A stretch of DNA of 64,000 nucleotides, taken from the NCBI GenBank assembly GCA_002422315.1, contig DIUJ01000049.1, forward strand, positions 83,799-147,798, given 5' to 3'. Positions 1 through 64,000 of this stretch are shown here, piece after piece. Below the pieces are notes generated by a model. It did not search any database and was not told where the DNA came from. It was given only the letters and a program-made list of their open reading frames with translations. The DNA is from Bacteroidetes bacterium UBA6161. Lineage in GTDB: Bacteria > Bacteroidota > Bacteroidia > NS11-12g > UBA955. Position 1 is the first letter of the stretch, and the number at the start of each line of letters is the position of its first letter. Position numbers and translations under genes: made by a program.

Positions 1-29
1 TGTTGGCATACTAAAAAAAGTAAAAAGCT

Positions 30-779
30 ATGAAAACAAATAAAATTTTACTCCTAATATTTTTTCTGCTAACAAGCAGTGTATATGCACAGTCTAGGTA
101 TAGAATGATAGACCTGTCCTGCAGAATTCACAAGCCTGTAGATGGTTTGTACATTATTTCCCCAACCACTTTAGAAATTTCTTATTGGGTTAAAAACCAA
201 GGCCCCGATACAGTCTTTAAAGAAGATTCGTTTAATGTTAATATTAATATTAATGGTTTAAATCTAGATTATAAAAAATTTATTGCCTCACCTAGTGTTC
301 AACTTAATCCAGGTGATTCTTTTTTATTGACTTATTTTCTTCCTATTGATCATGATAAAGATGTAGATTTTGTTCATATTAACGTAAATTTAGGCCTATA
401 CAACAATTCCTCTAATTTTAATTTTTTTCGAGAAAGTCAAACCAACCCACCTACCGGAGGCGACAATGCATGGCGAGTAATCATAACGCACCGTAGTGCT
501 ACGAGCAGCATAGGGGATATAAATAAGTCGGATGTAAAAATATCGCCTAATCCTGTGGTAGATAAGTTGCAAATAGAACAACCTGAGGAAGGATTGCACT
601 CGATAAATCTACGAGACATAAGTGGTCGTGATATAATCCTAGAGTCAAATAATTTGCAGAAAACAAGTAATTCAAAATGGGAATTAACCCTACCGCAAAA
701 CATAGGGAACGGTATGTACACCCTAGAAATAAAAACAGAGCAAGGAAATTATTACAAGAAAATTTTGGTTCAAAAATGA
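30..779 (+). CDS. Secreted CARDB-like protein with T9SS C-terminal sorting domain (paralog 1, 249 aa)
   Basis: N-terminal signal peptide (LLLIFFLLTSSVYAQ). NQGPDT...LNPGDS pattern typical of CARDB-like beta-sandwich. C-terminal ISPNPVVDKLQIE...GMYTLEIKTEQG resembles a Por/T9SS sorting tail. Confidence 0.7.
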   Translation: MKTNKILLLIFFLLTSSVYAQSRYRMIDLSCRIHKPVDGLYIISPTTLEISYWVKNQGPDTVFKEDSFNVNININGLNLDYKKFIASPSVQLNPGDSFLLTYFLPIDHDKDVDFVHINVNLGLYNNSSNFNFFRESQTNPPTGGDNAWRVIITHRSATSSIGDINKSDVKISPNPVVDKLQIEQPEEGLHSINLRDISGRDIILESNNLQKTSNSKWELTLPQNIGNGMYTLEIKTEQGNYYKKILVQK

Positions 780-795
780 TAAGAAGAAAATGAAT

Positions 796-887
796 TACAC
801 TGCTTGTTGGCATACTAAAAAAAGTAAGAAGCTATGAAAACAAATAAACTTATACTCCTAATATTTTTTCTGCTAACAAGCAGTGTA
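796..887 (+). promoter_or_regulatory. 17-bp inverted repeat (796-812 / 871-887; 16 Watson-Crick pairs plus 1 G-U) enclosing the start codon of paralog 2
   Basis: tacactgcttgttggca pairs with tgctaacaagcagtgta. The 58-nt loop contains ATG 834. The right arm is also present in copy 1 (67-83); the copy-1 left arm is cut by the window edge (1-8). Confidence 0.75.
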
Positions 888-1583
888 TATGCACAGTCTA
901 GGTATAGAATGATAGACCTGTCCTGCAGAATTCACAAGCCTGTAGATGGTTTGTACATTATTTCCCCAACCACTTTGGAAATTTCCTATTCGGTTAAAAA
1001 CCAAGGCCCCGATACAGTCTTTATAGAGGATTCGTTTGATATTTCTGTAAATATTGTAGGTCTTGATCATGGTTTGAAAAGATTTATTTTGCCTGGTAAT
1101 ATTCAGTTAAATCCTGGAGATTCTGTTTTGCTAAATTATAAAACACCTGTGAATTTTAAAGATGATGTGGATTTTGTTACAATTACAACGGGTGTATTGT
1201 TGAAAAATTCATCACCAAATTTTAATTTTATTAGAGAAACTTCTTTGAATCCGCAAACAACTAAAGACAATTCGTGGCGAGTAATCATTACACACCGCAG
1301 TGCTACGAGCAGCATAGAGAATATAAATAAGTCGGATGTAAAAATATCGCCTAATCCTGTGGTAGATAAGTTGCAAATAGAACAACCTGAGGAAGGATTG
1401 CACTCGATAAATCTACGAGACATAAGTGGTCGCGAAATAATCCTAGAGTCAAATAATTTTCAGAAAACAAGTAATTCAAAATGGGAACTAACCCTACCGC
1501 AAAACATAGGGAACGGCATGTACACCCTAGAAATAAAAACAGAGCAAGGAAATTATTACAAGAAAATTTTGGTTCAAAAGTGA
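834..1583 (+). CDS. Secreted CARDB-like protein with T9SS C-terminal sorting domain (paralog 2, 249 aa)
   Basis: Same signal peptide and C-terminal ~110 aa as 30..779. The central ~80 aa are strongly diverged. Confidence 0.7.
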   Translation: MKTNKLILLIFFLLTSSVYAQSRYRMIDLSCRIHKPVDGLYIISPTTLEISYSVKNQGPDTVFIEDSFDISVNIVGLDHGLKRFILPGNIQLNPGDSVLLNYKTPVNFKDDVDFVTITTGVLLKNSSPNFNFIRETSLNPQTTKDNSWRVIITHRSATSSIENINKSDVKISPNPVVDKLQIEQPEEGLHSINLRDISGREIILESNNFQKTSNSKWELTLPQNIGNGMYTLEIKTEQGNYYKKILVQK

Positions 1584-1592
1584 TAAAGATAT

Positions 1593-2342
1593 ATGAATAA
1601 AACGATACAAAATTTAATTTTAGCCATCATGTTTTTCAGCTGCATAAATCTTCCTGCACAGGTAAGAAGATTTGATATGGCAATTACCAATATTTTAGAC
1701 ATTAACCCAATGGATACTTTTGAGCAAAACCAGGAATTTCACCCCTTTAGGTTTGTGGTTACTAATATGGGACCCGATACATTTTATGCTTTTGATATTA
1801 TAGGTTTTAGGGTTTGGGTGGGAAGCGGCTCTTTTATTGGTGGTGATAAAATGGTAAGAAGGGATTTGGGGGTGAACGATTCCGACACTTTTTCTACTGT
1901 TTTTGAAACCTATAGTGGATTCTATATTACAGATATAGACTTGTGCGTTACATACGAGTACTACAAGAACAATAGAGGAGATAGTGTTGCAAAACCAACG
2001 CCTGCAATGGAAAAAAACGATAAATTTTGTATCCCTACTGTTTATTATTCCATTTATTCTCCAAGACCAGTGGATACCTTAGTGCTAGAAGATTCTGTTT
2101 TTTCATTTGCTCTTTATCCAAATCCTGCAAGTAATGAGATGTTTGTGGAGTTAGGATACGAAATAGGAGAGGATTTTGAATGTTCAGTTTTTTCTTTAGA
2201 TGGTAGGATTATAAATATACCGCGCTACAAAATAAGGCACAAAGCATATAGTTTAGATTTTTCAGATATTGAATCAGGGATTTATATTTTACAAGTAAAG
2301 GATGAAAAAACAACTAAAAGAGAAAAGATTGTAATTCAATAA
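1593..2342 (+). CDS. Secreted protein with T9SS C-terminal sorting domain (distant paralog 3, also 249 aa)
   Basis: Signal peptide. TNMGPDT motif equivalent to NQGPDT. C-terminal LYPNPASNEMFVEL...GIYILQVKDE sorting-domain pattern. Confidence 0.65.
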   Translation: MNKTIQNLILAIMFFSCINLPAQVRRFDMAITNILDINPMDTFEQNQEFHPFRFVVTNMGPDTFYAFDIIGFRVWVGSGSFIGGDKMVRRDLGVNDSDTFSTVFETYSGFYITDIDLCVTYEYYKNNRGDSVAKPTPAMEKNDKFCIPTVYYSIYSPRPVDTLVLEDSVFSFALYPNPASNEMFVELGYEIGEDFECSVFSLDGRIINIPRYKIRHKAYSLDFSDIESGIYILQVKDEKTTKREKIVIQ

Positions 2343-2428
2343 ATGAAATGTGTTTTATCTCTTTGTAGCCTTGTTTGCTATTTGGACCCATTCAAACTGG
2401 TTTTTCACTAGACACGGAGCAAAATATT

Positions 2429-2638
2429 CAACCCTCTTAGGGGTTGTGTTAAACGATTCATTTTATACGACAGGTTTTACCTGTTGCTATTCAAATTAAA
2501 GCCTTTCAGGCTTTTAGACGTGGATGGAGTTTTACCGCCCTTTTTGTGTAAACTCTAACAACTAGTATTTTATAAAAATCAAATTCGAAAAAATCCCGAA
2601 GGGATTTAAAATGAATAGCCATCGATTGCAATCGGTGG
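2429..2638. other. Cluster of five short, unrelated stem-loops in the 338-bp gap between convergent genes
   Basis: Stems are 6-8 bp and loops 3-6 nt. H1 2429-2446 (caaccc/gggttg). H2 2470-2484 (acaggt/acctgt). H3 2498-2514 (aaagcct/aggcttt). H4 2591-2607 (aaatccc/gggattt). H5 2619-2638 (ccatcgat/atcggtgg, 1 G-U). Confidence 0.6.
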
Positions 2639-2680
2639 TATTTTAAATTGTATGTGTCACAGAAATTTATTGCGTAAAAT

Positions 2681-3784
2681 CTATATCTTCTTGCCTACCG
2701 CTTGTTTGCTAAGTATTTGCAATAGGCCTGGTATGTAAACCAAGGCATAGCATAGCATTTTGTTGAATATTGGATTTTGAATAAACAACAAAGACTGCAA
2801 AAACCTTCCTTTTTTTATCCTGAACTTTAGGTAGTGCTGAATGTATTGATGGTTTTCTTGCAACAGTTTGTTGTACTCCCCATGTTTTTGGAATTCTTGT
2901 AGCGATAAAAAAAGCTTCTTTGCGGAGCGAAAAGCAAGGCTCATGCCATTGCCCGTAAGCGGTGGGATAAACCCAGCAGCATCCCCAAGCAATACATAGC
3001 CTTGCTGCATGCTGTTTTGGGTCCCAAAATATATTTTAGAAGTAACAACAGGCTCGGTAAGTTTTTTACTTTGCAATCTTTTTTTGAGGGAAGGGTTTCT
3101 AGATAAAACCTTCTCTTCCAAAGCTTCTATATTCCCTTTTACGGATTTTAAGGCATTGGAATCTACCAAATAGCAAAGATTGTATGCGCCATTTTCTACT
3201 TTCGATACACCACAATATCCACCCTTAAATTGATGTATCTCTATAGTGTCTTCGCTAGGCCCGGCTTCTACATGGTATTTTACTCCTACAAAACTATTCT
3301 GTTTCTTGTTTTCTTGCAATCCAGATATTCGCCCAAATGTGCCTACTACCAAAGGATAGGAGAGATTTTCGCCATGGTTTATCTGTATTGTAAACCCAAA
3401 ATCTGTTTTTTTAATCGCGGTAACTTTACTGTGAAGTTTTATAGAAACCCCATTATCAAGAGCAATTTTGTATAATTCATGGTCTAGAAACATTCTGCTA
3501 ATTCCGAAACCACCAGTTTTAAGTTTGGTGCTAGCGCTAATTCTGTGTTCGGTGGTTAAAGTAAAGTTGCTAATGATAGGAGTTTGTAGTTTACTTAAAT
3601 TTACACCAAGTGATTCCAAAAAATCGTAAGACTCCATGCTGATGTATTCGCCGCAAACTTTGGGTCTAGGGTAGTCTCCTTTTTCTAAAACCGTTACTTT
3701 CCACCCATTTTTTGCAGTAAGAATGGCAAGAGAAAGTCCTGCAAGTCCACCACCTACAATACATATTTCCTTGCTATTGCTCAT
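2681..3784 (-). CDS. FAD-dependent oxidoreductase/monooxygenase (geranylgeranyl-reductase-like; SrsC-like position in operon)
   Basis: N-terminal dinucleotide-binding motif ICIVGGGLAGLSLA...VLEK. A later GDAAGFIPPLTGNG motif. 4-nt overlap with the upstream methyltransferase gene. Confidence 0.75.
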   Translation of the reverse strand: MSNSKEICIVGGGLAGLSLAILTAKNGWKVTVLEKGDYPRPKVCGEYISMESYDFLESLGVNLSKLQTPIISNFTLTTEHRISASTKLKTGGFGISRMFLDHELYKIALDNGVSIKLHSKVTAIKKTDFGFTIQINHGENLSYPLVVGTFGRISGLQENKKQNSFVGVKYHVEAGPSEDTIEIHQFKGGYCGVSKVENGAYNLCYLVDSNALKSVKGNIEALEEKVLSRNPSLKKRLQSKKLTEPVVTSKIYFGTQNSMQQGYVLLGDAAGFIPPLTGNGMSLAFRSAKKLFLSLQEFQKHGEYNKLLQENHQYIQHYLKFRIKKGRFLQSLLFIQNPIFNKMLCYALVYIPGLLQILSKQAVGKKI

Positions 3785-4488
3785 GGGTATATGGTAATTA
3801 GGTGCCTAAAAGCCCATTTCCATTCTACAGTGTAGTTTGTGATTCCTGCTTTTTGCAATTGGGTTTCCCATTCTGCTTTGGTAAAACCTCTAAGTACAGA
3901 TAAGGGTGCATCGTGCTTTGTAAATGCAGACTTTGAAAACAATGCAGCAGCAAATTTTATAAACCAATATGCAACAGGGTGGCGGTGTAGGTCGTTTATG
4001 ATTGTGGCTTTTCGTGCATTTGTGTGCGCTGTTTTTAAGAAAATTTGAAGTTCTTGTTCGCTAAGGTGGTGGCAAAATAAGTTTGCTGTTATGATGTCAA
4101 TTTGTTGTTGGCTACTATCAAAGGATTTTTTGTAATCGTTTAGCATAAGATTTGCCTGGCTGGGCAGTGTAGGATAGTGTAATTTTACAAATTCAAGTGT
4201 TTCGGGCATTATATCTACACCAGATAATTGTATACTGAAATCCAATTTATTTTGATTTTTAGTTACATAATTTAAGAGGTCTCCTGCTCCAAATCCTACA
4301 TCCAAAAGTGTTAAGTTATCTGTTTTATGAAGAAATAGTTTTTTTATTTGTTTAAAAACCACACTTGGTCCCCCGGTTAGTTTGTTTATAAAAATAAGTT
4401 CTTTGAGATTAACAAACAATGCCTTCTTATCCTCTATGGGCATATCCATTAATTCTGCTTGGTACGAACGATTTTTAAAGTTTGGCAT
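3781..4488 (-). CDS. Class I SAM-dependent methyltransferase (SrsB-like position)
   Basis: SAM-binding motif LLDVGFGAGDL. Sits between the type III PKS and the FAD oxidoreductase. Confidence 0.7.
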   Translation of the reverse strand: MPNFKNRSYQAELMDMPIEDKKALFVNLKELIFINKLTGGPSVVFKQIKKLFLHKTDNLTLLDVGFGAGDLLNYVTKNQNKLDFSIQLSGVDIMPETLEFVKLHYPTLPSQANLMLNDYKKSFDSSQQQIDIITANLFCHHLSEQELQIFLKTAHTNARKATIINDLHRHPVAYWFIKFAAALFSKSAFTKHDAPLSVLRGFTKAEWETQLQKAGITNYTVEWKWAFRHLITIYP

Positions 4489-4500
4489 TTTTACAATCCG

Positions 4501-5601
4501 TTAATTTTCTATTAAATTCCATTCCAAAAGGGCACTTTCTATGCTAAGCCCTGGGCCAAAAGCAGCAGCATACACCATTGTATTTACCCTGTCGTATTTA
4601 TAATTTTCTATCATCTCCTTAAGTACAAATAGGATTGTAGCTGAAGACATATTGCCATATTCGAGAAGAACAGCATAGCTTTCGCTTATTTCTTTGCTTT
4701 CTATTTCAATAGCTTCTGCGAAAGCCTTAAGTATATTTTTCCCACCAGGGTGAATGGCATAACTTGTTATTTGGTCTTTAGAAACCTTGTTTTTAGTTAA
4801 AAAATCCAAAAAAGCTTTTTTCATATTTTGCACAATTTGACTGGGGACATTTCTGTTCAGTACCATTTCAAAGCCATGTTGTCCCAAGTCCCATTTCATG
4901 TCGTTTTTGCCTTGTGGCAAGAGTATAGATCCAAAGTTTTTACAAGAAAGATAGGGGTTGTTTTTAGGCTTTTTACTGCTTAGAATAGCTGCCGCAGCTC
5001 CATCGCCAAATAGGTAAGTAGAAAGTATATTGTCGTCGCTTGGGTTTTGTCGGAAATGTAAAGAGCACAATTCAACAGAAAATACTAAAACCGTAGCATT
5101 GGGGTTTGCTTTACATATCAAGTCGGCCATACGCAAACCATGGAAAGCAGCATGACAACCCATGAAATTTACACTATGCCTTTCTGTATCTTCTTTTAAG
5201 CCAAGTTCTAATAAAATTTCTACTTCCAAGCCCGGTGCATACACCCCTGTGCAGGTTATTCCTATAATATGGGTAATGGATTGTTTCTCAACTTGGCTAT
5301 TTTGGATAGCTTGAACACATACCTTACTGGAAAGTTTAAATGCTTCGTTTTTGAACACTTGCATTCTTTCTGCCGTAGTAGGAGAGTGGTCTTTAGTTTT
5401 AAATAGAATGGGATTTGGGCAAGCAGCATTAAAATCTGGCAACACACTGTATTTGTATAAGATAGATTTATCTCTTTGCAGAGCTTTGTATTTTCTGAGT
5501 GCATTTTTGTCTTCAATACTCCAACCAATAAAAGCGGTCATTTCTTCTTGGCTAACTTTATAAGTACCTTGGCTTGTTTCTATACTGTGTATGTATGTCA
5601 C
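4501..5601 (-). CDS. Type III polyketide synthase (chalcone/stilbene synthase family; alkylresorcinol-synthase-like)
   Basis: Length 366 aa. Active-site Cys context GITCTGVYAPG. GCHAAFHGLR, IHPGGKNIL and C-terminal AFGPGLS motifs are typical of the CHS-like thiolase fold. Confidence 0.85.
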   Translation of the reverse strand: MTYIHSIETSQGTYKVSQEEMTAFIGWSIEDKNALRKYKALQRDKSILYKYSVLPDFNAACPNPILFKTKDHSPTTAERMQVFKNEAFKLSSKVCVQAIQNSQVEKQSITHIIGITCTGVYAPGLEVEILLELGLKEDTERHSVNFMGCHAAFHGLRMADLICKANPNATVLVFSVELCSLHFRQNPSDDNILSTYLFGDGAAAAILSSKKPKNNPYLSCKNFGSILLPQGKNDMKWDLGQHGFEMVLNRNVPSQIVQNMKKAFLDFLTKNKVSKDQITSYAIHPGGKNILKAFAEAIEIESKEISESYAVLLEYGNMSSATILFVLKEMIENYKYDRVNTMVYAAAFGPGLSIESALLEWNLIEN

Positions 5602-6476
5602 GATTGGCTATGTTCTAAAAAAATAAGTATAATAAAAAAAACATTAACAGAAATAGCTGCAATATTGTTCATTCTCATAGTGTTTTCAAAGTTGGCTTCT
5701 TCTGGTTTGCTAAAAACACTCCGCATCCAAAGGTTAAAAAAACCAAAAACAGGAGCTGTGCAGAGGGCAAAAAGCAAAAGGTAAGACCATTTTTGTTGTA
5801 AAATCCCAAAATAGTAAAATGCCAATGCACCCAAGGCAGCAAACAAAATACTCGAAAAAACAAAAGTGCCTCTTATACCAAGAAGCATGCTCAGGGTTTT
5901 TACTCCGTCTTTTTTGTCTTGCTCGTGTTGGTACACTTGCGTAAGAGGATAGCCTGCACCTACCAAAACAAAGGCCATACAAAGGGAAACCATAAATTCC
6001 ATATCATACAGTATAGTTCTACCTGTAGAGATACTTACCAGCAAAAATATAACTACCCCTTGAAAAATGGAAACATGTAAAAAACCCAAAACCGGAAATT
6101 TTTTTATTCTGATTTTGCGATAGCTATATGCCCTGGAAGCCAAAACATACAAAAGTGCCAACGCACTTGCCACGGGGTTGGATACCCAAAAATAAACAAG
6201 CAAGATACCTACACTATCTAAAATAAGGCTAAGTACAAACATAGATTTTGGAACTTTTGGAGGCGATTTAATGCCACCTATACTCCCGGTGTCTTTGTCC
6301 ATGTAGCTATTGTAGCCATTGCTAGCGGGGTAAAGAAAAAAGTGTAATGCTACAAAACAAGCCAAAGTGCTGTTCCAGTCTAGGCTATCTGCTTGGCTCA
6401 AAGCAAATAAAAAAACTGGCATAAGATATACACCGAAGGGAATGCGCAAATGCAATAAAAGGGGAGGGTAACTCAT
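5598..6476 (-). CDS. UbiA-family aromatic prenyltransferase (integral membrane)
   Basis: About 8 hydrophobic helices. Asp-rich motif NGYNSYMDKD. 4-nt overlap with the PKS gene. Confidence 0.7.
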   Translation of the reverse strand: MSYPPLLLHLRIPFGVYLMPVFLFALSQADSLDWNSTLACFVALHFFLYPASNGYNSYMDKDTGSIGGIKSPPKVPKSMFVLSLILDSVGILLVYFWVSNPVASALALLYVLASRAYSYRKIRIKKFPVLGFLHVSIFQGVVIFLLVSISTGRTILYDMEFMVSLCMAFVLVGAGYPLTQVYQHEQDKKDGVKTLSMLLGIRGTFVFSSILFAALGALAFYYFGILQQKWSYLLLFALCTAPVFGFFNLWMRSVFSKPEEANFENTMRMNNIAAISVNVFFIILIFLEHSQS

Positions 6477-6663
6477 AAAGTTTTATTACTTCAAATAAAG
6501 GGTAAATTTTGTTTACCTGTTAGGTCTTTGCAAAAAAAGCTAAGTAACTTATTTTGAGAAGTCAATAAGATTTTGTATAGTAAATAAAAACTTGTAATAA
6601 ATGAAAAATATATGCAATATTGCAGGTATAGAGACGAATTAGGCTATACCATATCAAATAATA

Positions 6664-7092
6664 ATGAAAAAAATACTTTACTTTGGAATTGTTGGATTTT
6701 TAATCTCTTGTTCTACAACAAAACAAGCTGTAAAAACTGGTTTAAAAGATAATCAGACTTTTAAATTAACAGAAATATCAACTGACCCTACATATGGATT
6801 GACATATAAAAATCCTATCCAAGTTGGTGGTGTAGAGAAAGAAGAAGGTCCATTAAACGAAAGAAGATTTCTAAACGCTCTTGCTGGACCGAATGGAGAA
6901 AAAGTTTCTTACTTTCGAGCTGGAAGTTGTTGTCCTACCAAGAGTAACAATGATCCATTAGGATTTGGTAGTGTTATGTTAGATAATTATCGTGTAACAT
7001 GGGAAGGTTCAAAAGATACGGTTTCAATATATATAAATATGTATGATTATGGAACTTTAAAAGCTCCTGTTGGATTTACAATTAAAAAATAA
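6664..7092 (+). CDS. Hypothetical lipoprotein
   Basis: Lipobox GFLISC after a hydrophobic signal segment. No recognised catalytic motif. Confidence 0.5.
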   Translation: MKKILYFGIVGFLISCSTTKQAVKTGLKDNQTFKLTEISTDPTYGLTYKNPIQVGGVEKEEGPLNERRFLNALAGPNGEKVSYFRAGSCCPTKSNNDPLGFGSVMLDNYRVTWEGSKDTVSIYINMYDYGTLKAPVGFTIKK

Positions 7093-7094
7093 AA

Positions 7095-7340
7095 CTGCCA
7101 CAATTTTCTTAGCTATACCTCCCTCCTAAGGCAGACAAGTAAACAACACGTTTAAAAACCATTCTGTAAAAAAACCACTTCAATACAGGCCTTTTAAAAG
7201 AGGTATTTTTAAGACCATTTAAGACACCTGGATTTGCAAAATATTTTGCGCTTAAATTTTAAATCCAATAAATAAAACCCATTAAAAAGTGCGGAGTAAA
7301 GTAGTTTTTTCTATTTTTGAAAACAATACAGAGGTGTTTC
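7095..7340 (+). repeat. Intergenic repeat family, copy A
   Basis: Shares ...ctaaggcagacaagt...aaaaacc...cacttcaatacaggc... and ...agtagttttttctatttttgaaaac... blocks with copies B and C. Contains a tatttttg box at 7312-7319. Confidence 0.75.
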
Positions 7341-7399
7341 CCACCTAATGCGGGAACCAACAACCCGACAACCGCACGATTGAAAATAATGACATTTTT

Positions 7400-7491
7400 C
7401 GTATCATAATCAAATCAAAACGTATCAAAACGTATCATTTGTTGTTTGCGGTTTCAAATCTTAATCGTATCTTTGCGTATCAAAACGTATC
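7400..7491 (+). promoter_or_regulatory. Six CGTATC iterons (candidate operator) around the fic promoter
   Basis: CGTATC at 7400, 7421, 7431, 7466, 7476 and 7486. Most copies lie within the 10-bp unit aaaacgtatc. The last three are at exact 10-bp spacing, and the copy at 7466 overlaps the -7 box. Confidence 0.7.
7468..7475 (+). promoter_or_regulatory. Bacteroidota-type -7 promoter box (TAnnTTTG) for fic
   Basis: tatctttg lies 20 nt upstream of ATG 7495. TTTG at 7445-7448 is suitably placed for a -33 element. Confidence 0.55.
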
Positions 7492-7494
7492 AAA

Positions 7495-8535
7495 ATGGAC
7501 AACGAAGTATATAATTTTAAACTGAAAATTGATTGGAAACTGATTAACTTAATCAGTGAAATAGATCGTTTTGATGCAAATTGGACCGCTATTGAACGCA
7601 AAGAAGGACAAAGCCTCAAAGAGTTGAAGAGCATTGCTACCGTTCGAAGCGTAGGGGCTTCAAACCGTATTGAAGGCAACAGAATGAGCGATGAAGAAGT
7701 TGATGTGTTGCTTCAAAAAATTGATGTTACTAACCTTACTGACAGAGATTCGCAGGAAGTAGTCGGTTATTTTGAAGTACTGGACTTGATATCGGAATCT
7801 TATGAAAACATTAGCGTTACCGAAAACCATCTCAAAAGCTTACATAATAGTTTGATGAAATACAGTGCCATAGACGAATGGCATAAAGGCAATTATAAGC
7901 TGCATAGTAATGCGGTTGAAGCCTCATTTCCTGACGGCACACGTCAAATCATTTTTCAAACCACCGAAGCGGGATTTGCCACTGAAGATGCCATAAGGGC
8001 TTTGCTAAATTGGTATAATTCCGAAACGGAAGTACATACGTTAATAAAAGTAGCGTCTTTCGTCTATGAATTTTTGAGCGTTCACCCATTTCAAGACGGA
8101 AACGGTAGGTTAAGCCGTTTGATTTCAACGCTTTTGTTACTAAAAAATGGATATAAATGGATACAATACGTGAGTTTTGAACATGAAATAGAAAACCAAA
8201 AAAACGAATATTATAAGGTGCTTAGAAGTTGTCAAGCACAACGCCCAAACGAAGATGTAACTGTTTGGATACAGTTCTTTTTGAGTTGCTTGTCCAATAT
8301 TCAATCGCAACTGCTGCTGAAATTGCAAAAAAGTGGAATGGAAACACAGCTTTCACCCAAAGAAAAATCAATTTATTCAATTATACAAAACCGTCCGAAC
8401 ATCCAGTCGGGAGAAATTGCCGAAAAGTTGGCGATACCTGCACCAACCGTAAAACGCATTTTGTCAGAGTTGCTTAACAAAGGATTAATTGAAAAACAAG
8501 GAAGTGGACGCAATGTGAGTTACACAATAAAATAA
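7495..8535 (+). CDS. Fic-family protein (AMPylase-type) with N-terminal inhibitory motif and C-terminal winged-helix DNA-binding domain
   Basis: Fic core HPFQDGNGRLSR at 8083-8118. Inhibitory-helix-like motif SNRIEG ((S/T)xxxE(G/N)) at 7660-7677. C-terminal SGEIAEKLAIPAPTVKRILSELLNKGLIEKQGSGRNVSY is wHTH-like. Confidence 0.9.
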   Translation: MDNEVYNFKLKIDWKLINLISEIDRFDANWTAIERKEGQSLKELKSIATVRSVGASNRIEGNRMSDEEVDVLLQKIDVTNLTDRDSQEVVGYFEVLDLISESYENISVTENHLKSLHNSLMKYSAIDEWHKGNYKLHSNAVEASFPDGTRQIIFQTTEAGFATEDAIRALLNWYNSETEVHTLIKVASFVYEFLSVHPFQDGNGRLSRLISTLLLLKNGYKWIQYVSFEHEIENQKNEYYKVLRSCQAQRPNEDVTVWIQFFLSCLSNIQSQLLLKLQKSGMETQLSPKEKSIYSIIQNRPNIQSGEIAEKLAIPAPTVKRILSELLNKGLIEKQGSGRNVSYTIK

Positions 8536-8575
8536 CATTAAAAATTAATAAAACCAATAACTCAACAGATATTAA

Positions 8576-8800
8576 AATTGCCCAGCAACTAACTAAGCCA
8601 GAGTTGATGCTCCAAAGGCAGATAAGTGCTCAACACTTTAAAAACCTTCAAATTTGAATTTTTTGAGTAAAAAACAACTTCAATAGAGGCTTATTAAGAG
8701 AGCCATTCTTTTCATCTGGTAATTTTTACTTGTAAAAAGTCGCTTAAAAGAAATATAATGAATAGTTTTTTCTATTTTTGAAGACATAACGGAGGTTTTT
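8576..8800 (+). repeat. Intergenic repeat family, copy B
   Basis: ctccaaaggcagataagtgctcaacactttaaaaaccttcaaatttgaatt...aaaaaacaacttcaatagaggc is ~85% identical by eye to copy C. The distal block aatagttttttctatttttgaagac matches copy A, including a tatttttg box. Confidence 0.8.
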
Positions 8801-8857
8801 AGACAAACAGCCGTTGGGTGCAAGCTAAAAATTTATTAATCAAGAGAATATGAATAA

Positions 8858-9901
8858 ATGAGGAAATCCAGAATACATCAATTTTTGATAATATTTGCTT
8901 TATTAAATATTATGGCGGGATGTCAACCAAGTCCCATTTCTGAATTAGTAGAGAAGAACAACCTGTGGTTTAAAAATGACAAACTATATACTGGGAAGGC
9001 TTACGGTACTTCTAAAGCAATTAACAACGAACAAATTTATAAACATTTCGGCTTGACAAGCTTTGGAGACTCTTTAATTCTGAATATTGAGCGTGGTGAA
9101 ATTAAAAGAATAGATTTTTACACATCAAAAGGGCATTTTGCTAAACAAGAATTCAAAGAAGATTCAATTGTACAATTGGAATTTTACTACACCGAATCAG
9201 GGATTTGGGACGTGGAACTTATTTCCGGAATTGCAAGTTTCAGAAATGGGAAAGAACACGGATTGAGAACATATTATATTCATGGAAATAAAATCTATTT
9301 ATATTACAACAATGGGAGATTAGAGAGTAGAATTACTTTTCGGTTGAACCCATCACTTCTTGACTTTAATGAAATTTTAGTTGAGGAGACTGAATACATG
9401 AGCGAATCAAATGCTCAAATCACTAAGGAATACTATAGAGACGGTAAAACATTAAGTAAAAAGTCTGAAATAGATAACGATAAAGATATAAGAACTACAA
9501 TCATCTATGACTTGGATGGAAAAGTATATGAGAAAGTTATAAATGGTCAAAAAGTGGATGTTTCAATTGATGGAAGCGTTAAAACCTATAATAAAGGAGT
9601 CGGAATTACTTTGTCTGAATACAAGAATGGCAAAAAGCATGGAATAGAACGACAGTACTATACTAGCGGGCAACTTTGGGTTGAAACCACATATCAAAAT
9701 GGTATGATGCAGGGCTGGAATAAGCGTTGGTACAAAAATGGTGTGCTTGCTTTAGAATGTACATATATCAAAAATGTAATTAATGGAAACTATCGAAAAT
9801 GGTACGACAATGGGCAACTATGGGAGGAATCAATATACAAAAATGCGGAATTAATAACCCAAAAAAAATGGTATAACAATGGAAAACCTGCATTCAAATA
9901 A
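8858..9901 (+). CDS. Lipoprotein with C-terminal MORN-variant (YwqK-like) repeats
   Basis: Lipobox NIMAGC. Repeats of the form G.K.G....Y..G.L.....Y.NG (GKKHGIERQYYTSGQLWVETTYQNGMMQGWNKRWYKNGVL...). Confidence 0.7.
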   Translation: MRKSRIHQFLIIFALLNIMAGCQPSPISELVEKNNLWFKNDKLYTGKAYGTSKAINNEQIYKHFGLTSFGDSLILNIERGEIKRIDFYTSKGHFAKQEFKEDSIVQLEFYYTESGIWDVELISGIASFRNGKEHGLRTYYIHGNKIYLYYNNGRLESRITFRLNPSLLDFNEILVEETEYMSESNAQITKEYYRDGKTLSKKSEIDNDKDIRTTIIYDLDGKVYEKVINGQKVDVSIDGSVKTYNKGVGITLSEYKNGKKHGIERQYYTSGQLWVETTYQNGMMQGWNKRWYKNGVLALECTYIKNVINGNYRKWYDNGQLWEESIYKNAELITQKKWYNNGKPAFK

Positions 9902-9908
9902 AATTATT

Positions 9909-10343
9909 ATGCTCAAACAAATAGTAAAATACTCTCGTCAGACTTATCTTATTCTAAGCTTCTTCCATCTCATTTTGTTTTTTGTAATTCTAAGATCTCT
10001 ATACATAAGAAGTCTTTATATTCCAGAAACTTGGTATAGAGGAAGTTTGACTAGAATAATGCCAATTGCAGGTTATCAGCTTGGTTTTATAATGTTATTT
10101 ATCATATTGATCTTACTTATTGCTACTACATTGATTTTTCTAAAGAAGCATAAATACAAGATTATTTTATTTAGGATTTTATTCATAGTTCAATCCGCTT
10201 TAATAATCCCATTAGTTGGATTGATATATAAATGGCAGCTATATATATTTAAGTTTGGCTATGTATTAATTATTCCCATAATACTGCTCTCGATACTGAT
10301 GATCCTAAATAAATTTATAGTAAAAAAAACACCAGTTAATTAA
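9909..10343 (+). CDS. Small polytopic membrane protein (about 4 TM)
   Basis: Hydrophobic segments. I prefer ATG 9909 over the track start 9879, which would overlap the MORN gene. No recognised family. Confidence 0.45.
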   Translation: MLKQIVKYSRQTYLILSFFHLILFFVILRSLYIRSLYIPETWYRGSLTRIMPIAGYQLGFIMLFIILILLIATTLIFLKKHKYKIILFRILFIVQSALIIPLVGLIYKWQLYIFKFGYVLIIPIILLSILMILNKFIVKKTPVN

Positions 10344-10351
10344 ACCTGTTT

Positions 10352-10535
10352 ATTGCCGGCTGCCAACAGCCGTAGCTGTTCTTCCAAAGGCAGATAAGTG
10401 TACAACTCTTACAAAACCTTCAAATTTGAATTTCCAGAGAAAAAAACAACTTCAATAGAGGCATTTTTGGGATTAACTAAATTTTTCTCAAAAAATTAGT
10501 TGCTTAAAATGGCTCGTTTCTGTTCTGAAAATACG
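10352..10535 (+). repeat. Intergenic repeat family, copy C (distal part degenerate)
   Basis: ttccaaaggcagataagtgtacaactcttacaaaaccttcaaatttgaatt...aaaaaacaacttcaatagaggc. Preceded by the hairpin cggctg-ccaa-cagccg. Confidence 0.75.
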
Positions 10536-10671
10536 ATTTTACAAAAAAACCGCTAACCAAAAAACAGGTACAAAATCACCAAACTGCCAACCTTAACTGC
10601 ATTTTTTCTATCCAGAACAATAAATGTACATAATTTTCCGACACTATATATTTTAGCAATAGAAATACCTT

Positions 10672-10679
10672 TACCTTTG
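10672..10679 (+). promoter_or_regulatory. -7 promoter box (TAnnTTTG) for the SGNH/MBOAT operon
   Basis: tacctttg lies directly before the track start codon, which argues for the downstream ATG 10696 as the true start. Confidence 0.45.
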
Positions 10680-10695
10680 CATGGTAAAACTAAGT

Positions 10696-12150
10696 ATGTT
10701 ACCGCCTAAAAAAGTATTCCATTTTATATTGCTTGCATTAAGCTCTGTGTTGTTTCTTTCTTTTGTAAGTGAAACAATAGCGGGTAAAAAACAAGAAACC
10801 ATCTTTAAGTATTTTAAAATTAGCGATATAGTAGGGTATAGGGCATTCGCAGAAGCCAAGCATTTGGAAGTGGAAGAGCAAAAGGCTTTGGTAGAAGCAA
10901 AAAGAAAAAAAGAAGAATCTATAAAAAAGATTTCGAGCAAAGCAGATACCCTACAGTTTATGATTCAGCAAAGTCAGTTGGATAGTACCAAGTTCTTTTA
11001 TGCCTCAGGGATAAAAGATTTTTGGTTTCCTATTTTTGAAGAATGGGCTAAACTAAAAAAGGATAAAAAACTGTACAGAATTCTACATTATGGTGACTCT
11101 CAAATAGAAATGGATAGGATTACATCACACATTAGAGAGAAATTACAATCCAGATATGGAGGGAGTGGTCCCGGAATTTTACCCCCATTGCAGCTAGTGC
11201 CAAGTTATACCATAAGCCAAACCGCTTCTGGAAATTGGCAACGACTTGTAAGTTATGGTGCATCCAATACAAGAGCTCCGCACAATAGATATGGAATTAC
11301 AGGCATGATATTTAGATACAATGGCGGAAATGCTCAGGTATCTATAAGTCCAAGAGAGAAAAAATACCGACTTGTTAGAAACTTTGAAACTGTAAAAGTA
11401 ATAACTGGAGCCTACAATCGTTCCTTTACAGTGAGTTTACAAAATGGAAATACAACTTTAAGCCAATTGGTCCCTAGTGAAGGGAAAGAACAACTTATTA
11501 AATGGCAATTAGATTCCAATAAATCAAATGTATCCTTAAATTTTCAATCAGATTCAATAACCGATATATTAGGAATTGCAATAGATGGAAAATATGGTAT
11601 TGCTATGGACAATATACCTTGGAGAGGATCTTCGGGTCTTACATTTACTTCCATAAACAAGGCATCCTTAAGTCAAACCTATAAGTTTTTAAATGTTAGA
11701 ATGGTGATTATGCAATTTGGGGGTAACAGCATGCCATACATCAAAGACCCCAAAGCAGCGGAGCGATATGCAGCAAGTTTTGCAAAGCAAATAGACTATA
11801 TAAGGTCTATTGATACAAGTATTAAGATATTGGTTATTGGTCCTGCAGACATGTCAACCAACATAGATGGCAGTATGCAAACCCCAAAAATGTTGGAATA
11901 TTGTATTCAAAAAATGGCCGAAGAAGCGAATAAAAGAGGCGCGGCTTTTTGGAGTATGTACCATGCAATGGGTGGCAAAAACAGTATGGTTAAATGGGTT
12001 AAGAGGTCGCCTGCTTATGGTGCGCCAGATTACATACATTTTAGTAAAATAGGTGCAGAAGAAATGTCTAAAATATTTTATTCTGCTATAGAACGAGAAT
12101 ATCAGATTTATATGTTCCACAAAAACATGGAGGCGCTTAAAGTTGATTAA
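10696..12150 (+). CDS. SGNH/GDSL-fold hydrolase or acyltransferase, membrane-anchored (AlgX/AlgJ/PatB-like role)
   Basis: N-terminal anchor. Block I LHYGDSQ, GGN block (QFGGNS) and block V DYIH. Alternative start at 10681. Confidence 0.6.
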   Translation: MLPPKKVFHFILLALSSVLFLSFVSETIAGKKQETIFKYFKISDIVGYRAFAEAKHLEVEEQKALVEAKRKKEESIKKISSKADTLQFMIQQSQLDSTKFFYASGIKDFWFPIFEEWAKLKKDKKLYRILHYGDSQIEMDRITSHIREKLQSRYGGSGPGILPPLQLVPSYTISQTASGNWQRLVSYGASNTRAPHNRYGITGMIFRYNGGNAQVSISPREKKYRLVRNFETVKVITGAYNRSFTVSLQNGNTTLSQLVPSEGKEQLIKWQLDSNKSNVSLNFQSDSITDILGIAIDGKYGIAMDNIPWRGSSGLTFTSINKASLSQTYKFLNVRMVIMQFGGNSMPYIKDPKAAERYAASFAKQIDYIRSIDTSIKILVIGPADMSTNIDGSMQTPKMLEYCIQKMAEEANKRGAAFWSMYHAMGGKNSMVKWVKRSPAYGAPDYIHFSKIGAEEMSKIFYSAIEREYQIYMFHKNMEALKVD

Positions 12151-13405
12151 ATACCTCTTTGTTTTTTTCTTGAGTTTTTTTGTTTTGTATGCCAAATCCC
12201 AGGCTTTTATAGACAATTCGGAAAAATATTCCTTTGTAAACTACGCTAACAATAAAATTGATTACCCTGGCGATAGCATGGACTTTGTGAATTTTATGTA
12301 TAAATTTAACAAGTTAGTTTCTACAGGGCAGGGTAAAATAAATATTGTTCATTTTGGTGGCTCGCATGTACAAGCGGATATGTGGACAGGTCAAATACGA
12401 AGCCATTTTAATAAGTTTTTATTCCAAAGGGAAGTAGAAAGAGGTTTTGTGTTTCCTTACAAGGCAATAAAAACCAATGGTTCTGCACAATATGATGTGC
12501 ATTACAATAAAACATGGGAATATGTTAAAAATGTAAAGCTTAGCTTCCCAGAAGAGGTAGGATTAATGGGCTATAAAGCTATTGCAAGAGATAGTGGACA
12601 ATATGTTTCATTTGATTTTAAATCGGAATTTTTTACAAAATATGTGTTTGATGAAATATTGGTTTATCACGATACAGGTTCAAGTTATTTTGATTTTACC
12701 ATTCAAGTAGATTCCAACTTATTAAGTGCGGAATATTCATCCGATTGTAAATGTTCTAAGTTTATTTTTCCTAGCAATTATTCAAGTTTTAAACTAGTGG
12801 TTCATAAAACCAATGAATTGCAGTCTATGTTTGTTTTAAATGGAATTCAAACAAAGATTCAAAATAACTCTGGACTGGTATACCACAATGTAGGAGTAAA
12901 TGGCGCTTCTGTACCTTCCTTCCTAAATTGTTTGGACCTAGATAAACAACTGAAGGTTTTAAATCCTGATTTAATAGTCTTTGCAGTAGGTATAAACGAT
13001 GCTTTTGGTAAAGATTTTTCAAGGCCATGGTTTGAGAATAATTACAGCTTGTGGATTAAAAGGATTAGAGAAGTTTGTCCTGGAGTGGCCATACTATTAC
13101 TAACCAATACCGATAGCTACAAAACAATTAAGCGACGCAAATACAAAAACTACAGTGGCAATGAAGTGAGAAACTCCATGTATTTACTAGGCAAGACCCA
13201 TGGCGCAGCGGTATGGGATTTGTATTCTGTAATGGGAGGGCTTGGTTCCATTCAACTATGGAATCGCAATGGAATGGCGCAGAGTGATTTAATACATCTT
13301 ACAGGAAATGGTTACCGATATTTAGGGGACTTGTTTTTTGAAGCCTTTTTAAAGAAATACGATTCTTTTGTGCAAAATAATCTATCCTATTTGTCTTATG
13401 AATAA
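12143..13405 (+). CDS. Second SGNH/GDSL-fold protein (secreted)
   Basis: Signal peptide. VHFGGSH (block I variant), AVGINDAF (GxND block) and DLIH (block V). TTG start overlaps the stop of the previous gene. Confidence 0.6.
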   Translation: MIKYLFVFFLSFFVLYAKSQAFIDNSEKYSFVNYANNKIDYPGDSMDFVNFMYKFNKLVSTGQGKINIVHFGGSHVQADMWTGQIRSHFNKFLFQREVERGFVFPYKAIKTNGSAQYDVHYNKTWEYVKNVKLSFPEEVGLMGYKAIARDSGQYVSFDFKSEFFTKYVFDEILVYHDTGSSYFDFTIQVDSNLLSAEYSSDCKCSKFIFPSNYSSFKLVVHKTNELQSMFVLNGIQTKIQNNSGLVYHNVGVNGASVPSFLNCLDLDKQLKVLNPDLIVFAVGINDAFGKDFSRPWFENNYSLWIKRIREVCPGVAILLLTNTDSYKTIKRRKYKNYSGNEVRNSMYLLGKTHGAAVWDLYSVMGGLGSIQLWNRNGMAQSDLIHLTGNGYRYLGDLFFEAFLKKYDSFVQNNLSYLSYE

Positions 13406-15068
13406 CTATATTCAAGAGTATTTAATCCAATTACTTTCATTCAATAAAAACTCACCTATAATCTTTACAGGTGTTTATTTCTGGGGTTTCTTTACCATTG
13501 TATTTGCTATTTTTAGTGTTATTCACAAAAAAATAACTATTCGAAACTTATTCTTGTTTTTAGTAAGTATCTTTTTCTATTACAAAACAAGTGGCTTGTA
13601 TTTTACCTTGTTGCTGTTTACCATAGTTTCCGATTATTTTATAGGGAAAAAACTGTTTACTACGGAGAATAAATTACACAGAAAGTTGCTAGTTATTTGG
13701 AGTGTAGGAGCCAATTTAAGTATTTTAGCGTACTTTAAGTATGCCTATTTTTTTACTGATTCTTACAATCAAATATTTGCAACTAACAATCAGGTATGGA
13801 ATGTATTTGCACAATTTAGTAATACCCTTTTAAACACAGGATTCGATGTAGATTCTATACTTTTACCGGTAGGGATTTCTTTTTACACTTTTCAGGCTAT
13901 AAGCTATACTGTAGATATTTACAAACGGAAATTGGAACCCTTGCATAGTTTATTTGACTTTGGTTTTTATGTTTCATTTTTTCCTCAATTGGTAGCAGGG
14001 CCCATCGTAAGGGCTTCTGAGTTTATTCCTCAAATGTATAGGCCTTACACTTTGTCTGGGTATCAATTTGGGTTGGCTATATTTATGATTCTTGGAGGTT
14101 TGGTCAAAAAAATGGTCATTGGTGATTATATGGCGGTGCAATTTATTGATAAGGTATTTGCCAACCCTGTTATGTTTACAGGTTTTGAAAATCTAATGGC
14201 CGTATTTGCATATTCCTTGCAGGTTTATTGTGATTTTTCAGGATATACAGATATTGCTATAGGTATTGCATTGCTAATGGGTTTTAGGTTTAATACCAAT
14301 TTTAATTCACCTTACAAAGCACAAAATGTTGCTGAATTTTGGAAGCGTTGGCATATCAGCTTATCTACTTGGCTAAGAGATTATTTGTATATTCCTTTGG
14401 GCGGAAACAAAAAAGGAAGTATTGTATCTTATATATTATTTGTTTTGCTAGTAGCAATTCTAACCATGTTGTTGGGCCTTTCTGCATATTGGCTACAAAT
14501 TGTTGTTTCATTAGTTATTTTGATGTTGTTGTATCAGGTTTTTCCTTCGGTACGAAAACACATCAATACCAACATTAATCTTATGCTTACCATGTTATTG
14601 GGAGGTCTGTGGCATGGTTCAACATTGAATTTTATAGTATGGGGAGGATTAAATGGTTTGGCTTTAGTTTTTTACAAACATTGGAGAAAAATAAGTCCAT
14701 GGGAGAAGCTAAATCAATGGTATATAAGGGTATTTAAAATTACATTTACTTTTGCTTTTATTTCATTTACTCGTATATGGTTTAGAGCAGCAGATGAACA
14801 AACTGCAACTTCTGTTAGAGAAATGATTTTTTATAAACTAGATTTCTCTTATGCTGGGGATGTTCTTTTAGGATTTTGGAAAGTGTTTTTGGTATTTGCC
14901 CTAGGTATGACCATACATTGGTTGCCAAAAGAATTGAAAAACAAGGTGAAATATTCTTTTATAAAATCACCAGTATATACAAAGGTAATTGTTGTACTGA
15001 TAACCGTACTGATAATCTGGCAAACAGTATCAGCAGATTTTATTCCTTTTATATACTTTCAGTTTTAA
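13398..15068 (+). CDS. MBOAT-family membrane-bound O-acyltransferase (AlgI/PatA/DltB-like)
   Basis: Polytopic. Signature FWKRWHISLSTWLRDYLYIPLGGNKKG with the conserved His. ATG 13398 (overlap ATGAATAA) preferred over the TTG at 13368. Confidence 0.85.
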   Translation: MNNYIQEYLIQLLSFNKNSPIIFTGVYFWGFFTIVFAIFSVIHKKITIRNLFLFLVSIFFYYKTSGLYFTLLLFTIVSDYFIGKKLFTTENKLHRKLLVIWSVGANLSILAYFKYAYFFTDSYNQIFATNNQVWNVFAQFSNTLLNTGFDVDSILLPVGISFYTFQAISYTVDIYKRKLEPLHSLFDFGFYVSFFPQLVAGPIVRASEFIPQMYRPYTLSGYQFGLAIFMILGGLVKKMVIGDYMAVQFIDKVFANPVMFTGFENLMAVFAYSLQVYCDFSGYTDIAIGIALLMGFRFNTNFNSPYKAQNVAEFWKRWHISLSTWLRDYLYIPLGGNKKGSIVSYILFVLLVAILTMLLGLSAYWLQIVVSLVILMLLYQVFPSVRKHINTNINLMLTMLLGGLWHGSTLNFIVWGGLNGLALVFYKHWRKISPWEKLNQWYIRVFKITFTFAFISFTRIWFRAADEQTATSVREMIFYKLDFSYAGDVLLGFWKVFLVFALGMTIHWLPKELKNKVKYSFIKSPVYTKVIVVLITVLIIWQTVSADFIPFIYFQF

Positions 15069-15477
15069 TCTTATTGATCAAGTTTTTTATTTCTTCTATC
15101 TTTTCATTATCAATAGGTTTTGAAATAAAAGATAGAACAGAATCTAGATTTTTAGACATTTCTATTTCCTCTTTTTGAATACTAGAACTTAACAAAACTA
15201 CAAAAGGCTTGTATTCTTTCATTTGAACAGGCCATAAAGAATTAAGCTTGTCTATAAATTCCCATCCATTTAGGCCTTTCATGTTTAGGTCTAAAAAAAT
15301 AACATCAGGTATTTGGTCTAGGATTTGGGTTTGAGAAAATTGTAGTAATTCGCTAAGACCATTTTCGGGGTCGGAAAATTTATACACTGAGGCATTAGGG
15401 AGTGCCTTATTTAGGTATAATTCACCAATCATTAATGTTATTTCATCGTCATCAATTAGCCAAATATTGTTCAACAT
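15049..15477 (-). CDS. Stand-alone response-regulator receiver protein (CheY-like)
   Basis: IWLIDDDE...VIFLDLNMKGLNGWE...VVLLSSS receiver motifs. Overlaps the kinase gene by 26 nt. Confidence 0.8.
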   Translation of the reverse strand: MLNNIWLIDDDEITLMIGELYLNKALPNASVYKFSDPENGLSELLQFSQTQILDQIPDVIFLDLNMKGLNGWEFIDKLNSLWPVQMKEYKPFVVLLSSSIQKEEIEMSKNLDSVLSFISKPIDNEKIEEIKNLINKIKTESI

Positions 15478-17752
15478 CAGGTTCTATTTTAAAGTGAATA
15501 ATAAATTTAGTTCCTTTTTCCACCTCACTTTCTATCGCTATTTTGCCACCAAGCGATTCAACATGAGATTTTACAAGGTACAAACCAAGACCTTTGCTAT
15601 CCGGGTGGTTATGGAAACGTTGGTACAAACCAAAAATTTTATTTCCGTATTTTTCAAGGTCTATTCCTACACCATTGTCTTCAAATTCCAGCGTAATATA
15701 TCCATTTTCTTTGAATGTATGGATTCTTAAGTGGAGTTTTCTTTGAGGGGAGCTATATTTTATAGCATTTGTATACAGATTTAAGAGTATGCTTTCCAAA
15801 TAAGCCCTATTGAATTTTACCGTTGGGGCTTTTGAAAAATCTGAATCTATAATAGGTTTGTATTGTTCCGTTAAATGCTGGGTTTGCAATAAAATATTAT
15901 CAAATACATTAGAAAAATAATGGTCTTCTATTTCAATATTGGAGGTGTCTTTAAGCGAAATAATGTTACTAAGGTCTGTAACCGTATCGTTTAGCACATT
16001 GGTAGAGGATATAAAGCCATGAATAAGCTTTTCTAGCAAAGGATTTTCAATCTCTATTTCTTGGATCATTTTACTAATGCTCACCAAATTTGCTAATGGA
16101 GAACGCAAATTATGCGAAGTAGTATAGGCAAACTGTTTTAGGTCTTTGTTGCTATGAGAAAGTTCATGAATAAGGGTTTCTCGTTCCTTTTCTTTGGCTT
16201 TCTTTTCGCTTATATCGCGTAGAATAATAACCCAATGAGTAACCCAGCCAATGGAATTAAATACAGGCGAAACCGAAATATTGGCCCAAAAACTTTCCCC
16301 ATTTTTTTTGTAACAAATTAATTCAAGATTCGATTTTTGTTTTGCTATAGTAGCCTCTTTAAGCTTGAAAATTTGTTCTTTATTGGTTTCTTTTCCAAAA
16401 AGGAACTGAATGTTTTTATCGTTTAAATCATTGGAATCGTATTGGCTTAATTCTGTAAAAGCCTGATTATGGTAAATAATTTTACAAGGGAAGTCTATTT
16501 CGGAACAAAACTCTGCAATAAGAGCAGAGTCATTAGAATTGGTAATTACAGATTCTAAAAGTTTTAACCAAGATTGTTCTTGTTTTACCAAGGTAATATC
16601 TTGCATTATTCCTTCAAATCTTAGGGGAGTATTCATTTGGTCAAAAACCATATTTCCCTTTACTTTAATATCTTTTAGGGAATCGTTTCCTGTAATTATT
16701 TTGCATTCTAACTCCAAGGGTTTAGCTTGGTTTAGGGACTCGTATAGTTTAGTGAAAAAGTAGTTTTTTTCCTCTGGATGGATAAAATTTTCTAAAGTTT
16801 GAAGAGTAAGAGGAGAGTTTTTTTGTGATATATTAAAAAGATTATAAACTTGATCCGACCAAAATAATTCGTGGGTTTTAAGGTCTATTTCCCAGTAACC
16901 CAAATTGCTTATTTCTTCTGCGGCATTTAATCTTTTGTATAATTTTTCAAGTTTTAGTGCATTTTCTAATTTTTCTGTAATGTCGTTTATGGTTACAATT
17001 CTGGCTTTTTTATTGCCCAAAATCATTGGGTTGGATTGTACTTCAACCTCCAATTCATAGCCCATTTTATTTAAATGTTTCCATACTCCTTTGTAGTTGT
17101 ATGTATTTATCGGTCTGAATTGTAGCAATTTTTCTAACAGAGGAATTTCTTTTTTGGGACGTATGTCTTTTATGCTTAGGTTTCTAAACTCTTCGTAGGT
17201 ATAGCCATATTTTTCTAAGGCAGCATTGTTTACATCTAAAAAGGCCAAGGTTTCTACATCGTAGATATACATTGGTGATGGATTGTTTCTAAATATATTT
17301 TTATATTTGTCTTCTGACTCTTTGATTATCTTGGCAAAATAGTTTCTTTCGATAGAATATATAAGAGACTTATTCAGAATTTCTTGGTCTATATTTTCCT
17401 TGTATAAATAGTCTGCAACACCTAGTTGAATATATGCTTTAATTCTTTGGTCGCTGTCTTTAAAGGAGGAAAGAACAACAAGAGCCGTATTTTTTTGGAT
17501 TGCTAAAATTGTTTCTACTAATTCAAAACCTTGACTATCTCTTAAATTAAGGTCAACAAGTAAGATGGTGTATTCAAAACCAGACTGTATTTTTTCTTTG
17601 ATTTCTAACAATGAATTAGCCGTATGAATAATTGCATCGTGAAATTTATTTTTAATGAGTTCTGTGGTTTTGTATAGAAACATCTCATCGCTTTCGGCGA
17701 TTAAGATAGAGATGGGGTTGGTTTTTGTATAATTTTCGTAAAAAGTGCTCAA
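15452..17752 (-). CDS. Hybrid sensor histidine kinase (N-terminal receiver, PAS repeats, HisKA, HATPase_c)
   Basis: REC-like ILIAESDE...LLVDLNLRDSQG. PAS-like repeats. H-box TSHNLRSPL. N/G boxes NAIKYS, DNGVGID and GLGLYLV. Apparent TTG start. Confidence 0.85.
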   Translation of the reverse strand: MSTFYENYTKTNPISILIAESDEMFLYKTTELIKNKFHDAIIHTANSLLEIKEKIQSGFEYTILLVDLNLRDSQGFELVETILAIQKNTALVVLSSFKDSDQRIKAYIQLGVADYLYKENIDQEILNKSLIYSIERNYFAKIIKESEDKYKNIFRNNPSPMYIYDVETLAFLDVNNAALEKYGYTYEEFRNLSIKDIRPKKEIPLLEKLLQFRPINTYNYKGVWKHLNKMGYELEVEVQSNPMILGNKKARIVTINDITEKLENALKLEKLYKRLNAAEEISNLGYWEIDLKTHELFWSDQVYNLFNISQKNSPLTLQTLENFIHPEEKNYFFTKLYESLNQAKPLELECKIITGNDSLKDIKVKGNMVFDQMNTPLRFEGIMQDITLVKQEQSWLKLLESVITNSNDSALIAEFCSEIDFPCKIIYHNQAFTELSQYDSNDLNDKNIQFLFGKETNKEQIFKLKEATIAKQKSNLELICYKKNGESFWANISVSPVFNSIGWVTHWVIILRDISEKKAKEKERETLIHELSHSNKDLKQFAYTTSHNLRSPLANLVSISKMIQEIEIENPLLEKLIHGFISSTNVLNDTVTDLSNIISLKDTSNIEIEDHYFSNVFDNILLQTQHLTEQYKPIIDSDFSKAPTVKFNRAYLESILLNLYTNAIKYSSPQRKLHLRIHTFKENGYITLEFEDNGVGIDLEKYGNKIFGLYQRFHNHPDSKGLGLYLVKSHVESLGGKIAIESEVEKGTKFIIHFKIEPDVEQYLAN

Positions 17753-17995
17753 GGTAGTAAAATTGTGTACCCATACATTTACAAAATGCGAACCAAGTTG
17801 AACTATAATTGGGAACCTAACAAGCTTTTAATTAAACTACCATTTTTCATGGAAAATTGTTTTTATCTTTATTCTTATAGGTCAATGAATTTCAATATAA
17901 TATATTAAAAGTACAAGTCTGTAATTTGTTAAAAACTTGTGGTTATTTGACAAGAAGAAAAAAAAATTCTTTCTTTAACAAAACAATAGAAGTTC

Positions 17996-18026
17996 TCTCA
18001 AAGTATCACTTTGAGAAATATTTTTT
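17996..18026 (+). other. Perfect 9-bp-arm palindrome/hairpin followed by a T-run (terminator-like or operator)
   Basis: tctcaaagt-atc-actttgaga (17996-18016), then aaatatttttt. Lies ~100 bp upstream of the purH promoter box, with no plus-strand gene upstream. Confidence 0.5.
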
Positions 18027-18116
18027 AAAATTGATAGAGTAGAGAAAAGGAAAGTAAGTGTTTATAATTTGTAAAGAAAAGCTTTGAAAGCAATAGGAAA
18101 GAACAAAGGAACAAAC

Positions 18117-18124
18117 TACTTTTG
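18117..18124 (+). promoter_or_regulatory. -7 promoter box (TAnnTTTG) for purH
   Basis: The tacttttg box contains the track start TTG 18122, so that start is unlikely. Confidence 0.5.
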
Positions 18125-18160
18125 CAGGGGTATAAAAGAATCATTTTAAAATTCAAAAAA

Positions 18161-19654
18161 TTGGAAACATTACAAGTAAAAAACGCGCTTATTTCGGTGT
18201 ATTACAAAGACGGTTTAGAACCCATTGTACGCCACTTACAGGAACAAAATATTGGAATATATTCAACAGGCGGGACAAGGGATTTTATTGAGAAATTAGG
18301 TATACCAGTGTTGGCAGTAGAGGATTTAACAGGTTATCCTTCTATATTTGGAGGGAGGGTAAAAACATTGCACCCTGCTGTATTTGGGGGGATTTTGCAC
18401 CGTAGAGATTTGCAGGAAGACTTGACCCAAGCTGCGGAATTTAATATCCCATCTATAGACCTTGTGATTGTGGATTTGTATCCCTTTGAAGAAACTCTTA
18501 AGTCTGGAGCGGCGGAAAAAGAAATGATTGAAAAAATTGATATTGGGGGTGTTTCATTGATAAGAGCAGCAGCCAAAAATTTCGAACATACTTGTATTGT
18601 TTCTGATAAAAACGATTACGAGGTTGTTTTGGATTTGATGGTAAAAGGCCAATTAAACAGAGAAAGGAGAAAACATTTTGCGGCAAAAGCTTTTGCTCAG
18701 ACCCAATCTTATGACAATTTGATATCAGAATACTTATTCAATATTCCAACAAGTCCTTTGAGGTATGGCGAAAATCCTCATCAAAAAGCTTGGTTTATAG
18801 GAGATTTGAATAAAAATTTCACACAATTACAAGGGAAAGAAATTTCTTACAATAATTTATTGGATATAGAAGCGGCCATATCTTTGATTTCTGATTTTGA
18901 CACAAAAGATGGAGCTACTTTTGCCATAATAAAGCACAACAACGCATGTGGTATTTCAACCAATGCTACTGTATCTGAAAGTTACGATTCTGCATTGTCA
19001 TCCGACCCTGTATCTGCTTTTGGTGGAATTATGATTTGTAACCATCCAATTGAATTGGAAACTGCCCAAAAAATCGATAAAATTTTCTTTGAAATATTGC
19101 TTGCACCTGGATTTGAAGAAGGAGTATTAGAGCTTTTTTCTAAAAAATCCCAAAGAAGTTTATTGAAAATTAACTCTTTTGAAACAGCCTCTATACAAAA
19201 AAGAACCATACTACAGGGGGAATTATACCAAGAAAAAGACAACAGGATAGAAACATCCTCGGATTTTAAATTGGTTACAAAAAAACAAGCTACTGCTCAA
19301 GAAATTAAAGACTTGGAGTTTGCTGTTAAATTAGTAAAACATACCAAATCCAATGCAATAGTACTGGTAAAGAACCAACAAATGATTTCCAGTGGAACGG
19401 GTCAAACAAGTAGGGTAGATGCACTAAATCAAGCAATCGAAAAAGCGAAAGCATTTGGTTTTGATATACAAGGTGCGGTAATGGCATCCGATGCATTTTT
19501 CCCTTTTCCGGACTGTGTAGAAATTGGGTTTGGAGCAGGGATAACAGCGATAGCACAACCTGGTGGTTCTATCAAAGACAATTTATCCATTGAAAAAGCA
19601 GATGAATTGGGAATTGCAATGGTTTTGACGGGATTTAGACACTTCAAACATTAA
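18161..19654 (+). CDS. purH: Bifunctional AICAR formyltransferase / IMP cyclohydrolase
   Basis: KNALISVYYKDGL..., GGTRDFI, GRVKTLHP, GGVSLIRAAAKN and C-terminal QPGGSIKD...RHFKH are classic PurH. Start uncertain: TTG 18161 gives METLQVKNALISV. Confidence 0.9.
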   Translation: METLQVKNALISVYYKDGLEPIVRHLQEQNIGIYSTGGTRDFIEKLGIPVLAVEDLTGYPSIFGGRVKTLHPAVFGGILHRRDLQEDLTQAAEFNIPSIDLVIVDLYPFEETLKSGAAEKEMIEKIDIGGVSLIRAAAKNFEHTCIVSDKNDYEVVLDLMVKGQLNRERRKHFAAKAFAQTQSYDNLISEYLFNIPTSPLRYGENPHQKAWFIGDLNKNFTQLQGKEISYNNLLDIEAAISLISDFDTKDGATFAIIKHNNACGISTNATVSESYDSALSSDPVSAFGGIMICNHPIELETAQKIDKIFFEILLAPGFEEGVLELFSKKSQRSLLKINSFETASIQKRTILQGELYQEKDNRIETSSDFKLVTKKQATAQEIKDLEFAVKLVKHTKSNAIVLVKNQQMISSGTGQTSRVDALNQAIEKAKAFGFDIQGAVMASDAFFPFPDCVEIGFGAGITAIAQPGGSIKDNLSIEKADELGIAMVLTGFRHFKH

Positions 19655-19720
19655 CAAAAAAAATTAAAGGAATAGCATAATTTTTCTTTATTTTGCACCT
19701 CTTAAGCCAACAGTTATAAA

Positions 19721-20740
19721 ATGGGGATATTTAATTTTTTTACGCAAGAATTAGCAATAGATTTGGGTACGGCCAATACCCTTATAATACACAAAGACCA
19801 AGTTGTAGTAGATGAACCATCTATAATAGCAATAGAAAGGTCTACCAATCAAGTGCTAGCAATAGGCCACGAGGCTATGCAAATGCAAGGGAAAGAAAAC
19901 GAAAACATAAAGACTATCAGACCTTTAAAAGATGGAGTAATCGCAGATTTTTTAGCTGCGGAGCACATGATTAGAGGGATGATTAAAAAGATAAACTCTG
20001 GCAAAGCTTTTTCTCCCCAACTTAAAATGGTGATTTGTATTCCTTCTGGAATTACGGAAGTAGAAAAAAGAGCGGTTAAGGATTCTGCTGAAAGAGCAGG
20101 CGGAAAAGAAGTGTACATGATTCATGAACCAATGGCAGCCGCAGTAGGTATAGGAATAGATGTAACCGAACCAATGGGAAATATGATTATTGACATAGGT
20201 GGAGGAACTTCTGAAATTGCAGTTATCGCTTTGGGAGGTATAGTATGTGACGAATCAATAAGGGTTGCAGGAAATGAATTCAACTCAGATATTGTAGACT
20301 ATATGAGAAGGGAGCATTCCTTACAAATAGGAGAAAGAACAGCCGAAAGAATAAAAATAAATGTAGGTGCTGCTGTGCCTGAATTAGAAAATCCACCTGA
20401 AGATTTCCCGGTTCAAGGAAGAGACTTAGTGTCTGGTATTCCTAAACAAGTGATGGTTTCTTACTCAGAAATTGCCTTGGCATTGGATAAGTCTATTAGC
20501 AAAATAGAGGAAGCTATTCTTCGTGCACTTGAAAGAACACCACCAGAATTGGCGGCAGATATTTACCAAACAGGACTGTACCTTACAGGTGGCGGTGCTC
20601 TGCTAAGAGGTTTGGACAAAAGGATTTCTAATATTACTAAATTGCCTGTAACAATTGCAGATGACCCTCTTATAGCTGTAGTAAGAGGAACAGGTATAGC
20701 ACTTAGAAATATTGGTAAATTTAAGTTTTTAATGACCTAA
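19721..20740 (+). CDS. mreB: Rod-shape-determining actin homolog MreB
   Basis: IDLGTANTLI, EPMAAAVG, DIGGGTSEIAV and LTGGGALLRGLD motifs. Confidence 0.95.
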   Translation: MGIFNFFTQELAIDLGTANTLIIHKDQVVVDEPSIIAIERSTNQVLAIGHEAMQMQGKENENIKTIRPLKDGVIADFLAAEHMIRGMIKKINSGKAFSPQLKMVICIPSGITEVEKRAVKDSAERAGGKEVYMIHEPMAAAVGIGIDVTEPMGNMIIDIGGGTSEIAVIALGGIVCDESIRVAGNEFNSDIVDYMRREHSLQIGERTAERIKINVGAAVPELENPPEDFPVQGRDLVSGIPKQVMVSYSEIALALDKSISKIEEAILRALERTPPELAADIYQTGLYLTGGGALLRGLDKRISNITKLPVTIADDPLIAVVRGTGIALRNIGKFKFLMT

Positions 20741-20750
20741 ATAATTTTTT

Positions 20751-21587
20751 ATGGGGTCGGTTTTACAATTCATCAAAACCTATTTACACCTCATTCTTTT
20801 TGTGGTGCTTCAAATTCTGAGTTTTATTTTAATTGTTAATTTTCATGTTTACCATAAAACTCTTTTTTTTAATACTTCTAACGCCTTTTTCGCTTCCATA
20901 ACTGAATATTCTAATGCTTACAAAAGCTATTTTCAGTTAAAATCTAGCAATAGCCAATTGGTGAAAGAAAATTTAGTTTTAAGAAAACTACTCAAAGAAA
21001 ATTATTATATCCAACCAAACGATACCTTTTTTGTATCGGACACTCTTTTTAAACAGAGATATAAATATATCGCAGCCCAAGTAGTAGGAAATACGACAGA
21101 TAATCCTAACAATTATTTAACTATAAACAGAGGCAAAGAGTCTGGAATTCAGATAGGAATGGGGGTTTTTAGCCCTTTGGGAATAGTTGGGATTGTAGAG
21201 GATGTGTCTGATAATTTTGCATTAGTAATGAGTGTTTTACATTCAAAAGCGGTAGTATCTCCCAAAATTCAGGAATTAAATTTGTCTCAAGGTAAAATAA
21301 AATGGGAAGAAAGAAATCCTGACTATGTATTTTTATCGGGAATAAATAGATATGAAAAAGTTGCTAAAGGACAAAAAGTTGTTACTAGTCCTTATTCTAC
21401 AAATTTCCCCGAAAATTTACCCATAGGAACAGTGGTAGATGTAAAAGAAGTAGATGGCAGTTTTTTGAGAGCCAAGGTTAAGCTTTCTGCAAATTTCAGC
21501 CAATTAAGGGAAGTATATGTTGTAAAAGACCTATTTAAACAAGAATTAAATTATTTTGACAATAAAATTAAGGAAGATAACCAATGA
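20751..21587 (+). CDS. mreC: Rod-shape-determining protein MreC
   Basis: Position after mreB. N-terminal TM plus coiled coil (SSNSQLVKENLVLRKLL). Beta-rich C-terminus with GMGVFSPLGIVGIV. Confidence 0.8.
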   Translation: MGSVLQFIKTYLHLILFVVLQILSFILIVNFHVYHKTLFFNTSNAFFASITEYSNAYKSYFQLKSSNSQLVKENLVLRKLLKENYYIQPNDTFFVSDTLFKQRYKYIAAQVVGNTTDNPNNYLTINRGKESGIQIGMGVFSPLGIVGIVEDVSDNFALVMSVLHSKAVVSPKIQELNLSQGKIKWEERNPDYVFLSGINRYEKVAKGQKVVTSPYSTNFPENLPIGTVVDVKEVDGSFLRAKVKLSANFSQLREVYVVKDLFKQELNYFDNKIKEDNQ

Positions 21588-22108
21588 GAGAGCTATTGAA
21601 ATATTCCTTAATTTTAGTCTATTGTTTTTTTGTACAATTGGTTTTTTTAGAAAATGTACATAGTTTCTTTTGGTTTCAACCCTTTATTATTCTTTTCTTT
21701 CTTTTGTATATGCCCTATACTCTAAACAAGTGGCAAAGCGTATTAATTTTTTTTTCGGTGGGAATATTTTTAGATACATTACTAAATTCACATGGAATAC
21801 ACGCTTCTGCTTCTTTATTTATAGGTTTGTTTCGCCCATATTTTCTTAACCCCTCATTATTCAATGCCCCTGCAAGGGGAGACGAAAAAAGTATTTGGCT
21901 TAATAAGGCAGGGAACAAATTCAAATTTGCGTACCTCAGCATCTTTATATTGTTCTATCAATTTTGGGTTTTACTTTTAGAAACTCTTGGAAAAAACTTC
22001 TTCTCAATCTTTCTACCCACTTGGATTCTTAGCAGCGTTTTTACGTTAGTTTTAATTCTTCTTTCAGAAGAGTTGCTTTTTAGAACCTTTAATAGAAAAG
22101 ATTCATGA
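21584..22108 (+). CDS. mreD: Rod-shape-determining protein MreD
   Basis: Small polytopic membrane protein, overlapping mreC and mrdA by 4 nt each. Call is based on synteny. Confidence 0.65.
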   Translation: MRELLKYSLILVYCFFVQLVFLENVHSFFWFQPFIILFFLLYMPYTLNKWQSVLIFFSVGIFLDTLLNSHGIHASASLFIGLFRPYFLNPSLFNAPARGDEKSIWLNKAGNKFKFAYLSIFILFYQFWVLLLETLGKNFFSIFLPTWILSSVFTLVLILLSEELLFRTFNRKDS

Positions 22109-23922
22109 GCAGTATGTCCAATATGGGTAAACGTTCGTACTTAATGTATGGTCTCTTGTTAGTAGTAGGCATTGTTTTTTTGTATAAATTCTATTCTTTG
22201 CAATTAAAATCAGATGCTTATTTGATTCAAGCACAAAGAAATGGTTCTACAGAGGTACCATTGTATCCTGTAAGAGGAACTATTTACGATAGAAACGATA
22301 AGTTAATAGTATTCAATGACTTTGTATACGACCTTGCAGTAATTCCTATAAAAGCGAAGCATTTCGACACAACTGTTTTATGTAATTTACTTGAAATTAC
22401 ACAGCAAGAGTTGATGAAAAGAATAGAAAAAGCTGCCAACTATTCCACTCGAAAACCCACTACTATCGCAAAGAATTTAAGTGTAAAAGCATACTCTGCA
22501 ATTCAAGAAAACCTATACAGATACCCAGGGTTTGTGATTGAAAATAAGACAGATAGAAGATATAAGACGGCTGCACTTGCACACGTATTAGGCTATGTGA
22601 GCGAGGCTTCGGAGGAACTAATCAAAGAAAACCCATACTATAAAATGGCAGATTTAGTTGGAGTTACAGGGATAGAGAAGAGTTATGAAGAAGAATTAAG
22701 AGGGGTAAAAGGCTATAAGATAATGATGGTAGATAAGTTTAATCTTCAAAAGGGTAGTTTTGCAGATGGTAAATTCGATACCAAACCCATACCTGGAGAA
22801 GATTTAGTTACGTCAATAGATTTAGACTTGCAATTGATGGCAGAAGAGTTTTTGAAAAATAAAACGGGTAGTATAGTTGCCATAGAACCCAAAACAGGAG
22901 AAATTCTTTGTTTGGCCAACAGCCCGGCTTTTGACCCCAACGAACTTACTGGACCTGAAAGAAATAAGAATTTTAGGAAATTGTTGATGGATCCCAAAAA
23001 ACCATTGTACAATAGAGCGCTAAAAGCACCCTATCCTCCTGGTTCTACCTTTAAAACCGTTCAAGCACTTATTGGCTTGCAAGAAGAAGTATTGGTTCCT
23101 GAAACCAGGTATCCATGCTTTGGAGGCTATAGACTAGGAAACAGAAAGGTGGGTTGCCATGCCCATCCTAGTCCCGCAGATTTAAAGTATTCCATACAAA
23201 CTTCTTGTAATGCTTATTATTGTTTCGTTTTTAAATCCATTGTAGATAATCCCAAATACAAAAATGTTTCGGAAGGTTTAAATGCTTGGATTGCTCATTT
23301 AAATACTTTTGGTATTGGGGTTACAACCAATGTGGATATAGCAGGAGAGAATAAAGGGTATATTCCAACATCTGAAAGATACCAAAGGGTTTTTGGTAAA
23401 AACTGGAAGTCTTCTAATGTAATTTCTATAGCCATAGGGCAGGGAGAAGTAGGGCTAACCCCTTTACAAATGGCAAATATGTGTGCAATAATTGCAAATA
23501 AAGGTTATTTTATAAGACCTCATGTAGTAAAATATATAGGAAAAGATAGAACCAAAGTACCAGACCACTTGCATAAAAACTATACTAGCGTAGATAAAAA
23601 ATATTACGATATAGTGTATGAAGCAATGGCTTCTGTTTACAAACCAGGTGGTACCGCTTTTTGGACCGCCATTCCTGGTTTGGAGTTGTGTGGCAAAACA
23701 GGAACAGCACAAAATCCGCATGGCAAAGACCATTCTGTTTTTATAGGTTTTGGCCCCAAAGAAAATCCTAAAATAGCAGTAGCCATACTTATAGAAAATG
23801 GTGGCTTTGGTGCAACTTGGGCTGCACCTATGGCTTCCTTAATCATGGAAAAATATATTACCAAAAAGGAAGTTTCAGCTAAACCCGATATGTACCAAAG
23901 AATGCTCTTACCCGTAAAATAG
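22105..23922 (+). CDS. mrdA: Penicillin-binding protein 2 (elongation transpeptidase)
   Basis: N-terminal anchor plus dimerisation domain. Transpeptidase motifs STFK (PGSTFKTV), SCN (TSCNAYY) and KTGT (GKTGTAQ). Confidence 0.9.
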   Translation: MSSMSNMGKRSYLMYGLLLVVGIVFLYKFYSLQLKSDAYLIQAQRNGSTEVPLYPVRGTIYDRNDKLIVFNDFVYDLAVIPIKAKHFDTTVLCNLLEITQQELMKRIEKAANYSTRKPTTIAKNLSVKAYSAIQENLYRYPGFVIENKTDRRYKTAALAHVLGYVSEASEELIKENPYYKMADLVGVTGIEKSYEEELRGVKGYKIMMVDKFNLQKGSFADGKFDTKPIPGEDLVTSIDLDLQLMAEEFLKNKTGSIVAIEPKTGEILCLANSPAFDPNELTGPERNKNFRKLLMDPKKPLYNRALKAPYPPGSTFKTVQALIGLQEEVLVPETRYPCFGGYRLGNRKVGCHAHPSPADLKYSIQTSCNAYYCFVFKSIVDNPKYKNVSEGLNAWIAHLNTFGIGVTTNVDIAGENKGYIPTSERYQRVFGKNWKSSNVISIAIGQGEVGLTPLQMANMCAIIANKGYFIRPHVVKYIGKDRTKVPDHLHKNYTSVDKKYYDIVYEAMASVYKPGGTAFWTAIPGLELCGKTGTAQNPHGKDHSVFIGFGPKENPKIAVAILIENGGFGATWAAPMASLIMEKYITKKEVSAKPDMYQRMLLPVK

Positions 23923-23988
23923 AATGTTTTATAGGGAATATGCACGATTTAATTTTATCTTAAGATTCACTTCAATATATTTGCCTTA

Positions 23989-25089
23989 ATGTTGAAATTA
24001 TTTATTAAACCCATTTGCATTATTTTTTTATTGTTTCCTTTTGTTCTGTGGGCACAAAAACCACTTAAAGTCAAAAGCAAAAACAAACTCAATATTGCTT
24101 ACTGGAACACCGAAAACTTTTACGATACCTTGTTTCAGAAATCAAACGATACCGGTATTTATGTGAGAAACTGGAATTCTGAAAAATATATGCATAAAGT
24201 TAATTTGCTTGTTTCTCACATGAACCAAATGTTTCCCAAACAATTGCCTCATATATTGGCATTGTCAGAAATAGAGAACGAAAGCATTTTACAGGATATT
24301 ATTTCTCACCCAAGTATTGCTAAAGCAGGGTATCTTTTCAAGGCAGGTAAAAAAAATGAAAATACCCCTTTTATCAATGCGGTTATCTATAATCCGAAGA
24401 AAGTAACATTGATTTCAGATACAAGTATTAGAATATCAAACAATTTGGAAGATGTTTTACTTGCAAAATTTGTAGCCAAGAAAGACACTTTTCAAGTAGT
24501 AGTTCTAAATTTTGTAAACCATACATTCTTAACTGATTTTGAAAAAAAACTACCCTTGAACCAAAATGCGGTTCATACAAGCAGGTTAAATGCTACTCTA
24601 CTTTCTCCCGAAATAAAAAAATATCCTTTGGTACTACTCGGTAGTTTTTATGAGGAGAAAAATAATTTAATAATATCTGTTATTTTAAGTGCCCATAAGT
24701 ATGATTCTATGGAATATAAAAAACTGAAATATGCAAACCTTAGCCACAATCTAGACTCTATAGATGCATATACTTACTATACCGAAAGCCAAGTGAAAGA
24801 GGATATTAAATCAGATTTTTATGAAAACCTACCTAACTCCTATCAGTATAATCTACAGGGTTTTGACTACGACCATGCCTTGTTAGAAAAATCTTTTTTT
24901 GATAAAAGAAACAAATGGAATTATATGCCCAATTCCTATATGGTATACAAACCTATGGACCTGGTAAATTCATCCCCAAGGTATAGGAATGCCCCACTAA
25001 AAACATTTTTTAACCAACAATGGCAGAAAGGGTTTAGCGACCACTATGCTATAGCATTTAGCATTTATTATGCAAAGAAAAGAAAATAA
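23989..25089 (+). CDS. Secreted endonuclease/exonuclease/phosphatase (EEP) family protein
   Basis: Signal peptide. NIAYWNTENF near the N-terminus and FSDHYAI near the C-terminus, typical EEP terminal motifs. Confidence 0.5.
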   Translation: MLKLFIKPICIIFLLFPFVLWAQKPLKVKSKNKLNIAYWNTENFYDTLFQKSNDTGIYVRNWNSEKYMHKVNLLVSHMNQMFPKQLPHILALSEIENESILQDIISHPSIAKAGYLFKAGKKNENTPFINAVIYNPKKVTLISDTSIRISNNLEDVLLAKFVAKKDTFQVVVLNFVNHTFLTDFEKKLPLNQNAVHTSRLNATLLSPEIKKYPLVLLGSFYEEKNNLIISVILSAHKYDSMEYKKLKYANLSHNLDSIDAYTYYTESQVKEDIKSDFYENLPNSYQYNLQGFDYDHALLEKSFFDKRNKWNYMPNSYMVYKPMDLVNSSPRYRNAPLKTFFNQQWQKGFSDHYAIAFSIYYAKKRK

Positions 25090-27136
25090 ATACATTAATA
25101 GGGAACTAAGCTGGCTATACTTTAACGAGCGCGTTTTACAAGAAGCCACCGACCCCTCTGTTCCTTTATTCGAAAGATTAAAGTTTCTTGGTATTTTTTC
25201 TAGCAATCAAGACGAGTTTTTTAGAGTGAGAGTTGCTACGAACAAAAGGCTTCTTCAAATGAAAAAAACAGATTTTGACGAAGGCCAGAAAAAACAAGAA
25301 ATCAAAGAAATGCTTGCAAAAATTCAATCGGAGGTTGCAAGACTTCAAAAAAAATTTGATATAGTTTATTTTCAATTGTTAGAAGAATTGAAAAGCGAAC
25401 AAATCTACTGGCTAAATGAAAAAAAGCTTAGTATGGTGCAACTTCAAGATATCAAAAAGTATTTCAAAGAAGAAATTCTCTCTACTTTATTTCCTTTGAT
25501 TCTAAATGACGATACACCTTTTCCTAATTTAAAGGATGCCGCAATATATTTAGCAGTAAGAATGTATAACGATGGGGATAACAAAGAAAAATACGCATTG
25601 GTAGAACTACCTAAAACTAAAAACAGATTCTTTATTATTCCTAGTACAGATGGCAATTCTTATGTAATTTTTCTAGACGATGTTATAAGGCTGAATCTAC
25701 AAAATTTATTTAGCAGCTTTAATTTCGATCATTTCGAAGCCTATACAATTAAAATTACAAGAGACGCGGAACTAAATTTTGATGTGGATTTTAGCGGAAA
25801 TATGTTTGATAAAATGAAAAAAGTTCTAAAGCAAAGAAAAGTTGGAAACCTGGTTCGTTTTGTTCACGACAAAGAAATGCCACCCCAAATGCTAAAGTTC
25901 TTTGTTAAAAAAATGCATTTGCAGAAAGATAGTATACATGCAGGGCAGAGATATCATAATTTTAAAGACCTTATTAAGTTCCCAAGTTTACTCCCTAAGA
26001 AAAAATTTGTTTATCCAAGCTTAAAACCAATTCCTATAAATGAGCTAGATGCTGCAAAAAGCCTTTTTGCAAAAATTGCAATGAAGGACTTTATGATGGC
26101 TCATCCTTATCAATCTTTTGACTATGTGGTGCGTTTTCTTAGAGAAGCTGCCTTGGACCCCGCCGTTCATACCATCCGAATTACTTTGTATAGGGTAGCA
26201 GAACACTCCAATGTAGTAAATGCCCTTATAAATGCTGTGAAAAATGGCAAAAAAGTAATTGTTTTAATGGAACTTAAAGCAAGATTTGATGAAGAATCCA
26301 ACCTTTACTGGAGCGATAAATTAGTAGAAGCAGGTGCACAAGTATTTTTTGGGTATGAAAAATTAAAAGTTCACTCCAAAGTTTGTTTGGTGTATAGAAA
26401 AGAAGGATTTTTTGACAAACTGTATGCCCATATAGGTACAGGCAATTACAATGGAATTACTTCCAAACAATATTGTGATTTGGGTATATTTACATCTAAT
26501 CCACAAATAACCAATGATTTGGAAAAGGTATTTGAATTAATCGACAACATAGATAATTTTAATTTAAATTTTCAAAATATCTTAGTGGCTCCCATAAACC
26601 TAAAATCCTCTTTGCTGCAAAAAATTGAACAAGAAATTCAATTTGCAAAACAAGGTAAAACAGCTTGGGTAAGATTTAAAATGAATAGCTTAGTAGATTT
26701 TGATTTAATAAACAAATTATACGAGGCCTCCAATGCTGGTGTAAAAATAAGCTTGATTGTTAGAGGTATTTGCTGCCTTGTACCTGGGGTAAAAGGAATG
26801 AGTGAGAATATAGAGGCTATTAGTATAATTGATAAGTTCTTAGAACATACTAGAATTTATTGGTTTTGCAACAATGGCAACGAACAACTATACACTGGTA
26901 GTGCTGACCTAATGACCAGAAATTTAGAACATAGGGTAGAAGTAGTAATACCCATACTGGATGCCAACGTGCTAGAAGATATAAAACAATACTTCTTGAT
27001 TCAATGGGCAGATAACTGCAAAGCAAGGGTTATAGACCAAGAACAAAAAAACAATTATAGAAGTCCTGGAATACCGAAAATTAGGGCACAAGAAGAATAC
27101 TATGCATATTTACAAGCAAAATATACCGATATATAA
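25070..27136 (+). CDS. ppk1: Polyphosphate kinase 1
   Basis: N-terminal YINRELSWLYFNERVLQEA. Two PLD-like HxK regions (KVHSKVCLV; FLEHTRIYWF). Length 688 aa. Confidence 0.9.
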   Translation: MQRKENKYINRELSWLYFNERVLQEATDPSVPLFERLKFLGIFSSNQDEFFRVRVATNKRLLQMKKTDFDEGQKKQEIKEMLAKIQSEVARLQKKFDIVYFQLLEELKSEQIYWLNEKKLSMVQLQDIKKYFKEEILSTLFPLILNDDTPFPNLKDAAIYLAVRMYNDGDNKEKYALVELPKTKNRFFIIPSTDGNSYVIFLDDVIRLNLQNLFSSFNFDHFEAYTIKITRDAELNFDVDFSGNMFDKMKKVLKQRKVGNLVRFVHDKEMPPQMLKFFVKKMHLQKDSIHAGQRYHNFKDLIKFPSLLPKKKFVYPSLKPIPINELDAAKSLFAKIAMKDFMMAHPYQSFDYVVRFLREAALDPAVHTIRITLYRVAEHSNVVNALINAVKNGKKVIVLMELKARFDEESNLYWSDKLVEAGAQVFFGYEKLKVHSKVCLVYRKEGFFDKLYAHIGTGNYNGITSKQYCDLGIFTSNPQITNDLEKVFELIDNIDNFNLNFQNILVAPINLKSSLLQKIEQEIQFAKQGKTAWVRFKMNSLVDFDLINKLYEASNAGVKISLIVRGICCLVPGVKGMSENIEAISIIDKFLEHTRIYWFCNNGNEQLYTGSADLMTRNLEHRVEVVIPILDANVLEDIKQYFLIQWADNCKARVIDQEQKNNYRSPGIPKIRAQEEYYAYLQAKYTDI

Positions 27137-27145
27137 AAAAGCACT

Positions 27146-27820
27146 ATGCTAAACGAAACTACTTTTCAATTTTTTAGGGAACTTAGAGAAAATAACCACA
27201 AAGAATGGTTTGATTTAAATAGACCAAGGTACGAATTGGTTAAAAAAGATTATCATGCTTTAGTGAAAAAAGTATTGGCAATAATCCATGAATTTGACCC
27301 CAGAGTATCCGACTTGGAAGTAAAAGATTGTACCTTTAGAATTAACAAAGATATTCGTTTTTCAAAAGACAAAAGCCCATACAAAACACATTTGGGAATA
27401 GCCGTAAATCCATTTGGAAAAAAAATGGAAACTCCTAGCTATTACATTCACTTAGATGAAAAAGGGGGTTCTTTTGTTGGTGGCGGGTTGTATATGCCTC
27501 AGGGCCCAACTCTAAAGAAAATTCGCAAAGAAATAAGCAACTATTCTGAAGATTTTGAATCCATATTATTGGATAAAAACTTCAAAAAACATTTTGGGAA
27601 ATTAGATGAAGAAGAAGCTATAAAGCTAAAGCGTCCACCTCAAGGCTACGACGAAAACTCTCCTGGTTTGGAGTGGCTAAAATTTAAAAGTTTTACTGCT
27701 ACATACCCTCTTACTTTGCAAGATATAAAGGATAGTAATTGGGAAGAAAAAATAAAACAAAGCCTCCAAGCACTAAAGCCTTTTTTAGATTTTTTGAATA
27801 GGGGAATAACGGAAAATTAA
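27146..27820 (+). CDS. DUF2461 (TIGR02453) family protein
   Basis: FFRELRENNHKEWFDLNRPRYE...FRINKDIRFSKDKSPYKTH pattern as I remember it for this family. Confidence 0.65.
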   Translation: MLNETTFQFFRELRENNHKEWFDLNRPRYELVKKDYHALVKKVLAIIHEFDPRVSDLEVKDCTFRINKDIRFSKDKSPYKTHLGIAVNPFGKKMETPSYYIHLDEKGGSFVGGGLYMPQGPTLKKIRKEISNYSEDFESILLDKNFKKHFGKLDEEEAIKLKRPPQGYDENSPGLEWLKFKSFTATYPLTLQDIKDSNWEEKIKQSLQALKPFLDFLNRGITEN

Positions 27821-27835
27821 AAAAACTTGTGTTTA

Positions 27836-28573
27836 TCACACATACCTTATTATTTGGGCTAGTGCGGTAAGTATAATAATGCCTAAAACAATGTAACGAA
27901 AAACATTTTCAGAAGTTCGTTTTAATATCATTTTGCCTATATAACTCCCTACAATACTAATGCCTATTAAAAAAGGGATAAGGAATACGTATTCTTTTTG
28001 AAAATATCCATTGCCTACATACACTATAGCTCTACTCGTATCTACGCCAAGGTCTATAAGTGCAGAGGTGGCAATAAAAATCTCTTTAGGTAGCTGAAAT
28101 GCCGCAAGGGTTATTCCTCTTATAGCTCCGCCAGTGCCCGCTATACCCGCTACAAACCCAGAGAGTATGCCTCCTATGTATAGGTTTTGGTTGGATTGTT
28201 GTATGGGTTTATTAAATCTTGTTAATAGATAAACAGCCAACAACACAAGGGCAATATTCATTAACAGTACAATGTGTTTGGTAGGTATAAGAGTGGTTAT
28301 AAAAGCGCCTAAAACAACAAATAACACAGCAGGAATCCCTAGTTTTAGCACTATTTCCTTGTTTATTCCTTTTCTAAAGAACACAATTTTAGCTAAATTG
28401 CTAAAAACATGAAAAACCGCAGTGATACCCAAAACTGTTTTGAAGTCGAAAAAAAGAGAGGCAACAGGCACAAATAAAATGGAGGAACCAAAACCAGAAA
28501 TTGTTCCGAGAATTTCCGATACAAAGGCTAAAATTACAAAGAGATAGTATTTTTCTTCCATTCCTAAATTCAT
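27836..28573 (-). CDS. TauE/SafE-family anion exporter-like membrane protein
   Basis: 245 aa, about 7-8 TM. Duplicated GxGGG-type segments (GTISGFGSS; IAGTGGAIRG). Confidence 0.65.
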   Translation of the reverse strand: MNLGMEEKYYLFVILAFVSEILGTISGFGSSILFVPVASLFFDFKTVLGITAVFHVFSNLAKIVFFRKGINKEIVLKLGIPAVLFVVLGAFITTLIPTKHIVLLMNIALVLLAVYLLTRFNKPIQQSNQNLYIGGILSGFVAGIAGTGGAIRGITLAAFQLPKEIFIATSALIDLGVDTSRAIVYVGNGYFQKEYVFLIPFLIGISIVGSYIGKMILKRTSENVFRYIVLGIIILTALAQIIRYV

Positions 28574-28794
28574 TTTTTACAATAGTTGCAAAATGATTCT
28601 TGTTGGTATTTCCATGTAAGAATCAAAGCACTACAAGAGTAAGTGATTTTAAATACTTTGTCAAGAGATATTTAGAAAAAACAAAATACAAAAGAGAAAT
28701 TATTGTTCCAATATCCATAAAGCAAAATTTCCTTTTGTTTTTATTATGTTGACAGATTTATTGGAATAATTCTTTGGACTAAAGTCAAAATCTA

Positions 28795-28802
28795 TATTTT
28801 TG
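28795..28802 (+). promoter_or_regulatory. -7 promoter box (TAnnTTTG) for parC
   Basis: tatttttg lies ~63 nt upstream of ATG 28865. Confidence 0.45.
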
Positions 28803-28864
28803 CTGCAAAGGGCATGTTGTACACAAAAACACCTTGCATTTTTAGTGTTTTATAAATTTAAAGA

Positions 28865-31741
28865 ATGAACAACGATCACTTCGACAATCCGGAAGACTTA
28901 GAAAATGAATTTTCGATGGACGAGAACCAAGAGGAGGGTTCTGTGCAAGAAACACCGCTGCCCGGTGGTGTTTTACCTGTTACAGGCTTGTACCAAAATT
29001 GGTTTTTAGACTACGCCTCTTATGTAATTCTTGAAAGGGCTGTTCCAGATATAAACGATGGATTAAAACCAGTGCAAAGAAGAATTTTGCACGCCATGAA
29101 AGAAATGGACGATGGTAGGTTTAACAAAGTGGCCAACATAATTGGTCAAACCATGCAGTACCATCCTCATGGAGACGCAGCCATAGGCGACGCTATGGTA
29201 AATATGGGCCAAAAAGAACTGCTTATAGAAACCCAAGGAAACTGGGGAGATATTAGAACAGGAGACAGTGCCGCAGCCCCCAGGTATATCGAAGCACGCT
29301 TGTCGGCTTTTGCCTTGGAGGTACTTTTCAATAACCAAACTACAAAGTGGGTAAACTCTTACGATGGTAGAAAAAAAGAACCCCTAAGTCTTCCTGTTAA
29401 ATTCCCGCTAATTTTAGCACAAGGGGTAGAAGGCATTGCAGTAGGTTTGGCTACCAAAATAATGCCCCATAATTTTAGAGAATTATGTGCAGCCTCTATA
29501 GATGTTCTAAAAGGTAAAAATCCAGATATTTTCCCCGATTTTATGACAGGTGGAATGGCCGATTTTACCCATTACAACGGTGGTAAAAAAGGTGGTAAAA
29601 TAAGGGTTAGGGCTAGAATAGAACAGGCAGAAGGCAAACGATTGCTCATCAAAGAAATTCCCTTTGGAACCACCACCGGCTCACTTATAGATTCCATTCT
29701 TAAAGCAAATGACAATGGGAAAATAAAGATTAAAAAAGTAGTAGACAACACCGCCAAGGATGTAGAAATCGAAATACTTTTAGTACCAGGGGTTAGCCCA
29801 GAAATGACCATAGACGCGCTGTATGCATTTACAGATTGCGAAGTGTCTATTTCTCCCAATGCCTGCGTAATTATAGACGATAAACCAGTGTTTATTTCGG
29901 TTTTGGAAATGCTAAAACTTAGCACCAATAAAACTGTAAATCTTCTGAAAAGAGAATTGGAAATAAGACTTGGGGAACTTCAAGAAAAATGGCATTTTAG
30001 TTCTTTGGAGAAAATATTTATTGAAGAAAGAATATACCGCAATATAGAAGATTGTGAAACTTGGGAAGAAATCATACAAACCATTGACAAGGGATTAGAA
30101 CCATTTAAACCTAAATTGTGGAGAGAGGTAACAACCGAGGATATAACCAAACTTACAGAAATTAGAATTAAAAGAATTTCTAAATTTGATTCGTTTAAAG
30201 CCGATGAACTGTTGTTGGCTATAGAAAAACAGATAGAAGAAGTAAAGCATCATTTAGAAAATCTGATAGAATACGCCATAGACTATTTTGAGAATTTACT
30301 TAAAAAATATGGCAAAGGAAAAGAAAGAAAAACAGAAATAAGGTTGTTTGATACCATAGAAGCAAATATAGTAGCGGTAGCAAACGAAAAATTATATGCA
30401 AACTTTGCAGAGGGTTTTGTAGGTACTGGTCTCAAAAAAGACGAATATATATGCGATTGTTCGGATATAGACGACATTATAGCTTTTCGTAAAGATGGCA
30501 AATACATGGTAAGCAAAGTGGCCGATAAACTCTTTATGGGCAAAGACCTTATACATGTAGATGTATTTAGAAAAAACGATGACCGCAAAGTTTACAATGT
30601 GGTGTACTTAGATGGTAAAAGCAAAGTAGCCTTCGTGAAAAGATTTAATGTAATGAGCATAATTCGCGATAAAGAATACGATTTGGGTTTAGGAACTACT
30701 GGTTCTAAAGTTTTGTATTTTACCGCTAATTACAACTCTGAAGCAGAAAAAGTGGGAGTGTATTTAAGCACTTTGGCCAAAGCTAGGGTTAAGTTTTTTG
30801 AATACAATTTTGCAGATCTCACAATTAAAGGAAGAAATTCTAGAGGAAATACGCTAACAAGACAGCCTGTTAGAAAAATTGAACTTACTGAAAAAGGAGT
30901 TTCTACCGAAAAAGGACGCGAATTATACTTTGAACGCGAAATAGGCAGACTGAATGTGGATGGAAGGGGAGAATACCTTGGGGTTTTTACCTCCGATGAG
31001 AAAATTCTCGCTGTTTATAAAGAAGGAAGTTACGAACTTACGAACAACGAACTTACCAATAAATACGAAGACAAAGACCTTCTCTTTCTTCAAAAATACC
31101 ATAGTTCTCAAGCTATATCTGCAGTGCATTTCGACCCCGACGCAAAAGCAGTTTTTGTGAAAAGATTCAAAGTAGAAACGAGTACTCTTGCAAGAAAATT
31201 TATTTTCATCTCTGAGAAAAAGGGTGCAAAACTATTGGCTGCTTCTACTTTCGATTCTCCAGAAATAGAGCTAATTACCAAAAATGGAAGAGGCGAAAAA
31301 ACCAAAGAAATTATAAAAATAGCTGATTTTATTGATGTAAAAGGTTGGAAAGCAAATGGAAATAAACTGACCGCAGACCCCGTTTTGTCTGTTAAACTTT
31401 TGTCGCCTTTGGTTGGTGAAATTAAAGCAGAAGAGATAGAGAATATTGCAGAAATAGAAGAAGATTTCTTAGAAATAGAGGAAAATAGCGAGGAAGCTAC
31501 TGTAATCGAAAATTCAGAAAAATCTGAAATTGAGACTAAAGAAAAAGAATCCGAAACTACGAAAGAAAAGACCGAAGAAAAGTTGCCACAGAAACCCAAG
31601 TTGGATATAAAACCTAAATTAGACATTAAGCCAAAAGACAAGTTTCCTGAAATTAAAATGACGGTTACAGACAGTAGAACCAAAAAAATAGAAGACGATG
31701 GTGCCGATACCCTAGGTCAAAAAAGCCTTTTTGATATATAA
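28865..31741 (+). CDS. parC: DNA topoisomerase IV subunit A (GyrA/ParC family) with long charged C-terminal tail
   Basis: DGLKPVQRRIL, YHPHGD and the active-site region AAAPRYIEARL. The last ~110 aa are low-complexity E/K-rich with tandem KPKLDIKPKLDIKPK. ParC versus GyrA is inferred from the sequence style of Bacteroidota ParC. Confidence 0.8.
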   Translation: MNNDHFDNPEDLENEFSMDENQEEGSVQETPLPGGVLPVTGLYQNWFLDYASYVILERAVPDINDGLKPVQRRILHAMKEMDDGRFNKVANIIGQTMQYHPHGDAAIGDAMVNMGQKELLIETQGNWGDIRTGDSAAAPRYIEARLSAFALEVLFNNQTTKWVNSYDGRKKEPLSLPVKFPLILAQGVEGIAVGLATKIMPHNFRELCAASIDVLKGKNPDIFPDFMTGGMADFTHYNGGKKGGKIRVRARIEQAEGKRLLIKEIPFGTTTGSLIDSILKANDNGKIKIKKVVDNTAKDVEIEILLVPGVSPEMTIDALYAFTDCEVSISPNACVIIDDKPVFISVLEMLKLSTNKTVNLLKRELEIRLGELQEKWHFSSLEKIFIEERIYRNIEDCETWEEIIQTIDKGLEPFKPKLWREVTTEDITKLTEIRIKRISKFDSFKADELLLAIEKQIEEVKHHLENLIEYAIDYFENLLKKYGKGKERKTEIRLFDTIEANIVAVANEKLYANFAEGFVGTGLKKDEYICDCSDIDDIIAFRKDGKYMVSKVADKLFMGKDLIHVDVFRKNDDRKVYNVVYLDGKSKVAFVKRFNVMSIIRDKEYDLGLGTTGSKVLYFTANYNSEAEKVGVYLSTLAKARVKFFEYNFADLTIKGRNSRGNTLTRQPVRKIELTEKGVSTEKGRELYFEREIGRLNVDGRGEYLGVFTSDEKILAVYKEGSYELTNNELTNKYEDKDLLFLQKYHSSQAISAVHFDPDAKAVFVKRFKVETSTLARKFIFISEKKGAKLLAASTFDSPEIELITKNGRGEKTKEIIKIADFIDVKGWKANGNKLTADPVLSVKLLSPLVGEIKAEEIENIAEIEEDFLEIEENSEEATVIENSEKSEIETKEKESETTKEKTEEKLPQKPKLDIKPKLDIKPKDKFPEIKMTVTDSRTKKIEDDGADTLGQKSLFDI

Positions 31742-31749
31742 CTTTAAGA

Positions 31750-32982
31750 ATGAAACTGCCTTTCTCCCTCTTATCACTGCTTTTTATCCTTCCTTTTATT
31801 AAGCTAAATGCCAATACTGAAGTTAAAATTCAAAAACAATCTATTACTTTAATTGCAAATGAACTTTCTGTTTTGGTATTTGATTTTCCGGTAAATACCT
31901 TGGTGGTTAGAAGTTTAAATCAAGTTAATTCATTTGATTTAGATATTCGAATAGCAAACAAAAGCTATACTATTCAAAGCCTTGACGAACATGCCGATTC
32001 TATACAGTCTAACTTATTGGTTTTTGAAAGCAACAATTCGATAGAAATACAGAGTAAATTTTCTCAAATGGTAGAAATTATTGGAATGTATGTTCCTCCA
32101 ATTAGTCCCATAATTGCGCAAATACATAGGAGAACGAGTTGCGAAGAACCTGAGAATATTGTTCCTCAAAGTGTATGGAGAGCAGGATTGCCAGACCCTA
32201 TTCCGGGTAGGGTTAAAACTACCACCCATCACTGCGTAGTTCACCATGCAGCTTCCGACAATTCCAATACAAACTATACCCAACTTGTTCGCTCTTTTTA
32301 TACCCTTCATACCCAAGTAAACGGATGGGACGATATAGGTTACAACTACCTTATAGCTCCAAATGGAGATATTTATGCCGGAAGAGATCCGGAGTTGTTT
32401 TTTATTCAACAACACAATGTGCAAGGTGCTCACTTTTGTAGTAAAAATACCAATACTATGGGGGTTTGTTTAATTGGAAATTATACCCAATTGGCTCCAA
32501 GTGATACCATGATGGAGTCTTTAGAAAAACTCCTGACTTGGAAATATGTTTTAGATACACTTATGCCTACTAAAAGCTTTCCCCATCCTTTTCCTTCTGG
32601 TGCAGACTTGCCTTCATTAGTAGGTCATAGAGACGGTTGTGCCACTCAATGTCCAGGAGATAGTGTATATATTCGATTGTCGGATTTTAGGAATAAACTA
32701 CAAGATAATTTTAATGCTTGTTTGCCTTGGGTTGGTTCAGTTCGAAGTTATTCTAGTTCTAGTTTTAAAATTTACAACAACCTAAACCAATGGAACATTG
32801 ATGGACAAAATATAGAAGATATAGAAGTTTACAATATTTTGGGTCACAAATTAGATTATACAACAATTCAAACTAATGAAAATTCAATAACTATACAGAT
32901 AGCATCTAATCCAAGTCAATTGTTAATCTTTAAGATAAAACAAAATGCTATGTTGTATTCTTATAAAACCTTTCAATTTTAA
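31750..32982 (+). CDS. Secreted N-acetylmuramoyl-L-alanine amidase (Amidase_2/PGRP domain) with probable T9SS sorting tail
   Basis: Signal peptide. HHCVVHHAAS...GWDDIGYNYLIAPNGDIYAGR...GHRD...CPG motifs. C-terminal VYNILGHKL...LLIFKIK resembles a sorting domain. Confidence 0.7.
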   Translation: MKLPFSLLSLLFILPFIKLNANTEVKIQKQSITLIANELSVLVFDFPVNTLVVRSLNQVNSFDLDIRIANKSYTIQSLDEHADSIQSNLLVFESNNSIEIQSKFSQMVEIIGMYVPPISPIIAQIHRRTSCEEPENIVPQSVWRAGLPDPIPGRVKTTTHHCVVHHAASDNSNTNYTQLVRSFYTLHTQVNGWDDIGYNYLIAPNGDIYAGRDPELFFIQQHNVQGAHFCSKNTNTMGVCLIGNYTQLAPSDTMMESLEKLLTWKYVLDTLMPTKSFPHPFPSGADLPSLVGHRDGCATQCPGDSVYIRLSDFRNKLQDNFNACLPWVGSVRSYSSSSFKIYNNLNQWNIDGQNIEDIEVYNILGHKLDYTTIQTNENSITIQIASNPSQLLIFKIKQNAMLYSYKTFQF

Positions 32983-33015
32983 AATTAAAAAACATATTCA
33001 AGTTATCGGTGTTGT

Positions 33016-33639
33016 ATGAATATGATTATACGATCCTCCGATATTGCACAATGGGAAAGATTTTATCGTGCTAATTTCATCAATTCGCTTACGGCATATA
33101 AACCTGCGGTTTTAATAGGTACTCAAAATGGGGAAGGGCTTCACAACTTAGCTATTTTTAGTAATGTATTTCACTTAGGAGCCGACCCCGCGCTTATAGG
33201 ATATATACAAAGACCCATTGGGCAAAGTGGCCATACCTATACGAATATAAAAGAAACAGGCTACTATACCATGAATTTAGTCCACGAAGAGATAGTAGAA
33301 AAAGCACACTACAGTTCAGCTAGATTCGACAAAGGGGTGTCTGAATTTGAAGAAACAAATCTAACGGCAGAGTATATAGACGGATTTTTAGCTCCCTTCG
33401 TAAAAGAGTCAAAAATAAAATTTGGATTAGAGTTTGTACAAGAGATTCCTATTGAATTAAACAATACTATAATGGTTATAGGGAAAATAAATGTTGTACA
33501 AATAGAAGAAGACATGGTAGAATCAGATGGTAATATAGATGCTGCAAGTGCTAAAATTGTTGCAACATTGGGCCTGGAAAAATATATGCAGGTAGGCAAT
33601 TTTATAAAACTACCCTACGCAAACGTAAAGGGGAAATAA
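33016..33639 (+). CDS. Flavin-reductase-like (FMN-binding split-barrel) protein
   Basis: YKPAVLIGT..G..NLAIFS...GADPAL...HTYTNI pattern resembles flavin reductase-like domain proteins. Confidence 0.55.
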   Translation: MNMIIRSSDIAQWERFYRANFINSLTAYKPAVLIGTQNGEGLHNLAIFSNVFHLGADPALIGYIQRPIGQSGHTYTNIKETGYYTMNLVHEEIVEKAHYSSARFDKGVSEFEETNLTAEYIDGFLAPFVKESKIKFGLEFVQEIPIELNNTIMVIGKINVVQIEEDMVESDGNIDAASAKIVATLGLEKYMQVGNFIKLPYANVKGK

Positions 33640-33696
33640 AGGAAAATTTTAAAATTAAGCTACTCTATTCTGGTAATAAATCAAAAAATAAAAAAA

Positions 33697-33721
33697 AGGC
33701 GGAAATTACTCCGCCTTTTTT
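33697..33721. terminator. Bidirectional intrinsic terminator between convergent genes
   Basis: Stem aggcgga/tccgcct (33697-33703 / 33710-33716), 6-nt loop, A-run upstream and T-run downstream. Confidence 0.8.
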
Positions 33722-33743
33722 ATGTTATATTTTTTGAATTAAA

Positions 33744-35642
33744 TTATTTAACTCCGTGCATCCATTTGGAAATGATTGGTCCTAATAAGAAAAGTAAAGC
33801 ACCACATCCAATGGCAAACATGCCCAATAAACCAAAAACATTTAGCCCTTTAAAAAGAGATTGATTCTTGATATAATTGTCTATAGACTCAGAGGGGGTT
33901 CCAACAAGTAGTTTTTCATATTCCTCTTTATTAGCTACTCTAAGTGTAGTAGATTCTCCTTCTACAAGGTAAGAAACAGTTGCAGAACCAATTATTTCAT
34001 CCCTTTTTTTACCTGTATATTTCTCCGCTTCTTGCTCAATTTCTTCAATTACAACAGTAGAACGGTTGTATGTTTTACCAGAAAGAGAAGAAAGAGAGGC
34101 AATAAAACCATCGGAAGTAATTAATTTAGAAGTTGGTTTTTCTTCAATAAAATCTAGATTTTCTTTCTGAGAGATTAGTTTTTTGAAAACAGGTTCAACC
34201 TCACTGTTTTGGAATTCTTTTGAAGAAAGAATGGTTTTTTCGCTTACCGTGGTTAGCTTAGCTATATGTTTACCAGCTTGGTGAGCAATAGAGGAGGATA
34301 AAAACCAGATTCCAAACATAAATCCAACCATTTGTTTTGGAGATAGTTTTGTTACTAAAGAAAGCCCTACCGGGGATAGAACAAGTTCTCCAATGGTATG
34401 TAGAAGATAAAGAAGAACCATAAACATAGCAGGAAGCATGCCTCCTTTAGCCGAAGCTCCACCAAATTTAAGCACCAAAAATCCCAGACCTAATAAAGCC
34501 AATCCAACGCCAAATTTATAAGGAGCGGAAGGTTCTTTGCCGGCATTAGATAATTTAATCCAAATCCAAGAGAAAATAGGAGCAAATGCCATAATAAACA
34601 GTGGATTAAAAGATTGGAAGAAAGTTGTTTTTATTTCTAGTCCAAACAATTCTCTGTTTATATTTCTAGCAGTAAAAAGGCTTAATGCAGAGCCTGCAAG
34701 TTCGAAGAATGTCCAAAATACAGTAGTGAACATTAACAAAATTACGATTACCCAAATTCGTTGTTTTGCAACTTTTTCCATTTTGGAAGCTTGGTACAAT
34801 AAAAAACCAATTACGCCCACGGCCAAAACCGTAAGAAGTTTATCAACAAAATCATTTTGAATAATTAAAATCCAAGCAAGTCCAACCATGATGGCAGTTG
34901 CCACAAAAGGAAGAATTTTATTTGGAATAAAAGAAACCACAGGTTTTTTAACTTCCTCGTCTGGTCCTATGCCTATATTTTCATAAATTCCTTGTTTCTG
35001 ACCCCAAAGGAAAACAAGATAGCCAACAAGCATTCCCACGCCAGCTGCTAAGAAACCATATTGCCATCCTTCATTTTCGCCTATTGCACCACAGGTAAGA
35101 GGGGCAAGAAAAGCACCCATGTTTATACCCATGTAGAAAAGGGTAAAAGCACCGTCTCTTCTTTTGTCGCCTTCTGCATAAAATCTTCCTACCATACTGG
35201 AAATATTGGGTTTAAAGAAACCATTTCCTACTACCAATAAAGCCAATCCTAAATAGAAAGTGGTTTGGTTGTTCATAAATAAGGTAAACTGACCAATTGC
35301 CATTAGAATAGCTCCCATAGAAATAGCCTTTCTAAAACCCATTAACTTGTCGGCAAAATAACCACCAATAAGAGGTGTGAGATAAACGAGTGCTCCGTAT
35401 GCACCGTATATACCATAGGATTTTGCATCGTCAAACTTAAAACCACCGTCAATTATATCGGCTGTCATGTATAGAATTAAAAGTGCACGCATACCATAGT
35501 AGCTAAAGCGCTCCCATAATTCTACCATAAATAGCACAAATAAGGCTTTTGGATGGATTTTCTTGTTAGAAAAAATAACAAAGCTAACCCATGCAGCTAC
35601 GCCTAGCCAAGCAATGAGCATTAAATTGTAGTCTGGATTCAT
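33744..35642 (-). CDS. POT/PTR2-family di/tripeptide:proton symporter with ~136-aa soluble insertion before the last TM
   Basis: PTR2 signature WERFSYYGMRALLILYM and FYMGINMGAF. Insertion at about 33846-34253. Confidence 0.85.
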   Translation of the reverse strand: MNPDYNLMLIAWLGVAAWVSFVIFSNKKIHPKALFVLFMVELWERFSYYGMRALLILYMTADIIDGGFKFDDAKSYGIYGAYGALVYLTPLIGGYFADKLMGFRKAISMGAILMAIGQFTLFMNNQTTFYLGLALLVVGNGFFKPNISSMVGRFYAEGDKRRDGAFTLFYMGINMGAFLAPLTCGAIGENEGWQYGFLAAGVGMLVGYLVFLWGQKQGIYENIGIGPDEEVKKPVVSFIPNKILPFVATAIMVGLAWILIIQNDFVDKLLTVLAVGVIGFLLYQASKMEKVAKQRIWVIVILLMFTTVFWTFFELAGSALSLFTARNINRELFGLEIKTTFFQSFNPLFIMAFAPIFSWIWIKLSNAGKEPSAPYKFGVGLALLGLGFLVLKFGGASAKGGMLPAMFMVLLYLLHTIGELVLSPVGLSLVTKLSPKQMVGFMFGIWFLSSSIAHQAGKHIAKLTTVSEKTILSSKEFQNSEVEPVFKKLISQKENLDFIEEKPTSKLITSDGFIASLSSLSGKTYNRSTVVIEEIEQEAEKYTGKKRDEIIGSATVSYLVEGESTTLRVANKEEYEKLLVGTPSESIDNYIKNQSLFKGLNVFGLLGMFAIGCGALLFLLGPIISKWMHGVK

Positions 35643-35694
35643 ATATTTTTTTTAAATTTTGTTCAGTTGGCGAAAGTAATAAAAAATAATTGCC

Positions 35695-37869
35695 TTACAA
35701 TTTTTCTAAAATAAATTTTGTCATTTTAGAATATAAGTGAATTCTAGTATTTCCTCCTCCTATACCATGGTTTTTGTTGGGGTAGTATTCACTGTCAAAT
35801 GCAATATTTTTATCTACCATAGTGCGAATCATTTCATTGGCATGTTGCAAGTGTACATTGTCATCGGCCATGCCATGAATCAAGAGGTAGTTGCCTTTAA
35901 TTCTGTCCGCAAGGGTAATAGGAGAGTTTAGATTATATCCATCGGCATTTTCATCAGGGGTACGCATATATCTTTCGGTATATATGTTGTCGTAGTATTT
36001 CCAGTGGGTTACGGGCGCTACTGCTATTGCTGTTTTAAAGTATTCACTGCCAGCAGTAATTCCGAGAGAACTCATAAAGCCTCCATAACTCCATCCCCAA
36101 ATTCCAATTCTATTTTTATCTACAAATTTTTTATCTCCCATCCATTTTGCAGCTTCTATTTGGTCTTCTATCTCGTATTTACCAAGATTCAAATAGGTAG
36201 TTTTCTTAAATTCTTCGCCCCTAAAACCTGTACCTCTATTGTCTACGCTAACTACAATGTATCCCTTTTGAGCCAAATATTGGTGCCACATATAGTTTCC
36301 ACCTCCCCAAGCGTTTTTCACAGTTTGTGAGCCAGGGCCACCATACACAAAAAATAAAACTGGGTATTTTTTGTTTTCACTAAAATCTGGAGGTAAGATT
36401 TGCCAGTAGTTTAAACTATGTCCTAAACTTGTGTTAAAACTTCCAAAACTTGTTTCCCCTAGTTTATATTCCTTTAGTAATTTTTCTAGTTCTTTGTTTT
36501 CTTCTAGCACTCTTATTTCCTTGCCTTCGCTGTTGTGTAAAGTATATTTTGCTGGGGTGTTAAAAGTAGAAAAATTATTTAAATAGTATTGGCCGTTTTC
36601 TGAAAATGTAATGCTATGCCAGCCTTTTCCTTTACTTAAGTTTGTAATTATGTTTTTCTTTAAATCTTGTCTGTATAGGTATCTTTCGCTTGGAGAAACT
36701 TCAGCACTAGTATAGTAAATAATTTGTTTTTCTGCATCGTAGTAGTGAATTTGGTCTATGTCAAACTTTCCTTTGTTTAAAAGGGCAGAAATGCCAGTTC
36801 TTAAATCTAAGGTGTAAATTTGGTTGAATCCATTTTTCTCACTCAAATAAATCATATTTATACCATCATTAGAAAAATAAAATTTGTCGTTTATATCTAT
36901 GTAGTATTTGTTTTTTTCTTCGTAAATTTTTTTCGATTTTCCTGTATTTGCATCCGCAAAAAATACTTCTAAATTATTTTGGTGACGGTTAAGTTTTTGA
37001 AAACAAAGTTCATTGCTTTCATGTGTCCATTGAATTCTTGGTAAATAGCTGTCGTCGCTTGTATTTGCTATGTCGTTTGTTTCGGTTGTTTCTACAGTAT
37101 AAATATGCAAACTAACCAAAGAGTTTTTTTCCCCTGCTTTAGGGTATTTGTAGGTTTCAATTTTGGGGTATGTTTTACCAGTGTAGTATTCCAAACTAAA
37201 TTGAGGAACTTCTAATTCATTGAATTTGTAAAATGCGATATGTTTAGAGTTTGGAGACCATTCAAAACCTTTGCTCATGGCAAATTCTTCTTCGTATACC
37301 CAGTCAACTGCACCATTGATAATATGTCCAGAACTTCCATCTCCGGTAACAGTTTGTATTTCGTCAGAATCTACAGCCTTAATTAGCAAGTTGTTGTTGT
37401 CTACAAAAGCAATGAATTTTCCATCAGGAGAAAGGGTAGCATACCGAAGATTACTTCCTAATACTCCACTTACTTTTTTGGTTTTTACATTGTATATCAA
37501 TACCCTGGCTTCGTAGGAGTGTCGGTAAATAAAATTTGGTTTGGATTCTATAAGAATCGTATTTTCATCGTTACTTAAACTGTAATTAAAAATTGGATAT
37601 TTTTCACCATTTACCACCAAGTTTTTAGCAGTAATCAAGCTGTCAATAAACTTGCCAGAAGCTACATCGTATAAAACCAATCCTCCGTTTTCTTGTTTAA
37701 TAAATCTTTTACCATCTTTCAACACCCTGAAATTTTGTACTCCTTTGGCTCCAAAAGTATTTTTTTGCCATATCTCTTCTAGTGTAATTTCTTTCTTCTG
37801 TGCATTTGTATGAATAGTTAAACTACTAACAGTTAGGGCTAAAAGGATAAAAAATAAGTTTTTTCTCAT
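35695..37869 (-). CDS. Dipeptidyl-peptidase IV (S9B serine peptidase)
   Basis: Signal peptide from MRKNLFFILLAL (start 37869 preferred over 37941). Beta-propeller N-terminal half. Catalytic GWSYGG, plus the D of MADDNV and a distal H. Confidence 0.85.
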   Translation of the reverse strand: MRKNLFFILLALTVSSLTIHTNAQKKEITLEEIWQKNTFGAKGVQNFRVLKDGKRFIKQENGGLVLYDVASGKFIDSLITAKNLVVNGEKYPIFNYSLSNDENTILIESKPNFIYRHSYEARVLIYNVKTKKVSGVLGSNLRYATLSPDGKFIAFVDNNNLLIKAVDSDEIQTVTGDGSSGHIINGAVDWVYEEEFAMSKGFEWSPNSKHIAFYKFNELEVPQFSLEYYTGKTYPKIETYKYPKAGEKNSLVSLHIYTVETTETNDIANTSDDSYLPRIQWTHESNELCFQKLNRHQNNLEVFFADANTGKSKKIYEEKNKYYIDINDKFYFSNDGINMIYLSEKNGFNQIYTLDLRTGISALLNKGKFDIDQIHYYDAEKQIIYYTSAEVSPSERYLYRQDLKKNIITNLSKGKGWHSITFSENGQYYLNNFSTFNTPAKYTLHNSEGKEIRVLEENKELEKLLKEYKLGETSFGSFNTSLGHSLNYWQILPPDFSENKKYPVLFFVYGGPGSQTVKNAWGGGNYMWHQYLAQKGYIVVSVDNRGTGFRGEEFKKTTYLNLGKYEIEDQIEAAKWMGDKKFVDKNRIGIWGWSYGGFMSSLGITAGSEYFKTAIAVAPVTHWKYYDNIYTERYMRTPDENADGYNLNSPITLADRIKGNYLLIHGMADDNVHLQHANEMIRTMVDKNIAFDSEYYPNKNHGIGGGNTRIHLYSKMTKFILEKL

Positions 37870-37920
37870 GTTGATTAATTTAAAAAAATAAAGAGCCAAA
37901 AATACCTGAAATTTGCAAAC

Positions 37921-39318
37921 ATGCAATACCATAAAATCCACGAAGAAAATATTTTAGACCTAAAAAGGATTGTAGGCGAAGAGAATGTGATATTTAGCAC
38001 CCAAGATTTAAAACAATATGCCCGGGATTATACCGAAGATTTAGAATTTTTCCCTGATTTGGTTTTGTTTCCGAGCAATGCAAACCAAGTATCTGAGATT
38101 ATGGCCTATTGCAACCAACACAATATAGCCATAACTCCAAGAGGTGCAGGCACAGGCTTAAGTGGAGCTAGTTTAACTGTAAAAGGAGGCATTAGTTTGG
38201 CCATGCATAAGATGAATCAAATTTTAGAAATAGATACCAATAATTTTCAAGCAAGAATACAACCTGGGGTAGTAAACGGTGAACTAAGACAAAAAGTGGA
38301 ATCTTTAGGTTTGTTTTATCCACCCGACCCGGCTAGTTTGGGTTCTTGTTTTTTGGGAGGGAATGTAGCTCACTCTAGCGGTGGCCCCAGAGCCGTAAAG
38401 TATGGAACAACAAAAGATTATATTTTAAATTTACAAATAGCCTTAACCAATGGAGAACTGATATGGACAGGTGCAAATACACTTAAAAATAGTACTGGTT
38501 TAAATCTTACCCAACTGATGGTAGGTAGCGAAGGAACCCTAGGGATAATTACAGAAATTGTTGTAAAATTAATAGCAAAACCCAAACATACTGTTCTGCT
38601 TTGGAGCAGTTTTGCCAATGCAGAAGATGCATGCCGTTTTGTACCAAACCTTTTGCTACAAGGTATTGTTCCCTCTGCATTAGAGTTTATGGAATTAAGT
38701 GCAGTACAAATTGCTATGCAAGCATGTGGATTATCGGTAAAAACAGATGGTGCAAAAGCTTTTGTATTAATAGAATTGGATGGGGAAGAATTAGAGCAGT
38801 TGTATGTTCAAAGTGAAAAAGTGTACGAAGTTTTAGAACAATCTGGGGTATTAGAAACAGAATTTGCAGATACTGCAGAGCAAAAAGAAAAACTATGGAA
38901 AATAAGGAGATCCATGGGGGAGGCTGTAAAACATAAATCCATATACAAAGAAGAAGATACGGTGGTACCAAGGTATTATTTACCCGACCTTTACCTCAAA
39001 ATAAAAGAATTAGAAGCTGAATATGGTTTCGAAAGTGTTTGCTATGGCCATGCTGGCGATGGGAATTTACATGTAAATATTCTAAAAAACGACATGAGTC
39101 AAGAAAAATGGGATATAGAAATCCCAAAAGCTATTCGCAAATTATTTGAGAAATGTAAAGAATTGGGAGGAACAATCTCTGGAGAACATGGTATCGGTTT
39201 GGTACAAAAGCAATACTTAGATGTGGTCTTACAACCCATACATTTAGAGTTAATGAGAGGGATAAAAAAAGTATTTGACCCCAAGGGTATTTTAAACCCC
39301 GGAAAGTGGATAGAATAA
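37921..39318 (+). CDS. FAD-linked oxidase (GlcD / D-lactate dehydrogenase family)
   Basis: PCMH-type FAD-binding domain (PRGAGTGLSG, GSEGTLGIIT). C-terminal GEHGIG motif. Confidence 0.8.
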   Translation: MQYHKIHEENILDLKRIVGEENVIFSTQDLKQYARDYTEDLEFFPDLVLFPSNANQVSEIMAYCNQHNIAITPRGAGTGLSGASLTVKGGISLAMHKMNQILEIDTNNFQARIQPGVVNGELRQKVESLGLFYPPDPASLGSCFLGGNVAHSSGGPRAVKYGTTKDYILNLQIALTNGELIWTGANTLKNSTGLNLTQLMVGSEGTLGIITEIVVKLIAKPKHTVLLWSSFANAEDACRFVPNLLLQGIVPSALEFMELSAVQIAMQACGLSVKTDGAKAFVLIELDGEELEQLYVQSEKVYEVLEQSGVLETEFADTAEQKEKLWKIRRSMGEAVKHKSIYKEEDTVVPRYYLPDLYLKIKELEAEYGFESVCYGHAGDGNLHVNILKNDMSQEKWDIEIPKAIRKLFEKCKELGGTISGEHGIGLVQKQYLDVVLQPIHLELMRGIKKVFDPKGILNPGKWIE

Positions 39319-39430
39319 TTTTCAAATAGCCATCTTACCATTGTTTGGTTGTTAGTAACCAATAAATACCTATTAGTTGTTTATTTATTTGGGATATTAA
39401 AACCTATGCAGACTATTCCTTTAAAATACG

Positions 39431-39438
39431 TAGTTTTG
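39431..39438 (+). promoter_or_regulatory. -7 promoter box (TAnnTTTG)
   Basis: tagttttg lies 33 nt upstream of ATG 39471. Confidence 0.5.
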
Positions 39439-39470
39439 CAGTCGAATTTTTACATTAATCAATTTTTAGA

Positions 39471-40448
39471 ATGACAAACAAAGGACCAGTATCAAACTTT
39501 ATTGATCGCCACTACAGACACTTTAATGCAGCTGCTCTTAAAGATGCCGCAATAGGTTACGAAACCCACATAAACAAAGGAGGTAAAATGATGGTTACTC
39601 TAGCAGGTGCTATGAGTACAGCAGAATTAGGAGTATCTTTTGCAGAAATGATTCGCCAAGGTAAAGTGGATATTATCTCTTGTACAGGTGCAAACCTAGA
39701 GGAAGATTTAATGAACCTAGTAGCGCACTCTCACTACCAAAGAATTCCTCATTACCGCGACCTGACCCCACAAGAAGAGTGGGATTTGCTAGAAAAGGGA
39801 TTAAATAGGGTAACAGATACATGTATTCCAGAAGAAGAAGCTTTTCGTAGATTACAACAACATATACATGCCCTTTGGAAAGAGGCAGACGACAAAGGAG
39901 AAAGATATTTTCCGCATGAATACATGTACAAAATGATTCTTAGCGGTGTTTTAGAGCAATACTATGAAATAGACCCCAAAAACAGCTGGATGATTGCAGC
40001 CGCTGAAAAAAACATTCCTATTGTAGTAGGTGGTTGGGAAGACAGTACGATGGGCAATATTTTTGCATCTTATGTTATAAAAAATGAAATTAAAGCCAGT
40101 ACCATGAAAAGTGGTATAGAGTATATGGTAGAGCTTTCCAATTGGTATAGAGCAAATTCTAGCGGAGCTGGTGTAGGTTTTTTCCAAATAGGTGGCGGTA
40201 TAGCAGGAGATTTCCCTATATGTGTTGTACCAATGATGTACCAAGACCTAGAATGGCATGATGTGCCTTTTTGGGCTTATTTCTGTCAGATTTCTGATTC
40301 TACAACCTCTTATGGTTCATACTCAGGTGCAGTACCCAATGAGAAAATTACTTGGGGCAAACTAGGAATAGATACTCCAAAGTTTATAGTAGAGTCTGAT
40401 GCTACTATAGTAGCGCCTTTAATTTTTGCTTGGATATTAGGCTGGTAA
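39471..40448 (+). CDS. Deoxyhypusine-synthase-like protein (bacterial DHS/homospermidine-synthase-like family)
   Basis: 325 aa. The N-terminal FIDRHYRHFNAAALKDAA... and GANLEED, GGGIAGDF segments resemble the DHS fold as annotated in Bacteroidota (from memory). Confidence 0.7.
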   Translation: MTNKGPVSNFIDRHYRHFNAAALKDAAIGYETHINKGGKMMVTLAGAMSTAELGVSFAEMIRQGKVDIISCTGANLEEDLMNLVAHSHYQRIPHYRDLTPQEEWDLLEKGLNRVTDTCIPEEEAFRRLQQHIHALWKEADDKGERYFPHEYMYKMILSGVLEQYYEIDPKNSWMIAAAEKNIPIVVGGWEDSTMGNIFASYVIKNEIKASTMKSGIEYMVELSNWYRANSSGAGVGFFQIGGGIAGDFPICVVPMMYQDLEWHDVPFWAYFCQISDSTTSYGSYSGAVPNEKITWGKLGIDTPKFIVESDATIVAPLIFAWILGW

Positions 40449-40505
40449 GCCTTTAATTTTTTGCTTAACAAAGCAAAATCTAATTTTATTGTACACCCTT
40501 TACAA

Positions 40506-40549
40506 AGCCCTGGCAATAGTATTTTACTTTGCCAAGGCTTATTTTTTTT
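40506..40549 (+). terminator. Intrinsic terminator (11-bp stem with 1 mismatch, T8 run)
   Basis: agccctggcaa (40506-40516) pairs with ttgccaaggct (40529-40539), then tattttttttc. A second hairpin ttttgctt-aaca-aagcaaaa lies just upstream, at about 40470-40489. Confidence 0.75.
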
Positions 40550-40571
40550 CTATTGTTTAGAAAAACCCAAA

Positions 40572-42095
40572 ATGAAAAAATACTTAAATCTATTTGATAC
40601 TACCCAAAAAGTAAATTACAAAACAGAAATCTTGTCTGGCTTAACAGTAGCTCTTGCCTTGGTTCCTGAAGCAGTAGCCTTTGCGCTTATGGCAGGTTTG
40701 TCTCCGCTTACAGGATTGTATGCCGCTTTTATGATGGGTTTTGTAACCTCTATACTAGGCGGTAGGCCGGGTATGATAAGCGGTGCAACAGGAGCAGTAG
40801 CTATTGTAATTGTAACCTTAGCAAAAAGTCATGGAGTAGAATATATTTTTGCAACTGTTATTTTAGCTGGAATAATACAAATGGCCGCAGGTTTTTTAAA
40901 ACTCGGAAAACTTATTCGCTTGGTACCTCATCCTGTTATCTTCGGTTTTGTCAATGGCTTAGCCATTATTATATTTATGTCGCAATTAGACCAATTTAAG
41001 GATATATCTGGCAATTGGCTTACAGGCTCTAGTCTTTATATTTTGTTGGGTTTGGTATTGCTTACTATGCTTATTATATGGGGATTGCCTAGGCTTACCA
41101 AAGCTATACCCGCTTCGCTCACTGCTATTTTAGTGGTTTTTGGCATAGTTTTTTGGACTGGTATAGATACCAAAACAGTAGGAGATATAGCTTCAATAAA
41201 AGGAGAATTTCCTCCTTTTCATATTCCCTCCATACCCTTTACATTGGAAACTCTAATGTTGATTTTGCCTTATGCAGCTATTGTTGCAGGAGTAGGGCTT
41301 ATAGAAAGTTTGCTTACACTAAATATAGTAGATGAAATAACAGAAACCCGAGGAAGAGGAAATAAAGAAGCCGTAGCTCAAGGTATTGCCAATGTTTTTT
41401 CTGGATTTTTCTCTGGAATGGGAGGCTGTGCTATGATAGGCCAAAGTTTAATCAATGTGTCGAATGGTGCAAGGGCTAGGCTTTCGGGTATAGTAGCTTC
41501 TGTTATGCTTTTGGTTTTTGTAATGTATGGTTCTGCCCTTATAGAAAAAGTACCAATGGCAGCACTTACCGGGCTTATGGTTATGGTTGCAATAGGTACA
41601 TTTGAGTGGGCTAGTCTAAAAACCTTTACAAAGTTTCCCAAATCCGATGTTTTTGTAATGGTATTGGTTACTTTGGTTACCGTTTTTTTACACAATTTGG
41701 CTTTGGCAGTTCTTATTGGAGTAATCATTGCTGCATTGGTTTTTGCATGGGACAACGCCAAAAGAGTTCGAGCAAGAAAAAGATTTGATGAAAAGGGAAT
41801 AAAATATTATGAAATATATGGCCCATTGTTTTTTGGTTCTGTAACTGCATTTAATGAAAAATTTGATATATTAAATGACCCTCAAGAAGTTATTATAGAT
41901 TTTGCAGAAAGCAGGGTAGTGGATATGTCGGCCATAGAGGCGCTAAACAAAATTACAGAACGATACCACAAAGTTGGCAAAAAGGTTCAATTAAAACACC
42001 TTAGTCCCGATTGCAGGCAACTAATCAAAAATGCAGAAGAAATTATAGTAGTAAATATTTTGGAAGACCCTAGCTATAAAGTTGTAATGGACTAA
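40572..42095 (+). CDS. SulP-family anion transporter with C-terminal STAS domain
   Basis: GLTVALALVPEAVAFALMAG, multiple TMs, C-terminal STAS-like YEIYGPLFFGS...VVDMSAIEAL. ATG 40572 preferred; the track start 40461 runs through the terminator. Confidence 0.85.
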   Translation: MKKYLNLFDTTQKVNYKTEILSGLTVALALVPEAVAFALMAGLSPLTGLYAAFMMGFVTSILGGRPGMISGATGAVAIVIVTLAKSHGVEYIFATVILAGIIQMAAGFLKLGKLIRLVPHPVIFGFVNGLAIIIFMSQLDQFKDISGNWLTGSSLYILLGLVLLTMLIIWGLPRLTKAIPASLTAILVVFGIVFWTGIDTKTVGDIASIKGEFPPFHIPSIPFTLETLMLILPYAAIVAGVGLIESLLTLNIVDEITETRGRGNKEAVAQGIANVFSGFFSGMGGCAMIGQSLINVSNGARARLSGIVASVMLLVFVMYGSALIEKVPMAALTGLMVMVAIGTFEWASLKTFTKFPKSDVFVMVLVTLVTVFLHNLALAVLIGVIIAALVFAWDNAKRVRARKRFDEKGIKYYEIYGPLFFGSVTAFNEKFDILNDPQEVIIDFAESRVVDMSAIEALNKITERYHKVGKKVQLKHLSPDCRQLIKNAEEIIVVNILEDPSYKVVMD

Positions 42096-42100
42096 AGAAG

Positions 42101-42781
42101 TTATTTTTTTCCCAACTCTACTATCGCATATTCTCTGGTATATGTATTTCCATCTCTTTGGGTAATGCTATCTTGCAGAACTTTGAAATGTTTAATTTTG
42201 AATTGACTTTGTGCCACCAAATTCTCCAAATCGGTTTGGCTATAAAGCGTAAAACCATATTCGGTAAAAGGCATTTTTTCTAAATATTCTTTTAACCCAA
42301 AACACAATAAAAGCTTGCCATTTGGTTTTAAAACTCTAGCCAATTCATCTAAAAATTCTTTGGGTTTTTTCCAGAAGTAAATGGTGTTTATTGTAAATAT
42401 GCTATCAAAAAAATTGTTGTCACAGGGAATAGTTTCCCCGTTGTAATGCCTAAACAAAGCTTTTGAAATATAACTGTACTGTTCCAAGTTTTTTTGTGCT
42501 TCCTGCACCATAGTTTCAGAAATATCTAGGCCTACATAGTGTATGTGTTTTTTGTTTAGTAACATGCTTGCCACATGTTTTCCATTTCCAGGGCCAATTT
42601 CTAAAATATATTGTTCTGATTCTGGGTTAAGTTCAACAAGGGTATTTTCAAACAAACTCTTATTGCTTGTATTCATGTCCAAACCAATTTGAATGCCTTC
42701 TGCACCGCTAGGCTTTGCCAATTGCTTTGCCAATTGCATGTAAAAATCGCTTTCATTTGGGTCTTTTTGTATAGGTTTCAT
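42101..42781 (-). CDS. Class I SAM-dependent methyltransferase
   Basis: ILEIGPGNG SAM motif, LKPNGKLLL. Confidence 0.7.
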   Translation of the reverse strand: MKPIQKDPNESDFYMQLAKQLAKPSGAEGIQIGLDMNTSNKSLFENTLVELNPESEQYILEIGPGNGKHVASMLLNKKHIHYVGLDISETMVQEAQKNLEQYSYISKALFRHYNGETIPCDNNFFDSIFTINTIYFWKKPKEFLDELARVLKPNGKLLLCFGLKEYLEKMPFTEYGFTLYSQTDLENLVAQSQFKIKHFKVLQDSITQRDGNTYTREYAIVELGKK

Positions 42782-42797
42782 AAAGCCATGTATGATG

Positions 42798-43169
42798 TTA
42801 AGCAGTGTGATTTCTTAAAATTTTCTCCATTTTTTTGCCTTTTGCCAATTCATCTACAAGTTTATCTAAGTACCTCACTTTTTGGGTTAGGGGGTTATCT
42901 ATTTCCTCTATTCTGTAGCCACAAATTACCCCTTTTATAAGTTCGCTTTTTGGGTTAAGTGTTGCCAAAGCAAAGAAAGTTTCAAAGCTAACATTTCTTT
43001 CTATAAGTTCTTGAATTTTAGGATTCTCAAAACCAGTAAGCCATTCAATCACAATGTGTAATTCTTCTACCGTTCTACCTTTTCTTAGCACCTTGTTAAG
43101 ATAGTGTGGGTACACAGAAGCAAAAGTCATTTTTGCTATTCTATCGTTGTGTTCGGTAGTTGGTTTCAT
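42798..43169 (-). CDS. DUF2200-family protein
   Basis: IAKMTFASVYPHYLNKVLRKGRTVEELHIVIEWLTGF matches my memory of the DUF2200 N-terminal pattern. Confidence 0.55.
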   Translation of the reverse strand: MKPTTEHNDRIAKMTFASVYPHYLNKVLRKGRTVEELHIVIEWLTGFENPKIQELIERNVSFETFFALATLNPKSELIKGVICGYRIEEIDNPLTQKVRYLDKLVDELAKGKKMEKILRNHTA

Positions 43170-43170
43170 T

Positions 43171-43563
43171 TTATTTTAGTCTTTCGAGTAGCCCTTTACG
43201 TTTTACTAGATTTTTATAATCCCATTGAATATCGCGAGATTTTCTTAGCCATTGAGTCAATGCAGGAATATTGATTTCAGAAAGCAAAGTATAAAAAATA
43301 GAAGCATCTTTAAATTTTCCTCCAGTTACAGTCAAGTCATATTCCCCAAAATCTGCACCGCTCCAAAACATAAGTCTGATTCCTTTTTTTTGTTTGCTGT
43401 AGCCAACAATTGGGTTTCCCTCCATAAACCAAACTGGATGTGCGTGCCATATTTTGCTTTCGGCTTCAGGCAGTTCTTTGTTTATTGTTGTAGCCAGTAA
43501 ATCACAAATTTCTTTGTCTGATTCGGAAAGTTTTAAATTAAAGTTTTTTATGTTTGGATTCAT
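43171..43563 (-). CDS. DUF1801 (YdhG-like) domain protein
   Basis: Size and the pattern ...IWHAHPVWFMEGNPIVGYSKQKKGIRLMFW... are typical of the family. Weak. Confidence 0.45.
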   Translation of the reverse strand: MNPNIKNFNLKLSESDKEICDLLATTINKELPEAESKIWHAHPVWFMEGNPIVGYSKQKKGIRLMFWSGADFGEYDLTVTGGKFKDASIFYTLLSEINIPALTQWLRKSRDIQWDYKNLVKRKGLLERLK

Positions 43564-43910
43564 GGGGTATGTAAGGGTGGGGGGTTACAGGAAAAAATAC
43601 TTATACTTCAAAAATAATAAAAACAAGGAATAGTCAAAAGGTTATCAGAAAGTTTTCTTGCTTAAGTTTAATTCTGATTTTTTATCCTTCATTAAGTCAT
43701 TAAAAATATAAAGTGACGTTTGTTTAAGTTGTTAATTATTTATCAGATATAAGTATTGTTGTTTTTAAAAATATATTTATTTGGTAATGAATATGTTGAT
43801 TATTATTTGTAATTAAAAAAACACTTATTGTGTGTATTAGGTTGATTATGATCTAATTATGTTTGTTTTATTCAGATATTGATCTCATTTTTGCAATAAA
43901 TTGAGCGTAC

Positions 43911-44390
43911 ATGAATGTAAATTTTGAAAGAGCAAAAAACACAACTGTGGAATGGTTAACACCTCCTGAACTAGTAAAAAGTTTAGGAGATTTTGATTTA
44001 GATCCATGTACTCCAATAAATCCGCCTTTTATTCATGCAAAAGTCAACTACAATAAAAATGATAACGGATTAAACAAAGATTGGTTTGGTAGAGTATTTT
44101 TGAATCCACCTTATGGAAAAGGAATGGAAATTTGGCTTGAAAAACTCAAAAAGCATGGTAATGGTATAGCTTTAATATTTGCAAGAACGGAAACAAAATG
44201 TTTTTTTGCACATATTTGGGATGATGCAGATGCAGTTCTATTTGTAAAAGGTAGAATAAAATTTTATAATTTAAAAGGAGAGCAGGCTGGAAGTCCTGGT
44301 GCCCCAAGTATTTTTATTGCTTACGGTATTAATAACGCTAAATCTCTTGAAGAATCAAAAATAGAAGGGAAATTTATTTGGTTAAAATAA
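43911..44390 (+). CDS. Small phage-type DNA N6-adenine methyltransferase (PF05869 Dam-like family)
   Basis: EWLTPPELVKSLG.FDLDPCT, then the catalytic NPPYG (VFLNPPYGKG) and a late GRIKF. 159 aa. Confidence 0.7.
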   Translation: MNVNFERAKNTTVEWLTPPELVKSLGDFDLDPCTPINPPFIHAKVNYNKNDNGLNKDWFGRVFLNPPYGKGMEIWLEKLKKHGNGIALIFARTETKCFFAHIWDDADAVLFVKGRIKFYNLKGEQAGSPGAPSIFIAYGINNAKSLEESKIEGKFIWLK

Positions 44391-44585
44391 TTGAATTACT
44401 TCAAACTCTGCAACATTAAATTGAGCATCAATTATCCAATTATTTTCTTTTAATAACTTTACAATAGCATCATTTTCATCTATTGCATTATCAACAATAC
44501 CAAGTACTTGTAAATTATTCACTTCTACTTCGGTATTAGGAGCAATTGTTGTTCCTTCCGGAGTTAATACTATATATTTTTTCAT
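44382..44585 (-). CDS. Small acidic protein translationally coupled to the DpnI-like gene (positional analogue of dpnD)
   Basis: ATG 44585 is 1 nt after the upstream TAA (44587-44589). 67 aa. Its 3' end overlaps the convergent methyltransferase gene by 9 nt. Confidence 0.45.
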   Translation of the reverse strand: MKKYIVLTPEGTTIAPNTEVEVNNLQVLGIVDNAIDENDAIVKLLKENNWIIDAQFNVAEFEVIQLF

Positions 44586-44586
44586 G

Positions 44587-45351
44587 TTATGTTTTCTTAT
44601 AATTTCCACGACCAACAAATTCTATGATTCCTTTGTCTCTCAAAACTTGAAGTTGTTGTCTAATTTTGTCTTTAATGAAATTGTTATTGGGATACTTCAA
44701 TTTTAATTTATTCTCAAATTGGTAAACCTCATCTAAAGTGAAATATTGTTTTTTAATTGAATCAACGCAAAGCATTACATCTAAAATCCAACCTCTTGAA
44801 TTGCTTGATTTTTCTCTTAAAAATAATGTTTGGTTGAATGAATTTTCAACAGCTTTTTTATCTATAATCTTAGCGTCTTTCACAAGAAACACTTTGCCTG
44901 CTTCTGCAACATTTGAAATATCAATATTACACCCTATCCACCCTGCACGTTTTGCAGTTGAAGAAAGTGGCTTTCGTTTCACTATGATATCAGGCGTAAA
45001 GAACTGTTTTGGAATAATTAAGAAATTTTCAACTGTCCAATTCTTAGAATATGTTAGAAAGAAAAAGTTTGGGTTCTGATTTGAGCTTATTCGTTCAATC
45101 ATTGTAGAATAAGCACCGTCAGTAATTGTATTTGTGAGTTGCCCTCCCTTACTTTTTAGTTCAAATTCTTCTGAGCACTTATTGCAAAAAAAATCAGCTA
45201 CTGGTCTATTGTTTTCAAATTCATTTAATGGAACCTCTCCACAACAAGGACAATACGAATTGTTAAGAACCCAATTTTCAGTTAAAACTCTTGCAATTTG
45301 AGAGTTACTTTTGTAACCATCCACAAGTTTAGTATTGAAACACAAATTCAT
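44587..45351 (-). CDS. DpnI-like (Dam-replacing family) N6-methyladenine-dependent type IIM restriction endonuclease
   Basis: 254 aa. CPCCG...FFCNKCSEEFELKSK (Cys4 plus ExK nuclease core), RKPLSSTAKRAGWIGCNI, and a C-terminal winged-helix tail KIRQQLQVLRDKGIIEFVGRGNYKK. This is colinear with my recollection of R.DpnI. Confidence 0.8.
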   Translation of the reverse strand: MNLCFNTKLVDGYKSNSQIARVLTENWVLNNSYCPCCGEVPLNEFENNRPVADFFCNKCSEEFELKSKGGQLTNTITDGAYSTMIERISSNQNPNFFFLTYSKNWTVENFLIIPKQFFTPDIIVKRKPLSSTAKRAGWIGCNIDISNVAEAGKVFLVKDAKIIDKKAVENSFNQTLFLREKSSNSRGWILDVMLCVDSIKKQYFTLDEVYQFENKLKLKYPNNNFIKDKIRQQLQVLRDKGIIEFVGRGNYKKT

Positions 45352-45387
45352 TTTTTTTATTGGTTATTTATTTGGCATAGCATTTCT

Positions 45388-45483
45388 TTAAAAACAGTGA
45401 TAGTGAAATGAAATATTACAATGGTATTTATGTCCTTTCTCACCTGCCCATTTCAAAAACGGTTTTGCTATTTTTTCTGCCAT
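45388..45483 (-). pseudogene. 31-codon fossil of the 5' end of a dam-type (D12 class) adenine methyltransferase gene
   Basis: Translates MAEKIAKPFLKWAGEKGHKYHCNISFHYHCF*. KPFLKWAG(G>E)K is the conserved N-terminal motif of the Dam/DpnM family. The ORF stops after 31 codons, 36 nt upstream of the DpnI-like start. Confidence 0.55.
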
Positions 45484-45511
45484 CCTACTTTTGTTTATTT
45501 TTTAGAGTAAG

Positions 45512-45519
45512 CAAATGTA
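45512..45519 (-). promoter_or_regulatory. -7 promoter box (TAnnTTTG, minus strand) upstream of the dam fossil and DpnI-like operon
   Basis: Minus-strand tacatttg, ~29 nt upstream of the fossil ATG. Confidence 0.45.
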
Positions 45520-45576
45520 TGTTTAAAGTTTACAAATTTGAGTTCCTTTGTTTTCTAAATTATTAACAACCTATTA

Positions 45577-46494
45577 CTACAAAAGCTCTATTGTTCTTTC
45601 TAGTATAATAGTTTCGCCATCGGATTGGACTTCTTTGGTTTCTATAGAGTATATTACCCAGCCATATTCATGAATTATTGACGTAGTCCAAGTGTCGTTT
45701 GTGATTTTTTTGAATTTTTTGTACTTAGGCATTTTTTGCTTCAAGTCGTCTGCTATTTTCTTTAAGTATTTGTATGTTTCTTGGGTTAATTGCTCAGAAT
45801 CTATACTTTGCTGCATTCTAATCATATAGTTGTTTTCTGCACTGTCTATTTCATCAAGCCAATAAATTACTTTGGTATCAAAGGGTTCTCCACCTATTAA
45901 ATTAGAAGTTTTTAACTCAGCTTCATATTCTACTTTGTATTCATATTTAAGGCCGTGATACACATAAAATTGTCTTATATCAAGTATCGTAATAGCTTCT
46001 ATCGATTCTTTACTGGTATAATTTTTTTCTATGTCAATAATGAATTTTTCTATTCCAGGCATATCTTTGGTTTCAATTTTTAGCATTTGAGTAGCTTTAA
46101 GAATATTATGCCTAATTTCTTCCCAGTTTATTACTTCTAAAAATACACCCATTTCGTTAGTCCGGATTTTAACATTCATGTCTTTAAACAAAGTGGACAG
46201 CTTTTCTTTCAATGGATTATCCGTTTCAATATTATAATCTTTATAATACCAATTTATAATATAAGAATCCGCAAAGGAGTCAATTATACTAATATCCACT
46301 GTATAGGTATGTTTTTCTCTTTCGGTAGTATCTATTCCTTTAATTTTGTATTTCTCATGGGTTATTCCGTAACTTTGTTTTTCATTTTTATCCCAAAAAC
46401 CAATTACCTGAACACTTGAATCGGCTATATTAATTTGTGCATAAATTGAAATGTTGAAGAAAATCAACATTCCTAAAAAAAGTATTTTTCTCAT
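45577..46494 (-). CDS. Hypothetical secreted protein
   Basis: Signal peptide (LFLGMLIFFNISIYAQ). No recognised motif. Confidence 0.5.
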   Translation of the reverse strand: MRKILFLGMLIFFNISIYAQINIADSSVQVIGFWDKNEKQSYGITHEKYKIKGIDTTEREKHTYTVDISIIDSFADSYIINWYYKDYNIETDNPLKEKLSTLFKDMNVKIRTNEMGVFLEVINWEEIRHNILKATQMLKIETKDMPGIEKFIIDIEKNYTSKESIEAITILDIRQFYVYHGLKYEYKVEYEAELKTSNLIGGEPFDTKVIYWLDEIDSAENNYMIRMQQSIDSEQLTQETYKYLKKIADDLKQKMPKYKKFKKITNDTWTTSIIHEYGWVIYSIETKEVQSDGETIILERTIELL

Positions 46495-46723
46495 GGTTAT
46501 TTGCTAAAGTTAAGTTTATAGTTTACTAGTGCTTAAAAGATTATCCTATTGAATAATTTTGCACAAGCAAAAGTATGATTTTTATACTTTAGAAAAATAA
46601 AATCATCTAGAAATGTTTTATTCCAAATAATACCTTTCTTTAAGAAGGATGTTTTATTATTTGAAAAGGATTTTTCTCTTTACAGGCTTAAATTTAGTTT
46701 TCTTTTCCTAAGCCTAGAATTCC

Positions 46724-47548
46724 CTAATCCAATAAATCAAGCAAGTGTTTTAAGTTGTCGCTTTGTATAATATCCGGGTTCTTTCTTATCGCTTCCTCGT
46801 TGTCCTCGTTGCTGTGTATGTTCCATATAGAAATTAGAATGTTGTTTGCATGTGCTTTCTGTGTTTGTTCTTTGCTTATGTTTTTGCTAGCTATAGTTAT
46901 GCCTTCGTATTCGTGTTTTAGGGCTATTTCTAATCCTGTATCAAAATCAGAAGTATAGATTAGAAGTGGGGAATTAGGTCTTTTCTCCTGCAAAATATCT
47001 AAAAATCGTGTATCCTGTGATTCAATATATACATTGTTCTGCATTCCGAATTTTTGTATACTCGTTTTTATCGCATTGGCAAAAGTATGGTAGTAGTCTG
47101 TATGCAGTGAGTCTTTGGGGTACAATTTACAATCAAAGGCAAAAGTATAATCTTGCAGGTTGGGTATCTGTGCAAACAAGTCGTTTAGTGTAACAATAGC
47201 GTACTTTAGAAATGGTGCGCCTATATAACTGGCTTTTTGTATTTCTTCCCAATTTTTGGAGTGGATTACTCCTTCCATATTTGTTCTATCTTGTAGGTCG
47301 GGGGAATGGTAAAGTACCAATATGCTGTCTTGGGTCATTTGTATATCTATTTCACAACCAGCCGCTCCCAATAGTAGTGCATTGTTTATAGATTCGAAAC
47401 TGTTCATAGGAAATGAACTAGAGGCTCCCATACCAGAGTGGCCAAGTGCAATAATTTTTCCCCCACTTAAATTATTTATTTCGAAAGTTTCTTTTGAGCA
47501 AGAAAAAACAAAGACCAATAATAGAAAATAAAAAATACTCTTTTTCAT
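46724..47548 (-). CDS. Glycerophosphodiester phosphodiesterase-family lipoprotein
   Basis: Lipobox VFSC. GHSG...GCEIDIQMTQDSILVLYH resembles the GDPD H/E/D core. Confidence 0.65.
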   Translation of the reverse strand: MKKSIFYFLLLVFVFSCSKETFEINNLSGGKIIALGHSGMGASSSFPMNSFESINNALLLGAAGCEIDIQMTQDSILVLYHSPDLQDRTNMEGVIHSKNWEEIQKASYIGAPFLKYAIVTLNDLFAQIPNLQDYTFAFDCKLYPKDSLHTDYYHTFANAIKTSIQKFGMQNNVYIESQDTRFLDILQEKRPNSPLLIYTSDFDTGLEIALKHEYEGITIASKNISKEQTQKAHANNILISIWNIHSNEDNEEAIRKNPDIIQSDNLKHLLDLLD

Positions 47549-48072
47549 GATATTTTAGAGTTTGCAAAAGCATACCCAAACGATAAGGCATACCAATTTC
47601 TGTAGTACTTATTAAATTCTAGTATGGGAGAATAATGTATACCCAAATACAAACCTTTTTTTGCAACAGGGAAATATCTGTAGCCTACAGACAGATTGGT
47701 AGAAAAGCTCGATTTCCTGTCTGTCTTGAAAGTAAATCTATTCGCTCTTACAATGTTTGCATAAGTTATTCCTAACCCAAAACTTATTTTATGGTTTTTT
47801 TTGCCAAAATGGGATTGAACTCCAAAAGGTATAAGAAAGTCAGGATTGATTTTTTGAGAATAATCAAAAAACCGGTAACTGCTTATTCCAACTCTTGGAG
47901 ATAGGCTAAACCTTTTTTTTTGAAAAACTATCTTTTCAAAATTAAGCGACCAATATCCACCTGCTCCACCCGCTTCTAAGTAAAGTAAATTAGGTGTAGT
48001 AAGATGGGTCTTTTTGGCAGATAATTCATTTGTAAAAAATAAAAGGAGTAAGATAAGTAAATGTATTTTCAT
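47545..48072 (-). CDS. Hypothetical small outer-membrane beta-barrel-like protein
   Basis: Signal peptide from MKIHLLILLLLFF (start 48072 preferred over 48207). Alternating aromatic-rich strands, C-terminal F/Y-rich end. 4-nt overlap with the GDPD gene. Confidence 0.4.
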   Translation of the reverse strand: MKIHLLILLLLFFTNELSAKKTHLTTPNLLYLEAGGAGGYWSLNFEKIVFQKKRFSLSPRVGISSYRFFDYSQKINPDFLIPFGVQSHFGKKNHKISFGLGITYANIVRANRFTFKTDRKSSFSTNLSVGYRYFPVAKKGLYLGIHYSPILEFNKYYRNWYALSFGYAFANSKIS

Positions 48073-48249
48073 ATTATGTGTGTTACAAATAAACACATTT
48101 TTACCAAAAAATGTTTTACCTTGAATTTTAAGAAATTCCAAAAGCCTTATCACACAAAATCTATTTTCGCGCAGAACAATTTTTTGGGGACAAATAACAC
48201 CATCCACGACTTTGAAATAGTTTTTTGATGTCTAATGCTTTTATTGTTC

Positions 48250-48257
48250 TATTTTTG
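48250..48257 (+). promoter_or_regulatory. -7 promoter box (TAnnTTTG)
   Basis: tatttttg lies ~57 nt upstream of ATG 48314. Confidence 0.45.
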
Positions 48258-48313
48258 CAAACAATGTTTATAGCCTATATTGTTAATTATAAGCTTAGTA
48301 TACTTATCATAAA

Positions 48314-49729
48314 ATGAAAAAAACGATTAAAATTAGTTTGTTGTTGGCTTTTTTATTTCTAGGAAATCAGCTGCATGTTTTGTCCCAATCCATAGCGCCT
48401 ACCTGGTATGGTGCCCTTCGTATTCAAGGTACATCTTTGCGTTTGGTATTGCATGTTCAAAATTCTGAAGGAATATACTCTGCAAGCATGGATAGTCCAG
48501 ACCAAAAAGCTTTTGATATCCCTGTAACAAGTATTAATATCCAAGACTCTTTTTTTAAATTTAGCATAAAGAATTTGCGAATAGAGTACTCTGGAATAAT
48601 CCAATCCGATAGTTTAATTAAAGGTACTTTTACTCAGGCTGGTCAATCTTTTGCTATGGATTTAACAAGCAATGAATTAAATGTACCCAAGCTCAAGAGG
48701 CCGCAAGAACCCAAAGAACCTTTTGGGTATTCTCAGAAAGAGGTACGATTTTTTAATTCCCAAGATTCCATTTACTTAGCAGGAACATTAACTATACCTA
48801 AAGGCGAAGGCAAGCACCCCGCAGTGGTTCTGATAAGTGGTAGTGGGCCACAAAATAGGGACGAAGAAATATTAGGGCACAAACCTTTTTGGGTAATAGC
48901 AGACTTCCTAACTAGGAATGGTTTTGTTGTATTGCGTTTCGACGATAGAGGAACAGAAGAATCTGAGGGCGATTTTTACTCAGCTACCAGTGTGGATTTT
49001 GCAAGGGATGTAAGGGCTGCGCTTGATTTTTTAAAGACACAAAATGAAATTGACACCCATAATTTGGGCCTTATTGGCCATAGCGAAGGCGGTATGATAG
49101 CTCCAATGCTTGCAGCAAACGACAGCAATTTGGCTTTTTTGGTACTTTTGGCAGGAACAGGGCTGCCAGGAAAAGATATTTTGCTGCTACAGCAAGGATT
49201 AATTGCAAAGGCAAATGGAGTAAGTAAAAAAGATAGAAAGGCAGCCCATAAAACCAACAAAGAAGTTTTTGCAATCATGCAAAGTAGTCAAAATACAAAT
49301 GAAATTAGAGTACAATTGAGGAAATACTTTGATAAAATAATAGATGAAAAGGCAATGGAAAAACTGCCACAGGGGATGAGTAAGCAGGTGTATATTGGCC
49401 TGCAATTGTCTAGTTTAACTCAGCCATGGATGCTCTATTTTTTGAGCCACGACCCTGCAACAGTGCTTGAAAATGTAAAAGTGCCTGTATTGGCATTAAA
49501 TGGTTCCAAGGATTTGCAAGTGCCAGCAAAAGAAAACCTAAAAGCTATAAAAAAAGCTTTAAACAAGGGTGGAAACAAGCGAGTAACTACCAAAGAATTT
49601 CCCAGACTTAACCATCTTTTCCAAACCTCAAAAACAGGTTCGCCATCGGAGTATGAAAGCATAGAAGAAACATTTTCGCCGGAGGTGCTAGAGTATATGT
49701 TACAATGGATGCAAGTAAATAAAAAATAA
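48314..49729 (+). CDS. Secreted alpha/beta-hydrolase (serine peptidase/esterase-like)
   Basis: Signal peptide. Nucleophile elbow GHSEGG. Late D and H in NGSKDLQVP...LNHLF. Confidence 0.7.
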   Translation: MKKTIKISLLLAFLFLGNQLHVLSQSIAPTWYGALRIQGTSLRLVLHVQNSEGIYSASMDSPDQKAFDIPVTSINIQDSFFKFSIKNLRIEYSGIIQSDSLIKGTFTQAGQSFAMDLTSNELNVPKLKRPQEPKEPFGYSQKEVRFFNSQDSIYLAGTLTIPKGEGKHPAVVLISGSGPQNRDEEILGHKPFWVIADFLTRNGFVVLRFDDRGTEESEGDFYSATSVDFARDVRAALDFLKTQNEIDTHNLGLIGHSEGGMIAPMLAANDSNLAFLVLLAGTGLPGKDILLLQQGLIAKANGVSKKDRKAAHKTNKEVFAIMQSSQNTNEIRVQLRKYFDKIIDEKAMEKLPQGMSKQVYIGLQLSSLTQPWMLYFLSHDPATVLENVKVPVLALNGSKDLQVPAKENLKAIKKALNKGGNKRVTTKEFPRLNHLFQTSKTGSPSEYESIEETFSPEVLEYMLQWMQVNKK

Positions 49730-50091
49730 TGAACCATAAAGTAATTCTTGAAGAGAAATTTAAACTCATACACGAGCATTGGAATCCCAAAATTGCAGGT
49801 GAACTGAATGGACAATATATCAAACTTGCAAAACTAAAAGGGGAGTTTGTATGGCATAAACACGATCACGAAGACGAAATGTTTTTGGTGGTAAAAGGGG
49901 TGCTAAAAATAGAGTTTAGGGATAGAATAGAAACCCTGCATCCTCAAGAATTTATCATAGTTCCTGCGGGAGAAGAACATAAGCCAATAGCAGAAGAGGA
50001 GGTAGAGGTTATGCTTTTTGAACCCCAAAGCACCTTGAATACAGGCAATGTAATTGAACAGAGAACCAAAGAAAAATTGGATAGAATATAA
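49729..50091 (+). CDS. Cupin-domain protein
   Basis: 120 aa. WHKHDHEDEMFLV...IVPAGEEHKP is a two-motif cupin pattern. Confidence 0.6.
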   Translation: MNHKVILEEKFKLIHEHWNPKIAGELNGQYIKLAKLKGEFVWHKHDHEDEMFLVVKGVLKIEFRDRIETLHPQEFIIVPAGEEHKPIAEEEVEVMLFEPQSTLNTGNVIEQRTKEKLDRI

Positions 50092-50094
50092 GCC

Positions 50095-51210
50095 ATGCCT
50101 AGTTCCTTAAAAGACCTTTATAACCAAGAGTTTTTTACTTGCTTTGGAGAAAAAGCACAAAAGTGTATTCCTGGTTTTGTTTTGCAAGAGTATCTTGATT
50201 TAACGATGGATAACTCATGGCAAAACTTGGAACTAAAACAAAGAATGAGAAAAGCAGCCATTTCTCTTAGGCCTTTTATGCCGCATGATTTTCAAGAAAA
50301 TTTTTTGGTTTATAACAACCTTATTCTTGAAATCATATCAGATAACTCGGTGCAATATTCGGGTTTGTTGTACATGTTTTTGGCTGAATATATAGAAGTT
50401 TTTGGAATAGATTATCCAGAAATAGCTTTACAAATGATGGAAATTCTTACCCCTCTGGCCAGTTGTGAATTTGCCATTAGGCCTTTTATTGTAAAATACC
50501 CCCAAATATTGATTCCAAAGCTTATGGAATGGACACAGCACCCAAATGAACATGTAAGAAGGCTAGCTTCGGAAGGCAGTAGGCCTAGTTTGCCTTGGGC
50601 TATGGCTTTGCCTGAGTTTAAAAAAAATCCAAGTTTGGTAATTCCAATACTGGAAAACCTGATACAAGATGAATCAGAATATGTAAGGAGAAGCGTTGCA
50701 AATAGTCTGAATGATATAAGTAAGATTCACCCTGATTTGGTTATAGATTTGGCTGAAAAATGGGTCAATGGTTATTTACCTACAAATAAATTAATGAAGC
50801 ATGCTTGTAGAACATTGCTAAAGCAAGGAAATGAAAGAGCTCTGAAAGTATTTGGAATATTTTTTTCTGATACAGTTAAACTTAAACAGTTTAATATTGA
50901 AAAAAATGAAATAAGACTAGGGGAGAGGCTTGATTTTGAATTTGCAATAGAGAATATGGATGAGAAAGAGCAAAAGATTAGATTGGAATATGTGCTTTAT
51001 TTTTTACTCCAAAACAATAACTACGGAAAAAAAGTATTTCAAATTTCAGAGTTGCTACTTGCTTCCAAGCAAAATAAAAGTTTTAAAAAAAGCCATTCTT
51101 TTAGGATAATGACCACAAGGAAATATTACCAAGGACCACAAAAAATAGGAATTTGTATCAATGGAAAAGAATTGGAAGTTATTCCATTCTACCTTCGTAC
51201 TATTGTATAA
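50095..51210 (+). CDS. DNA-alkylation-repair-like HEAT-repeat protein
   Basis: HPNEHVRRLASEGSRPSLPWA and SEYVRRSVANSLNDISK repeats resemble the PF08713-type family. Confidence 0.55.
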   Translation: MPSSLKDLYNQEFFTCFGEKAQKCIPGFVLQEYLDLTMDNSWQNLELKQRMRKAAISLRPFMPHDFQENFLVYNNLILEIISDNSVQYSGLLYMFLAEYIEVFGIDYPEIALQMMEILTPLASCEFAIRPFIVKYPQILIPKLMEWTQHPNEHVRRLASEGSRPSLPWAMALPEFKKNPSLVIPILENLIQDESEYVRRSVANSLNDISKIHPDLVIDLAEKWVNGYLPTNKLMKHACRTLLKQGNERALKVFGIFFSDTVKLKQFNIEKNEIRLGERLDFEFAIENMDEKEQKIRLEYVLYFLLQNNNYGKKVFQISELLLASKQNKSFKKSHSFRIMTTRKYYQGPQKIGICINGKELEVIPFYLRTIV

Positions 51211-51247
51211 ATTATAGAAAAGTTTACCTTCGCCATCTTACAACACT

Positions 51248-52132
51248 ATGTTTTATTACAATCCTAAAGACTGGGTATTTGCTATTTTCAGAATTCCCAA
51301 ATCCGATACTTTTAGAACCCTTTTGCCGGCACTTTTGTTTGTACTGTTGTATTCTTGGGCTATAGTGTATGTAGAGAAAGAGTACCTTAAACTAACAGAA
51401 GACAACAACGCCAAAAACATCACCATTATGCATACTCTATTGGGTTTTGCAATTTCTATGTTGTTGGTATTTAGAACAAATACTGCTTATGACAGATGGT
51501 GGGAGGGTCGTAAATTATGGGGTAATTTGGTAAATAACAGTAGGAATTTAGCTATTAAATTACAAGCGATTCTTCCGGATGAGGACAATGGCTCACGAGT
51601 TTTTTTTAAGGAAATCATTCCAATGTTTGCTTTTGCGCTTCAAAAACATTTACAAAAAGAAAGTACTTTGGTTCAGCTAGACGAAAATTCTACTAAAAAT
51701 CTATCCGATTCTAAATCTATAACACATTTACCCAACGAGATAGCCCAAAGTATAATACACAAGGTAAATTCACTGTATATGCAAAAAACAATTTCAGGGT
51801 CCCAAATGTGGATGCTGAATGAACAACTTACTAGTTTAACCGATATTTGTGGGGCCTGCGAAAGGATTAAAAACACTCCAATTCCTTTTAGTTACAGCGC
51901 TTTTATTAAAAAGTTTATCTTTTTTTATGTGATAACTTTACCAATAGGTCTAGCTTTTACTTTGGGCTATATAGCTATACCTGTAACCGCTTTTATATTT
52001 TATATTCTTGCAAGTTTAGAACTCATAGCCGAAGAGATAGAAGACCCTTTTGGCACAGATGCCAACGACTTGCCAATGGAGAAAATTGCTCAGAATATTC
52101 AAGAAAATGTTCAAAATATAATTAAGATATAA
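51248..52132 (+). CDS. Bestrophin-family (UPF0187/YneE-like) anion channel
   Basis: LLVFRTNTAYDRWWEGRKLWG, IPFSY and EEIEDPFG motifs. Confidence 0.75.
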   Translation: MFYYNPKDWVFAIFRIPKSDTFRTLLPALLFVLLYSWAIVYVEKEYLKLTEDNNAKNITIMHTLLGFAISMLLVFRTNTAYDRWWEGRKLWGNLVNNSRNLAIKLQAILPDEDNGSRVFFKEIIPMFAFALQKHLQKESTLVQLDENSTKNLSDSKSITHLPNEIAQSIIHKVNSLYMQKTISGSQMWMLNEQLTSLTDICGACERIKNTPIPFSYSAFIKKFIFFYVITLPIGLAFTLGYIAIPVTAFIFYILASLELIAEEIEDPFGTDANDLPMEKIAQNIQENVQNIIKI

Positions 52133-52138
52133 ATAGAT

Positions 52139-52546
52139 ATGATAGAAATAGAAGTAACAATTGAAAGTAGTATTAGTAAAGTATGGAACTCATTCTTTAC
52201 TGCAGAAAGTATATGTAAATGGAATTTTGCAAGTGAAGAGTGGTATTGTCCAGCTGCCAAACTGGACTTTAAAGAAGGCGGGGAGTTTTGCTATACGATG
52301 TCGGCCAAAGACCAAAGTTTTTGCTTTGATTTAAAGGGGGTTTTCATAAACATAGTTCCTTTGCAATTGCTTGAATATAAATTGGAAGATGGAAGAATGG
52401 TAAGGGTGGAATTTATTCAACAAAATGAAAAAGAAGTACATGTAAAACAGTATTTTGAACCTGAATCTGAAAACCCAGAGGATCTTCAAAAACAAGGATG
52501 GCAGGCTATATTAAATAATTTCAAGCTGTTTGTAGAACAAAATTAA
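52139..52546 (+). CDS. SRPBCC-superfamily (AHSA1/START-like) protein
   Basis: 135 aa. Pattern VWNSFFTAESICKWNFASEEW...GW..ILNNFK is typical of Aha1-like domain proteins. Confidence 0.5.
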   Translation: MIEIEVTIESSISKVWNSFFTAESICKWNFASEEWYCPAAKLDFKEGGEFCYTMSAKDQSFCFDLKGVFINIVPLQLLEYKLEDGRMVRVEFIQQNEKEVHVKQYFEPESENPEDLQKQGWQAILNNFKLFVEQN

Positions 52547-52551
52547 GACAT

Positions 52552-54060
52552 ATGCTAAAATTGAATTCTTGGAAATGGATCATACTAATTCTCTTAGTTG
52601 TGATTTTTTATTTTCCAGTATTTCTTAAACTAGACTCTCAAGTATTGAGAGAATGGGACGAACCCAGGAATGCGATAAACGCAGTAGAAATGTACCAAAA
52701 TCATAACTTTATTACCCGTTTTTTTGATGGAGAACCAGATATGTGGGAAGTTAAACCACCTTTTTTAGTTTGGTTGCAAGTGCTAAGTATGAAGATTTTT
52801 GGCATAAATGAATTGGCAGTTCGTTTTCCCTCAGCATTCGCTACTTTTTGCTTGTTGTTTTTTTTAGTTTATTATTTTTACAAGTCACAAAGTGCACCTG
52901 TCATTGGAATTTATAGCGCTTTTATCTTAGTTACTTCACTTGGGTATATGGGTTGGCATGTTTCAAGAACTGGAGACCATGATAGCTTGTTAAGCCTATT
53001 TATGCTCTTATATGTCTTAGCATTTTATTCCCTTTTGTATGAAAATGATCCAAAGAAAAAAATTAGAAAGACATATTTGTTTTTCTTTTTTCTTTTCCTT
53101 GCTTTTTTTACCAAGAGCGTTGCCAGTCTCATGTTTTTGCCTGCACTAGGGTTATTTGCTTTAATAAACAAAAAAATCAAGATTATTTTCACACATAAAC
53201 ATACTTATATTGCATTGTTTACATTTATTCTGTTCGTATTTTTTTACTATTATTTAAGGGAACTGCATAGTCCTGGATATCTTAAAATAGTTTGGAATGA
53301 AGAATGGTTCCCAAGATATTTTAATGCAAGCAAGGTATTCAAAGAGGAACCCTTTTTATATTATTACAATAATATGCACGAGAATAGGTTTTATCCCTGG
53401 ATTTTGTTCTTAATACCAGCCTTTGTATTACAATTTTTTACAGTTCCTAAGTTACATAAATCATTTTATGTATACATTTCCTTGTGTATAGTCTTTTTCC
53501 TTGCAATCATTTCCAAAGGAAGTAAGAATTTTTGGTACGATGCACCCGCTTATCCTCTAATGGCAATACATATTGCTGGAGTATTTTACTTTACCTCTTT
53601 AAAACTCTTATCTGGGTTTAAGTTAAATTTAAAATGGTCACAAACAATATTGATGGTTTTGATACCTTTTATTTTCTATATCCCATATAGAAAAGTAGTG
53701 AGCCAAAATATTAATCAATTGGAAAATACCAATGGGGTTTCATACTATGCTATTCCCTATGTCTTACGAGAAATGCAAGAATCCAAGTTGAATCTACAAA
53801 CCCCACTCCATATAGTATATGAAAATTATACTGGGCATATTTTGTTTTATGTTAAAGCATTGGAGGTGGAAAAAGGGATAAAAGACATATCGTTCAAGTC
53901 AAAAGAAAATATAATCCAAGGAGATAGAATAATTGTTTCCCAATCTCATGTAGAAGAATTTTTAAAAGAAAATTTTGAAACTCATAAGATACATTCGGCT
54001 CATGGAGCAAATGTTTATGAGATAATTGGCAAAGTCCCTATTCTTCCTAAGAAGGATTAA
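52552..54060 (+). CDS. GT39/ArnT-like glycosyltransferase (lipid-linked sugar to periplasmic acceptor)
   Basis: Polytopic. N-terminal loop [13 protein letters not shown]...[29 protein letters not shown] matches PMT_2/ArnT family hallmarks. Confidence 0.7.
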
Positions 54061-55579
54061 TATTAAATTCTAAAGGAGAGTCTGGGCCAATTGGCAAACC
54101 AAGTTGAATCCAAATAATTAACAAAATACTCCATCCGATTAAGAAAATTAAAGAATAGGGGAGCATAGTAGAAATAATGGTTCCAATTCCTGCTTTGCTA
54201 TCGTAGCGTTGCATAAAGGCAACAATTAGAGCAAAATAGGACATCATTGGAGAAATTATATTGGTAACACTGTCGCCCACTCTATAAGCCATTTGTACAA
54301 GTTCTGGAGAATATCCTAATAGCATAAACATAGGGATAAATACAGGTGCCATTATTGCCCATTTTGCAGAAGCACTTCCCATAACCAAGTTTATAATTGC
54401 AGAAATAATAACAAAAGACAACATGAGAGGGATAGGACCGAGGCCAGAACTTTTAAGCACTTCAGCACCTTTTACTGCAAAGATTAACCCTAGTTTGGTT
54501 TCGTTAAAATAAGCTACAAATTGAGCTGCGAAAAATACCAATACTATATAGGATGCTAAGGTTTCCATGCTTTTAGCCATTCCTTTCATTACATCGCTAT
54601 CATTTTTAATGGTTTTGGCGCCAACTCCATAAAAAATTCCCGCAATAGCAGCCCCTAAAAAGATAATAGCTACAATGCTATGCATAAATGGTGATTTTAG
54701 TATAGAGCCTTCTTCGCCCCTAAAATATCCATCGTAAGGGATAAGACCACCTAAAATAAATGCAGAGAAAAGTACTATTCCAATAAGTGCGAAGAGCAAA
54801 CCTTTTTTCTCTAAGGTAGTCATTTTATCTATAGAAACAGCTTTTTCTGTTCCGGTGTATTCTCCCAAGCGTGGAACAATAATTTTTTCTGTTACCCATG
54901 TACCTAAAATAGCAATGATAAAAGTAGAAACAAACATAAAGTAATAATTCGCAGCAGGATTTACGGTGTATCCTTCTTGAAGTATTTGAGCAGCTTCCTG
55001 ACTTAATCCAGCAAGCAAAGGGTCTATAGTTCCTAAAAGTAAATTTGCACTATAGCCACCCGAAACCCCCGCAAAAGCAGCTGCTAATCCCGCAAATGGG
55101 TGTCGGCCTGCTGCTAGGAATATAACGGCAGCCAATGGAACAAGCAAAACATAGCCTACCTCGCTCGCAGTATTGGACAAAACTCCTGAAAATACAATGA
55201 TAAAGGTAAGAAGTTTTTTGGGAGAATTTAAAACTACCAAACGCAAAACAGCTCCAATAAGGCCGCTACCTTCTGCTATGCCAATACCAAGCAAGGCAAC
55301 CAAAACTGTTCCCAATGGCGCAAAATCAGTAAAGTTTTTCACCATTTTTGTCATCATAAAATGCAGGCCTTCTGTTGAAAGTAAATTAAAAGGCTTAATT
55401 GTTTCCTTTGTTCCAGGGTGAATTACCGAGATGTCATAAAAACTCACAATCCAAGAAATAAGCACAACAAGGAGAGCAAACCCTGCAAATAAGGTTGCTG
55501 GATGGGGAAGTAAATTCCCTACTTTTTCTACTCCATTCAAAAATCTATCTACTAAACTGGTTTTATTTTTTTGTGACAT
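54047..55579 (-). CDS. AbgT-family transporter (p-aminobenzoyl-glutamate / antimetabolite efflux family)
   Basis: From [31 protein letters not shown] (start 55579 preferred over 55639). Polytopic, ~510 aa. Confidence 0.8.
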
Positions 55580-55621
55580 TTTGGCTATTGGAATTAATAC
55601 GGGCAAATAAAACCTTAAAAA

Positions 55622-55912
55622 ATGGAATTTACAAAACAAGTTTTTGGGATTCTTCCTTTTTGTAAGGAGTTGTATTTATTGGTAGGTGTTTCCTCTTTTT
55701 TAGGTTTTGGAACAACCTTAGTTTCTCCTACTTTTCTGTCTATAATAGCACAAGTTACTTGGCCCATACAAAGAGCTGAAAGCATTGGTACTTTTCTATT
55801 GTGGATAGATTATGGTGATGCTTTCGGGGTGGAAATTTCTGGTATTACAACAGATTTATTCGGGGTAGAGTATGTCATTTATTTGGGATACTCAGCATCT
55901 TATTTTCTTTAG
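55622..55912 (+). pseudogene. Possible 3' remnant of an MFS transporter gene
   Basis: The 96-aa ORF reads like the last 3 TM helices of an MFS protein (...SPTFLSIIAQVTWPIQRAESIGTFLLWIDYGDAFGVEISG...), with no room for the rest of the gene. Confidence 0.3.
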
Positions 55913-56083
55913 TTATCCAATTCCGAATGCTTTCACAAAAAAATAGTGAAAGTATAAGTGAAATGAATTCTTTTATTTAGGCTGTAAATTAGGTTAGGGT
56001 TATTTTACCTTTAGATACTGTAAAACTATACATTACTACGGTATCTACATTTTTTTTATTTATAGATCCTGGTTGCCAAATCT

Positions 56084-56521
56084 TTAATTCTTTAATTCTT
56101 TAAATACAGAAACAACTTCATTGTCTAACTCTTTACTCGATGTCTTATTGCTCATTTCACATTGAACCATTTCACCTTTACAATTTACTATAATACTTAC
56201 CATTCCTTTATCTTCTATATCTGTATTACTTTTTAAAAAATCAACTTTTTGATTTAATTCAATGCTTATCTCTTCTTTAGATTTAGGAGCAATTGCTTTA
56301 ATTTGACCGTTGCCAGGCAAAGGTAAAATTGCAAGTACATATTCATTGTTGCAAACACCTTCTATTGGTTCTTTTACTTCCATTATCGCAACCATATTAT
56401 TCATGGAGTTGTTGGATATTGTAGAGGAATTGTTTGTTGTTTTAGAAGACGAACAAGAGAACAAGACAGAAATTGAAACAATTAATCCTAGTCTTGTTGG
56501 GTTGTTAAATTTGTTTTTCAT
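56084..56521 (-). CDS. Hypothetical lipoprotein
   Basis: Lipobox LFSC followed by an S/T/N-rich linker. Confidence 0.4.
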   Translation of the reverse strand: MKNKFNNPTRLGLIVSISVLFSCSSSKTTNNSSTISNNSMNNMVAIMEVKEPIEGVCNNEYVLAILPLPGNGQIKAIAPKSKEEISIELNQKVDFLKSNTDIEDKGMVSIIVNCKGEMVQCEMSNKTSSKELDNEVVSVFKELKN

Positions 56522-56547
56522 TTGATTTATTTTGAGTGTAAAAAAAA

Positions 56548-57666
56548 TTATTTATCGTATTGGTTTCTGTGAAATTTATTGGTGTTGTCAATTTTCAAGC
56601 TATTTTCTCCGAACCAAGTTACAAAATTCTCCCATTTTTCTTTGTTTTCTGTTTTCCATTTTATAAAACCATTTTCGTCACCTTTCATGAGTATCCAATT
56701 GCTATAAGCCTCGAAATGACCAGCATCATAAATAGTTTTTTGATAGGTAAACAAAAGGATAGGGTAATTTTTAGAATGTCCGCTTTCGTAATATTTTTCT
56801 ATAAATTTGTTTCTAATAGTATGGAGCGATTCAAAATTGATTGTTTTTTCAGGTAAAGAAGATAGTAGAAGCAAGGGCTCATATACCCCAATACTAAAAG
56901 GAAGTCTGAAATCTTTGGGGTCTATTTTTTCATCTATGTACAGGGTGTTTACCTTGCTAAAACTTAAATTTCTAGAAGTATCACTCGTAATGTTTATTCC
57001 ATTGATATAGCTTTCGTAGAGCAGCTTGCTTATTTCTTGTGTACGTTTGCTATTGCGCTCCAAATTCATAAACAATTCTCCATAAATCATTCCCCAAACT
57101 TTTTCTGAGGAATTACAAAAAATTATAGTTGCCCAATAATAATTTGAAGGGAATTTAGGGGCTACTTCTATGCCTTTTTCATAAAAGGATAAAGCAGCTA
57201 AATATTTTCCTTCATGTCTTTCCATGCTGCCCCTTTCAAGATATAATATTCCTGAGTTTGGGAATAATTCTAATCCTTTTTCGTAGGTTTCTATTGCTTT
57301 TACCTTATTGCCACTCATGCTATAAGAGTTTCCAAGTAATTGATAAATAAGGTCGTGTATGTTGTTATGCTTTGTAAGTGAGGAAAGTATTTTTATAGCT
57401 GCTTTATAGTCTTTTTTAAGATAATAGGCGTAAGCTGTTTCGTAGGGGTAATTAATATTGTTGGGGTCGAGTTTTTTTGCTTCTTTAAGAAGTTTTAAGG
57501 AACCCTCTATATCTCCCTTGTCCATTAGTTTTATAGCTTCCATGCCTTTTGAATAGGCTTTTTCTTGGTTGGAGATTTGAGAAAATAAGGGATATGAGAA
57601 AAGAAACAAACCACAAAAAACAAGCATTTTCCTTATTTTTGATATATTCATAATTTGGTTTTTCAT
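56548..57666 (-). CDS. Secreted TPR-repeat protein
   Basis: Signal peptide. Several 34-aa TPR-like units (AYSKGMEAIKL...; YETAYAYYLKKDYKAAIK...; LGNSYSMSGNKVKAIETYEKGLE...). Confidence 0.65.
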   Translation of the reverse strand: MKNQIMNISKIRKMLVFCGLFLFSYPLFSQISNQEKAYSKGMEAIKLMDKGDIEGSLKLLKEAKKLDPNNINYPYETAYAYYLKKDYKAAIKILSSLTKHNNIHDLIYQLLGNSYSMSGNKVKAIETYEKGLELFPNSGILYLERGSMERHEGKYLAALSFYEKGIEVAPKFPSNYYWATIIFCNSSEKVWGMIYGELFMNLERNSKRTQEISKLLYESYINGINITSDTSRNLSFSKVNTLYIDEKIDPKDFRLPFSIGVYEPLLLLSSLPEKTINFESLHTIRNKFIEKYYESGHSKNYPILLFTYQKTIYDAGHFEAYSNWILMKGDENGFIKWKTENKEKWENFVTWFGENSLKIDNTNKFHRNQYDK

Positions 57667-57748
57667 ATAGTTTTTAGTTAGTGTCCAATAAAGATTTCTT
57701 ATTTACGTAGTGCTAGTTTTTATGCCAAGTTATTCTTTGAGTTTTTGT

Positions 57749-58255
57749 CTACGCATTTTTTGAAATATGATCCTCTAAGGTCCCCTTATTTTGCATCTTA
57801 ATATACTTTTCGATTGCTTTATTTTTAGGCATTACTTTTTTATTCTTCTTATAAAATTCAATAACCGAATGAATTCCTGCAGTAGATCCTTTAATAGGAT
57901 TTTCAAAGTCATCAGATTCTATACTATATCTTGCCCATGAACCTAAAAAAATTAACAACAAGTCTGGATTATCCATAAAAGTTACAATTTCACTTTTAAT
58001 TAATACTTTTACTTTTGGACTACCTGTTAGCCATGTCATTAAAAATAAATTTGCTTGGTTTCTTAATTTCTTTTCTTCATTTATTGGTGTAATTTCAAGC
58101 CAATTGATACATTCTATAAATTTGTCTTCGTATTTGTCATAGTCGGCCGGTGTTTCTAGCTTGTAATCACTTGGTAATGCAAAGTTTTGCGCTTGTGAAA
58201 CAAATTGAAAAAGTGTAAGGGCAAGTGTAAGTGTTATTGATTTCATAGTTCTCAT
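57749..58255 (-). CDS. Hypothetical secreted protein
   Basis: Signal peptide (LTLALTLFQFVSQAQ). No recognised motif. Confidence 0.4.
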   Translation of the reverse strand: MRTMKSITLTLALTLFQFVSQAQNFALPSDYKLETPADYDKYEDKFIECINWLEITPINEEKKLRNQANLFLMTWLTGSPKVKVLIKSEIVTFMDNPDLLLIFLGSWARYSIESDDFENPIKGSTAGIHSVIEFYKKNKKVMPKNKAIEKYIKMQNKGTLEDHISKNA

Positions 58256-58518
58256 TGATTTTTCGTTTTACTTTTTCTAGTCCAGTTGTTACAAATTCTA
58301 TTCAAATCCTTGTTTATAAGCTGTTAATCGAATTTACAAGTACAAACATAGAATATTTTCTGAATAAAATACAACAAAATTCGGGTTTTGAAAAAAAATA
58401 ACTACTAACAGTCAAAGGGTTGTAAGTATATTTATTGGCTGTATTAAGTTTTCCTTTGCTATTCACAAAAAGTGAATAAGAATAATTAAAGTCATGGGAA
58501 AGGTATGCTTCTAAGTAT

Positions 58519-58526
58519 TATTTTTG
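58519..58526 (+). promoter_or_regulatory. -7 promoter box (TAnnTTTG)
   Basis: The tatttttg box overlaps the track start TTG 58524, so ATG 58545 is the likelier start. Confidence 0.5.
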
Positions 58527-58544
58527 CGCAAATCTCAACAATAC

Positions 58545-59801
58545 ATGAAAGATATTTTTGTAAAACTACAAGAAAACATGGGGCCTTTGGGAAGGCACCA
58601 CAAAGAGGCGCATGGATATTTTACTTTTCCAAAATTAGAAGGTGAAATTTCCAATAGAATGGTTTTTAGAGGAAAAGAAAAATTAGTTTGGAGTTTGAAT
58701 AATTATTTGGGCCTAGCAAATCACCCGGAAGTACGCAAAGCCGATGCCGATGCTAGTGCTCAATATGGATTGGCTCTGCCTATGGGGGCTCGTATGATGA
58801 GTGGTAATTCTAACAACCACGAACAATTGGAAGCAGATTTAGCTTCTTTTGTACACAAAGAAGATTGCGTACTGTTAAATTTTGGTTACCAAGGAGTTGT
58901 ATCTATTATAGATGCTGTTGTAGATAGGCACGATGTTATCGTATATGATGCAGAATCTCATGCCTGTATTATAGACGGGGTTAGACTTCATGCCGGCAAA
59001 CGTTTTGTTTTTGCGCACAACAATGTAGAAAACTTAGAAAAACAACTACAAAGGGCAAATAGACTCGTAGCCCAAACTGGTGGTGGTATATTGGTAATCA
59101 CCGAAGGAGTATTTGGTATGAGCGGAAGTCAAGGAAAGTTAAGAGAAATTATAGAATTAAAGCAAAAATATAACTTCCGATTGTTTGTAGACGATGCACA
59201 CGGTTTTGGAACTATGGGTAAAACAGGTGCAGGAACAGGGGAGGAACAAAATTGCCAAGATGGTATTGATTTGTATTTTTCAACTTTTGCAAAATCAATG
59301 GCTCTGATAGGCGCTTTTGTGGCTGGACCAAAATCAATTATGGATTTTCTTCGCTATAATCTTAGGTCTCAGATTTTTGCAAAATCTCTTCCTATGCCTT
59401 TGGTAGTAGGAGCCATAAAACGATTGGAATTACTTAGAACAAAACCCGAACTAAAAGATAAACTTTGGACCATCGTAAAAGCTTTACAAGGTGGACTAAA
59501 AGAAGCAGGATTTAATATTGGTATAACTACCACCCCGGTTACCCCTGTTTTATTGAATGGTACAGTAGAAGAAGCCACACACTTAACCCTTGATTTAAGA
59601 GAAAATTACGATATATTTTGCTCTATAGTAGTGTATCCTGTAGTGCCTAGAGGGGTAATTATGCTCAGATTAATTCCTACAGCTGCTCATACTTTAGAAG
59701 ATGTAGCGGAAACTATAGAAGCTTTTAAGTCTATTCAATCCAAATTGAAAAATGGAGAATATGCTCATAAAAATGTAATTGCAACCTTGCAAGAAGCTTA
59801 A
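58545..59801 (+). CDS. Alpha-oxoamine synthase family PLP enzyme (KBL / BioF / serine-palmitoyltransferase-like)
   Basis: NNYLGLANHPEV, DAESHACIIDG, DDAHGFG and FSTFAKSM (PLP-lysine context). The substrate cannot be assigned by eye. Confidence 0.8.
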   Translation: MKDIFVKLQENMGPLGRHHKEAHGYFTFPKLEGEISNRMVFRGKEKLVWSLNNYLGLANHPEVRKADADASAQYGLALPMGARMMSGNSNNHEQLEADLASFVHKEDCVLLNFGYQGVVSIIDAVVDRHDVIVYDAESHACIIDGVRLHAGKRFVFAHNNVENLEKQLQRANRLVAQTGGGILVITEGVFGMSGSQGKLREIIELKQKYNFRLFVDDAHGFGTMGKTGAGTGEEQNCQDGIDLYFSTFAKSMALIGAFVAGPKSIMDFLRYNLRSQIFAKSLPMPLVVGAIKRLELLRTKPELKDKLWTIVKALQGGLKEAGFNIGITTTPVTPVLLNGTVEEATHLTLDLRENYDIFCSIVVYPVVPRGVIMLRLIPTAAHTLEDVAETIEAFKSIQSKLKNGEYAHKNVIATLQEA

Positions 59802-59802
59802 A

Positions 59803-60345
59803 ATGGGTTTGTCGCGCAAATGTATTTTATTTGTTGCCATGTCATTGGATGGCTTTATTGCTTCCTCTAACGATTCACTTGATTTTTTAAAATCTATTGA
59901 AAAAGAGGGGGAGGATTATGGTTATAAAGAGTTTATGGATACTATTGATACGGTAGTAATGGGTAGAAGAACATATGAGAAGGTGATGACCCTAGTACCA
60001 GAATTTCCTCATGCTCACTTAAGGTCTTATATAATCACTAAAAATCCCAAGCCTACCGAAGGAAATATGCATTTTTATTCTGGTAATCTTTCTGAACTTA
60101 TACATAGTTTAAAAACACAACAAGGCAAGGATATTTTTATAGATGGTGGAGCTATTTTAGCCAATAGTCTGTTTAAAATAAATGCAATAGATGAAATAGT
60201 GGTTTCTATTGTTCCTTTTTTACTCGGAGATGGGGTATCCTTGTTCCAAAATAGTTTACAAAATAAAAATATCGAATTGATATCTTGCAAACACTATAGC
60301 ACAGGATTGGTTCAACTACATTATACTATTCCTTCAATTTCCTAA
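59803..60345 (+). CDS. RibD C-terminal / dihydrofolate-reductase-like domain protein
   Basis: ILFVAMSLDGFIAS...VVMGRRTYE...FIDGGA pattern. ATG 59803 preferred. Confidence 0.6.
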   Translation: MGLSRKCILFVAMSLDGFIASSNDSLDFLKSIEKEGEDYGYKEFMDTIDTVVMGRRTYEKVMTLVPEFPHAHLRSYIITKNPKPTEGNMHFYSGNLSELIHSLKTQQGKDIFIDGGAILANSLFKINAIDEIVVSIVPFLLGDGVSLFQNSLQNKNIELISCKHYSTGLVQLHYTIPSIS

Positions 60346-60348
60346 TTT

Positions 60349-61704
60349 ATGGCAAATTACCCACAAGCGTTTATAGACTTAATGGACCAAAAATTCAAAG
60401 AAGAAAAAAATGCTTTTTGGGAATCCTTAAGTTTAAATGCAAATACTTCCATTAGGTTAAATCCTTTTAAAACCAATGTGATTCCCAAATTAGATCCTGT
60501 TGCATGGAACCCCCAAGGATATTATGTTCCACAAGATACCAAATTTGTTTCTGACCCTTGGTGGCATGCAGGAGCGTATTATGTTCAGGAAGCCTCAAGC
60601 ATGTTTTTATCGTACGCCTTGCAACCTTTTTTAGAGAAATTAAACAATCCCTTGGTTCTAGACCTTTGTGCTGCACCGGGTGGTAAGTCTACTTTATTAG
60701 CTACAGAAATATGGAAAAAAAATGGTTTTTTAGTAGCCAATGAAGTAATGTCTAATAGGATAGGGTCTTTGCAAGAAAATATAAGTAAATGGGGTTTGCC
60801 CAATACGGTAGTTACCAATAAAGATGCTGCATTTTGGGGCAAAAAAGGCCCTCTTTTTGATATGGTTTTGGTAGATGCCCCCTGCTCAGGCGAAGGTATG
60901 TTTAGAAAAGACCCTAACGCAATTTTGCAATGGAATGACAATTCGCCTCAACATTGTGCTCTTAGGCAGCAAAGTATTTTACAAGACATTCTGCCTGCTT
61001 TAAAGCATGGAGGAATTCTTGTTTATTCTACTTGTACTTTCAACGACAAAGAAAATAAACAGAATTTAGATTTTTTTGAATCTTTGGGTGTGGAATGGCA
61101 GCCAATTCCACTAGATGATACTTTTGGAGTTACACAAGAAGGGAAAGGCTATAGTTTTTATCCTCACAAAGTAAAAGGGGAAGGTTTTTTTATTGCAGTA
61201 GGTATTTTAAATAAGGAAGTACAGATCGCATTTAAAACCATACATAAACCCATTTTAAAGGAGTTTCAAAACCCATTTAAAGGCCTGAATCTAAAGGAAA
61301 ATTGGTTTTGTACTTTGTTCGAAAACGAAATAAAAATAGCCAATTCTCAAATGCTTGAAACCTTTTCACCGCTTTTAGGATTTATGGATATTAGAAAAAT
61401 CTTATGGAATTGGGCGGAGAAAAAAGGAAACGACTTTATACCTCATTACCAAAGTGCATTTTGTAGCAGTATTGTATGTGAAAATATACAATTAAGTGAA
61501 CTTAGTCACGAAGAAGCATTGAAATACCTTAGAAAAGAAGACCCCGGTGTACATACCGAGAAGGGATATAAGCTGGTTGCATACCAAAATATACCTTTAG
61601 GTTGGATAAAAAATTTAGGAAACAGAAACAACAACCTTTATCCCTCTCAATGGCGAATTTTGAGCCATCGTTACGACAAGGAAGTTTTTAATATGTTGGC
61701 TTGA
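60349..61704 (+). CDS. RsmB/RsmF-family (NOL1/NOP2/Sun) RNA cytosine-C5 methyltransferase
   Basis: LDLCAAPGGKST, VDAPCSGEGMFRKDP and YSTCTF catalytic-Cys motifs. Confidence 0.8.
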   Translation: MANYPQAFIDLMDQKFKEEKNAFWESLSLNANTSIRLNPFKTNVIPKLDPVAWNPQGYYVPQDTKFVSDPWWHAGAYYVQEASSMFLSYALQPFLEKLNNPLVLDLCAAPGGKSTLLATEIWKKNGFLVANEVMSNRIGSLQENISKWGLPNTVVTNKDAAFWGKKGPLFDMVLVDAPCSGEGMFRKDPNAILQWNDNSPQHCALRQQSILQDILPALKHGGILVYSTCTFNDKENKQNLDFFESLGVEWQPIPLDDTFGVTQEGKGYSFYPHKVKGEGFFIAVGILNKEVQIAFKTIHKPILKEFQNPFKGLNLKENWFCTLFENEIKIANSQMLETFSPLLGFMDIRKILWNWAEKKGNDFIPHYQSAFCSSIVCENIQLSELSHEEALKYLRKEDPGVHTEKGYKLVAYQNIPLGWIKNLGNRNNNLYPSQWRILSHRYDKEVFNMLA

Positions 61705-61773
61705 TTAGCACATGTGGGATGATATGCTGTTGTATAAAAAGTTGATTTTAATAAAGTTTGCCATAACATAAAG

Positions 61774-61968
61774 TTAAGCTAAGTTATTTCGAAACCTAAT
61801 TGCGAATAAAGCTAAGGTTATAAAATAAATAAAATGGATATGGTTAATTAAAAACAGGAGTTCAACATTTCCAGAAAATTTATCTGAGTACATGTGTAAA
61901 TAGCTTAATATCAAACTTAAAATCAATGATATCCATGAAATAGCTAGAATGAGATTATTTGTTTTCAT
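61774..61968 (-). CDS. Small two-TM membrane protein
   Basis: 64 aa with two hydrophobic helices. Last gene of a minus-strand run of accessory ORFs. Confidence 0.35.
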   Translation of the reverse strand: MKTNNLILAISWISLILSLILSYLHMYSDKFSGNVELLFLINHIHFIYFITLALFAIRFRNNLA

Positions 61969-62007
61969 ATTATATTTACTTAGGTTGCTTGTGCCTTTAT
62001 TTAGATA

Positions 62008-62967
62008 TTAGGGAATGAATATTTTACAATTGAATTCTTCGTTTGTTAATGTATTTATTACTTTTACGATGTAAATTCCATTTAAAATTGTCAAAGTCGA
62101 AATACTTGATTCATTCCCTAAGTATATACATTTTCCGCTTAGGTCATATATTTTAACATTGTATGATTTCCAATCAGTATGTATTTCAATTTTCGATTCA
62201 TAATCGTTTATTAACAAACTTACAGGCTTAATATCTTTTTTAATTGTAATTGCAGAGTTTATAAAATTTTCTAAATAAGCTGTTGTATAACTAATACTCC
62301 CATTTGAAACAAATTTAGAAACATTTAAAAGTGGATGAGAAAAACCAGATTTATACCAATCATAAAACTCGAATTGTGTTTCACCTACTATACCATTAAA
62401 TTCAACTATTTGTTTACCAAATGTTTTAACCCTTAGACAGTTTTGATAAACATCTTTTGGTGTTTTTAATTCACCATATCCATCAACCTTGATGGTGTAA
62501 TAATATTTAATATATAAAGAGTCTTGTATGCCCGCATTGTACATTGCCAATATAGAGGTGTCATTTTTAATATTACCATATTCTATTGGAAAGTTAACTA
62601 TTTTCAGCGGTTTAGAAAAGTTTTGTATTAGGTTAGAATTAACATTGTAGTAAGCAAGTATATTTCTATTAAAAGTATCCTCATAGATATGCTGATAAAT
62701 ATTTTCTTTTACATCATGCAATAAAATATTTGAATTTGGAAAAGTAGGCAATAGGACTGTAAATTCTGTTGTTTCAGTCTTTGTCAAGTCAGAAAAATCC
62801 CACTGAACATTTAATCCACTATCACCAAATCTTTTATAAATGCTTTGCGAAACTAAGAATTTGTCACCAACACTAAATTTAATGCTATCAAAGGGTATTT
62901 TATTCTGTGCACTTATCATATGTGAGCATATTATTATGCTGAGTGCGGAAAGTAGTTTTAATTTCAT
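62008..62967 (-). CDS. Secreted protein with T9SS C-terminal sorting domain
   Basis: Signal peptide. C-terminal VKIYDLSGKCIY...GIYIVKVI pattern. Confidence 0.6.
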   Translation of the reverse strand: MKLKLLSALSIIICSHMISAQNKIPFDSIKFSVGDKFLVSQSIYKRFGDSGLNVQWDFSDLTKTETTEFTVLLPTFPNSNILLHDVKENIYQHIYEDTFNRNILAYYNVNSNLIQNFSKPLKIVNFPIEYGNIKNDTSILAMYNAGIQDSLYIKYYYTIKVDGYGELKTPKDVYQNCLRVKTFGKQIVEFNGIVGETQFEFYDWYKSGFSHPLLNVSKFVSNGSISYTTAYLENFINSAITIKKDIKPVSLLINDYESKIEIHTDWKSYNVKIYDLSGKCIYLGNESSISTLTILNGIYIVKVINTLTNEEFNCKIFIP

Positions 62968-63034
62968 AATTTAAAAGTTTAGAAATAAGAAGTAGTGCAA
63001 ATATAATAATTTGCACTACTTCTTAATATTTGAT

Positions 63035-63727
63035 TTAATTATAGCAGTCAAGTTCGCTTTTAGCTTCCATTTTCCCTCTATAGTTTTGATATTCTGATCT
63101 CAAACTAGTACAATTTGGGAATTGTCTGTCCCAGCCAGCAATACAATCATCATGAATAGCGTAACAGAATCCAATTAAGATAAATCCTGCCCAACCACCA
63201 GTAGCAAATGCACCTACTGCACAGCCTGCGAAGTTTAATCCACAACTTCTTAATCCTGCTTTGTAATTTCCACATGGATCAACATTGGGTACTAATAGTA
63301 TATCTCCTAATCCATGTTCTTCGATTATCTTGTCTGCAAGATACTCTTTGTATGTGTTTATTTGTAGTGTACTTGACAAAGTTGAGTTGTTACTAATAAA
63401 ATCTTTAAGTTCAGTAAATTGACCATATAAGTTTTGTAACTCAGTATGGTTTGCAAACATTTCTGCTTTGGCTTCTGCACTTAAATTAGAATTTAAAATA
63501 TTAGTGTAATCACAATAACCTTCATTACTTAGATTACTAATACTTAGTTGATGTTGAACTGATAATTTTGCAAACGTATCTAATTTTGCATAATTTGAAA
63601 TAGGGCTAGAAGCTTCAATTTTAGTTTGAGTTTCCCTAACTTGACTGTTTGTTTCTTTTTTACAAGAAGAAACCATTAACACACCGCTCAAAGCGATTGT
63701 TAAAATGCTTAATGCTAATTTTTTCAT
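63035..63727 (-). CDS. Lipoprotein with Cys-rich, Gly-zipper-like hydrophobic C-terminal domain
   Basis: Lipobox MVSSC. The C-terminal 80 aa contain 8 Cys and FAGCAVGAFATGGWAGFILIGFCYAI. Confidence 0.5.
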   Translation of the reverse strand: MKKLALSILTIALSGVLMVSSCKKETNSQVRETQTKIEASSPISNYAKLDTFAKLSVQHQLSISNLSNEGYCDYTNILNSNLSAEAKAEMFANHTELQNLYGQFTELKDFISNNSTLSSTLQINTYKEYLADKIIEEHGLGDILLVPNVDPCGNYKAGLRSCGLNFAGCAVGAFATGGWAGFILIGFCYAIHDDCIAGWDRQFPNCTSLRSEYQNYRGKMEAKSELDCYN

Positions 63728-63843
63728 ATTGATGTTTTTAAAATGAATTACAAATATTCAAATCGAAACACTATCAATACAAATAGAATATATTACTAAG
63801 AGTGAAGAATTTATTAATTATAGGGGTTTTTAATTTTGACTAA

Positions 63844-64000
63844 TTAGTGGTTTTTGTTACTTTTAATATGTGATACTAATTTTTCAATTAAATCTATACT
63901 ATTTATAGTGCAATTTTGGAAATTTCCACTTTGGGAACAATTTGTAAAATTAAATACTTGATTGGGGGATGAAAAAAGTAGGTTTATAGGTTCTATATTT
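63844..64000 (-). CDS. Possible 3' end of a gene running off the window edge
   Basis: Open frame of 51 codons from the edge down to TAA (63844-63846). No recognisable motif. Confidence 0.2.
   Translation of the reverse strand, partial: NIEPINLLFSSPNQVFNFTNCSQSGNFQNCTINSIDLIEKLVSHIKSNKNH

Follow-up and report, generated by a model that had tools for sequence, protein, structure and literature searches.

A putative promoter-carrying cassette recombination site in an integron-like system of Bacteroidota

We propose, at a probability of about 0.7, that the three non-coding repeats (copies A, B and C) found in the window, that is, the whole 64,000-nucleotide stretch of DNA analysed here, are copies of a promoter-carrying variant, the L element, of the cassette-separating recombination site of an integron-like system in Bacteroidota. 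In such a system, circular cassettes would be inserted by crossover between the G and the TT of a boundary box. The L element itself would have arisen, as we infer, when a site-specific insertion sequence (IS) entered a site and then decayed; its outward promoter would drive the downstream cassette, and a recombinase would act on it in trans, now or formerly. The last two steps are likewise inferred, neither promoter nor recombinase activity having been observed. How one L architecture came to lie behind about 28 genes is left unexplained.

The repeats in the window and across the genome

The first-pass annotation had described three homologous repeats, and each feature it had given was found where it had been placed (Table 1). 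Copies B and C are 83% alike over 100 ungapped nucleotides (8596-8695 against 10368-10467) and 89% in the central 80. The 5' core is common to copy A as well, but there a 14-column gap takes out the palindrome TTCAAATTTGAA. A second block of 38 nt (TAGTTTTTTCTATTTTTGAA...) is common to A and B at 87% (7302-7339 against 8763-8800), with TAnnTTTG confirmed in both. The elements start 2-60 nt past stop codons, and the core occurs nowhere else in the window or on this contig. What had been missed is that the element runs on in the 3' direction, past a leader and then a hairpin, as far as a GTTA box, that copy C is a long form cut short on its 3' side, and that the family is spread over the whole genome. 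A search of Rfam with the window repeats gave no match at E<=1.

Table 1. Parts of the array in the window
Feature	Position	Strand	Remarks
Array leader, attI-like	6539-6641	+	Matches sister species over the final ~10 nt of their recombinase ORF and ~90 nt beyond
Palindrome GCAATATTGC in leader	6614-6623	+	
Leader 3' end, GACGAATTA			GAGTTA in relatives; every genome diverges past there
Cassette 1: lipoprotein, 142 aa	6664-7092	+	No Pfam or PADLOC family
L element copy A	7093-7359	+	Short form, degenerate; palindrome deleted, no recognisable R' box
A: degenerate R''-like box CCACAAT	about 7099-7105	+	
A: 5' arm CTTAGCT...CCTCCTAAGGCAGAC	7108-7136	+	
A: ACTTCAATACAGGC	7177-7190	+	
A: remnant of IS right end	7296-7339	+	
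A: Bacteroidota -7 box TATTTTTG	7312-7319	+	In IS-derived block, toward Fic cassette
A: imperfect hairpin CCCACCTAATGCGGG	7340-7354	+	
Fic cassette's own control region	7397-7492	+	Repeated AAACGTATCA motifs
Second TAnnTTTG, in that control region	7468-7475	+	
Cassette 2: Fic domain and C-terminal winged HTH	7495-8535	+	PADLOC SoFic defence model, 143.7 bits
L element copy B	8576-8821	+	Short form; most complete of the window's copies
B: 5' arm	8609-8634	+	
B: palindrome TTCAAATTTGAA	8647-8658	+	
B: ACTTCAATAGAGGC	8677-8690	+	
B: IS right end	8766-8804	+	Last letters GGAGGTTTTTAGAC, then AAACAGCC
B: -7 box TATTTTTG	8773-8780	+	24 nt inside IS tip, outward toward MORN cassette
B: R' box GTTGGGTGC	8813-8821	+	
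Cassette 3: lipoprotein and membrane protein genes	8858-10343	+	
Lipoprotein, MORN_2 (YwqK-type repeat)	8858 or 8912 to 9901	+	
Membrane protein, 154 aa	9879-10343	+	Overlaps MORN_2 lipoprotein gene
L element copy C	10362-10535	+	3'-truncated long form closing the array; neither promoter block nor R' box
C: R'' box GCCAAC	10362-10367	+	
C: local hairpin AACAGC-CGTA-GCTGTT	10364-10379	+	
C: arm	10381-10406	+	
C: palindrome	10419-10430	+	
C: ACTTCAATAGAGGC	10449-10462	+	

Over the 3-Mb genome, an iterated nhmmer profile recovered 38 pieces of L in 30 intergenic regions (14 clusters on 12 contigs), with E-values that reach 1e-51 and are far beyond chance. Each copy begins just after a stop codon. 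Its orientation is that of the upstream gene in 30 of the 30 regions and, bar three array ends, that of the downstream gene as well. A dispersed REP- or MITE-like repeat unconnected with gene boundaries is ruled out.

The element is limited on its 5' side by an R'' box (...YTAAC) directly behind the stop codon and on its 3' side by an R' box (GTTR...) before the next gene. Copies measure 250-500 nt and are 70-90% alike, no closer within arrays than between them (0.708 against 0.686). About 28 different genes precede one common architecture, a 5' core fused to an IS end. The origin of this core (CCTCCTAAGGCGG...TTCAAATTTGAA...AGAGGC), which in alignment falls into two subtypes wholly unlike in the palindrome region, was not explained by the analysis, and blastx gave no similarity to transposase. 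Between the two ends of L no long-range stem of attC type is predicted, only local hairpins. Most L arrays have no recombinase adjacent, and the identity around a duplicated 116-aa lipoprotein cassette fades gradually, with no sharp end site. A different, true MITE is nested within some L copies.

Boundary boxes, hairpin sites and the IS end

A gene lies between complementary boxes, GTTR ahead of it and YTAAC behind it: the bases that follow GTT in one site answer those that precede AAC in the next. For boxes hand-curated from printed sequences, R'(n) and R''(n+1) match at 4.76 of 9 positions, against 2.91+-0.31 in permutations (0 of 20,000 reach the observed value), and the two boxes of one and the same element give 3.08, a background value. 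Perfect runs of at least five bases occur in 6 of 21 pairs, compared with 1.3% of background pairs. The rule is kept by L-L pairs alone (5.0 against 2.83+-0.50, p about 5e-5) and by pairs of the companion S sites alone (p about 2.5e-4). One example is the pair GTTATAAGCCATA...TATGGCTTATAAC flanking C56:3916-4641; in L021, an L-type R' (GTTAGCTGCT) pairs with an S-type R'' (AGCAGCTAAC) across one cassette. The window's own boxes are weak, with 5 of 9 positions matching in the B-to-C pair and the R' box of copy A beyond recognition. Complementarity to the next site is expected if circular cassettes insert by the crossover proposed above and box complementarity across each gene is the signature of integron cassettes. 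The first-pass idea of recombination scars thus holds for the ends of L, whose boxes follow the integron cassette rule.

The S sites are imperfect palindromes of ~135 nt, with three helices and compensatory changes. In their hairpin 83.3% of cells are paired, against 67.3+-1.7 for shuffled sequences and 27-40% after sliding, and double changes occur at thirteen pairs. S and L alternate in common arrays in the same orientation, mixed arrays lying on contigs C4 and C56; compared as profiles, S arms and L ends show no significant similarity, the best score of 3.2 bits lying below the 5-6 bits that shuffles reach. At the head of S-type arrays stands a co-oriented, Xer/XerA-like tyrosine recombinase, which lacks the IntI-specific insertion, scores under the IntI cutoff and has an N-terminal extension of ~100 aa. 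The source genome has one copy of it, on contig C64 rather than the window contig. The recombinase-led arrays of L016 obey the boundary rule too, with a -7 box inside a site of ~165 nt. Two earlier remarks need qualification. That attC symmetry was not convincing is right for L, which has no such fold, but not for the companion S sites, which have attC-type symmetry; and the integrase missing nearby has a counterpart in the Xer-type recombinase, which lies on a different contig here and sits at the window's own locus in sister species.

The 3' ~40-160 nt of L, TAnnTTTG box included, come from an insertion sequence of IS1182 type, whose right end they represent; its transposase has the domains DUF772 and DDE_Tnp_1_6. 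The junction reads ...AGAGGTTTTTAGAC and, past the breakpoint, GAACTGCC-GTTA, and the BLAST matches are colinear. Full-length IS copies lie in S sites of related genomes, at a position and orientation identical to those of L's IS end, with the insertion point directly ahead of the R' GTT in no fewer than five different S sites. The source genome retains only decayed right ends, multiplied; no full-length transposase is assembled there, and the left inverted repeat GTCTAAAAACC is in no L copy, its occurrences within L regions all being right ends in reverse complement. The putative promoter box within the repeats is thus, by its alignment, the residual end of an IS targeting cassette boundary sites. 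An insertion scar, as formerly suggested, describes only the interior 3' part of L, and the suggested portable promoter module survives insofar as this scar bears a promoter box, without observed activity.

The leader of the window array is conserved with the end of the recombinase ORF and the downstream ~90 nt of sister species, where a homologous recombinase gene occupies the window's own locus. In L008 and L009 the recombinase is the same and the first cassettes are different, beginning exactly past GAGTTA. The slot adjoining the UbiA operon carries different genes in each sister species, which bears out the hotspot surmised before. To judge from these sequence comparisons, the window array is orthologous to an array led by a recombinase and has lost the gene for that enzyme by deletion; it is now CALIN-like and apparently fixed in this strain. 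It is identical in every assembly carrying it, and no presence/absence polymorphism between strains was found for its three cassettes. The integron- or CALIN-like layout suspected at first pass is supported overall, each of the options then offered being partly right. Cargo across the arrays (PARIS, AbiL, SoFic, PDC-S02, HigB/HTH, MazF and RES among it) is mainly anti-phage defence, TA modules and lipoproteins.

Alternative readings of the repeat

L could be only a fossil: cassettes would have entered at S-type hairpins, and IS invasion and decay would have frozen the L arrays, leaving the repeat as an IS-derived promoter module. We regard this as possible but doubtful. It would suit an element without a long-range hairpin and a window array that has degenerate boxes, has lost its recombinase gene and is the same in all assemblies. 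However, one architecture behind about 28 genes implies that cassettes or sites moved or were copied after L arose, and the boundary rule is kept by L-L as well as S-S pairs and, in L021, even by an L-type with an S-type box. Homologous recombination, by a RecA double crossover between L copies serving as landing pad and promoter, e.g., after natural transformation, seems unlikely to us. The length and likeness of the copies would be enough for RecA, and the gradual fading of identity about the duplicated lipoprotein cassette and the lack of a recombinase beside most L arrays agree with it; what it does not predict is the inverted, cassette-specific complementarity of the gene-flanking boxes, the divergence exactly past GAGTTA at the array leader, or the presence of L together with structured S sites and a dedicated recombinase.

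That L is a non-autonomous IS derivative (MITE) transposing into intergenic regions, unrelated to cassette recombination, we hold to be very improbable. L is partly IS-derived, the parent IS is site-specific and another MITE is nested in some copies, but the left inverted repeat is absent from all of them, the assembly has no full-length transposase, the orientation always follows the upstream gene, and L always adjoins the stop codon via its R'' box. Scarcely credible at all is a small RNA or a duplicated gene remnant as the conserved core: despite the length of the conserved non-coding sequence and a 12-bp palindrome that may act as a signal at the protein or RNA level, the Rfam and blastx searches were negative as above, no reading frame is conserved, and the two core subtypes are wholly unlike around the palindrome.

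Comparison with known systems

The closest published relative of the proposed integron-like system is rAID-1 (bioRxiv 10.1101/471110; PMC12247911), which has a co-oriented 5' XerD-like tyrosine recombinase, has been described from Bacteroidales alone and takes orphan T6SS immunity cargo and GC skew as its defining features. The two systems share the co-oriented 5' tyrosine recombinase, arrays of short co-oriented genes, repetitive conserved intergenic motifs (which the rAID-1 authors called 'reminiscent of integrons'), assemblies broken up by the arrays and, in part, immunity-type cargo (MORN_2/YwqK-like). The present host, in contrast, is a non-Bacteroidales Bacteroidota MAG, anti-phage defence, TA modules and lipoproteins form most of its cargo, GC skew is not found, and the window array is without a recombinase; the rAID-1 text, in its available portions, gives neither site anatomy nor a cassette rule.

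Complete integrons are reported to be nearly absent from Bacteroidetes. As in sedentary chromosomal integrons and CALINs, the latter being attC clusters without integrase (IntegronFinder 2.0, PMC9024848), cassettes here lie between R'' (..AAC) and R' (GTT..) boxes, the distal bases of R' are part of the next cassette, the S hairpins are better conserved in structure than in sequence, relatives part exactly past the GTTA of an attI-like leader, TA and defence genes are carried (compare bioRxiv 10.1101/2024.07.02.601686), and arrays without integrase occur. Unlike in integrons, the recombinase lacks the IntI-specific insertion and falls under the IntI cutoff, is extended by ~100 aa at its N-terminus and is co-oriented with the cassettes, and the L sites, at 250-500 nt, have no attC fold.

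IS1111-attC elements and group IIC-attC introns are mobile elements with integron attC sites as their specific targets. For the introns, an association with attC sites is mentioned in PMC7923331. The likeness to both lies in a mobile element at one fixed position and orientation in a cassette recombination site, and the differences in a non-IntI host array and a source genome that keeps only decayed, multiplied right ends; relative to IS1111-attC, moreover, the transposase is DDE of IS1182 type, not DEDD of IS110/IS1111 type. Bacteroides insertion sequences have outward-facing promoters, e.g., those by which an IS activates cfiA or erm genes. A TAnnTTTG-type promoter near an IS terminus, reading into the adjoining gene, has a putative counterpart here, but in this case what is left of the IS end is a decayed remnant that is fixed in a recombination site and propagated with it. 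Finally, Vibrio superintegrons contain gene-less cassettes that carry promoters, each with its own attC (Blanco et al. 2023, bioRxiv 10.1101/2023.11.21.568050). In both cases non-coding DNA between cassettes would provide sense-strand promoters for promoterless downstream cassettes, an activity not observed in the present case; here, however, the promoter box is IS-derived, belongs to one repeated family and lies inside the recombination site, as does the box of L016.

Organisation of the array and of the L family

The first-pass annotation described three co-oriented units, each followed by a related non-coding element, and this layout is present as described (see the table). Copies B and C of the element, an oriented intergenic repeat termed here the L element, have 100 ungapped nt in common at 83% identity (89% over the central 80 nt). 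The gap in the core of copy A takes out the palindrome TTCAAATTTGAA, as had been claimed, and copies A and B have in common a 38-nt block with TATTTTTG at 87% identity. No Rfam match was obtained at E<=1 for window positions 6000-11500.

Positions of the features discussed (window coordinates unless a contig of UBA6161, C, or a locus of a relative, L, is named)
Feature	Position	Remarks
Leader	6539-6641	~100 nt
Leader palindrome	6614-6623	GCAATATTGC, perfect, 10 bp
Direct repeat, first copy	6640-6651	TTAGGCTATACC
Cassette 1, 142-aa lipoprotein	6664-7092	co-oriented with the other units
L copy A	7093-7359
Direct repeat, second copy	7109-7119	TTAGCTATACC
Control region of cassette 2	7397-7492	several AAACGTATCA repeats
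Second TAnnTTTG box	7468-7475	within the control region
Cassette 2, Fic-wHTH gene	7495-8535	co-oriented; SoFic defence model match, 144 bits
L copy B	8576-8821
Cassette 3, MORN_2 lipoprotein	8858-9901
Cassette 3, 154-aa membrane protein	9879-10343	overlaps the MORN_2 gene
L copy C	10362-10535
TAnnTTTG box	10672-10679	TACCTTTG
489-aa ORF	from 10681	start probably 10696
Gene of the boundary example	C56:3916-4641
S sites	C7	array of 7
S sites	C4, C56	share arrays and orientation with L copies
S site	C64, contig end	1.2 kb downstream of the 378-aa recombinase
Recombinase fragment	C7:8663-8752	inside S-site array
Recombinase fragment	C10:1004-1114
Three S sites before one shared sequence	C7:13792-9115
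Minimal site	L016:12278-12313, 14143-14178
Second tyrosine recombinase	L008:412-2494	beside a transposase
Nested MITE	C64:25070-25269, C49:38609-38767	also on many other contigs
Contig ends in or near sites	C64:1, C4:26302

An iterated nhmmer profile, run over the whole genome (2.99 Mb, 87 contigs, 89% complete; the window is C55:83799-147798), placed the L family in 38 pieces, which occupy 30 intergenic regions in 14 clusters on 12 contigs. Orientation follows the upstream gene in all copies, and, with the exception of three array ends, the downstream gene too. Almost every copy begins within ~60 nt past the stop codon (the majority within 30 nt) and stops 20-150 nt ahead of the next ATG; the promoter half is absent at array ends facing a convergent gene. 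The full form measures ~450 nt, and short forms such as copy A are deletions between two internal CTTTTAAAAGGCATTTT motifs. Read in gene orientation, the stop codon is followed by ...(G)C(T/A)TAAC, AGCCGTAGCTGTT CCTCCTAAGGCGGACAAGTGCACAAC and the core; towards the 3' end come the promoter block, GGAGGTTTTTAGAC(A), an optional hairpin TGTAATCCCGCCCAATGCGGG and AAACTGCC-GTTAgc, then the ATG. Conserved intrinsic terminators were not found in the L core, and no homogenisation of copies inside arrays was seen. The type-1 core had 0 matches in the metagenome scan, and the 3' block only 2 in the scan of species genomes.

The L arrays carry two Fic proteins (that of the window being the SoFic match), PARIS (AriA/AriB), AbiL (AbiLi/AbiLii), a YhcG nuclease (candidate PDC-S02), a RES-domain protein, AAA_14-DUF4143, two Gp49/HigB + HTH pairs, a MazF-like toxin, MORN_2 and many lipoproteins without family. 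A control region of its own precedes the gene in the Fic-wHTH (SoFic-like) cassette; it is probably an operator through which the winged-helix domain of the Fic protein regulates its own gene. Downstream of the array, TACCTTTG lies directly before the first ATG of the 489-aa ORF; public gene calls give this protein as 484 aa, and the 489-aa version is not on record.

MITEs are recognized by inverted repeats at both termini, by duplication of the target and by their insertion in either orientation. Reading the L element as a MITE was rejected, since it has no left repeat and its orientation is strict (30/30 regions follow the upstream gene). A separate, hairpin-rich MITE of ~190 nt with ends AACCCAAAAT...ATTTGGGTT is nested in some L copies; it has 78 BLAST matches genome-wide, in both orientations, and 0 on the window's contig. 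Movement of the same MORN cassette between the window and L002, a locus of a relative, was also considered and rejected, identity being just 25%.

Cassette boundaries, hairpin sites and the recombinase

In a sister species (locus L008), the co-oriented genes are separated by imperfect palindromes of ~135 nt, GCATAAC-AGCACCTACCCAAAAGGCGGGG ... CCCGCCCTTCGGGTAGCTGCCAAAC-GTTAGC. These S sites, like the L elements, have an R'' box (..AAC) at the 5' end and an R' box (GTT..) at the 3' end, and ~17 S sites occur in the UBA6161 genome. In both S and L arrays, boundaries obey a simple rule: the bases after GTT 5' of a gene are reverse-complementary to those before AAC 3' of the same gene, as in GTTATAAGCCATA ... 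gene ... TATGGCTTATAAC on contig C56. The boxes of 34 sites were curated by hand and then permuted. R' of one site and R'' of the next agreed at 4.76 of 9 positions, against 2.91+-0.31 after permutation (reached in 0/20,000), and perfect runs of at least 5 were seen in 6 of 21 pairs, as against 1.3% of background pairs. The two boxes of one and the same site scored 3.08, which is background. The result holds for L-L pairs alone (5.0 vs 2.83, p ~5e-5) and for S-S pairs alone (p ~2.5e-4). On sequence grounds, this next-site complementarity is the signature of integron cassettes. With a crossover at G|TT, the distal R' belongs to the downstream cassette and was formerly paired with that cassette's own R''. 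Within the window the boxes are weak: the B-to-C pair agrees at 5/9 positions, copy A is degenerate, and copy C is truncated, having neither promoter nor R' box.

Several observations touch on this rule. On contig C7, three S sites are each followed by the same sequence, GTTACCACCAATGCCAAAAAGACAG...TTTTTTAAAATTTCTCCCTCAACCCG, and the pairs there that break the rule are the three R' boxes ahead of it, which points to a repeated module or to minimal sites that were missed. Such a minimal site, ...GCTCACAAC-AAAC-GGTTAG..., without hairpin arms, occurs at L016, a locus of another relative, where its R'' matches the upstream R' GTTGTGAACAA; it is seemingly a cassette boundary, so that sites can shrink to little beyond two boxes. 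Automatic box extraction at L016 was noisy (p=0.14 with false sites included), and only clear individual pairs are cited from it. Lastly, cassette 1 is flanked by TTAGGCTATACC at the leader end and, within the 5' arm of copy A, by TTAGCTATACC. From the cassette rule one would expect an inverted repeat; a direct repeat is seen, and this is unexplained.

An attC site is an imperfect palindrome in which box R'' pairs with R' and L'' with L', and structure is kept more than sequence. The S sites meet this description. They fold into three helices (TAAC/GTTA plus two arms) with 83.3% of cells paired over 18 copies, compared with 67.3+-1.7% for shuffles (0/500) and 27-40% for slid partners, and 13 pairs have changed on both sides in a compensatory manner. 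Copies A, B and C do not: joined L ends give two local hairpins, AACAGC-nGTA-GCTGTT and TCCCGC-CCAAT-GCGGGA, and no long-range stem. Hence the earlier failure to see attC symmetry was correct for the L elements, whereas an attC-type fold does exist in their S-site companions and only there. Profiles of the S arms found no significant match in the L ends; therefore, only the shared boundary boxes are claimed.

The slot at L008 begins with a tyrosine recombinase of 367 aa, followed by co-oriented genes, and UBA6161 itself encodes a 378-aa protein 43% identical to it on contig C64. The remark that no integrase lies nearby is thus accurate for the window's own contig, C55, on which no tyrosine recombinase was found, but it does not extend to C64 or to the sister-species slot. 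Taken by itself, the window, with three L sites, satisfies one criterion of a CALIN (at least 2 cassette sites, no integrase nearby), the other being recognition of the sites by the IntegronFinder attC covariance model. Classical integron integrases are of the IntI type and have an additional insertion (I2) in the catalytic domain. The present enzyme aligns to the IntI model TIGR02249 in two stretches at 204-206 bits (cutoff 265), and, aligned with VchIntIA (2A3V), it spans with 18 residues a stretch that takes ~60 in IntI, so that the IntI-specific insertion is absent. The missing insertion and the sub-cutoff score together ruled out a classical IntI integrase. The best model is NF040815 (XerA "tyrosine recombinase/integron integrase"), and the family is XerD/XerA-like, very large and very widespread in Bacteroidota. 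At L016, a recombinase with 58% identity leads at least 15 cassettes, whose ~165-nt sites follow the same boundary rule and contain an internal -7 box, TACTTTTG.

In several cases the recombinase gene is the last on its contig (L015, L017, C64), which indicates that the arrays break assemblies. Contigs recurrently stop inside S or L sites or just past the recombinase (C64, C4, L015, L017 and Logan SRR5323089), and short-read assemblies therefore underestimate both the size of arrays and their linkage to a recombinase. Two fragments of L008-type recombinases, 32-37 aa long and 62-69% identical, lie on contigs C7 and C10 and are likely to be what is left of other recombinase genes that were deleted. 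At the distal array end in the sister species, a second tyrosine recombinase (302 aa) stands beside an IS91-family Y2 transposase.

Insertion-sequence origin of the promoter block and history of the locus

Members of the IS1182 family consist of a DDE transposase (DUF772 + DDE_Tnp_1_6) between terminal inverted repeats. In metagenome matches (L022), the L promoter block comes after a transposase C-terminus, and the leader of the L element, AGAGGTTTTTAGAC, is reverse-complementary to GTCTAAAAACCTCT, found in C4 and L021 ahead of a DUF772 transposase fragment. A full-length IS of ~1.7 kb was found within an S site of a relative, G011. It encodes a 506-aa transposase of IS1182 type by its Pfam domains (DUF772 + DDE_Tnp_1_6 + DDE_Tnp_1), its junctions read ...GCTGAAAACCGTCAAACT|GTCTAAAAACC ... 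CCTATTTTTGAAACCGAAACAGAGGTTTTTAGAC|GAACTGCC-GTTAGC, and its last ~160 nt are colinear with the middle and 3' block of L at 75-88% identity. Further copies, two in the genome G089 and truncated ones in C4 and L021, occupy different S sites at the same position and in the same orientation. The left junction ...AAAAC-GTCAAACT|IS recurs in five S sites, all different (one in G011, two in G089, one each in C4 and L021), and the right junction IS|GAACTG(C/A)C-GTTA in two complete copies (L025, L032) and in L021; the IS thus targets a single spot, directly ahead of the R' GTT. A TAnnTTTG box lies ~24 nt inside the IS tip, facing outward; in copies A and B of the window it is at 7312 and 8773, respectively.

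These comparisons show the L promoter block to be the right end of this IS. The junction of copy B is simple (AGAC|AAACAGCC-GTTGGG); in most other copies, a further hairpin of 22 nt separates the IS tip from AAACTGCC. Full IS1182 criteria are met by L025 and L032 and not by the L copies, which consist of the right end only and lack the left inverted repeat and the transposase. No full-length IS is assembled in the UBA6161 genome, where contig C4 ends inside another right end. A derivation of the 5' core from decayed IS DNA or transposase coding sequence was rejected, as neither blastn nor blastx gave a signal against the IS copies. The first hairpin of this core resembles a collapsed S site, which is only our reading, and the role of the core with its 12-bp palindrome is unexplained.

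Sister species were found via the flanking UbiA-family protein (88-90% identity). Their UbiA slot holds wholly different genes and no L element, and homology on the UbiA side ends at window ~6540-6554. The leader corresponds to the final ~10 nt of the recombinase ORF in L008/L009 together with ~90 nt downstream, a block also present at L011. All four sequences are alike as far as GAGTTA (GACGAATTA in the window) and unrelated directly after; L008 and L009 share the UbiA protein and, in the same place, a recombinase equal in length and domains, and their first cassettes differ from GAGTTA on. Divergence at exactly this point marks the leader as an attI-like insertion point. The leader also contains GCAATATTGC, ~15 nt upstream of the GAGTTA-type box and invariant in 4/4 species, a candidate binding site for the recombinase or a regulator.

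The window thus retains a conserved leader with a terminal R'-like box and no recombinase, which in the sister species lies directly upstream, co-oriented and not divergent. The window array is an orthologous platform from which the recombinase and a 120-aa ORF have been deleted. Cassette behaviour, as first proposed, is borne out between sister species, which have different genes in the slot, but not among strains: wherever the exact flanking or cassette proteins occur in an assembly, the layout is unchanged, and none shows presence/absence of the three units. The array therefore varies between species and is fixed within the strain.

Overall reading and comparison with known systems

The explanation we favor is that the L elements are integron-like cassette sites whose promoter half comes from a site-targeting IS; we put its probability at roughly 0.7. 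The cassette rule, the structured S sites, the association with a recombinase, the IS origin and the local recombinase deletion can be read from the sequences themselves. By inference, a Xer-type recombinase would carry out the G|TT exchange and might be able to use L sites in trans, and the IS-derived TAnnTTTG box would be an active promoter for the downstream cassette, for which there are no transcript data. The first-pass proposal of an integron/CALIN layout with portable promoters thereby gains support from the boundary rule, the S-site companions and the promoter box in the IS end. A broader proposition, which we regard as evenly balanced, is that Bacteroidota possess their own integron analogue (a Xer-type recombinase without the IntI insertion, structured sites of ~135 nt and the G|TT cassette rule), together with, in the present lineage, an IS1182-family element specialised on its sites, the decayed right end of which serves as a portable promoter-bearing site and switches on otherwise silent cassettes, many of them anti-phage. 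Why one L architecture follows ~28 different genes is unexplained.

Some IS elements are known to target cassette sites: IS1111-attC elements, of the IS110/IS1111 family with a DEDD transposase, insert at one fixed position and orientation in attC. The present IS likewise occupies one fixed position and orientation inside the cassette site, but its transposase is DUF772/DDE_Tnp_1_6/DDE_Tnp_1, not DEDD. No description of an IS1182-type element targeting such sites, of a partnership between IS and array, or of a non-IntI system outside rAID was found in the searchable literature. The homing IS that leaves its promoter end in the site offers a concrete mechanism by which cassettes remote from any array promoter could be expressed, and what is new here is this site of IS origin with its promoter. 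For the promoter role, the nearest functional analogue is found in the gene-less promoter cassettes of Vibrio superintegrons (bioRxiv 10.1101/2023.11.21.568050).

A sedentary chromosomal integron or CALIN works alike, but the recombinase fails the IntI test. IntegronFinder 2.0 reported complete integrons to be nearly absent from Bacteroidetes (PMC9024848), and integron surveys find Bacteroidota almost empty because they seek IntI and canonical attC. The window locus and the recombinase-led arrays of relatives thus represent a working-looking cassette platform unseen by those tools, with a different recombinase and a stock of defence systems (SoFic, PARIS, AbiL), TA modules and lipoproteins. 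Should the rule hold up, YTAAC...GTTR boxes plus next-site complementarity would be simple criteria for delimiting cassettes in thousands of Bacteroidota genomes.

The nearest relative by layout is rAID-1 of gut Bacteroidales, for which the accessible text of the reports (bioRxiv 10.1101/471110; PMC12247911) gives a XerD-like recombinase encoded at the 5' end (identity to BF9343_RS08045 of at least 44%), co-oriented short genes and intergenic motifs "reminiscent of integrons". At least 2 co-oriented downstream genes with conserved intergenic motifs are present at C64, L008 and L016, and the window has rAID-1-like co-oriented genes and motifs without a recombinase. Low or skewed GC is a further mark of rAID-1; the present arrays have a GC of 0.31-0.36 (0.33-0.38 in the flanks), with no skew evident. 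Compared with the orphan immunity genes of rAID-1, the cargo has one MORN_2/YwqK-like gene, the rest being defence systems, TA modules or lipoproteins. The text accessible to us contains no site anatomy for rAID-1, and the boundary rule, if confirmed, may supply what these gut systems still lack.

Follow-up and report, generated by a model that had tools for sequence, protein, structure and literature searches.

Gene content of the locus

The locus lies in a window of 64,000 nucleotides (the whole stretch that was analysed) from Bacteroidetes bacterium UBA6161 (contig DIUJ01000049.1). A small DNA adenine methylase gene faces, tail to tail, a short gene for an acidic protein, which in turn begins 1 nt after the stop of a DpnI-type nuclease gene on the same strand (Table 1). 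The remnant of a canonical dam gene lies directly upstream of the nuclease. The original prediction had described a 159-aa methylase ORF carrying (E)WLTPPELV, DLDPCT and NPPYG that overlaps by 9 nt a small ORF coupled to a DpnI-like gene, with two GATC sites 31 bp apart upstream, the second abutting a near-consensus -7 box. This observation was confirmed, except that the GATC sites lie 2 nt lower than had been stated. For the small ORF, ATG 44585 was the best start.

Table 1. Features of the methylase-nuclease locus, in window coordinates.
Feature	Position	Strand	Length	Details
Inverted repeat	43821..43835	.		ACAC-TTATT-GTGT(GT), upstream of the methylase promoter; possible operator or left edge of the cassette
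Methylase core promoter	43842..43893	+		TTGA 43842-45; GATC-1 43850-53; -33-like TTG 43863-65; GATC-2 43881-84; -7-like box tCATTTTTG 43885-93
Small Dam-family (PF05869) N6-adenine methyltransferase	43911..44390	+	159 aa	EWLTPPELV, DLDPCT, NPPYG
Acidic AF_1447-family protein (PF27350)	44382..44585	-	67 aa	overlaps the methylase 3' end by 9 nt (44382-44390)
DpnI-type (type IIM) Gm6ATC-dependent restriction endonuclease	44587..45351	-	254 aa	PF06044, PF17726
Remnant of a canonical Dam (PF02086-type) gene	45388..45483	-	31 codons	MAEKIAKPFLKWAGEK...

We searched the methylase against Pfam and it matched PF05869 (Dam) over residues 14-126 with E 3.7e-11 and 43.4 bits, against a gathering cut-off of 28.1. 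PADLOC classed it as an orphan MTase (E 6e-15). However, the match to the equivalog model for phage N-6-adenine-methyltransferase (TIGR01712) was only 34.8 bits, below the cut-off of 97.05. The PF05869 model scored T1 Dam at 236 bits, but the protein is only 25% identical to T1 Dam and is 159 aa long against 237 aa, which is too distant to transfer GATC specificity. T1 Dam, VT2 Dam and M.Btr190III are reported to methylate GATC (PMC4996451, PMC6602927), in agreement with the original prediction that characterized members of this small phage Dam family act at GATC. VT2/933W Dam and HP1 Dam belong to PF05869, although membership was tested here only for T1 Dam; M.Btr190III is related. The T1 Dam family shares the NPPY catalytic motif and an N-terminal W-x-TP motif. 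A possible kinship with non-specific adenine methylases such as Hia5 was rejected, because Hia5 is 281 aa and related to EcoDam/DpnM. The AlphaFold model of the methylase was poor (pLDDT 55), and no fold search was run on it.

The nuclease matched PF06044 (DpnI, E 2.5e-81) and PF17726 (DpnI_C, E 3.4e-35), that is, the PD-(D/E)XK catalytic domain plus the C-terminal winged-helix domain, and PADLOC mREase_II (E 1e-120). It aligned with DpnI (PDB 4esj) over the full length at E 1e-105 and 60.5% identity without gaps. We compared the specificity residues. The results showed that catalytic D53, E64 and K66, the methyl-pocket and base-reading residues N48, R126, L129, R135, W138 and G140, together with D78 and four Zn cysteines, were all identical (residue roles from PMC4117772). 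Cleavage itself was not assayed and restriction to methylated GATC is inferred, but the Flavobacterium homologue FcyTI cuts Gm6A^TC (PMC11037411). With such a methyl-requiring pocket in the partner nuclease, methylation would sensitize DNA rather than protect it, contrary to a classical type II restriction-modification system.

Conservation of the cassette and exchange of its nuclease

We collected 3931 homologues of the methylase, of which the top 120 were 72-84% identical and almost all 159 aa long. The methylase was encoded in at least 145 species genomes of Bacteroidota, and 80 loci were examined. Cultured carriers of the cassette include Flavobacterium filum DSM 17961, F. daejeonense DSM 17708, Pedobacter glucosidilyticus DSM 23534 and Runella aurantiaca. 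In 77 of these 80 loci it was adjacent and convergent to the same acidic small protein. The small ORF, and not the nuclease, is the constant partner of the methylase. The gene upstream of the small ORF was interchangeable: DpnI in about 47 loci, a PLD-DpnI_C fusion in about 17 and a winged-helix/PD-ExK-like protein in about 10. The motifs NPPYG, EWLTPP, DLDPC and GRIKF were invariant in 18 diverse members at 72-84% identity. All three genes were under purifying selection, with dN/dS of 0.13 for the methylase, 0.16 for the small ORF and 0.14 for DpnI. A DUF1801 neighbour was excluded from the cassette because it was found only in the same species, and no relative above 60% identity was found in the plasmid database PLSDB. 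We found no prior description of this cassette.

The cassette sits on a truncated canonical dam gene. The N-terminal AKPFLKWAGGKTQL remnant seen in the window, or longer Dam fragments, lay upstream of the nuclease in many related loci, forming a decay series. In one related locus (L062), which carries an intact Dam+DpnII system and supplied the full-length reference Dam, the adjacent small methylase has lost its start codon and its second promoter GATC. The methylase appears to be kept only alongside methyl-dependent nucleases. Cassettes of DpnI+DpnD, in contrast, lacked both the small methylase and AF_1447 yet also replace dam, so the methylase is not needed for take-over of the locus.

These data bear on the possibility that the methylase is a relic of a former phage or GATC restriction-modification system with no functional relation to the nuclease. 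The closest phage homologues (about 50% identity) are in Bacteroides and Phocaeicola phages, and DpnI+DpnD loci sometimes retain a decaying second methylase from the displaced DpnII-type system. However, the gene is intact in 77 loci from many genera, keeps fixed synteny with the small ORF across four nuclease types, has a cassette-specific conserved promoter absent from the phage gene, and decays precisely where the methyl-dependent nuclease is gone. We consider a leftover or hitch-hiker very unlikely.

GATC sites and the methylase promoter

The window holds only 34 GATC in 64 kb, against 104-199 expected, so two sites within 35 bp are far above background. The same pair was present in the methylase promoter of 69 of 80 loci, with a spacing of 31 bp in 38 loci and 32 bp in 25 loci. 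The anchored consensus was aAAaatTGATCtaATaTTTG, with a near-invariant TTG 18 nt upstream of GATC-2. Assignment to -33/-7 elements rests on the Bacteroidetes promoter consensus (TTG / TAnnTTTG) and was not tested. About 11 loci had a GATC-free promoter variant. The CACACTTATTGTGTG motif of the upstream inverted repeat recurred in most related loci, including those with the GATC-free variant; its function was not examined. No terminator was found between the convergent genes. However, about 11 loci carried an IS200/RAYT gene inserted between them, and thus neither the GATC pair nor the overlap is obligatory.

GATC was avoided inside the cassette genes. Of 50 DpnI genes 48 had none, and Asp31-Pro32 was coded GAC-CCN in 60 of 82 loci although the host DNA is about one-third G+C. 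Host DNA was also depleted, with a median observed/expected ratio of 0.35 at cassette loci against 0.82 in 53 unmatched control loci (p = 3e-14). We rejected this depletion as evidence that the methylase is active, because DpnI+DpnD loci without the methylase were equally depleted; depletion is a property of lineages with this GATC locus. Phage B40-8 was examined as a proxy for specificity. GATC was not avoided there while CTAG, GGCC and CGCG were, which is compatible with GATC protection, but the phage has a second methylase and the result is not decisive.

The original prediction held that the methylase and nuclease are either mutually exclusive or differ in specificity. In a compatible-specificity model, which we regard as possible but less likely than exclusion, the methylase is expressed normally but never produces fully methylated GATC on host duplex DNA. 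It may modify a non-GATC motif, or act only on single-stranded DNA, like pneumococcal DpnA, or only on hemimethylated GATC as a maintenance enzyme. In the last case it would convert partly methylated invader DNA into a good nuclease substrate while leaving the unmethylated host untouched, and since DpnI-type enzymes cut hemimethylated sites only partially (FcyTI), such a sensitizing enzyme would add value. The protein is very small with no obvious target-recognition domain and is distant from GATC-specific T1 Dam, and strong purifying selection in established hosts fits a constitutive role. An ssDNA methylase exists in the pneumococcal GATC system (PMC3573125), and one DpnI+DpnD locus (L175) keeps an intact DpnA-like methylase. 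However, a non-GATC enzyme gives no reason for two conserved GATC sites in its own core promoter within GATC-purged DNA, nor for exclusive linkage to Gm6ATC-reading nucleases. We found no evidence of ssDNA or hemimethyl preference for any PF05869 member.

Reversible phase variation was also considered, in which the cassette would flip heritably between a methylating and a restricting state within a clone and so reproduce inside one population the pneumococcal DpnI/DpnII polymorphism. Two promoter GATC sites three helical turns apart resemble Dam-dependent epigenetic switches such as pap, agn43 and opvAB, and the convergent, terminator-free arrangement fits a toggle. However, turning the methylase on while nuclease protein is present should be lethal, so that reversibility is hard to achieve. 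The methylating state has no restriction activity, so that the benefit is one-sided, no methylation-sensitive DNA-binding regulator is evident, and the small protein is acidic. Bistable expression was not measured. We consider this reading very unlikely.

The acidic small protein

The 67-aa protein carries a precomputed PF27350 (AF_1447) assignment, although our own search of a Pfam copy returned no hit. Its AlphaFold model was confident (pLDDT 90), but no significant fold match was found in PDB or BFVD, and no sequence match in PDB. The protein is strongly acidic (pI 4.2, net charge -7), which is unlike a DNA binder and like known inhibitors or DNA mimics, while the methylase is basic (pI 8.65). 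We searched for AF_1447 fused to a methylase or nuclease, and this gave only C-terminal tails or uninformative extensions. The protein is not DpnD (PF14207): there was no Pfam hit to PF14207 and hhalign found no profile similarity between the N-terminal domains (probability 0.2). However, long-form AF_1447 proteins share their C-terminal tail with DpnD-type proteins (43% identity over 49 aa).

These properties suggested a conditional suicide or addiction module, in which methylase plus nuclease form a two-part toxin and the acidic protein is a labile inhibitor of the methylase or nuclease. When host expression is shut off by phage, or the cassette is displaced, the inhibitor would decay, GATC would become methylated, and the nuclease would destroy host and phage DNA. 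The small protein co-occurs strictly with the methylase and persists with it after nuclease loss in Cloacibacterium rupense, the frequent cassette replacement at the locus would reward an addiction function, and Cas9 or Cas12a genes are adjacent in two loci. However, PADLOC returned no toxin-antitoxin or abortive-infection hit, there is no evidence of interaction or instability, neither of which was assayed, and the shared tail suggests a generic partner of DpnI-type nucleases rather than of the methylase. The model does not by itself explain the promoter GATC pair, and we hold it to be unlikely as the main account.

Comparison with characterized systems

In the pneumococcal DpnI cassette (dpnC-dpnD), the alternative to the DpnII cassette (dpnM-dpnA-dpnB), a DpnI endonuclease is likewise followed by a small acidic partner and occupies the locus of a Dam-type GATC restriction-modification system. 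Cassette exchange runs in both directions, as L062 shows. The partner here is PF27350 instead of DpnD, and this cassette carries its own convergent PF05869 methylase, whereas the pneumococcal DpnI cassette has none. In the neisserial dam-replacing gene (drg/NmeBII) a GmeATC-specific DpnI-family nuclease is inserted in dam and leaves a truncated dam (PMC4269198), as here, but no small methylase or AF_1447-type partner is mentioned in the passages of that paper that we consulted.

Among the winged-helix fusion m6A-dependent type IV endonucleases (Helbrecht et al., 2024), FcyTI is a DpnI homologue and the PLD-wH fusions Aba4572I and CbaI, like the PLD class of nucleases here, were described as Dam-dependent toxins. 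That study treats these enzymes as stand-alone and explains adjacent adenine methylases in Bacteroidota as frameshifted, which matches the dam remnants found here, but does not mention the conserved module of small methylase plus small protein. Compared with the small phage Dam methylases, the present gene is chromosomal and linked to a nuclease that attacks the family's usual product. Promoter-methylation control in restriction-modification systems (CfrBI) and the Dam-dependent switches also place target sites of the relevant methylation inside a core promoter, and in Pgl a methylase marks DNA that is then attacked. Here no regulator was identified, the organism, promoter type and direction of effect are unknown, and this is a resemblance only.

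Discussion

The original interpretation was partly supported. The family assignment, the Gm6ATC-type nuclease and the unusual architecture were borne out, and the options it named of silencing, transcriptional interference or an addiction/abortive module remain live, with the promoter GATC pair and the lack of a terminator favouring regulated exclusion. It had not recognized a mobile, dam-replacing three-gene cassette with interchangeable nucleases, nor the small ORF as the constant partner. The data do not settle whether the pair is a switch, a suicide module or an establishment device.

Our best reading, with a probability of about 0.4, is that the ORF is the intact, selectively maintained small Dam-family m6A methyltransferase of a mobile cassette that has inserted into, and destroyed, a canonical dam gene, and that it is a GATC-acting enzyme held in methylation-sensing mutual exclusion with the nuclease. 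The sequence comparisons themselves establish the conservation of the cassette across species, the swapping of the nuclease module, the truncation of dam, the purifying selection on all three genes, the retention of every DpnI specificity residue, the two promoter GATC sites kept although GATC is purged elsewhere, and the convergent arrangement without a terminator. We infer from these that the methylase acts at GATC, which was not assayed, that its expression depends on the methylation state of its own two promoter sites, and that it is further opposed by head-on transcription from the nuclease operon and possibly by the acidic protein, so that writer and reader-nuclease of the Gm6ATC mark would normally be mutually exclusive. 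The family precedent and the dam remnants, which mark this as a dedicated GATC locus, support the reading. No transcription or methylome data exist, so the sign of any methylation effect on the promoter is unknown.

The leading purpose would be to let the cassette survive the switch between a methylated genome and a methyl-restricting one when it takes over a Dam+/DpnII-type locus. However, strong purifying selection in 77 loci is easier to explain by a continuing role than by a role only at transfer. The same wiring could instead fire as conditional self-destruction (abortive infection or addiction) when control is lost. A more speculative reading, unlikely but compatible with the data, is that a restriction cassette carries the writer of the very mark that its nuclease destroys and holds it on a methylation-sensing leash, whereby a methyl-dependent nuclease gains either the ability to attack unmethylated invaders or kill the infected cell ("mark then cut"), or an addiction function that type IV enzymes otherwise lack. 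This would be a new logic for restriction systems, widespread in Bacteroidota, with interchangeable nuclease modules and a new family of small acidic control proteins.

Methyl-dependent (type IIM/IV) nucleases are thought to work alone, because a methylase of matching specificity would be suicidal. Here such a pairing is conserved, selected and mobile. If the methylase does act at GATC, the cassette shows how cells control a self-targeting writer/eraser pair, and it may also explain how cassettes take over resident GATC restriction-modification loci, or how a type IV enzyme acquires abortive-infection or addiction behaviour. It would offer compact parts, a 159-aa methylase and a GATC-sensing promoter, for epigenetic circuit design in Bacteroidota, and would give a first functional handle on two uncharacterized small-protein families, PF27350 and, by analogy, DpnD.

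Identity of the three genes

We first examined the region in which a small phage-type adenine methylase had been predicted to overlap, tail to tail, a small ORF coupled to a DpnI-like gene. The observation held as described, with the 159-aa ORF carrying EWLTPPELV, DLDPCT and NPPYG, and with its last 9 nt overlapping the small ORF, for which the best start gives 67 aa and lies 1 nt after the stop of the 254-aa gene. The two upstream GATC sites are 2 nt lower than originally placed, but are still 31 bp apart, and the second abuts tcatttttg. The coordinates of all features are collected in the table.

Coordinates of the features in the window and in related loci (L numbers denote related loci compared with the window)
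Sequence	Position	Strand	Feature
Window	30..779, 834..1583, 1593..2342	+	Three consecutive ORFs of exactly 249 aa that look like tandem paralogues
Window	43821-43835		Inverted repeat ACACTTATTGTGTGT upstream of the methylase promoter
Window	43850-43853		First promoter GATC
Window	43881-43884		Second promoter GATC
Window	43911..44390	+	Small methylase, 159 aa
Window	ATG 44585	-	Start of the small protein, 67 aa
Window	44587..45351		DpnI-type nuclease, 254 aa
Window	45388-45483		31-codon dam remnant, MAEKIAKPFLKWAGEK...
L022	7446-7531		Flavo-1 RNA motif (also in L009, L012, L018, L024, L025, L028, L033, L037, L068, L072 and L170)
L030; L062	6481-7102; 6566-7072		IS200/RAYT-like gene (also in L036, L049, L054, L063, L064, L076, L078 and L079)
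L009; L016; L034	5939-6733; 6740-7450; 6693-7436		Alternative nucleases in the DpnI position: one PLD-nuclease plus DpnI_C fusion (264 aa) and two related 236-247-aa proteins
L175	2201-6345		DpnI+DpnD locus with an apparently intact DpnA-like methylase
L005; L006	1-5571; 54-5487		Cassette directly next to CRISPR-Cas loci

The methylase matched the Pfam family PF05869 (Dam) above the curated cut-off (43.4 against 28.1 bits) and also matched a PADLOC orphan-methylase model. However, it fell below the TIGR01712 equivalog cut-off, and it is only 25% identical to T1 Dam, which scores 236 bits on the same Pfam model. A search of the PDB showed no sequence relative of the methylase.

The nuclease is 60.5% identical, without a gap, to S. 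pneumoniae DpnI. A lack of methyl-GATC specificity in this protein had been put forward at the outset as grounds for rejecting the interpretation of the pair, and on this point the comparison with DpnI showed that the catalytic residues D53, E64 and K66, the guanine- and methyl-reading residues N48, D78, R126, L129, R135, W138 and G140, and the four zinc cysteines are all kept (residue roles from PMC4117772). A Flavobacterium homologue, FcyTI, has been shown to cut Gm6A^TC (PMC11037411).

The small protein carries the precomputed tag PF27350 (AF_1447). Its structural model was confident (pLDDT 90) with a predicted beta-beta-alpha-alpha-beta topology, but showed no significant structural neighbour. 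The protein is strongly acidic, with a pI of 4.2 and a net charge of -7.

Conservation of the cassette

The methylase has 3931 detectable homologues, of which the best 120 are 72-84% identical and nearly all are 159 aa. A scan of one genome per species found 145 species encoding it, almost all Bacteroidota, including Flavobacterium, Pedobacter, Runella, Arcicella, Chitinophagales and Cloacibacterium among others. In 77 of the 80 loci fetched, the small ORF lies convergent and adjacent to the methylase.

In contrast, the gene preceding the small ORF varies. It is a full DpnI in about 47 loci, a 262-264-aa fusion of a PLD nuclease domain with the DpnI_C winged helix (PF13091 plus PF17726) in about 17 loci, and in about 10 loci a 236-247-aa protein with an N-terminal winged-helix-like region and a C-terminal PD-ExK-like region. 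The annotation of this last group is weak (PADLOC REase_II, E 2e-8), and the two related proteins of 236-247 aa that were examined carry the PD-ExK-like motif (DVIWFNER...FFEVEHSTD) and match no Pfam or NCBIfam family.

Flanking genes differ between taxa. In two loci (L005 and L006) the cassette lies in a defence-island context, next to Cas9-Cas1-Cas2 in Cloacibacterium rupense and next to Cas12a-Cas4-Cas1 in a metagenome contig. In C. rupense the nuclease is missing while the methylase and the small ORF are intact. About 11 loci from different species carry a 153-aa IS200/RAYT-like Y1 transposase gene (PF01797; 72-86% nucleotide identity) inserted at the same place, between the methylase and the small ORF, so that the overlap of the convergent genes is not universal. 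This insertion is possibly linked to cassette mobility or to the Flavo-1 repeats described below.

All three cassette genes are under purifying selection, with dN/dS of 0.13, 0.16 and 0.14 for the methylase, the small ORF and DpnI, respectively, and the methylase motifs are invariant. The possibility that the methylase is merely a relic is disfavoured by this conservation and by its decay where the methyl-dependent nuclease is absent.

Replacement of dam by the cassette

Directly upstream of the nuclease, on the same strand, many loci carry part of a canonical Dam (PF02086/TIGR00571) gene. The fragments form a decay series, from genes lacking only the C-terminal KRGKLTELLITNY strand, through a copy with stop codons, to N-terminal remnants of 14-120 residues. 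In many related loci an ~85-nt Flavo-1 RNA motif (RF01705, 55 bits, E 2e-11) lies at the junction between the truncated dam gene and the nuclease gene, and the dam ORF reads through into it. This motif behaves like a repeat element at a recombination junction, but it is not present in the window.

One locus, L062, showed the opposite state, with an intact Dam, a PF04556 DpnII endonuclease and a DpnA-like methylase. Beside them is a decayed small methylase whose start codon is lost and whose second promoter GATC has mutated to AATC. This matches what is known for the neisserial dam-replacing gene (PMC4269198) and the pneumococcal DpnI/DpnII cassettes (PMC3573125).

We also sampled other Bacteroidota DpnI genes and found a second cassette type, DpnI plus a DpnD-family protein (PF14207), which also sits on truncated dam but has neither AF_1447 nor the small methylase. 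AF_1447 and the small methylase therefore travel together. One such DpnI+DpnD locus, L175, contains an HTH (C-protein-like) gene, a 169-aa truncated Dam, a RhuM-family gene and, downstream, an apparently intact DpnA-like PF01555 methylase, which is another possible coexistence of a methylase with a methyl-dependent nuclease. About a third of PF27350-family representatives (for example the proteins P0361 and P0367) are 105-125 aa, with a C-terminal extension (YLW-DE-KHYEES...) homologous to the tail of long DpnD-family proteins (43% identity over 49 residues). However, the N-terminal domains of the two families showed no profile similarity. Two unrelated N-domains share one tail.

GATC depletion and the methylase promoter

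GATC is the most depleted 4-bp palindrome in the window, with 34 sites observed against 104-199 expected (104 under the Markov expectation). It was depleted in all cassette-bearing loci, with a median observed/expected ratio of 0.35 against 0.82 in 53 control loci, although these controls are not phylogenetically matched. Across the window and loci L001-L088 and L170-L173, depletion was seen in all genomes carrying either type of DpnI cassette, but not in most control Bacteroidota-like loci. DpnI+DpnD loci were equally depleted. We therefore attribute the depletion to the history of GATC-directed restriction in these lineages, not to the small methylase.

Within the cassette, GATC is avoided even more strictly. 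Of 50 DpnI genes, 48 have none, and Asp31-Pro32 of the methylase is coded GAC-CCN in 60 of 82 cases, although these genomes are about one-third G+C. Against this background, 69 of 80 loci keep two GATC sites 31 or 32 bp apart in the methylase promoter. One lies in the spacer abutting the -7-like box, with a near-invariant TTG 18 nt upstream of it, and the other lies about 12 nt upstream of that TTG. However, the GATC pair is not universal, as about 11 loci have a GATC-free promoter variant. The inverted repeat upstream of the promoter is conserved at sequence level, loop included, across most loci, including those whose promoter lacks GATC, and may be an operator or the cassette boundary. The homologous gene of Bacteroides phage B40-8 has no such GATC pair.

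No intrinsic terminator was found between the convergent genes. A reversible phase switch was considered for the cassette but is unlikely, because switching the methylase on in the presence of the nuclease should kill the cell.

Interpretation of the cassette

The data establish that an intact, selected methylase is a constant partner of Gm6ATC-dependent nucleases in a dam-replacing cassette, and that its promoter retains GATC sites that are purged elsewhere. Beyond this, we infer that the methylase acts at GATC, and that its expression is coupled to the methylation state of its own promoter and opposed by head-on transcription, so that methylase and nuclease activities would normally be mutually exclusive. 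The specificity of the methylase, transcription and any protein interactions are untested, and this reading is tentative. As an alternative, the methylase may have a specificity compatible with the nuclease, either for a non-GATC motif or with activity on ssDNA or hemimethylated sites only. The original prediction had offered mutual exclusion or a different methylase specificity, and this interpretation was supported in part.

Two purposes fit the inferred circuit. In the first, safe take-over, the cassette would tolerate the change from a methylated to a restricting genome when it displaces a Dam+/DpnII system. Its location on truncated dam, the GATC-free coding DNA and the reverse replacement seen in L062 support this, but DpnI+DpnD cassettes manage without a methylase. 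In the second, conditional self-destruction or addiction, the acidic protein would act as an inhibitor. Its acidity, its strict linkage with the methylase and continued purifying selection support this. However, there are no interaction data, and the tail shared with DpnD suggests a nuclease partner instead.

Dam-replacing DpnI cassettes and winged-helix fusion nucleases are already known. Our literature searches found no description of the conserved module of small methylase, PF27350 protein and GATC-bearing promoter. The closest paper treats these nucleases as stand-alone and explains adjacent adenine methylases in Bacteroidota as frameshifted, which corresponds to the dam remnants found here. 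There is a real chance, although it is the less likely outcome, that the cassette embodies a new 'mark then cut' or addiction logic.

Follow-up and report, generated by a model that had tools for sequence, protein, structure and literature searches.

A small DpnI cassette in a Bacteroidota genome, the probable remnant of its own D12 methylase gene, and a linked adenine methylase gene

Layout and setting of the cassette

The DNA analysed here (the window) is a stretch of 64,000 nucleotides of contig DIUJ01000049.1, from a genome of the Bacteroidota, and all coordinates refer to this stretch. A DpnI cassette of about 1.75 kb, with genes on both strands, lies at positions 43768..45540, its limits being those of DNA similarity to other cassettes. 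On the minus strand there are, in the direction of reading, a TAnnTTTG box, a 31-codon open reading frame (ORF), a gene for a protein of 254 amino acids and a gene for a protein of 67 amino acids. These four items had been listed in an initial annotation of the sequence, and all are present where it placed them; the span which that annotation gave to the unit (44382-45519) contains them, but omits a convergent methylase gene of the PF05869 family at 43911-44390.

The G+C content is 0.23-0.31 in the cassette versus about 0.35 nearby. In a blastn comparison with 85 loci, only cassette DNA of the window (43768-45354 and 45436-45519) resembled other loci, and the flanks were unmatched. No flanking direct repeats were found at the cassette ends, there is no integrase or transposase gene at the cassette locus, and the window contains no match to an Rfam family. 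Searches for exact copies of the two flanking proteins led only to the same strain, and a metagenome scan with the neighbouring DUF2200 protein gave best homologues that were 71-78% identical, without shared flanks or synteny. A search of viral contigs for relatives of DpnI found none, and a search of a plasmid collection with DpnI returned only Neisseria chromosomes.

The nuclease and the small protein that follows it

The 254-amino-acid protein (44587..45351, minus strand) is an orthologue of R.DpnI, the product of dpnC, and belongs with it to the type IIM, Dam-replacing family. It matches both PF06044 (E 2.5e-81; 272.1 bits, cut-off 26.7) and PF17726 (E 3.4e-35; 120.5 bits, cut-off 23) over the whole of each profile, the PADLOC model mREase_II (E 1.4e-120), and the crystallised R.DpnI (PDB 4ESJ; E 1e-105), with which residues 1-253 align without a gap. 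The catalytic residues E25, D53, E64 and K66 (4ESJ numbering) and the zinc cysteines C34/C37 and C56/C59, which form two CxxC pairs, are all kept; the roles of these residues were defined and validated in PMC3424567. The protein further contains the motif EFELKSK and a winged-helix tail, in which the recognition helix (IKDKIRQQLQVLRDKGIIEF) closely resembles that of R.DpnI (IKEKIRQQLQILRDKEIIEF). The initial annotation had likened this protein to R.DpnI, and both the PF06044 search and the gapless alignment bear it out. Judged by homology, the protein is a G(m6A)TC-dependent nuclease of the PD-(D/E)XK type with a C-terminal winged-helix domain that reads methylated GATC. It would be expected to cut only GATC that carries N6-methyladenine on both strands, and so to restrict phage or plasmid DNA that has been methylated by a Dam-type enzyme.

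The gene that starts 1 nt after the DpnI stop codon (44382..44585, minus strand) encodes an acidic protein of 67 amino acids, assigned to the AF_1447 family by a precomputed PF27350 match. Among 24 orthologues 19 positions are invariant, and pN/pS is 0.29. The AlphaFold model has a pLDDT of 93; it matched no fold in the PDB (best Foldseek E 2.2), nor did the sequence match any entry there, and no literature on the function of AF_1447 was found. The initial annotation had drawn a parallel with the dpnD gene of pneumococcus, which did not hold: as DpnD-PcfM (PF14207) the protein gives no Pfam match and no phmmer cross-match, and an hhalign comparison of 24 AF_1447-like with 39 DpnD sequences returned a probability of 1.4%.

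A convergent adenine methylase gene and its GATC doublet

Facing the AF_1447 gene, and overlapping it by 9 nt at the 3′ ends, is an intact gene on the plus strand (43911..44390) for an N6-adenine DNA methylase of the phage Dam type (PF05869; 43.4 bits, cut-off 28.1), which also matches PADLOC oMTase and phrog_111. The protein has 159 amino acids, a length that is identical in 120 homologues. It contains EWLTPP, FDLDPC, NPPYG and ARTET and has every residue that is invariant in a set of 23 sequences, with a pN/pS of 0.28; phages of Bacteroides and Phocaeicola have methylases that are about 50% identical to it. Against TIGR01712, the equivalog model for characterised phage N6-adenine methylases, it scores 34.8 bits, below the cut-off of 97, so it is a divergent member, to which the specificity of the characterised enzymes is not transferable and whose target may differ from GATC. 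With an intact adenine methylase gene in the cassette, the earlier prediction that the host would have no G6mATC is not safe; the main text and supplements of PMC4752239 contain no methylome data for a carrier species.

The genes for AF_1447 and the PF05869 methylase occur together in all 26 loci of type B. They were also together in each of seven contexts found by way of the methylase: three with DpnI, three with a nuclease that combines PLDc_2 and DpnI_C domains, and one in which the nuclease has been lost. In other words, the methylase gene is always accompanied by AF_1447 and almost always by a gene for a winged-helix nuclease, and the PLD nuclease that partners it carries the same methyl-GATC-reading domain as DpnI. 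From this pattern AF_1447 appears to be an obligate partner of the PF05869 methylase, and both proteins would act together with the nuclease instead of just being its neighbours.

Upstream of the methylase gene, two GATC sites (43850 and 43881, 31 nt apart; 43850..43884, plus strand) frame its promoter elements, and their conservation marks this as a presumed methylation-sensitive control region. Of the 26 type B loci, 21 keep the doublet, as does every PF05869-anchored locus that was examined, the genomes being otherwise poor in GATC; in one locus (L046) its two sites are the only GATC sites in 12.7 kb. We infer that the doublet controls the PF05869 gene. Probably, the methylase is specific for GATC, to which the doublet points indirectly, and the two promoter sites probably keep its expression very low or off.

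GATC is scarce in the cassette hosts as a group. The observed-to-expected ratio (O/E) of GATC is 0.29 in cassette hosts versus 0.87 in 35 control loci, which were not phylogenetically matched (p = 1.4e-10), and nine other 4-nt palindromes showed no difference between the two groups. The window itself has 34 GATC sites where 199 are expected. Not every carrier is so depleted: L183 has 19 sites for 21 expected, and in L072 the O/E is 0.57.

A methylase scar upstream of the nuclease gene

The 31-codon ORF MAEKIAKPFLKWAGEKGHKYHCNISFHYHCF (45388..45483, minus strand) ends 36 nt before the DpnI ATG. Its first 16 codons are those of a methylase and its last 15 are unrelated. The initial annotation had seen in this ORF and the box ahead of it the fossil 5′ end and promoter of a Dam/DpnM-type methylase gene, and this is supported at the level of the DNA. 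A block of 84 nt (45436..45519, minus strand), comprising a promoter box, a leader, an ATG and the 16 codons (MAEKIAKPFLKWAGEK), is by blastn 79-95% identical to the 5′ regions of D12 (DpnM-like) methylase genes from more than 20 loci. By tblastn, D12 residues 3-15 are matched at 92%, and the translation reads AKPFLKWAGEK, an instance of the motif xPFLKWAGGK. The homology stops after codon 16, with the junction directly after GGCAGGT.

The box itself (TACATTTG, 45512..45519, minus strand) is a -7 promoter box of the Bacteroidota type, which would have belonged to the former D12 gene and is presumed to be the promoter of the DpnI operon. The window contains 120 copies of TAnnTTTG, about as many as chance predicts (112 +/- 12); the box is meaningful only because it lies inside a block that is homologous to D12 promoters. 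This block is about 80% identical to the D12 upstream regions of five loci in particular (L047, L048, L059, L063 and L066), which have TAAATTTG at the same place, and in many loci TAAATTTG is found about 35 nt upstream of the D12 ATG.

It could be objected that KPFLKWAG and the box ahead of it arose by chance in an AT-rich spacer: the ORF is short, searches of Pfam and NCBIfam with it gave no match, and the box is as frequent as chance would have it. Set against this are the 84 nt of similarity to D12 5′ ends, and a position and orientation relative to DpnI that recur in more than 40 other loci. Chance was already refuted as the origin of the motif by the DNA-level similarity search of the cassette loci, and the likelihood that remains to it is vanishingly small.

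What follows the 84-nt block is an 81-nt junction filler (45355..45435, minus strand), which has no counterpart in other cassettes (no blastn match in the 85 loci) and stands where other cassettes would have the body of the methylase gene, deleted here, and a hairpin of the Flavo-1-like type; a Flavo-1-like element is absent throughout the window. The AdoMet-binding FxGxG, the catalytic DPPY and the DNA-contact hairpin are all absent from the 31-codon ORF, and without FxGxG and DPPY it cannot be a methylase. Its homology identifies it as what is left of the D12 methylase gene of the cassette. The retained D12 promoter plausibly still drives DpnI, and both DpnI and AF_1447 would then be transcribed from it.

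The D12 methylase across related cassettes

In the closest homologues there is an intact D12 gene, for a protein of 319 amino acids, that overlaps the start of DpnI. Among 80 genome loci, D12 is intact in about 25, frameshifted in 3, internally deleted in about 7, reduced to a stub of <=60 codons in 13 and missing from about 31. The intact genes are directly upstream of DpnI, with the stop codon 0-2 nt before the DpnI ATG, and are found in unrelated genomic contexts, whereas each remnant has its own junction. This distribution indicates that D12 is the cassette's own upstream gene and has been deleted independently many times. Among the carriers are the isolates Marivirga tractuosa ac6, Flavobacterium cyanobacteriorum TH021, Pedobacter glucosidilyticus DSM 23534 and Runella aurantiaca YX9, of which the first has an intact D12 gene.

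The D12 proteins of the cassettes have DpnM as their best match in the PDB (E 4e-53), and the Pfam D12 domain is complete in them (positions 1-253 of 253). Across the 24 cassette D12 proteins KPFLKWAGGK, FxGxG, DPPY and the hairpin FNGLYRVN..N..NVPMG are invariant, the counterpart of the hairpin in DpnM being FNGLYRVN..N.FNVP.G. All copies are without the last ~19 residues of DpnM beyond the aligned region and have instead a tail for which the Flavo-1-like element supplies the coding sequence, the reading frame varying. While the two genes are adjacent, dN/dS is about 0.07 for D12 and about 0.08 for DpnI, values that denote purifying selection. Four type B cassettes (L050, L061, L068 and L071) hold D12 and PF05869 together, and in some cassettes a gene of the XRE family abuts D12.

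Three other interpretations of the D12 genes were considered and rejected. The full-length gene is not a decaying pseudogene, given its dN/dS and the invariance of all its motifs; the pairs of D12 and DpnI are not assembly chimeras, as they are present in isolate genomes (L034, L077); and selection of the remnant ORFs for translational coupling is not supported, the 10 of 21 that keep the native junction of stop and ATG being no significant excess over one third (p = 0.12). The 31-codon ORF in the window does not retain this junction with DpnI.

The initial annotation had proposed that this site once had a resident dam gene or a DpnII-type restriction-modification system, whose place was taken by its functional opposite, with the old start and promoter left behind. 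The stub and the promoter are real, and such exchanges have been documented in Neisseria (PMC4269198) and in pneumococcus (PMC3573125). Nevertheless, the same gene, intact or decayed, is found in the same place relative to DpnI in dozens of unrelated contexts; the four type B cassettes just mentioned still have both this gene and PF05869; and the stub in the window, promoter included, is homologous to the D12 genes of the cassettes. The D12 gene belongs to the cassette, and the flanks of the cassette in the window are unmatched. A search of the window for a further Dam or D12 homologue found none. Replacement of a resident gene is therefore very unlikely, and the scar appears to record the loss of the cassette's own methylase, not the displacement of a host dam.

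The full ancestral cassette would have consisted of a promoter, a D12 (DpnM-like, GATC-type) methylase gene, a Flavo-1-like hairpin, the gene for R.DpnI and that for a small protein. In the variant found in the window the small protein would be AF_1447, followed by the convergent PF05869 adenine methylase gene, and a deletion would have removed everything from D12 codon 17 up to the DpnI leader, the hairpin included. Very probably, then, positions 43768-45540 represent a type of small DpnI cassette that has spread horizontally and is frequent among Bacteroidota, in a copy that has lost its own D12 methylase by deletion, without any host dam being displaced, and in which the PF05869 methylase and AF_1447 would be partners of the nuclease.

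How nuclease and methylase may coexist

Perhaps the cassette supplies its own mark, its methylase (PF05869 in the window, D12 in other loci) putting down the G(m6A)TC that the linked nuclease then recognises and cuts. Marking would be independent of the invader, and the host would be spared by having few GATC sites and by a methylase that is throttled or triggered by infection, through the promoter GATC sites or an XRE repressor. Several of the observations above fit such a scheme: the methylase is strictly linked to nucleases that differ in their catalytic domains and share only the methyl-GATC-reading domain, adjacent D12 and DpnI genes are both under purifying selection, the DNA-contact hairpin of D12 has the same sequence as that of DpnM, the promoter doublet is conserved, carriers are depleted of GATC specifically, and an XRE gene adjoins D12 in some cassettes. 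Against it, one carrier (L183) has a normal density of GATC, the roughly 2000 GATC sites per genome would still make full methylation lethal, cassettes without a methylase are common, and the DpnI of pneumococcus works without one. We regard the scheme as possible, though less likely than not.

The linked methylases may, with about the same modest likelihood, not methylate GATC in duplex host DNA at all, either having another target, or acting on single-stranded DNA only, or being weak, so that there is no conflict with DpnI. Intact pairs of methylase and DpnI have long been stable, in cultured isolates too, which is simplest if there is nothing to reconcile; the PF05869 protein falls below the equivalog cut-off of NCBIfam; the D12 copies have the Flavo-1-like-encoded tail in place of the last residues of DpnM; and L183 is not depleted of GATC. 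On the other side, the D12 domain is complete and its hairpin is as in DpnM, and three things are left unexplained: the conserved GATC doublet in the promoter, the specific depletion of GATC, and the fact that the methylase stays with the methyl-GATC-reading domain when the fold of the nuclease changes.

It is a tentative suggestion, then, that the DpnI-family and PLD-winged-helix nucleases of Bacteroidota are parts of self-contained write-and-cut modules, each with a dedicated Dam-type methylase (D12 in the operon, or PF05869 with AF_1447). If this were true, the host would escape mainly because its genome has been purged of GATC, the modules would represent a strategy of restriction or abortive infection in which the density of sites and timing, and not a protective modification, separate self from non-self, and the many deletions of the methylase, including the one in the window, would be escapes from an autoimmune cost.

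Implications

DpnI, the textbook example of a methyl-dependent restriction enzyme, is assumed to keep Dam-type methylation out of its host. In Bacteroidota, by contrast, it usually comes with Dam-type methylase genes, which in about one third of the loci are intact and under purifying selection and in others have repeatedly been deleted. This packaging, and a pair of methylase and small protein that tracks the methyl-GATC-reading domain despite the change in nuclease fold, point to a functional coupling for which models of type IIM and type IV restriction at present have no explanation. They also offer a concrete reason for the marked avoidance of GATC in carrier genomes, and they call for caution, as a DpnI gene alone is insufficient to predict the methylation state of a host. 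In annotations, the 31-codon ORF is best described as the pseudogene remnant of a methylase, and the genes for the proteins of 159 and 67 amino acids as parts of the defence cassette.

Comparison with known systems

The nuclease of the DpnI cassette of Streptococcus pneumoniae (dpnC and dpnD) is orthologous to that in the window, with a gapless alignment over residues 1-253 and identical catalytic, zinc and winged-helix residues, and there too a small acidic ORF directly follows the nuclease gene. Most Bacteroidota cassettes (type A) have, as in pneumococcus, a true DpnD-PcfM gene after DpnI; the window differs in having AF_1447 instead of DpnD, and a convergent PF05869 methylase gene. The ancestral Bacteroidota form would differ from the pneumococcal DpnI cassette in its DpnM-like methylase gene upstream in the DpnI operon. 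We know of no description of AF_1447, of a convergent PF05869 methylase or of an upstream DpnM-like gene for the pneumococcal DpnI cassette.

At the drg/drp locus of Neisseria (leuS/dam), a DpnI-family nuclease, 47% identical to the DpnI of the window, likewise stands where a Dam-type methylase gene is missing (PMC4269198). There, a housekeeping dam gene at a fixed site was replaced, whereas in the window a travelling methylase gene of the cassette would have been deleted and not swapped.

The m6A-dependent nucleases with a winged-helix fusion that are treated in PMC11037411 are of the same families (PD-(D/E)XK-wH and PLD-wH). The initial annotation knew of no switch of this kind in Bacteroidota, which has to be qualified, as that paper already reports a frameshifted 6mA methylase gene adjacent to a DpnI-like gene in CP064983.1 (our locus L039). 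The paper further raises the possibility of self-restriction for one PLD-wH neighbour, suggests tight control of expression, and describes methylases as rare neighbours, with none within three genes in 87% of cases. Intact D12-DpnI operons, the range of independent deletions, the unit of AF_1447 and PF05869, the promoter GATC doublet and the depletion of GATC in hosts are not described in the part of the paper available to us.

The DpnII cassette of pneumococcus (dpnM, dpnA, dpnB) provides, in DpnM, the best match of the Bacteroidota D12 proteins, with the same hairpin in the pairwise alignment. The downstream partner in Bacteroidota is, however, the methyl-dependent DpnI and not the methyl-sensitive DpnII, and a DpnII-type gene turned up in none of the cassette loci. 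In the Pgl system of Streptomyces, restriction acts on phage DNA after a methylase has marked it, and this methylase is toxic if unchecked. The likeness to Pgl is one of logic only: there is no homology to Pgl proteins, and the marking of invaders by the cassettes is conjecture. A similar layout is known from classical type II restriction-modification systems with a controller protein, in which the methylase and nuclease genes are convergent or an XRE gene lies ahead of the operon.

Gene content of the cassette

On the minus strand of the window, a TAnnTTTG box (TACATTTG, 45519–45512) is followed by a 31-codon open reading frame (ORF; 45483–45388, peptide MAEKIAKPFLKWAGEKGHKYHCNISFHYHCF) and, after a 36-nt gap, by a 254-aa ORF (45351–44587); a 67-aa ORF (44585–44382) begins 1 base past the stop codon of the latter. 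Re-reading of this strand showed that the initial annotation had placed all four features correctly. Its gene list stands for the box and the three ORFs, but it had overlooked both the family of the 67-aa protein (AF_1447, PF27350) and an intact 159-aa PF05869 adenine methylase gene (43911–44390), which is convergent with the 67-aa ORF and overlaps its 3′ end by 9 nt. What had been observed was confirmed; its interpretation was supported in part. Elsewhere in the window, at 30–779, 834–1583 and 1593–2342, lie three paralogues of 249 aa in tandem, all of which carry a T9SS sorting domain (Por_Secre_tail) at the C terminus; these domains mark the window as Bacteroidota DNA.

The 254-aa protein matches the PF06044 and PF17726 profiles end to end (E 2.5e-81 and 3.4e-35) and the PADLOC type II methyl-directed enzyme model (E 1.4e-120), and aligns without gaps to crystallised pneumococcal R.DpnI (4ESJ; E 1e-105). 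It has kept E25, D53, E64, K66 and two CxxC pairs, the importance of which in R.DpnI has been shown by mutagenesis and structure (PMC3424567). Judged from these alignments, it is a true R.DpnI orthologue, as had been proposed, and by homology it would restrict DNA in which GATC is methylated on both strands. Homologues at 75–87% identity number in the thousands, mostly in Bacteroidota; thus, a DpnI gene is ordinary in this phylum.

Cassette types

The related loci surveyed in other genomes fall into two types: type A, [D12]–DpnI–DpnD, and type B, [D12]–DpnI–AF_1447–(convergent PF05869), where D12 is a DpnM-like (PF02086) adenine methylase gene. The window cassette is of type B. Its 67-aa ORF encodes the AF_1447-family protein, for which no relation to the pneumococcal DpnD named in the initial annotation was detectable; comparison of its fold gave no functional lead. 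In an Ignavibacteria genome (L015), DpnI–DpnD pairs occur in tandem, at 6001–6934 and 7606–8699. The PF05869 protein has NPPY and every other family-invariant motif. It (43911–44387) is ~50% identical over the full 159 aa to the methylases of Bacteroides phage B40-8 and many Phocaeicola phages, and so is of the phage type.

A search anchored on the PF05869 methylase gave seven independent contexts, in all of which AF_1447 adjoins it. Three have DpnI, three have a fusion of a PLDc_2 nuclease with the same winged helix (DpnI_C), and one has lost the nuclease. Because the catalytic domain has been exchanged within an otherwise constant gene set, these contexts argue for a functional three-gene unit, in which the methylase and AF_1447 would be partners of the nuclease. 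Where the fusion stands in for DpnI (L173, 4172–4978; L176–L178, 4172–4969; L179–L181, 3672–4466), the cassette is otherwise identical, promoter GATC doublet included. In L174 and L175 the cassette directly adjoins Cas9 or Cas12a, a defence-island setting; the Cas9-adjoining copy, in Cloacibacterium rupense, is the one that has lost the nuclease gene and retained methylase and AF_1447.

GATC sites

In the window, the PF05869 promoter is framed by two GATC sites 31 nt apart (43850 and 43881). All methylase-anchored loci share this arrangement, as do 21 of the 26 loci of type B; in one locus (L046) the pair comprises the sole GATC sites in 12.7 kb. A third GATC lies inside the PF05869 gene (44001–44004), where the codons for Asp-Pro in the invariant FDLDPC motif produce it. 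Although GATC is avoided elsewhere, roughly half of the type B loci have this site at the same place.

The observed/expected ratio of GATC is 0.29 in the flanks of 65 DpnI-cassette loci versus 0.87 in 35 control Bacteroidota loci, which were not phylogenetically matched (Mann–Whitney p = 1.4e-10); the two sets are alike for nine other 4-nt palindromes. The window has 34 GATC sites; its composition predicts 199 and a Markov model 104. As an exception, L183 has the full three-gene unit yet normal GATC density; L072 is also among the exceptions. Both solitary DpnI loci (L065, L076) lack the depletion.

The D12 gene and its remnant

The nearest homologues (L005–L008, 85% identity) have an intact 319-aa D12 gene, beginning MSKTAKPFLKWAGGK and sharing 4 nt with the DpnI start, and a DpnD-PcfM gene after DpnI. 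Among 80 loci from species-representative genomes, D12 upstream of DpnI is intact in about 25 (Marivirga tractuosa ac6 and Flavobacterium cyanobacteriorum TH021 are isolates among these), frameshifted in 3 (one being CP064983.1, already noted in PMC11037411) and internally deleted in about 7. In 13 loci only a 5′ stub of at most 60 codons is left, and in about 31 the gene is absent. No two remnants share a junction, so that the deletions are independent.

Window DNA is similar to other cassettes only at 43768–45354 and 45436–45519; neither the 81 nt between these blocks nor either cassette flank gave a match in this comparison. The second block is 79–95% identical in DNA to the promoter, leader and first codons of D12 genes, which upholds the proposed fossil methylase start. 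The genomic context of the cassette differs from host to host, and the search found no relatives syntenic with the window site. Since similarity stops at the cassette blocks, the methylase stub is best read as what a deletion left of a gene belonging to the cassette itself; the proposal that a host dam gene was replaced in place is not sustained. The TAnnTTTG box on its own occurs at chance frequency, and so has meaning only within the D12-homologous block. The suggested reuse of the promoter is supported: DpnI and AF_1447 would be transcribed from the retained D12 promoter. As the stop of the 31-codon ORF falls 36 nt before the DpnI ATG, the upstream ORF is probably uncoupled from DpnI in the window copy.

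In some cassettes (L014, 4753–5043; L017, 1236–1526; L025, 4754–5044; L082, 274–564), D12 is preceded by a 96-aa XRE/HTH_3 gene whose end coincides exactly with the D12 start codon. This gene, of which L009 and L013 show remnants, might control the methylase–DpnI operon.

A conserved hairpin of ~90 nt, matching Rfam Flavo-1 (RF01705; 54 bits) on the strand opposite the operon, lies between the D12 core and DpnI in 43 of 81 DpnI loci (e.g., L005, 5914–5987; L041, 3118–3194), including some without D12; its end is ~8 nt upstream of the DpnI ATG. The frame in which the D12 ORF crosses it varies, and the ORF often ends ..AA. Flanks totalling about 800 kb yielded just two more copies, and the window has none. 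Flavo-1 is without known function or fixed orientation (PMC9723704). In two pairs of loci (L047/L048 and L050/L061), there is little or no divergence between the DpnI genes (dS 0 and 0.07) but the adjacent D12 genes differ (dS 0.44 and 0.34), implying that recombination has taken place between D12 and DpnI, with the hairpin as a possible site.

Apparent coexistence with a Dam-type methylase

The cassette D12 proteins resemble DpnM most closely (E 4e-53). In 24 of 24 copies all catalytic motifs are invariant, as is the DNA-contact hairpin, which reads like the aligned stretch of DpnM. Intact D12 and neighbouring DpnI genes have dN/dS of ~0.07 and ~0.08, with synonymous sites saturated; both are under strong purifying selection. 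From this, the coexistence of a GATC writer with a methyl-GATC cutter would seem to be of long standing. The cassette methylase might be a throttled or triggered writer of the mark that the linked nuclease cuts, a tentative reading; that it never fully methylates host GATC is an equally speculative alternative, and something else behind the pairing is a further possibility. The literature searched offered no explanation for methylases paired with methyl-GATC-dependent nucleases. The main interest of the cassettes lies in this recurrent, unexplained pairing with Dam-type methylases, of which PMC11037411 notes single cases, suggesting tight control of expression.
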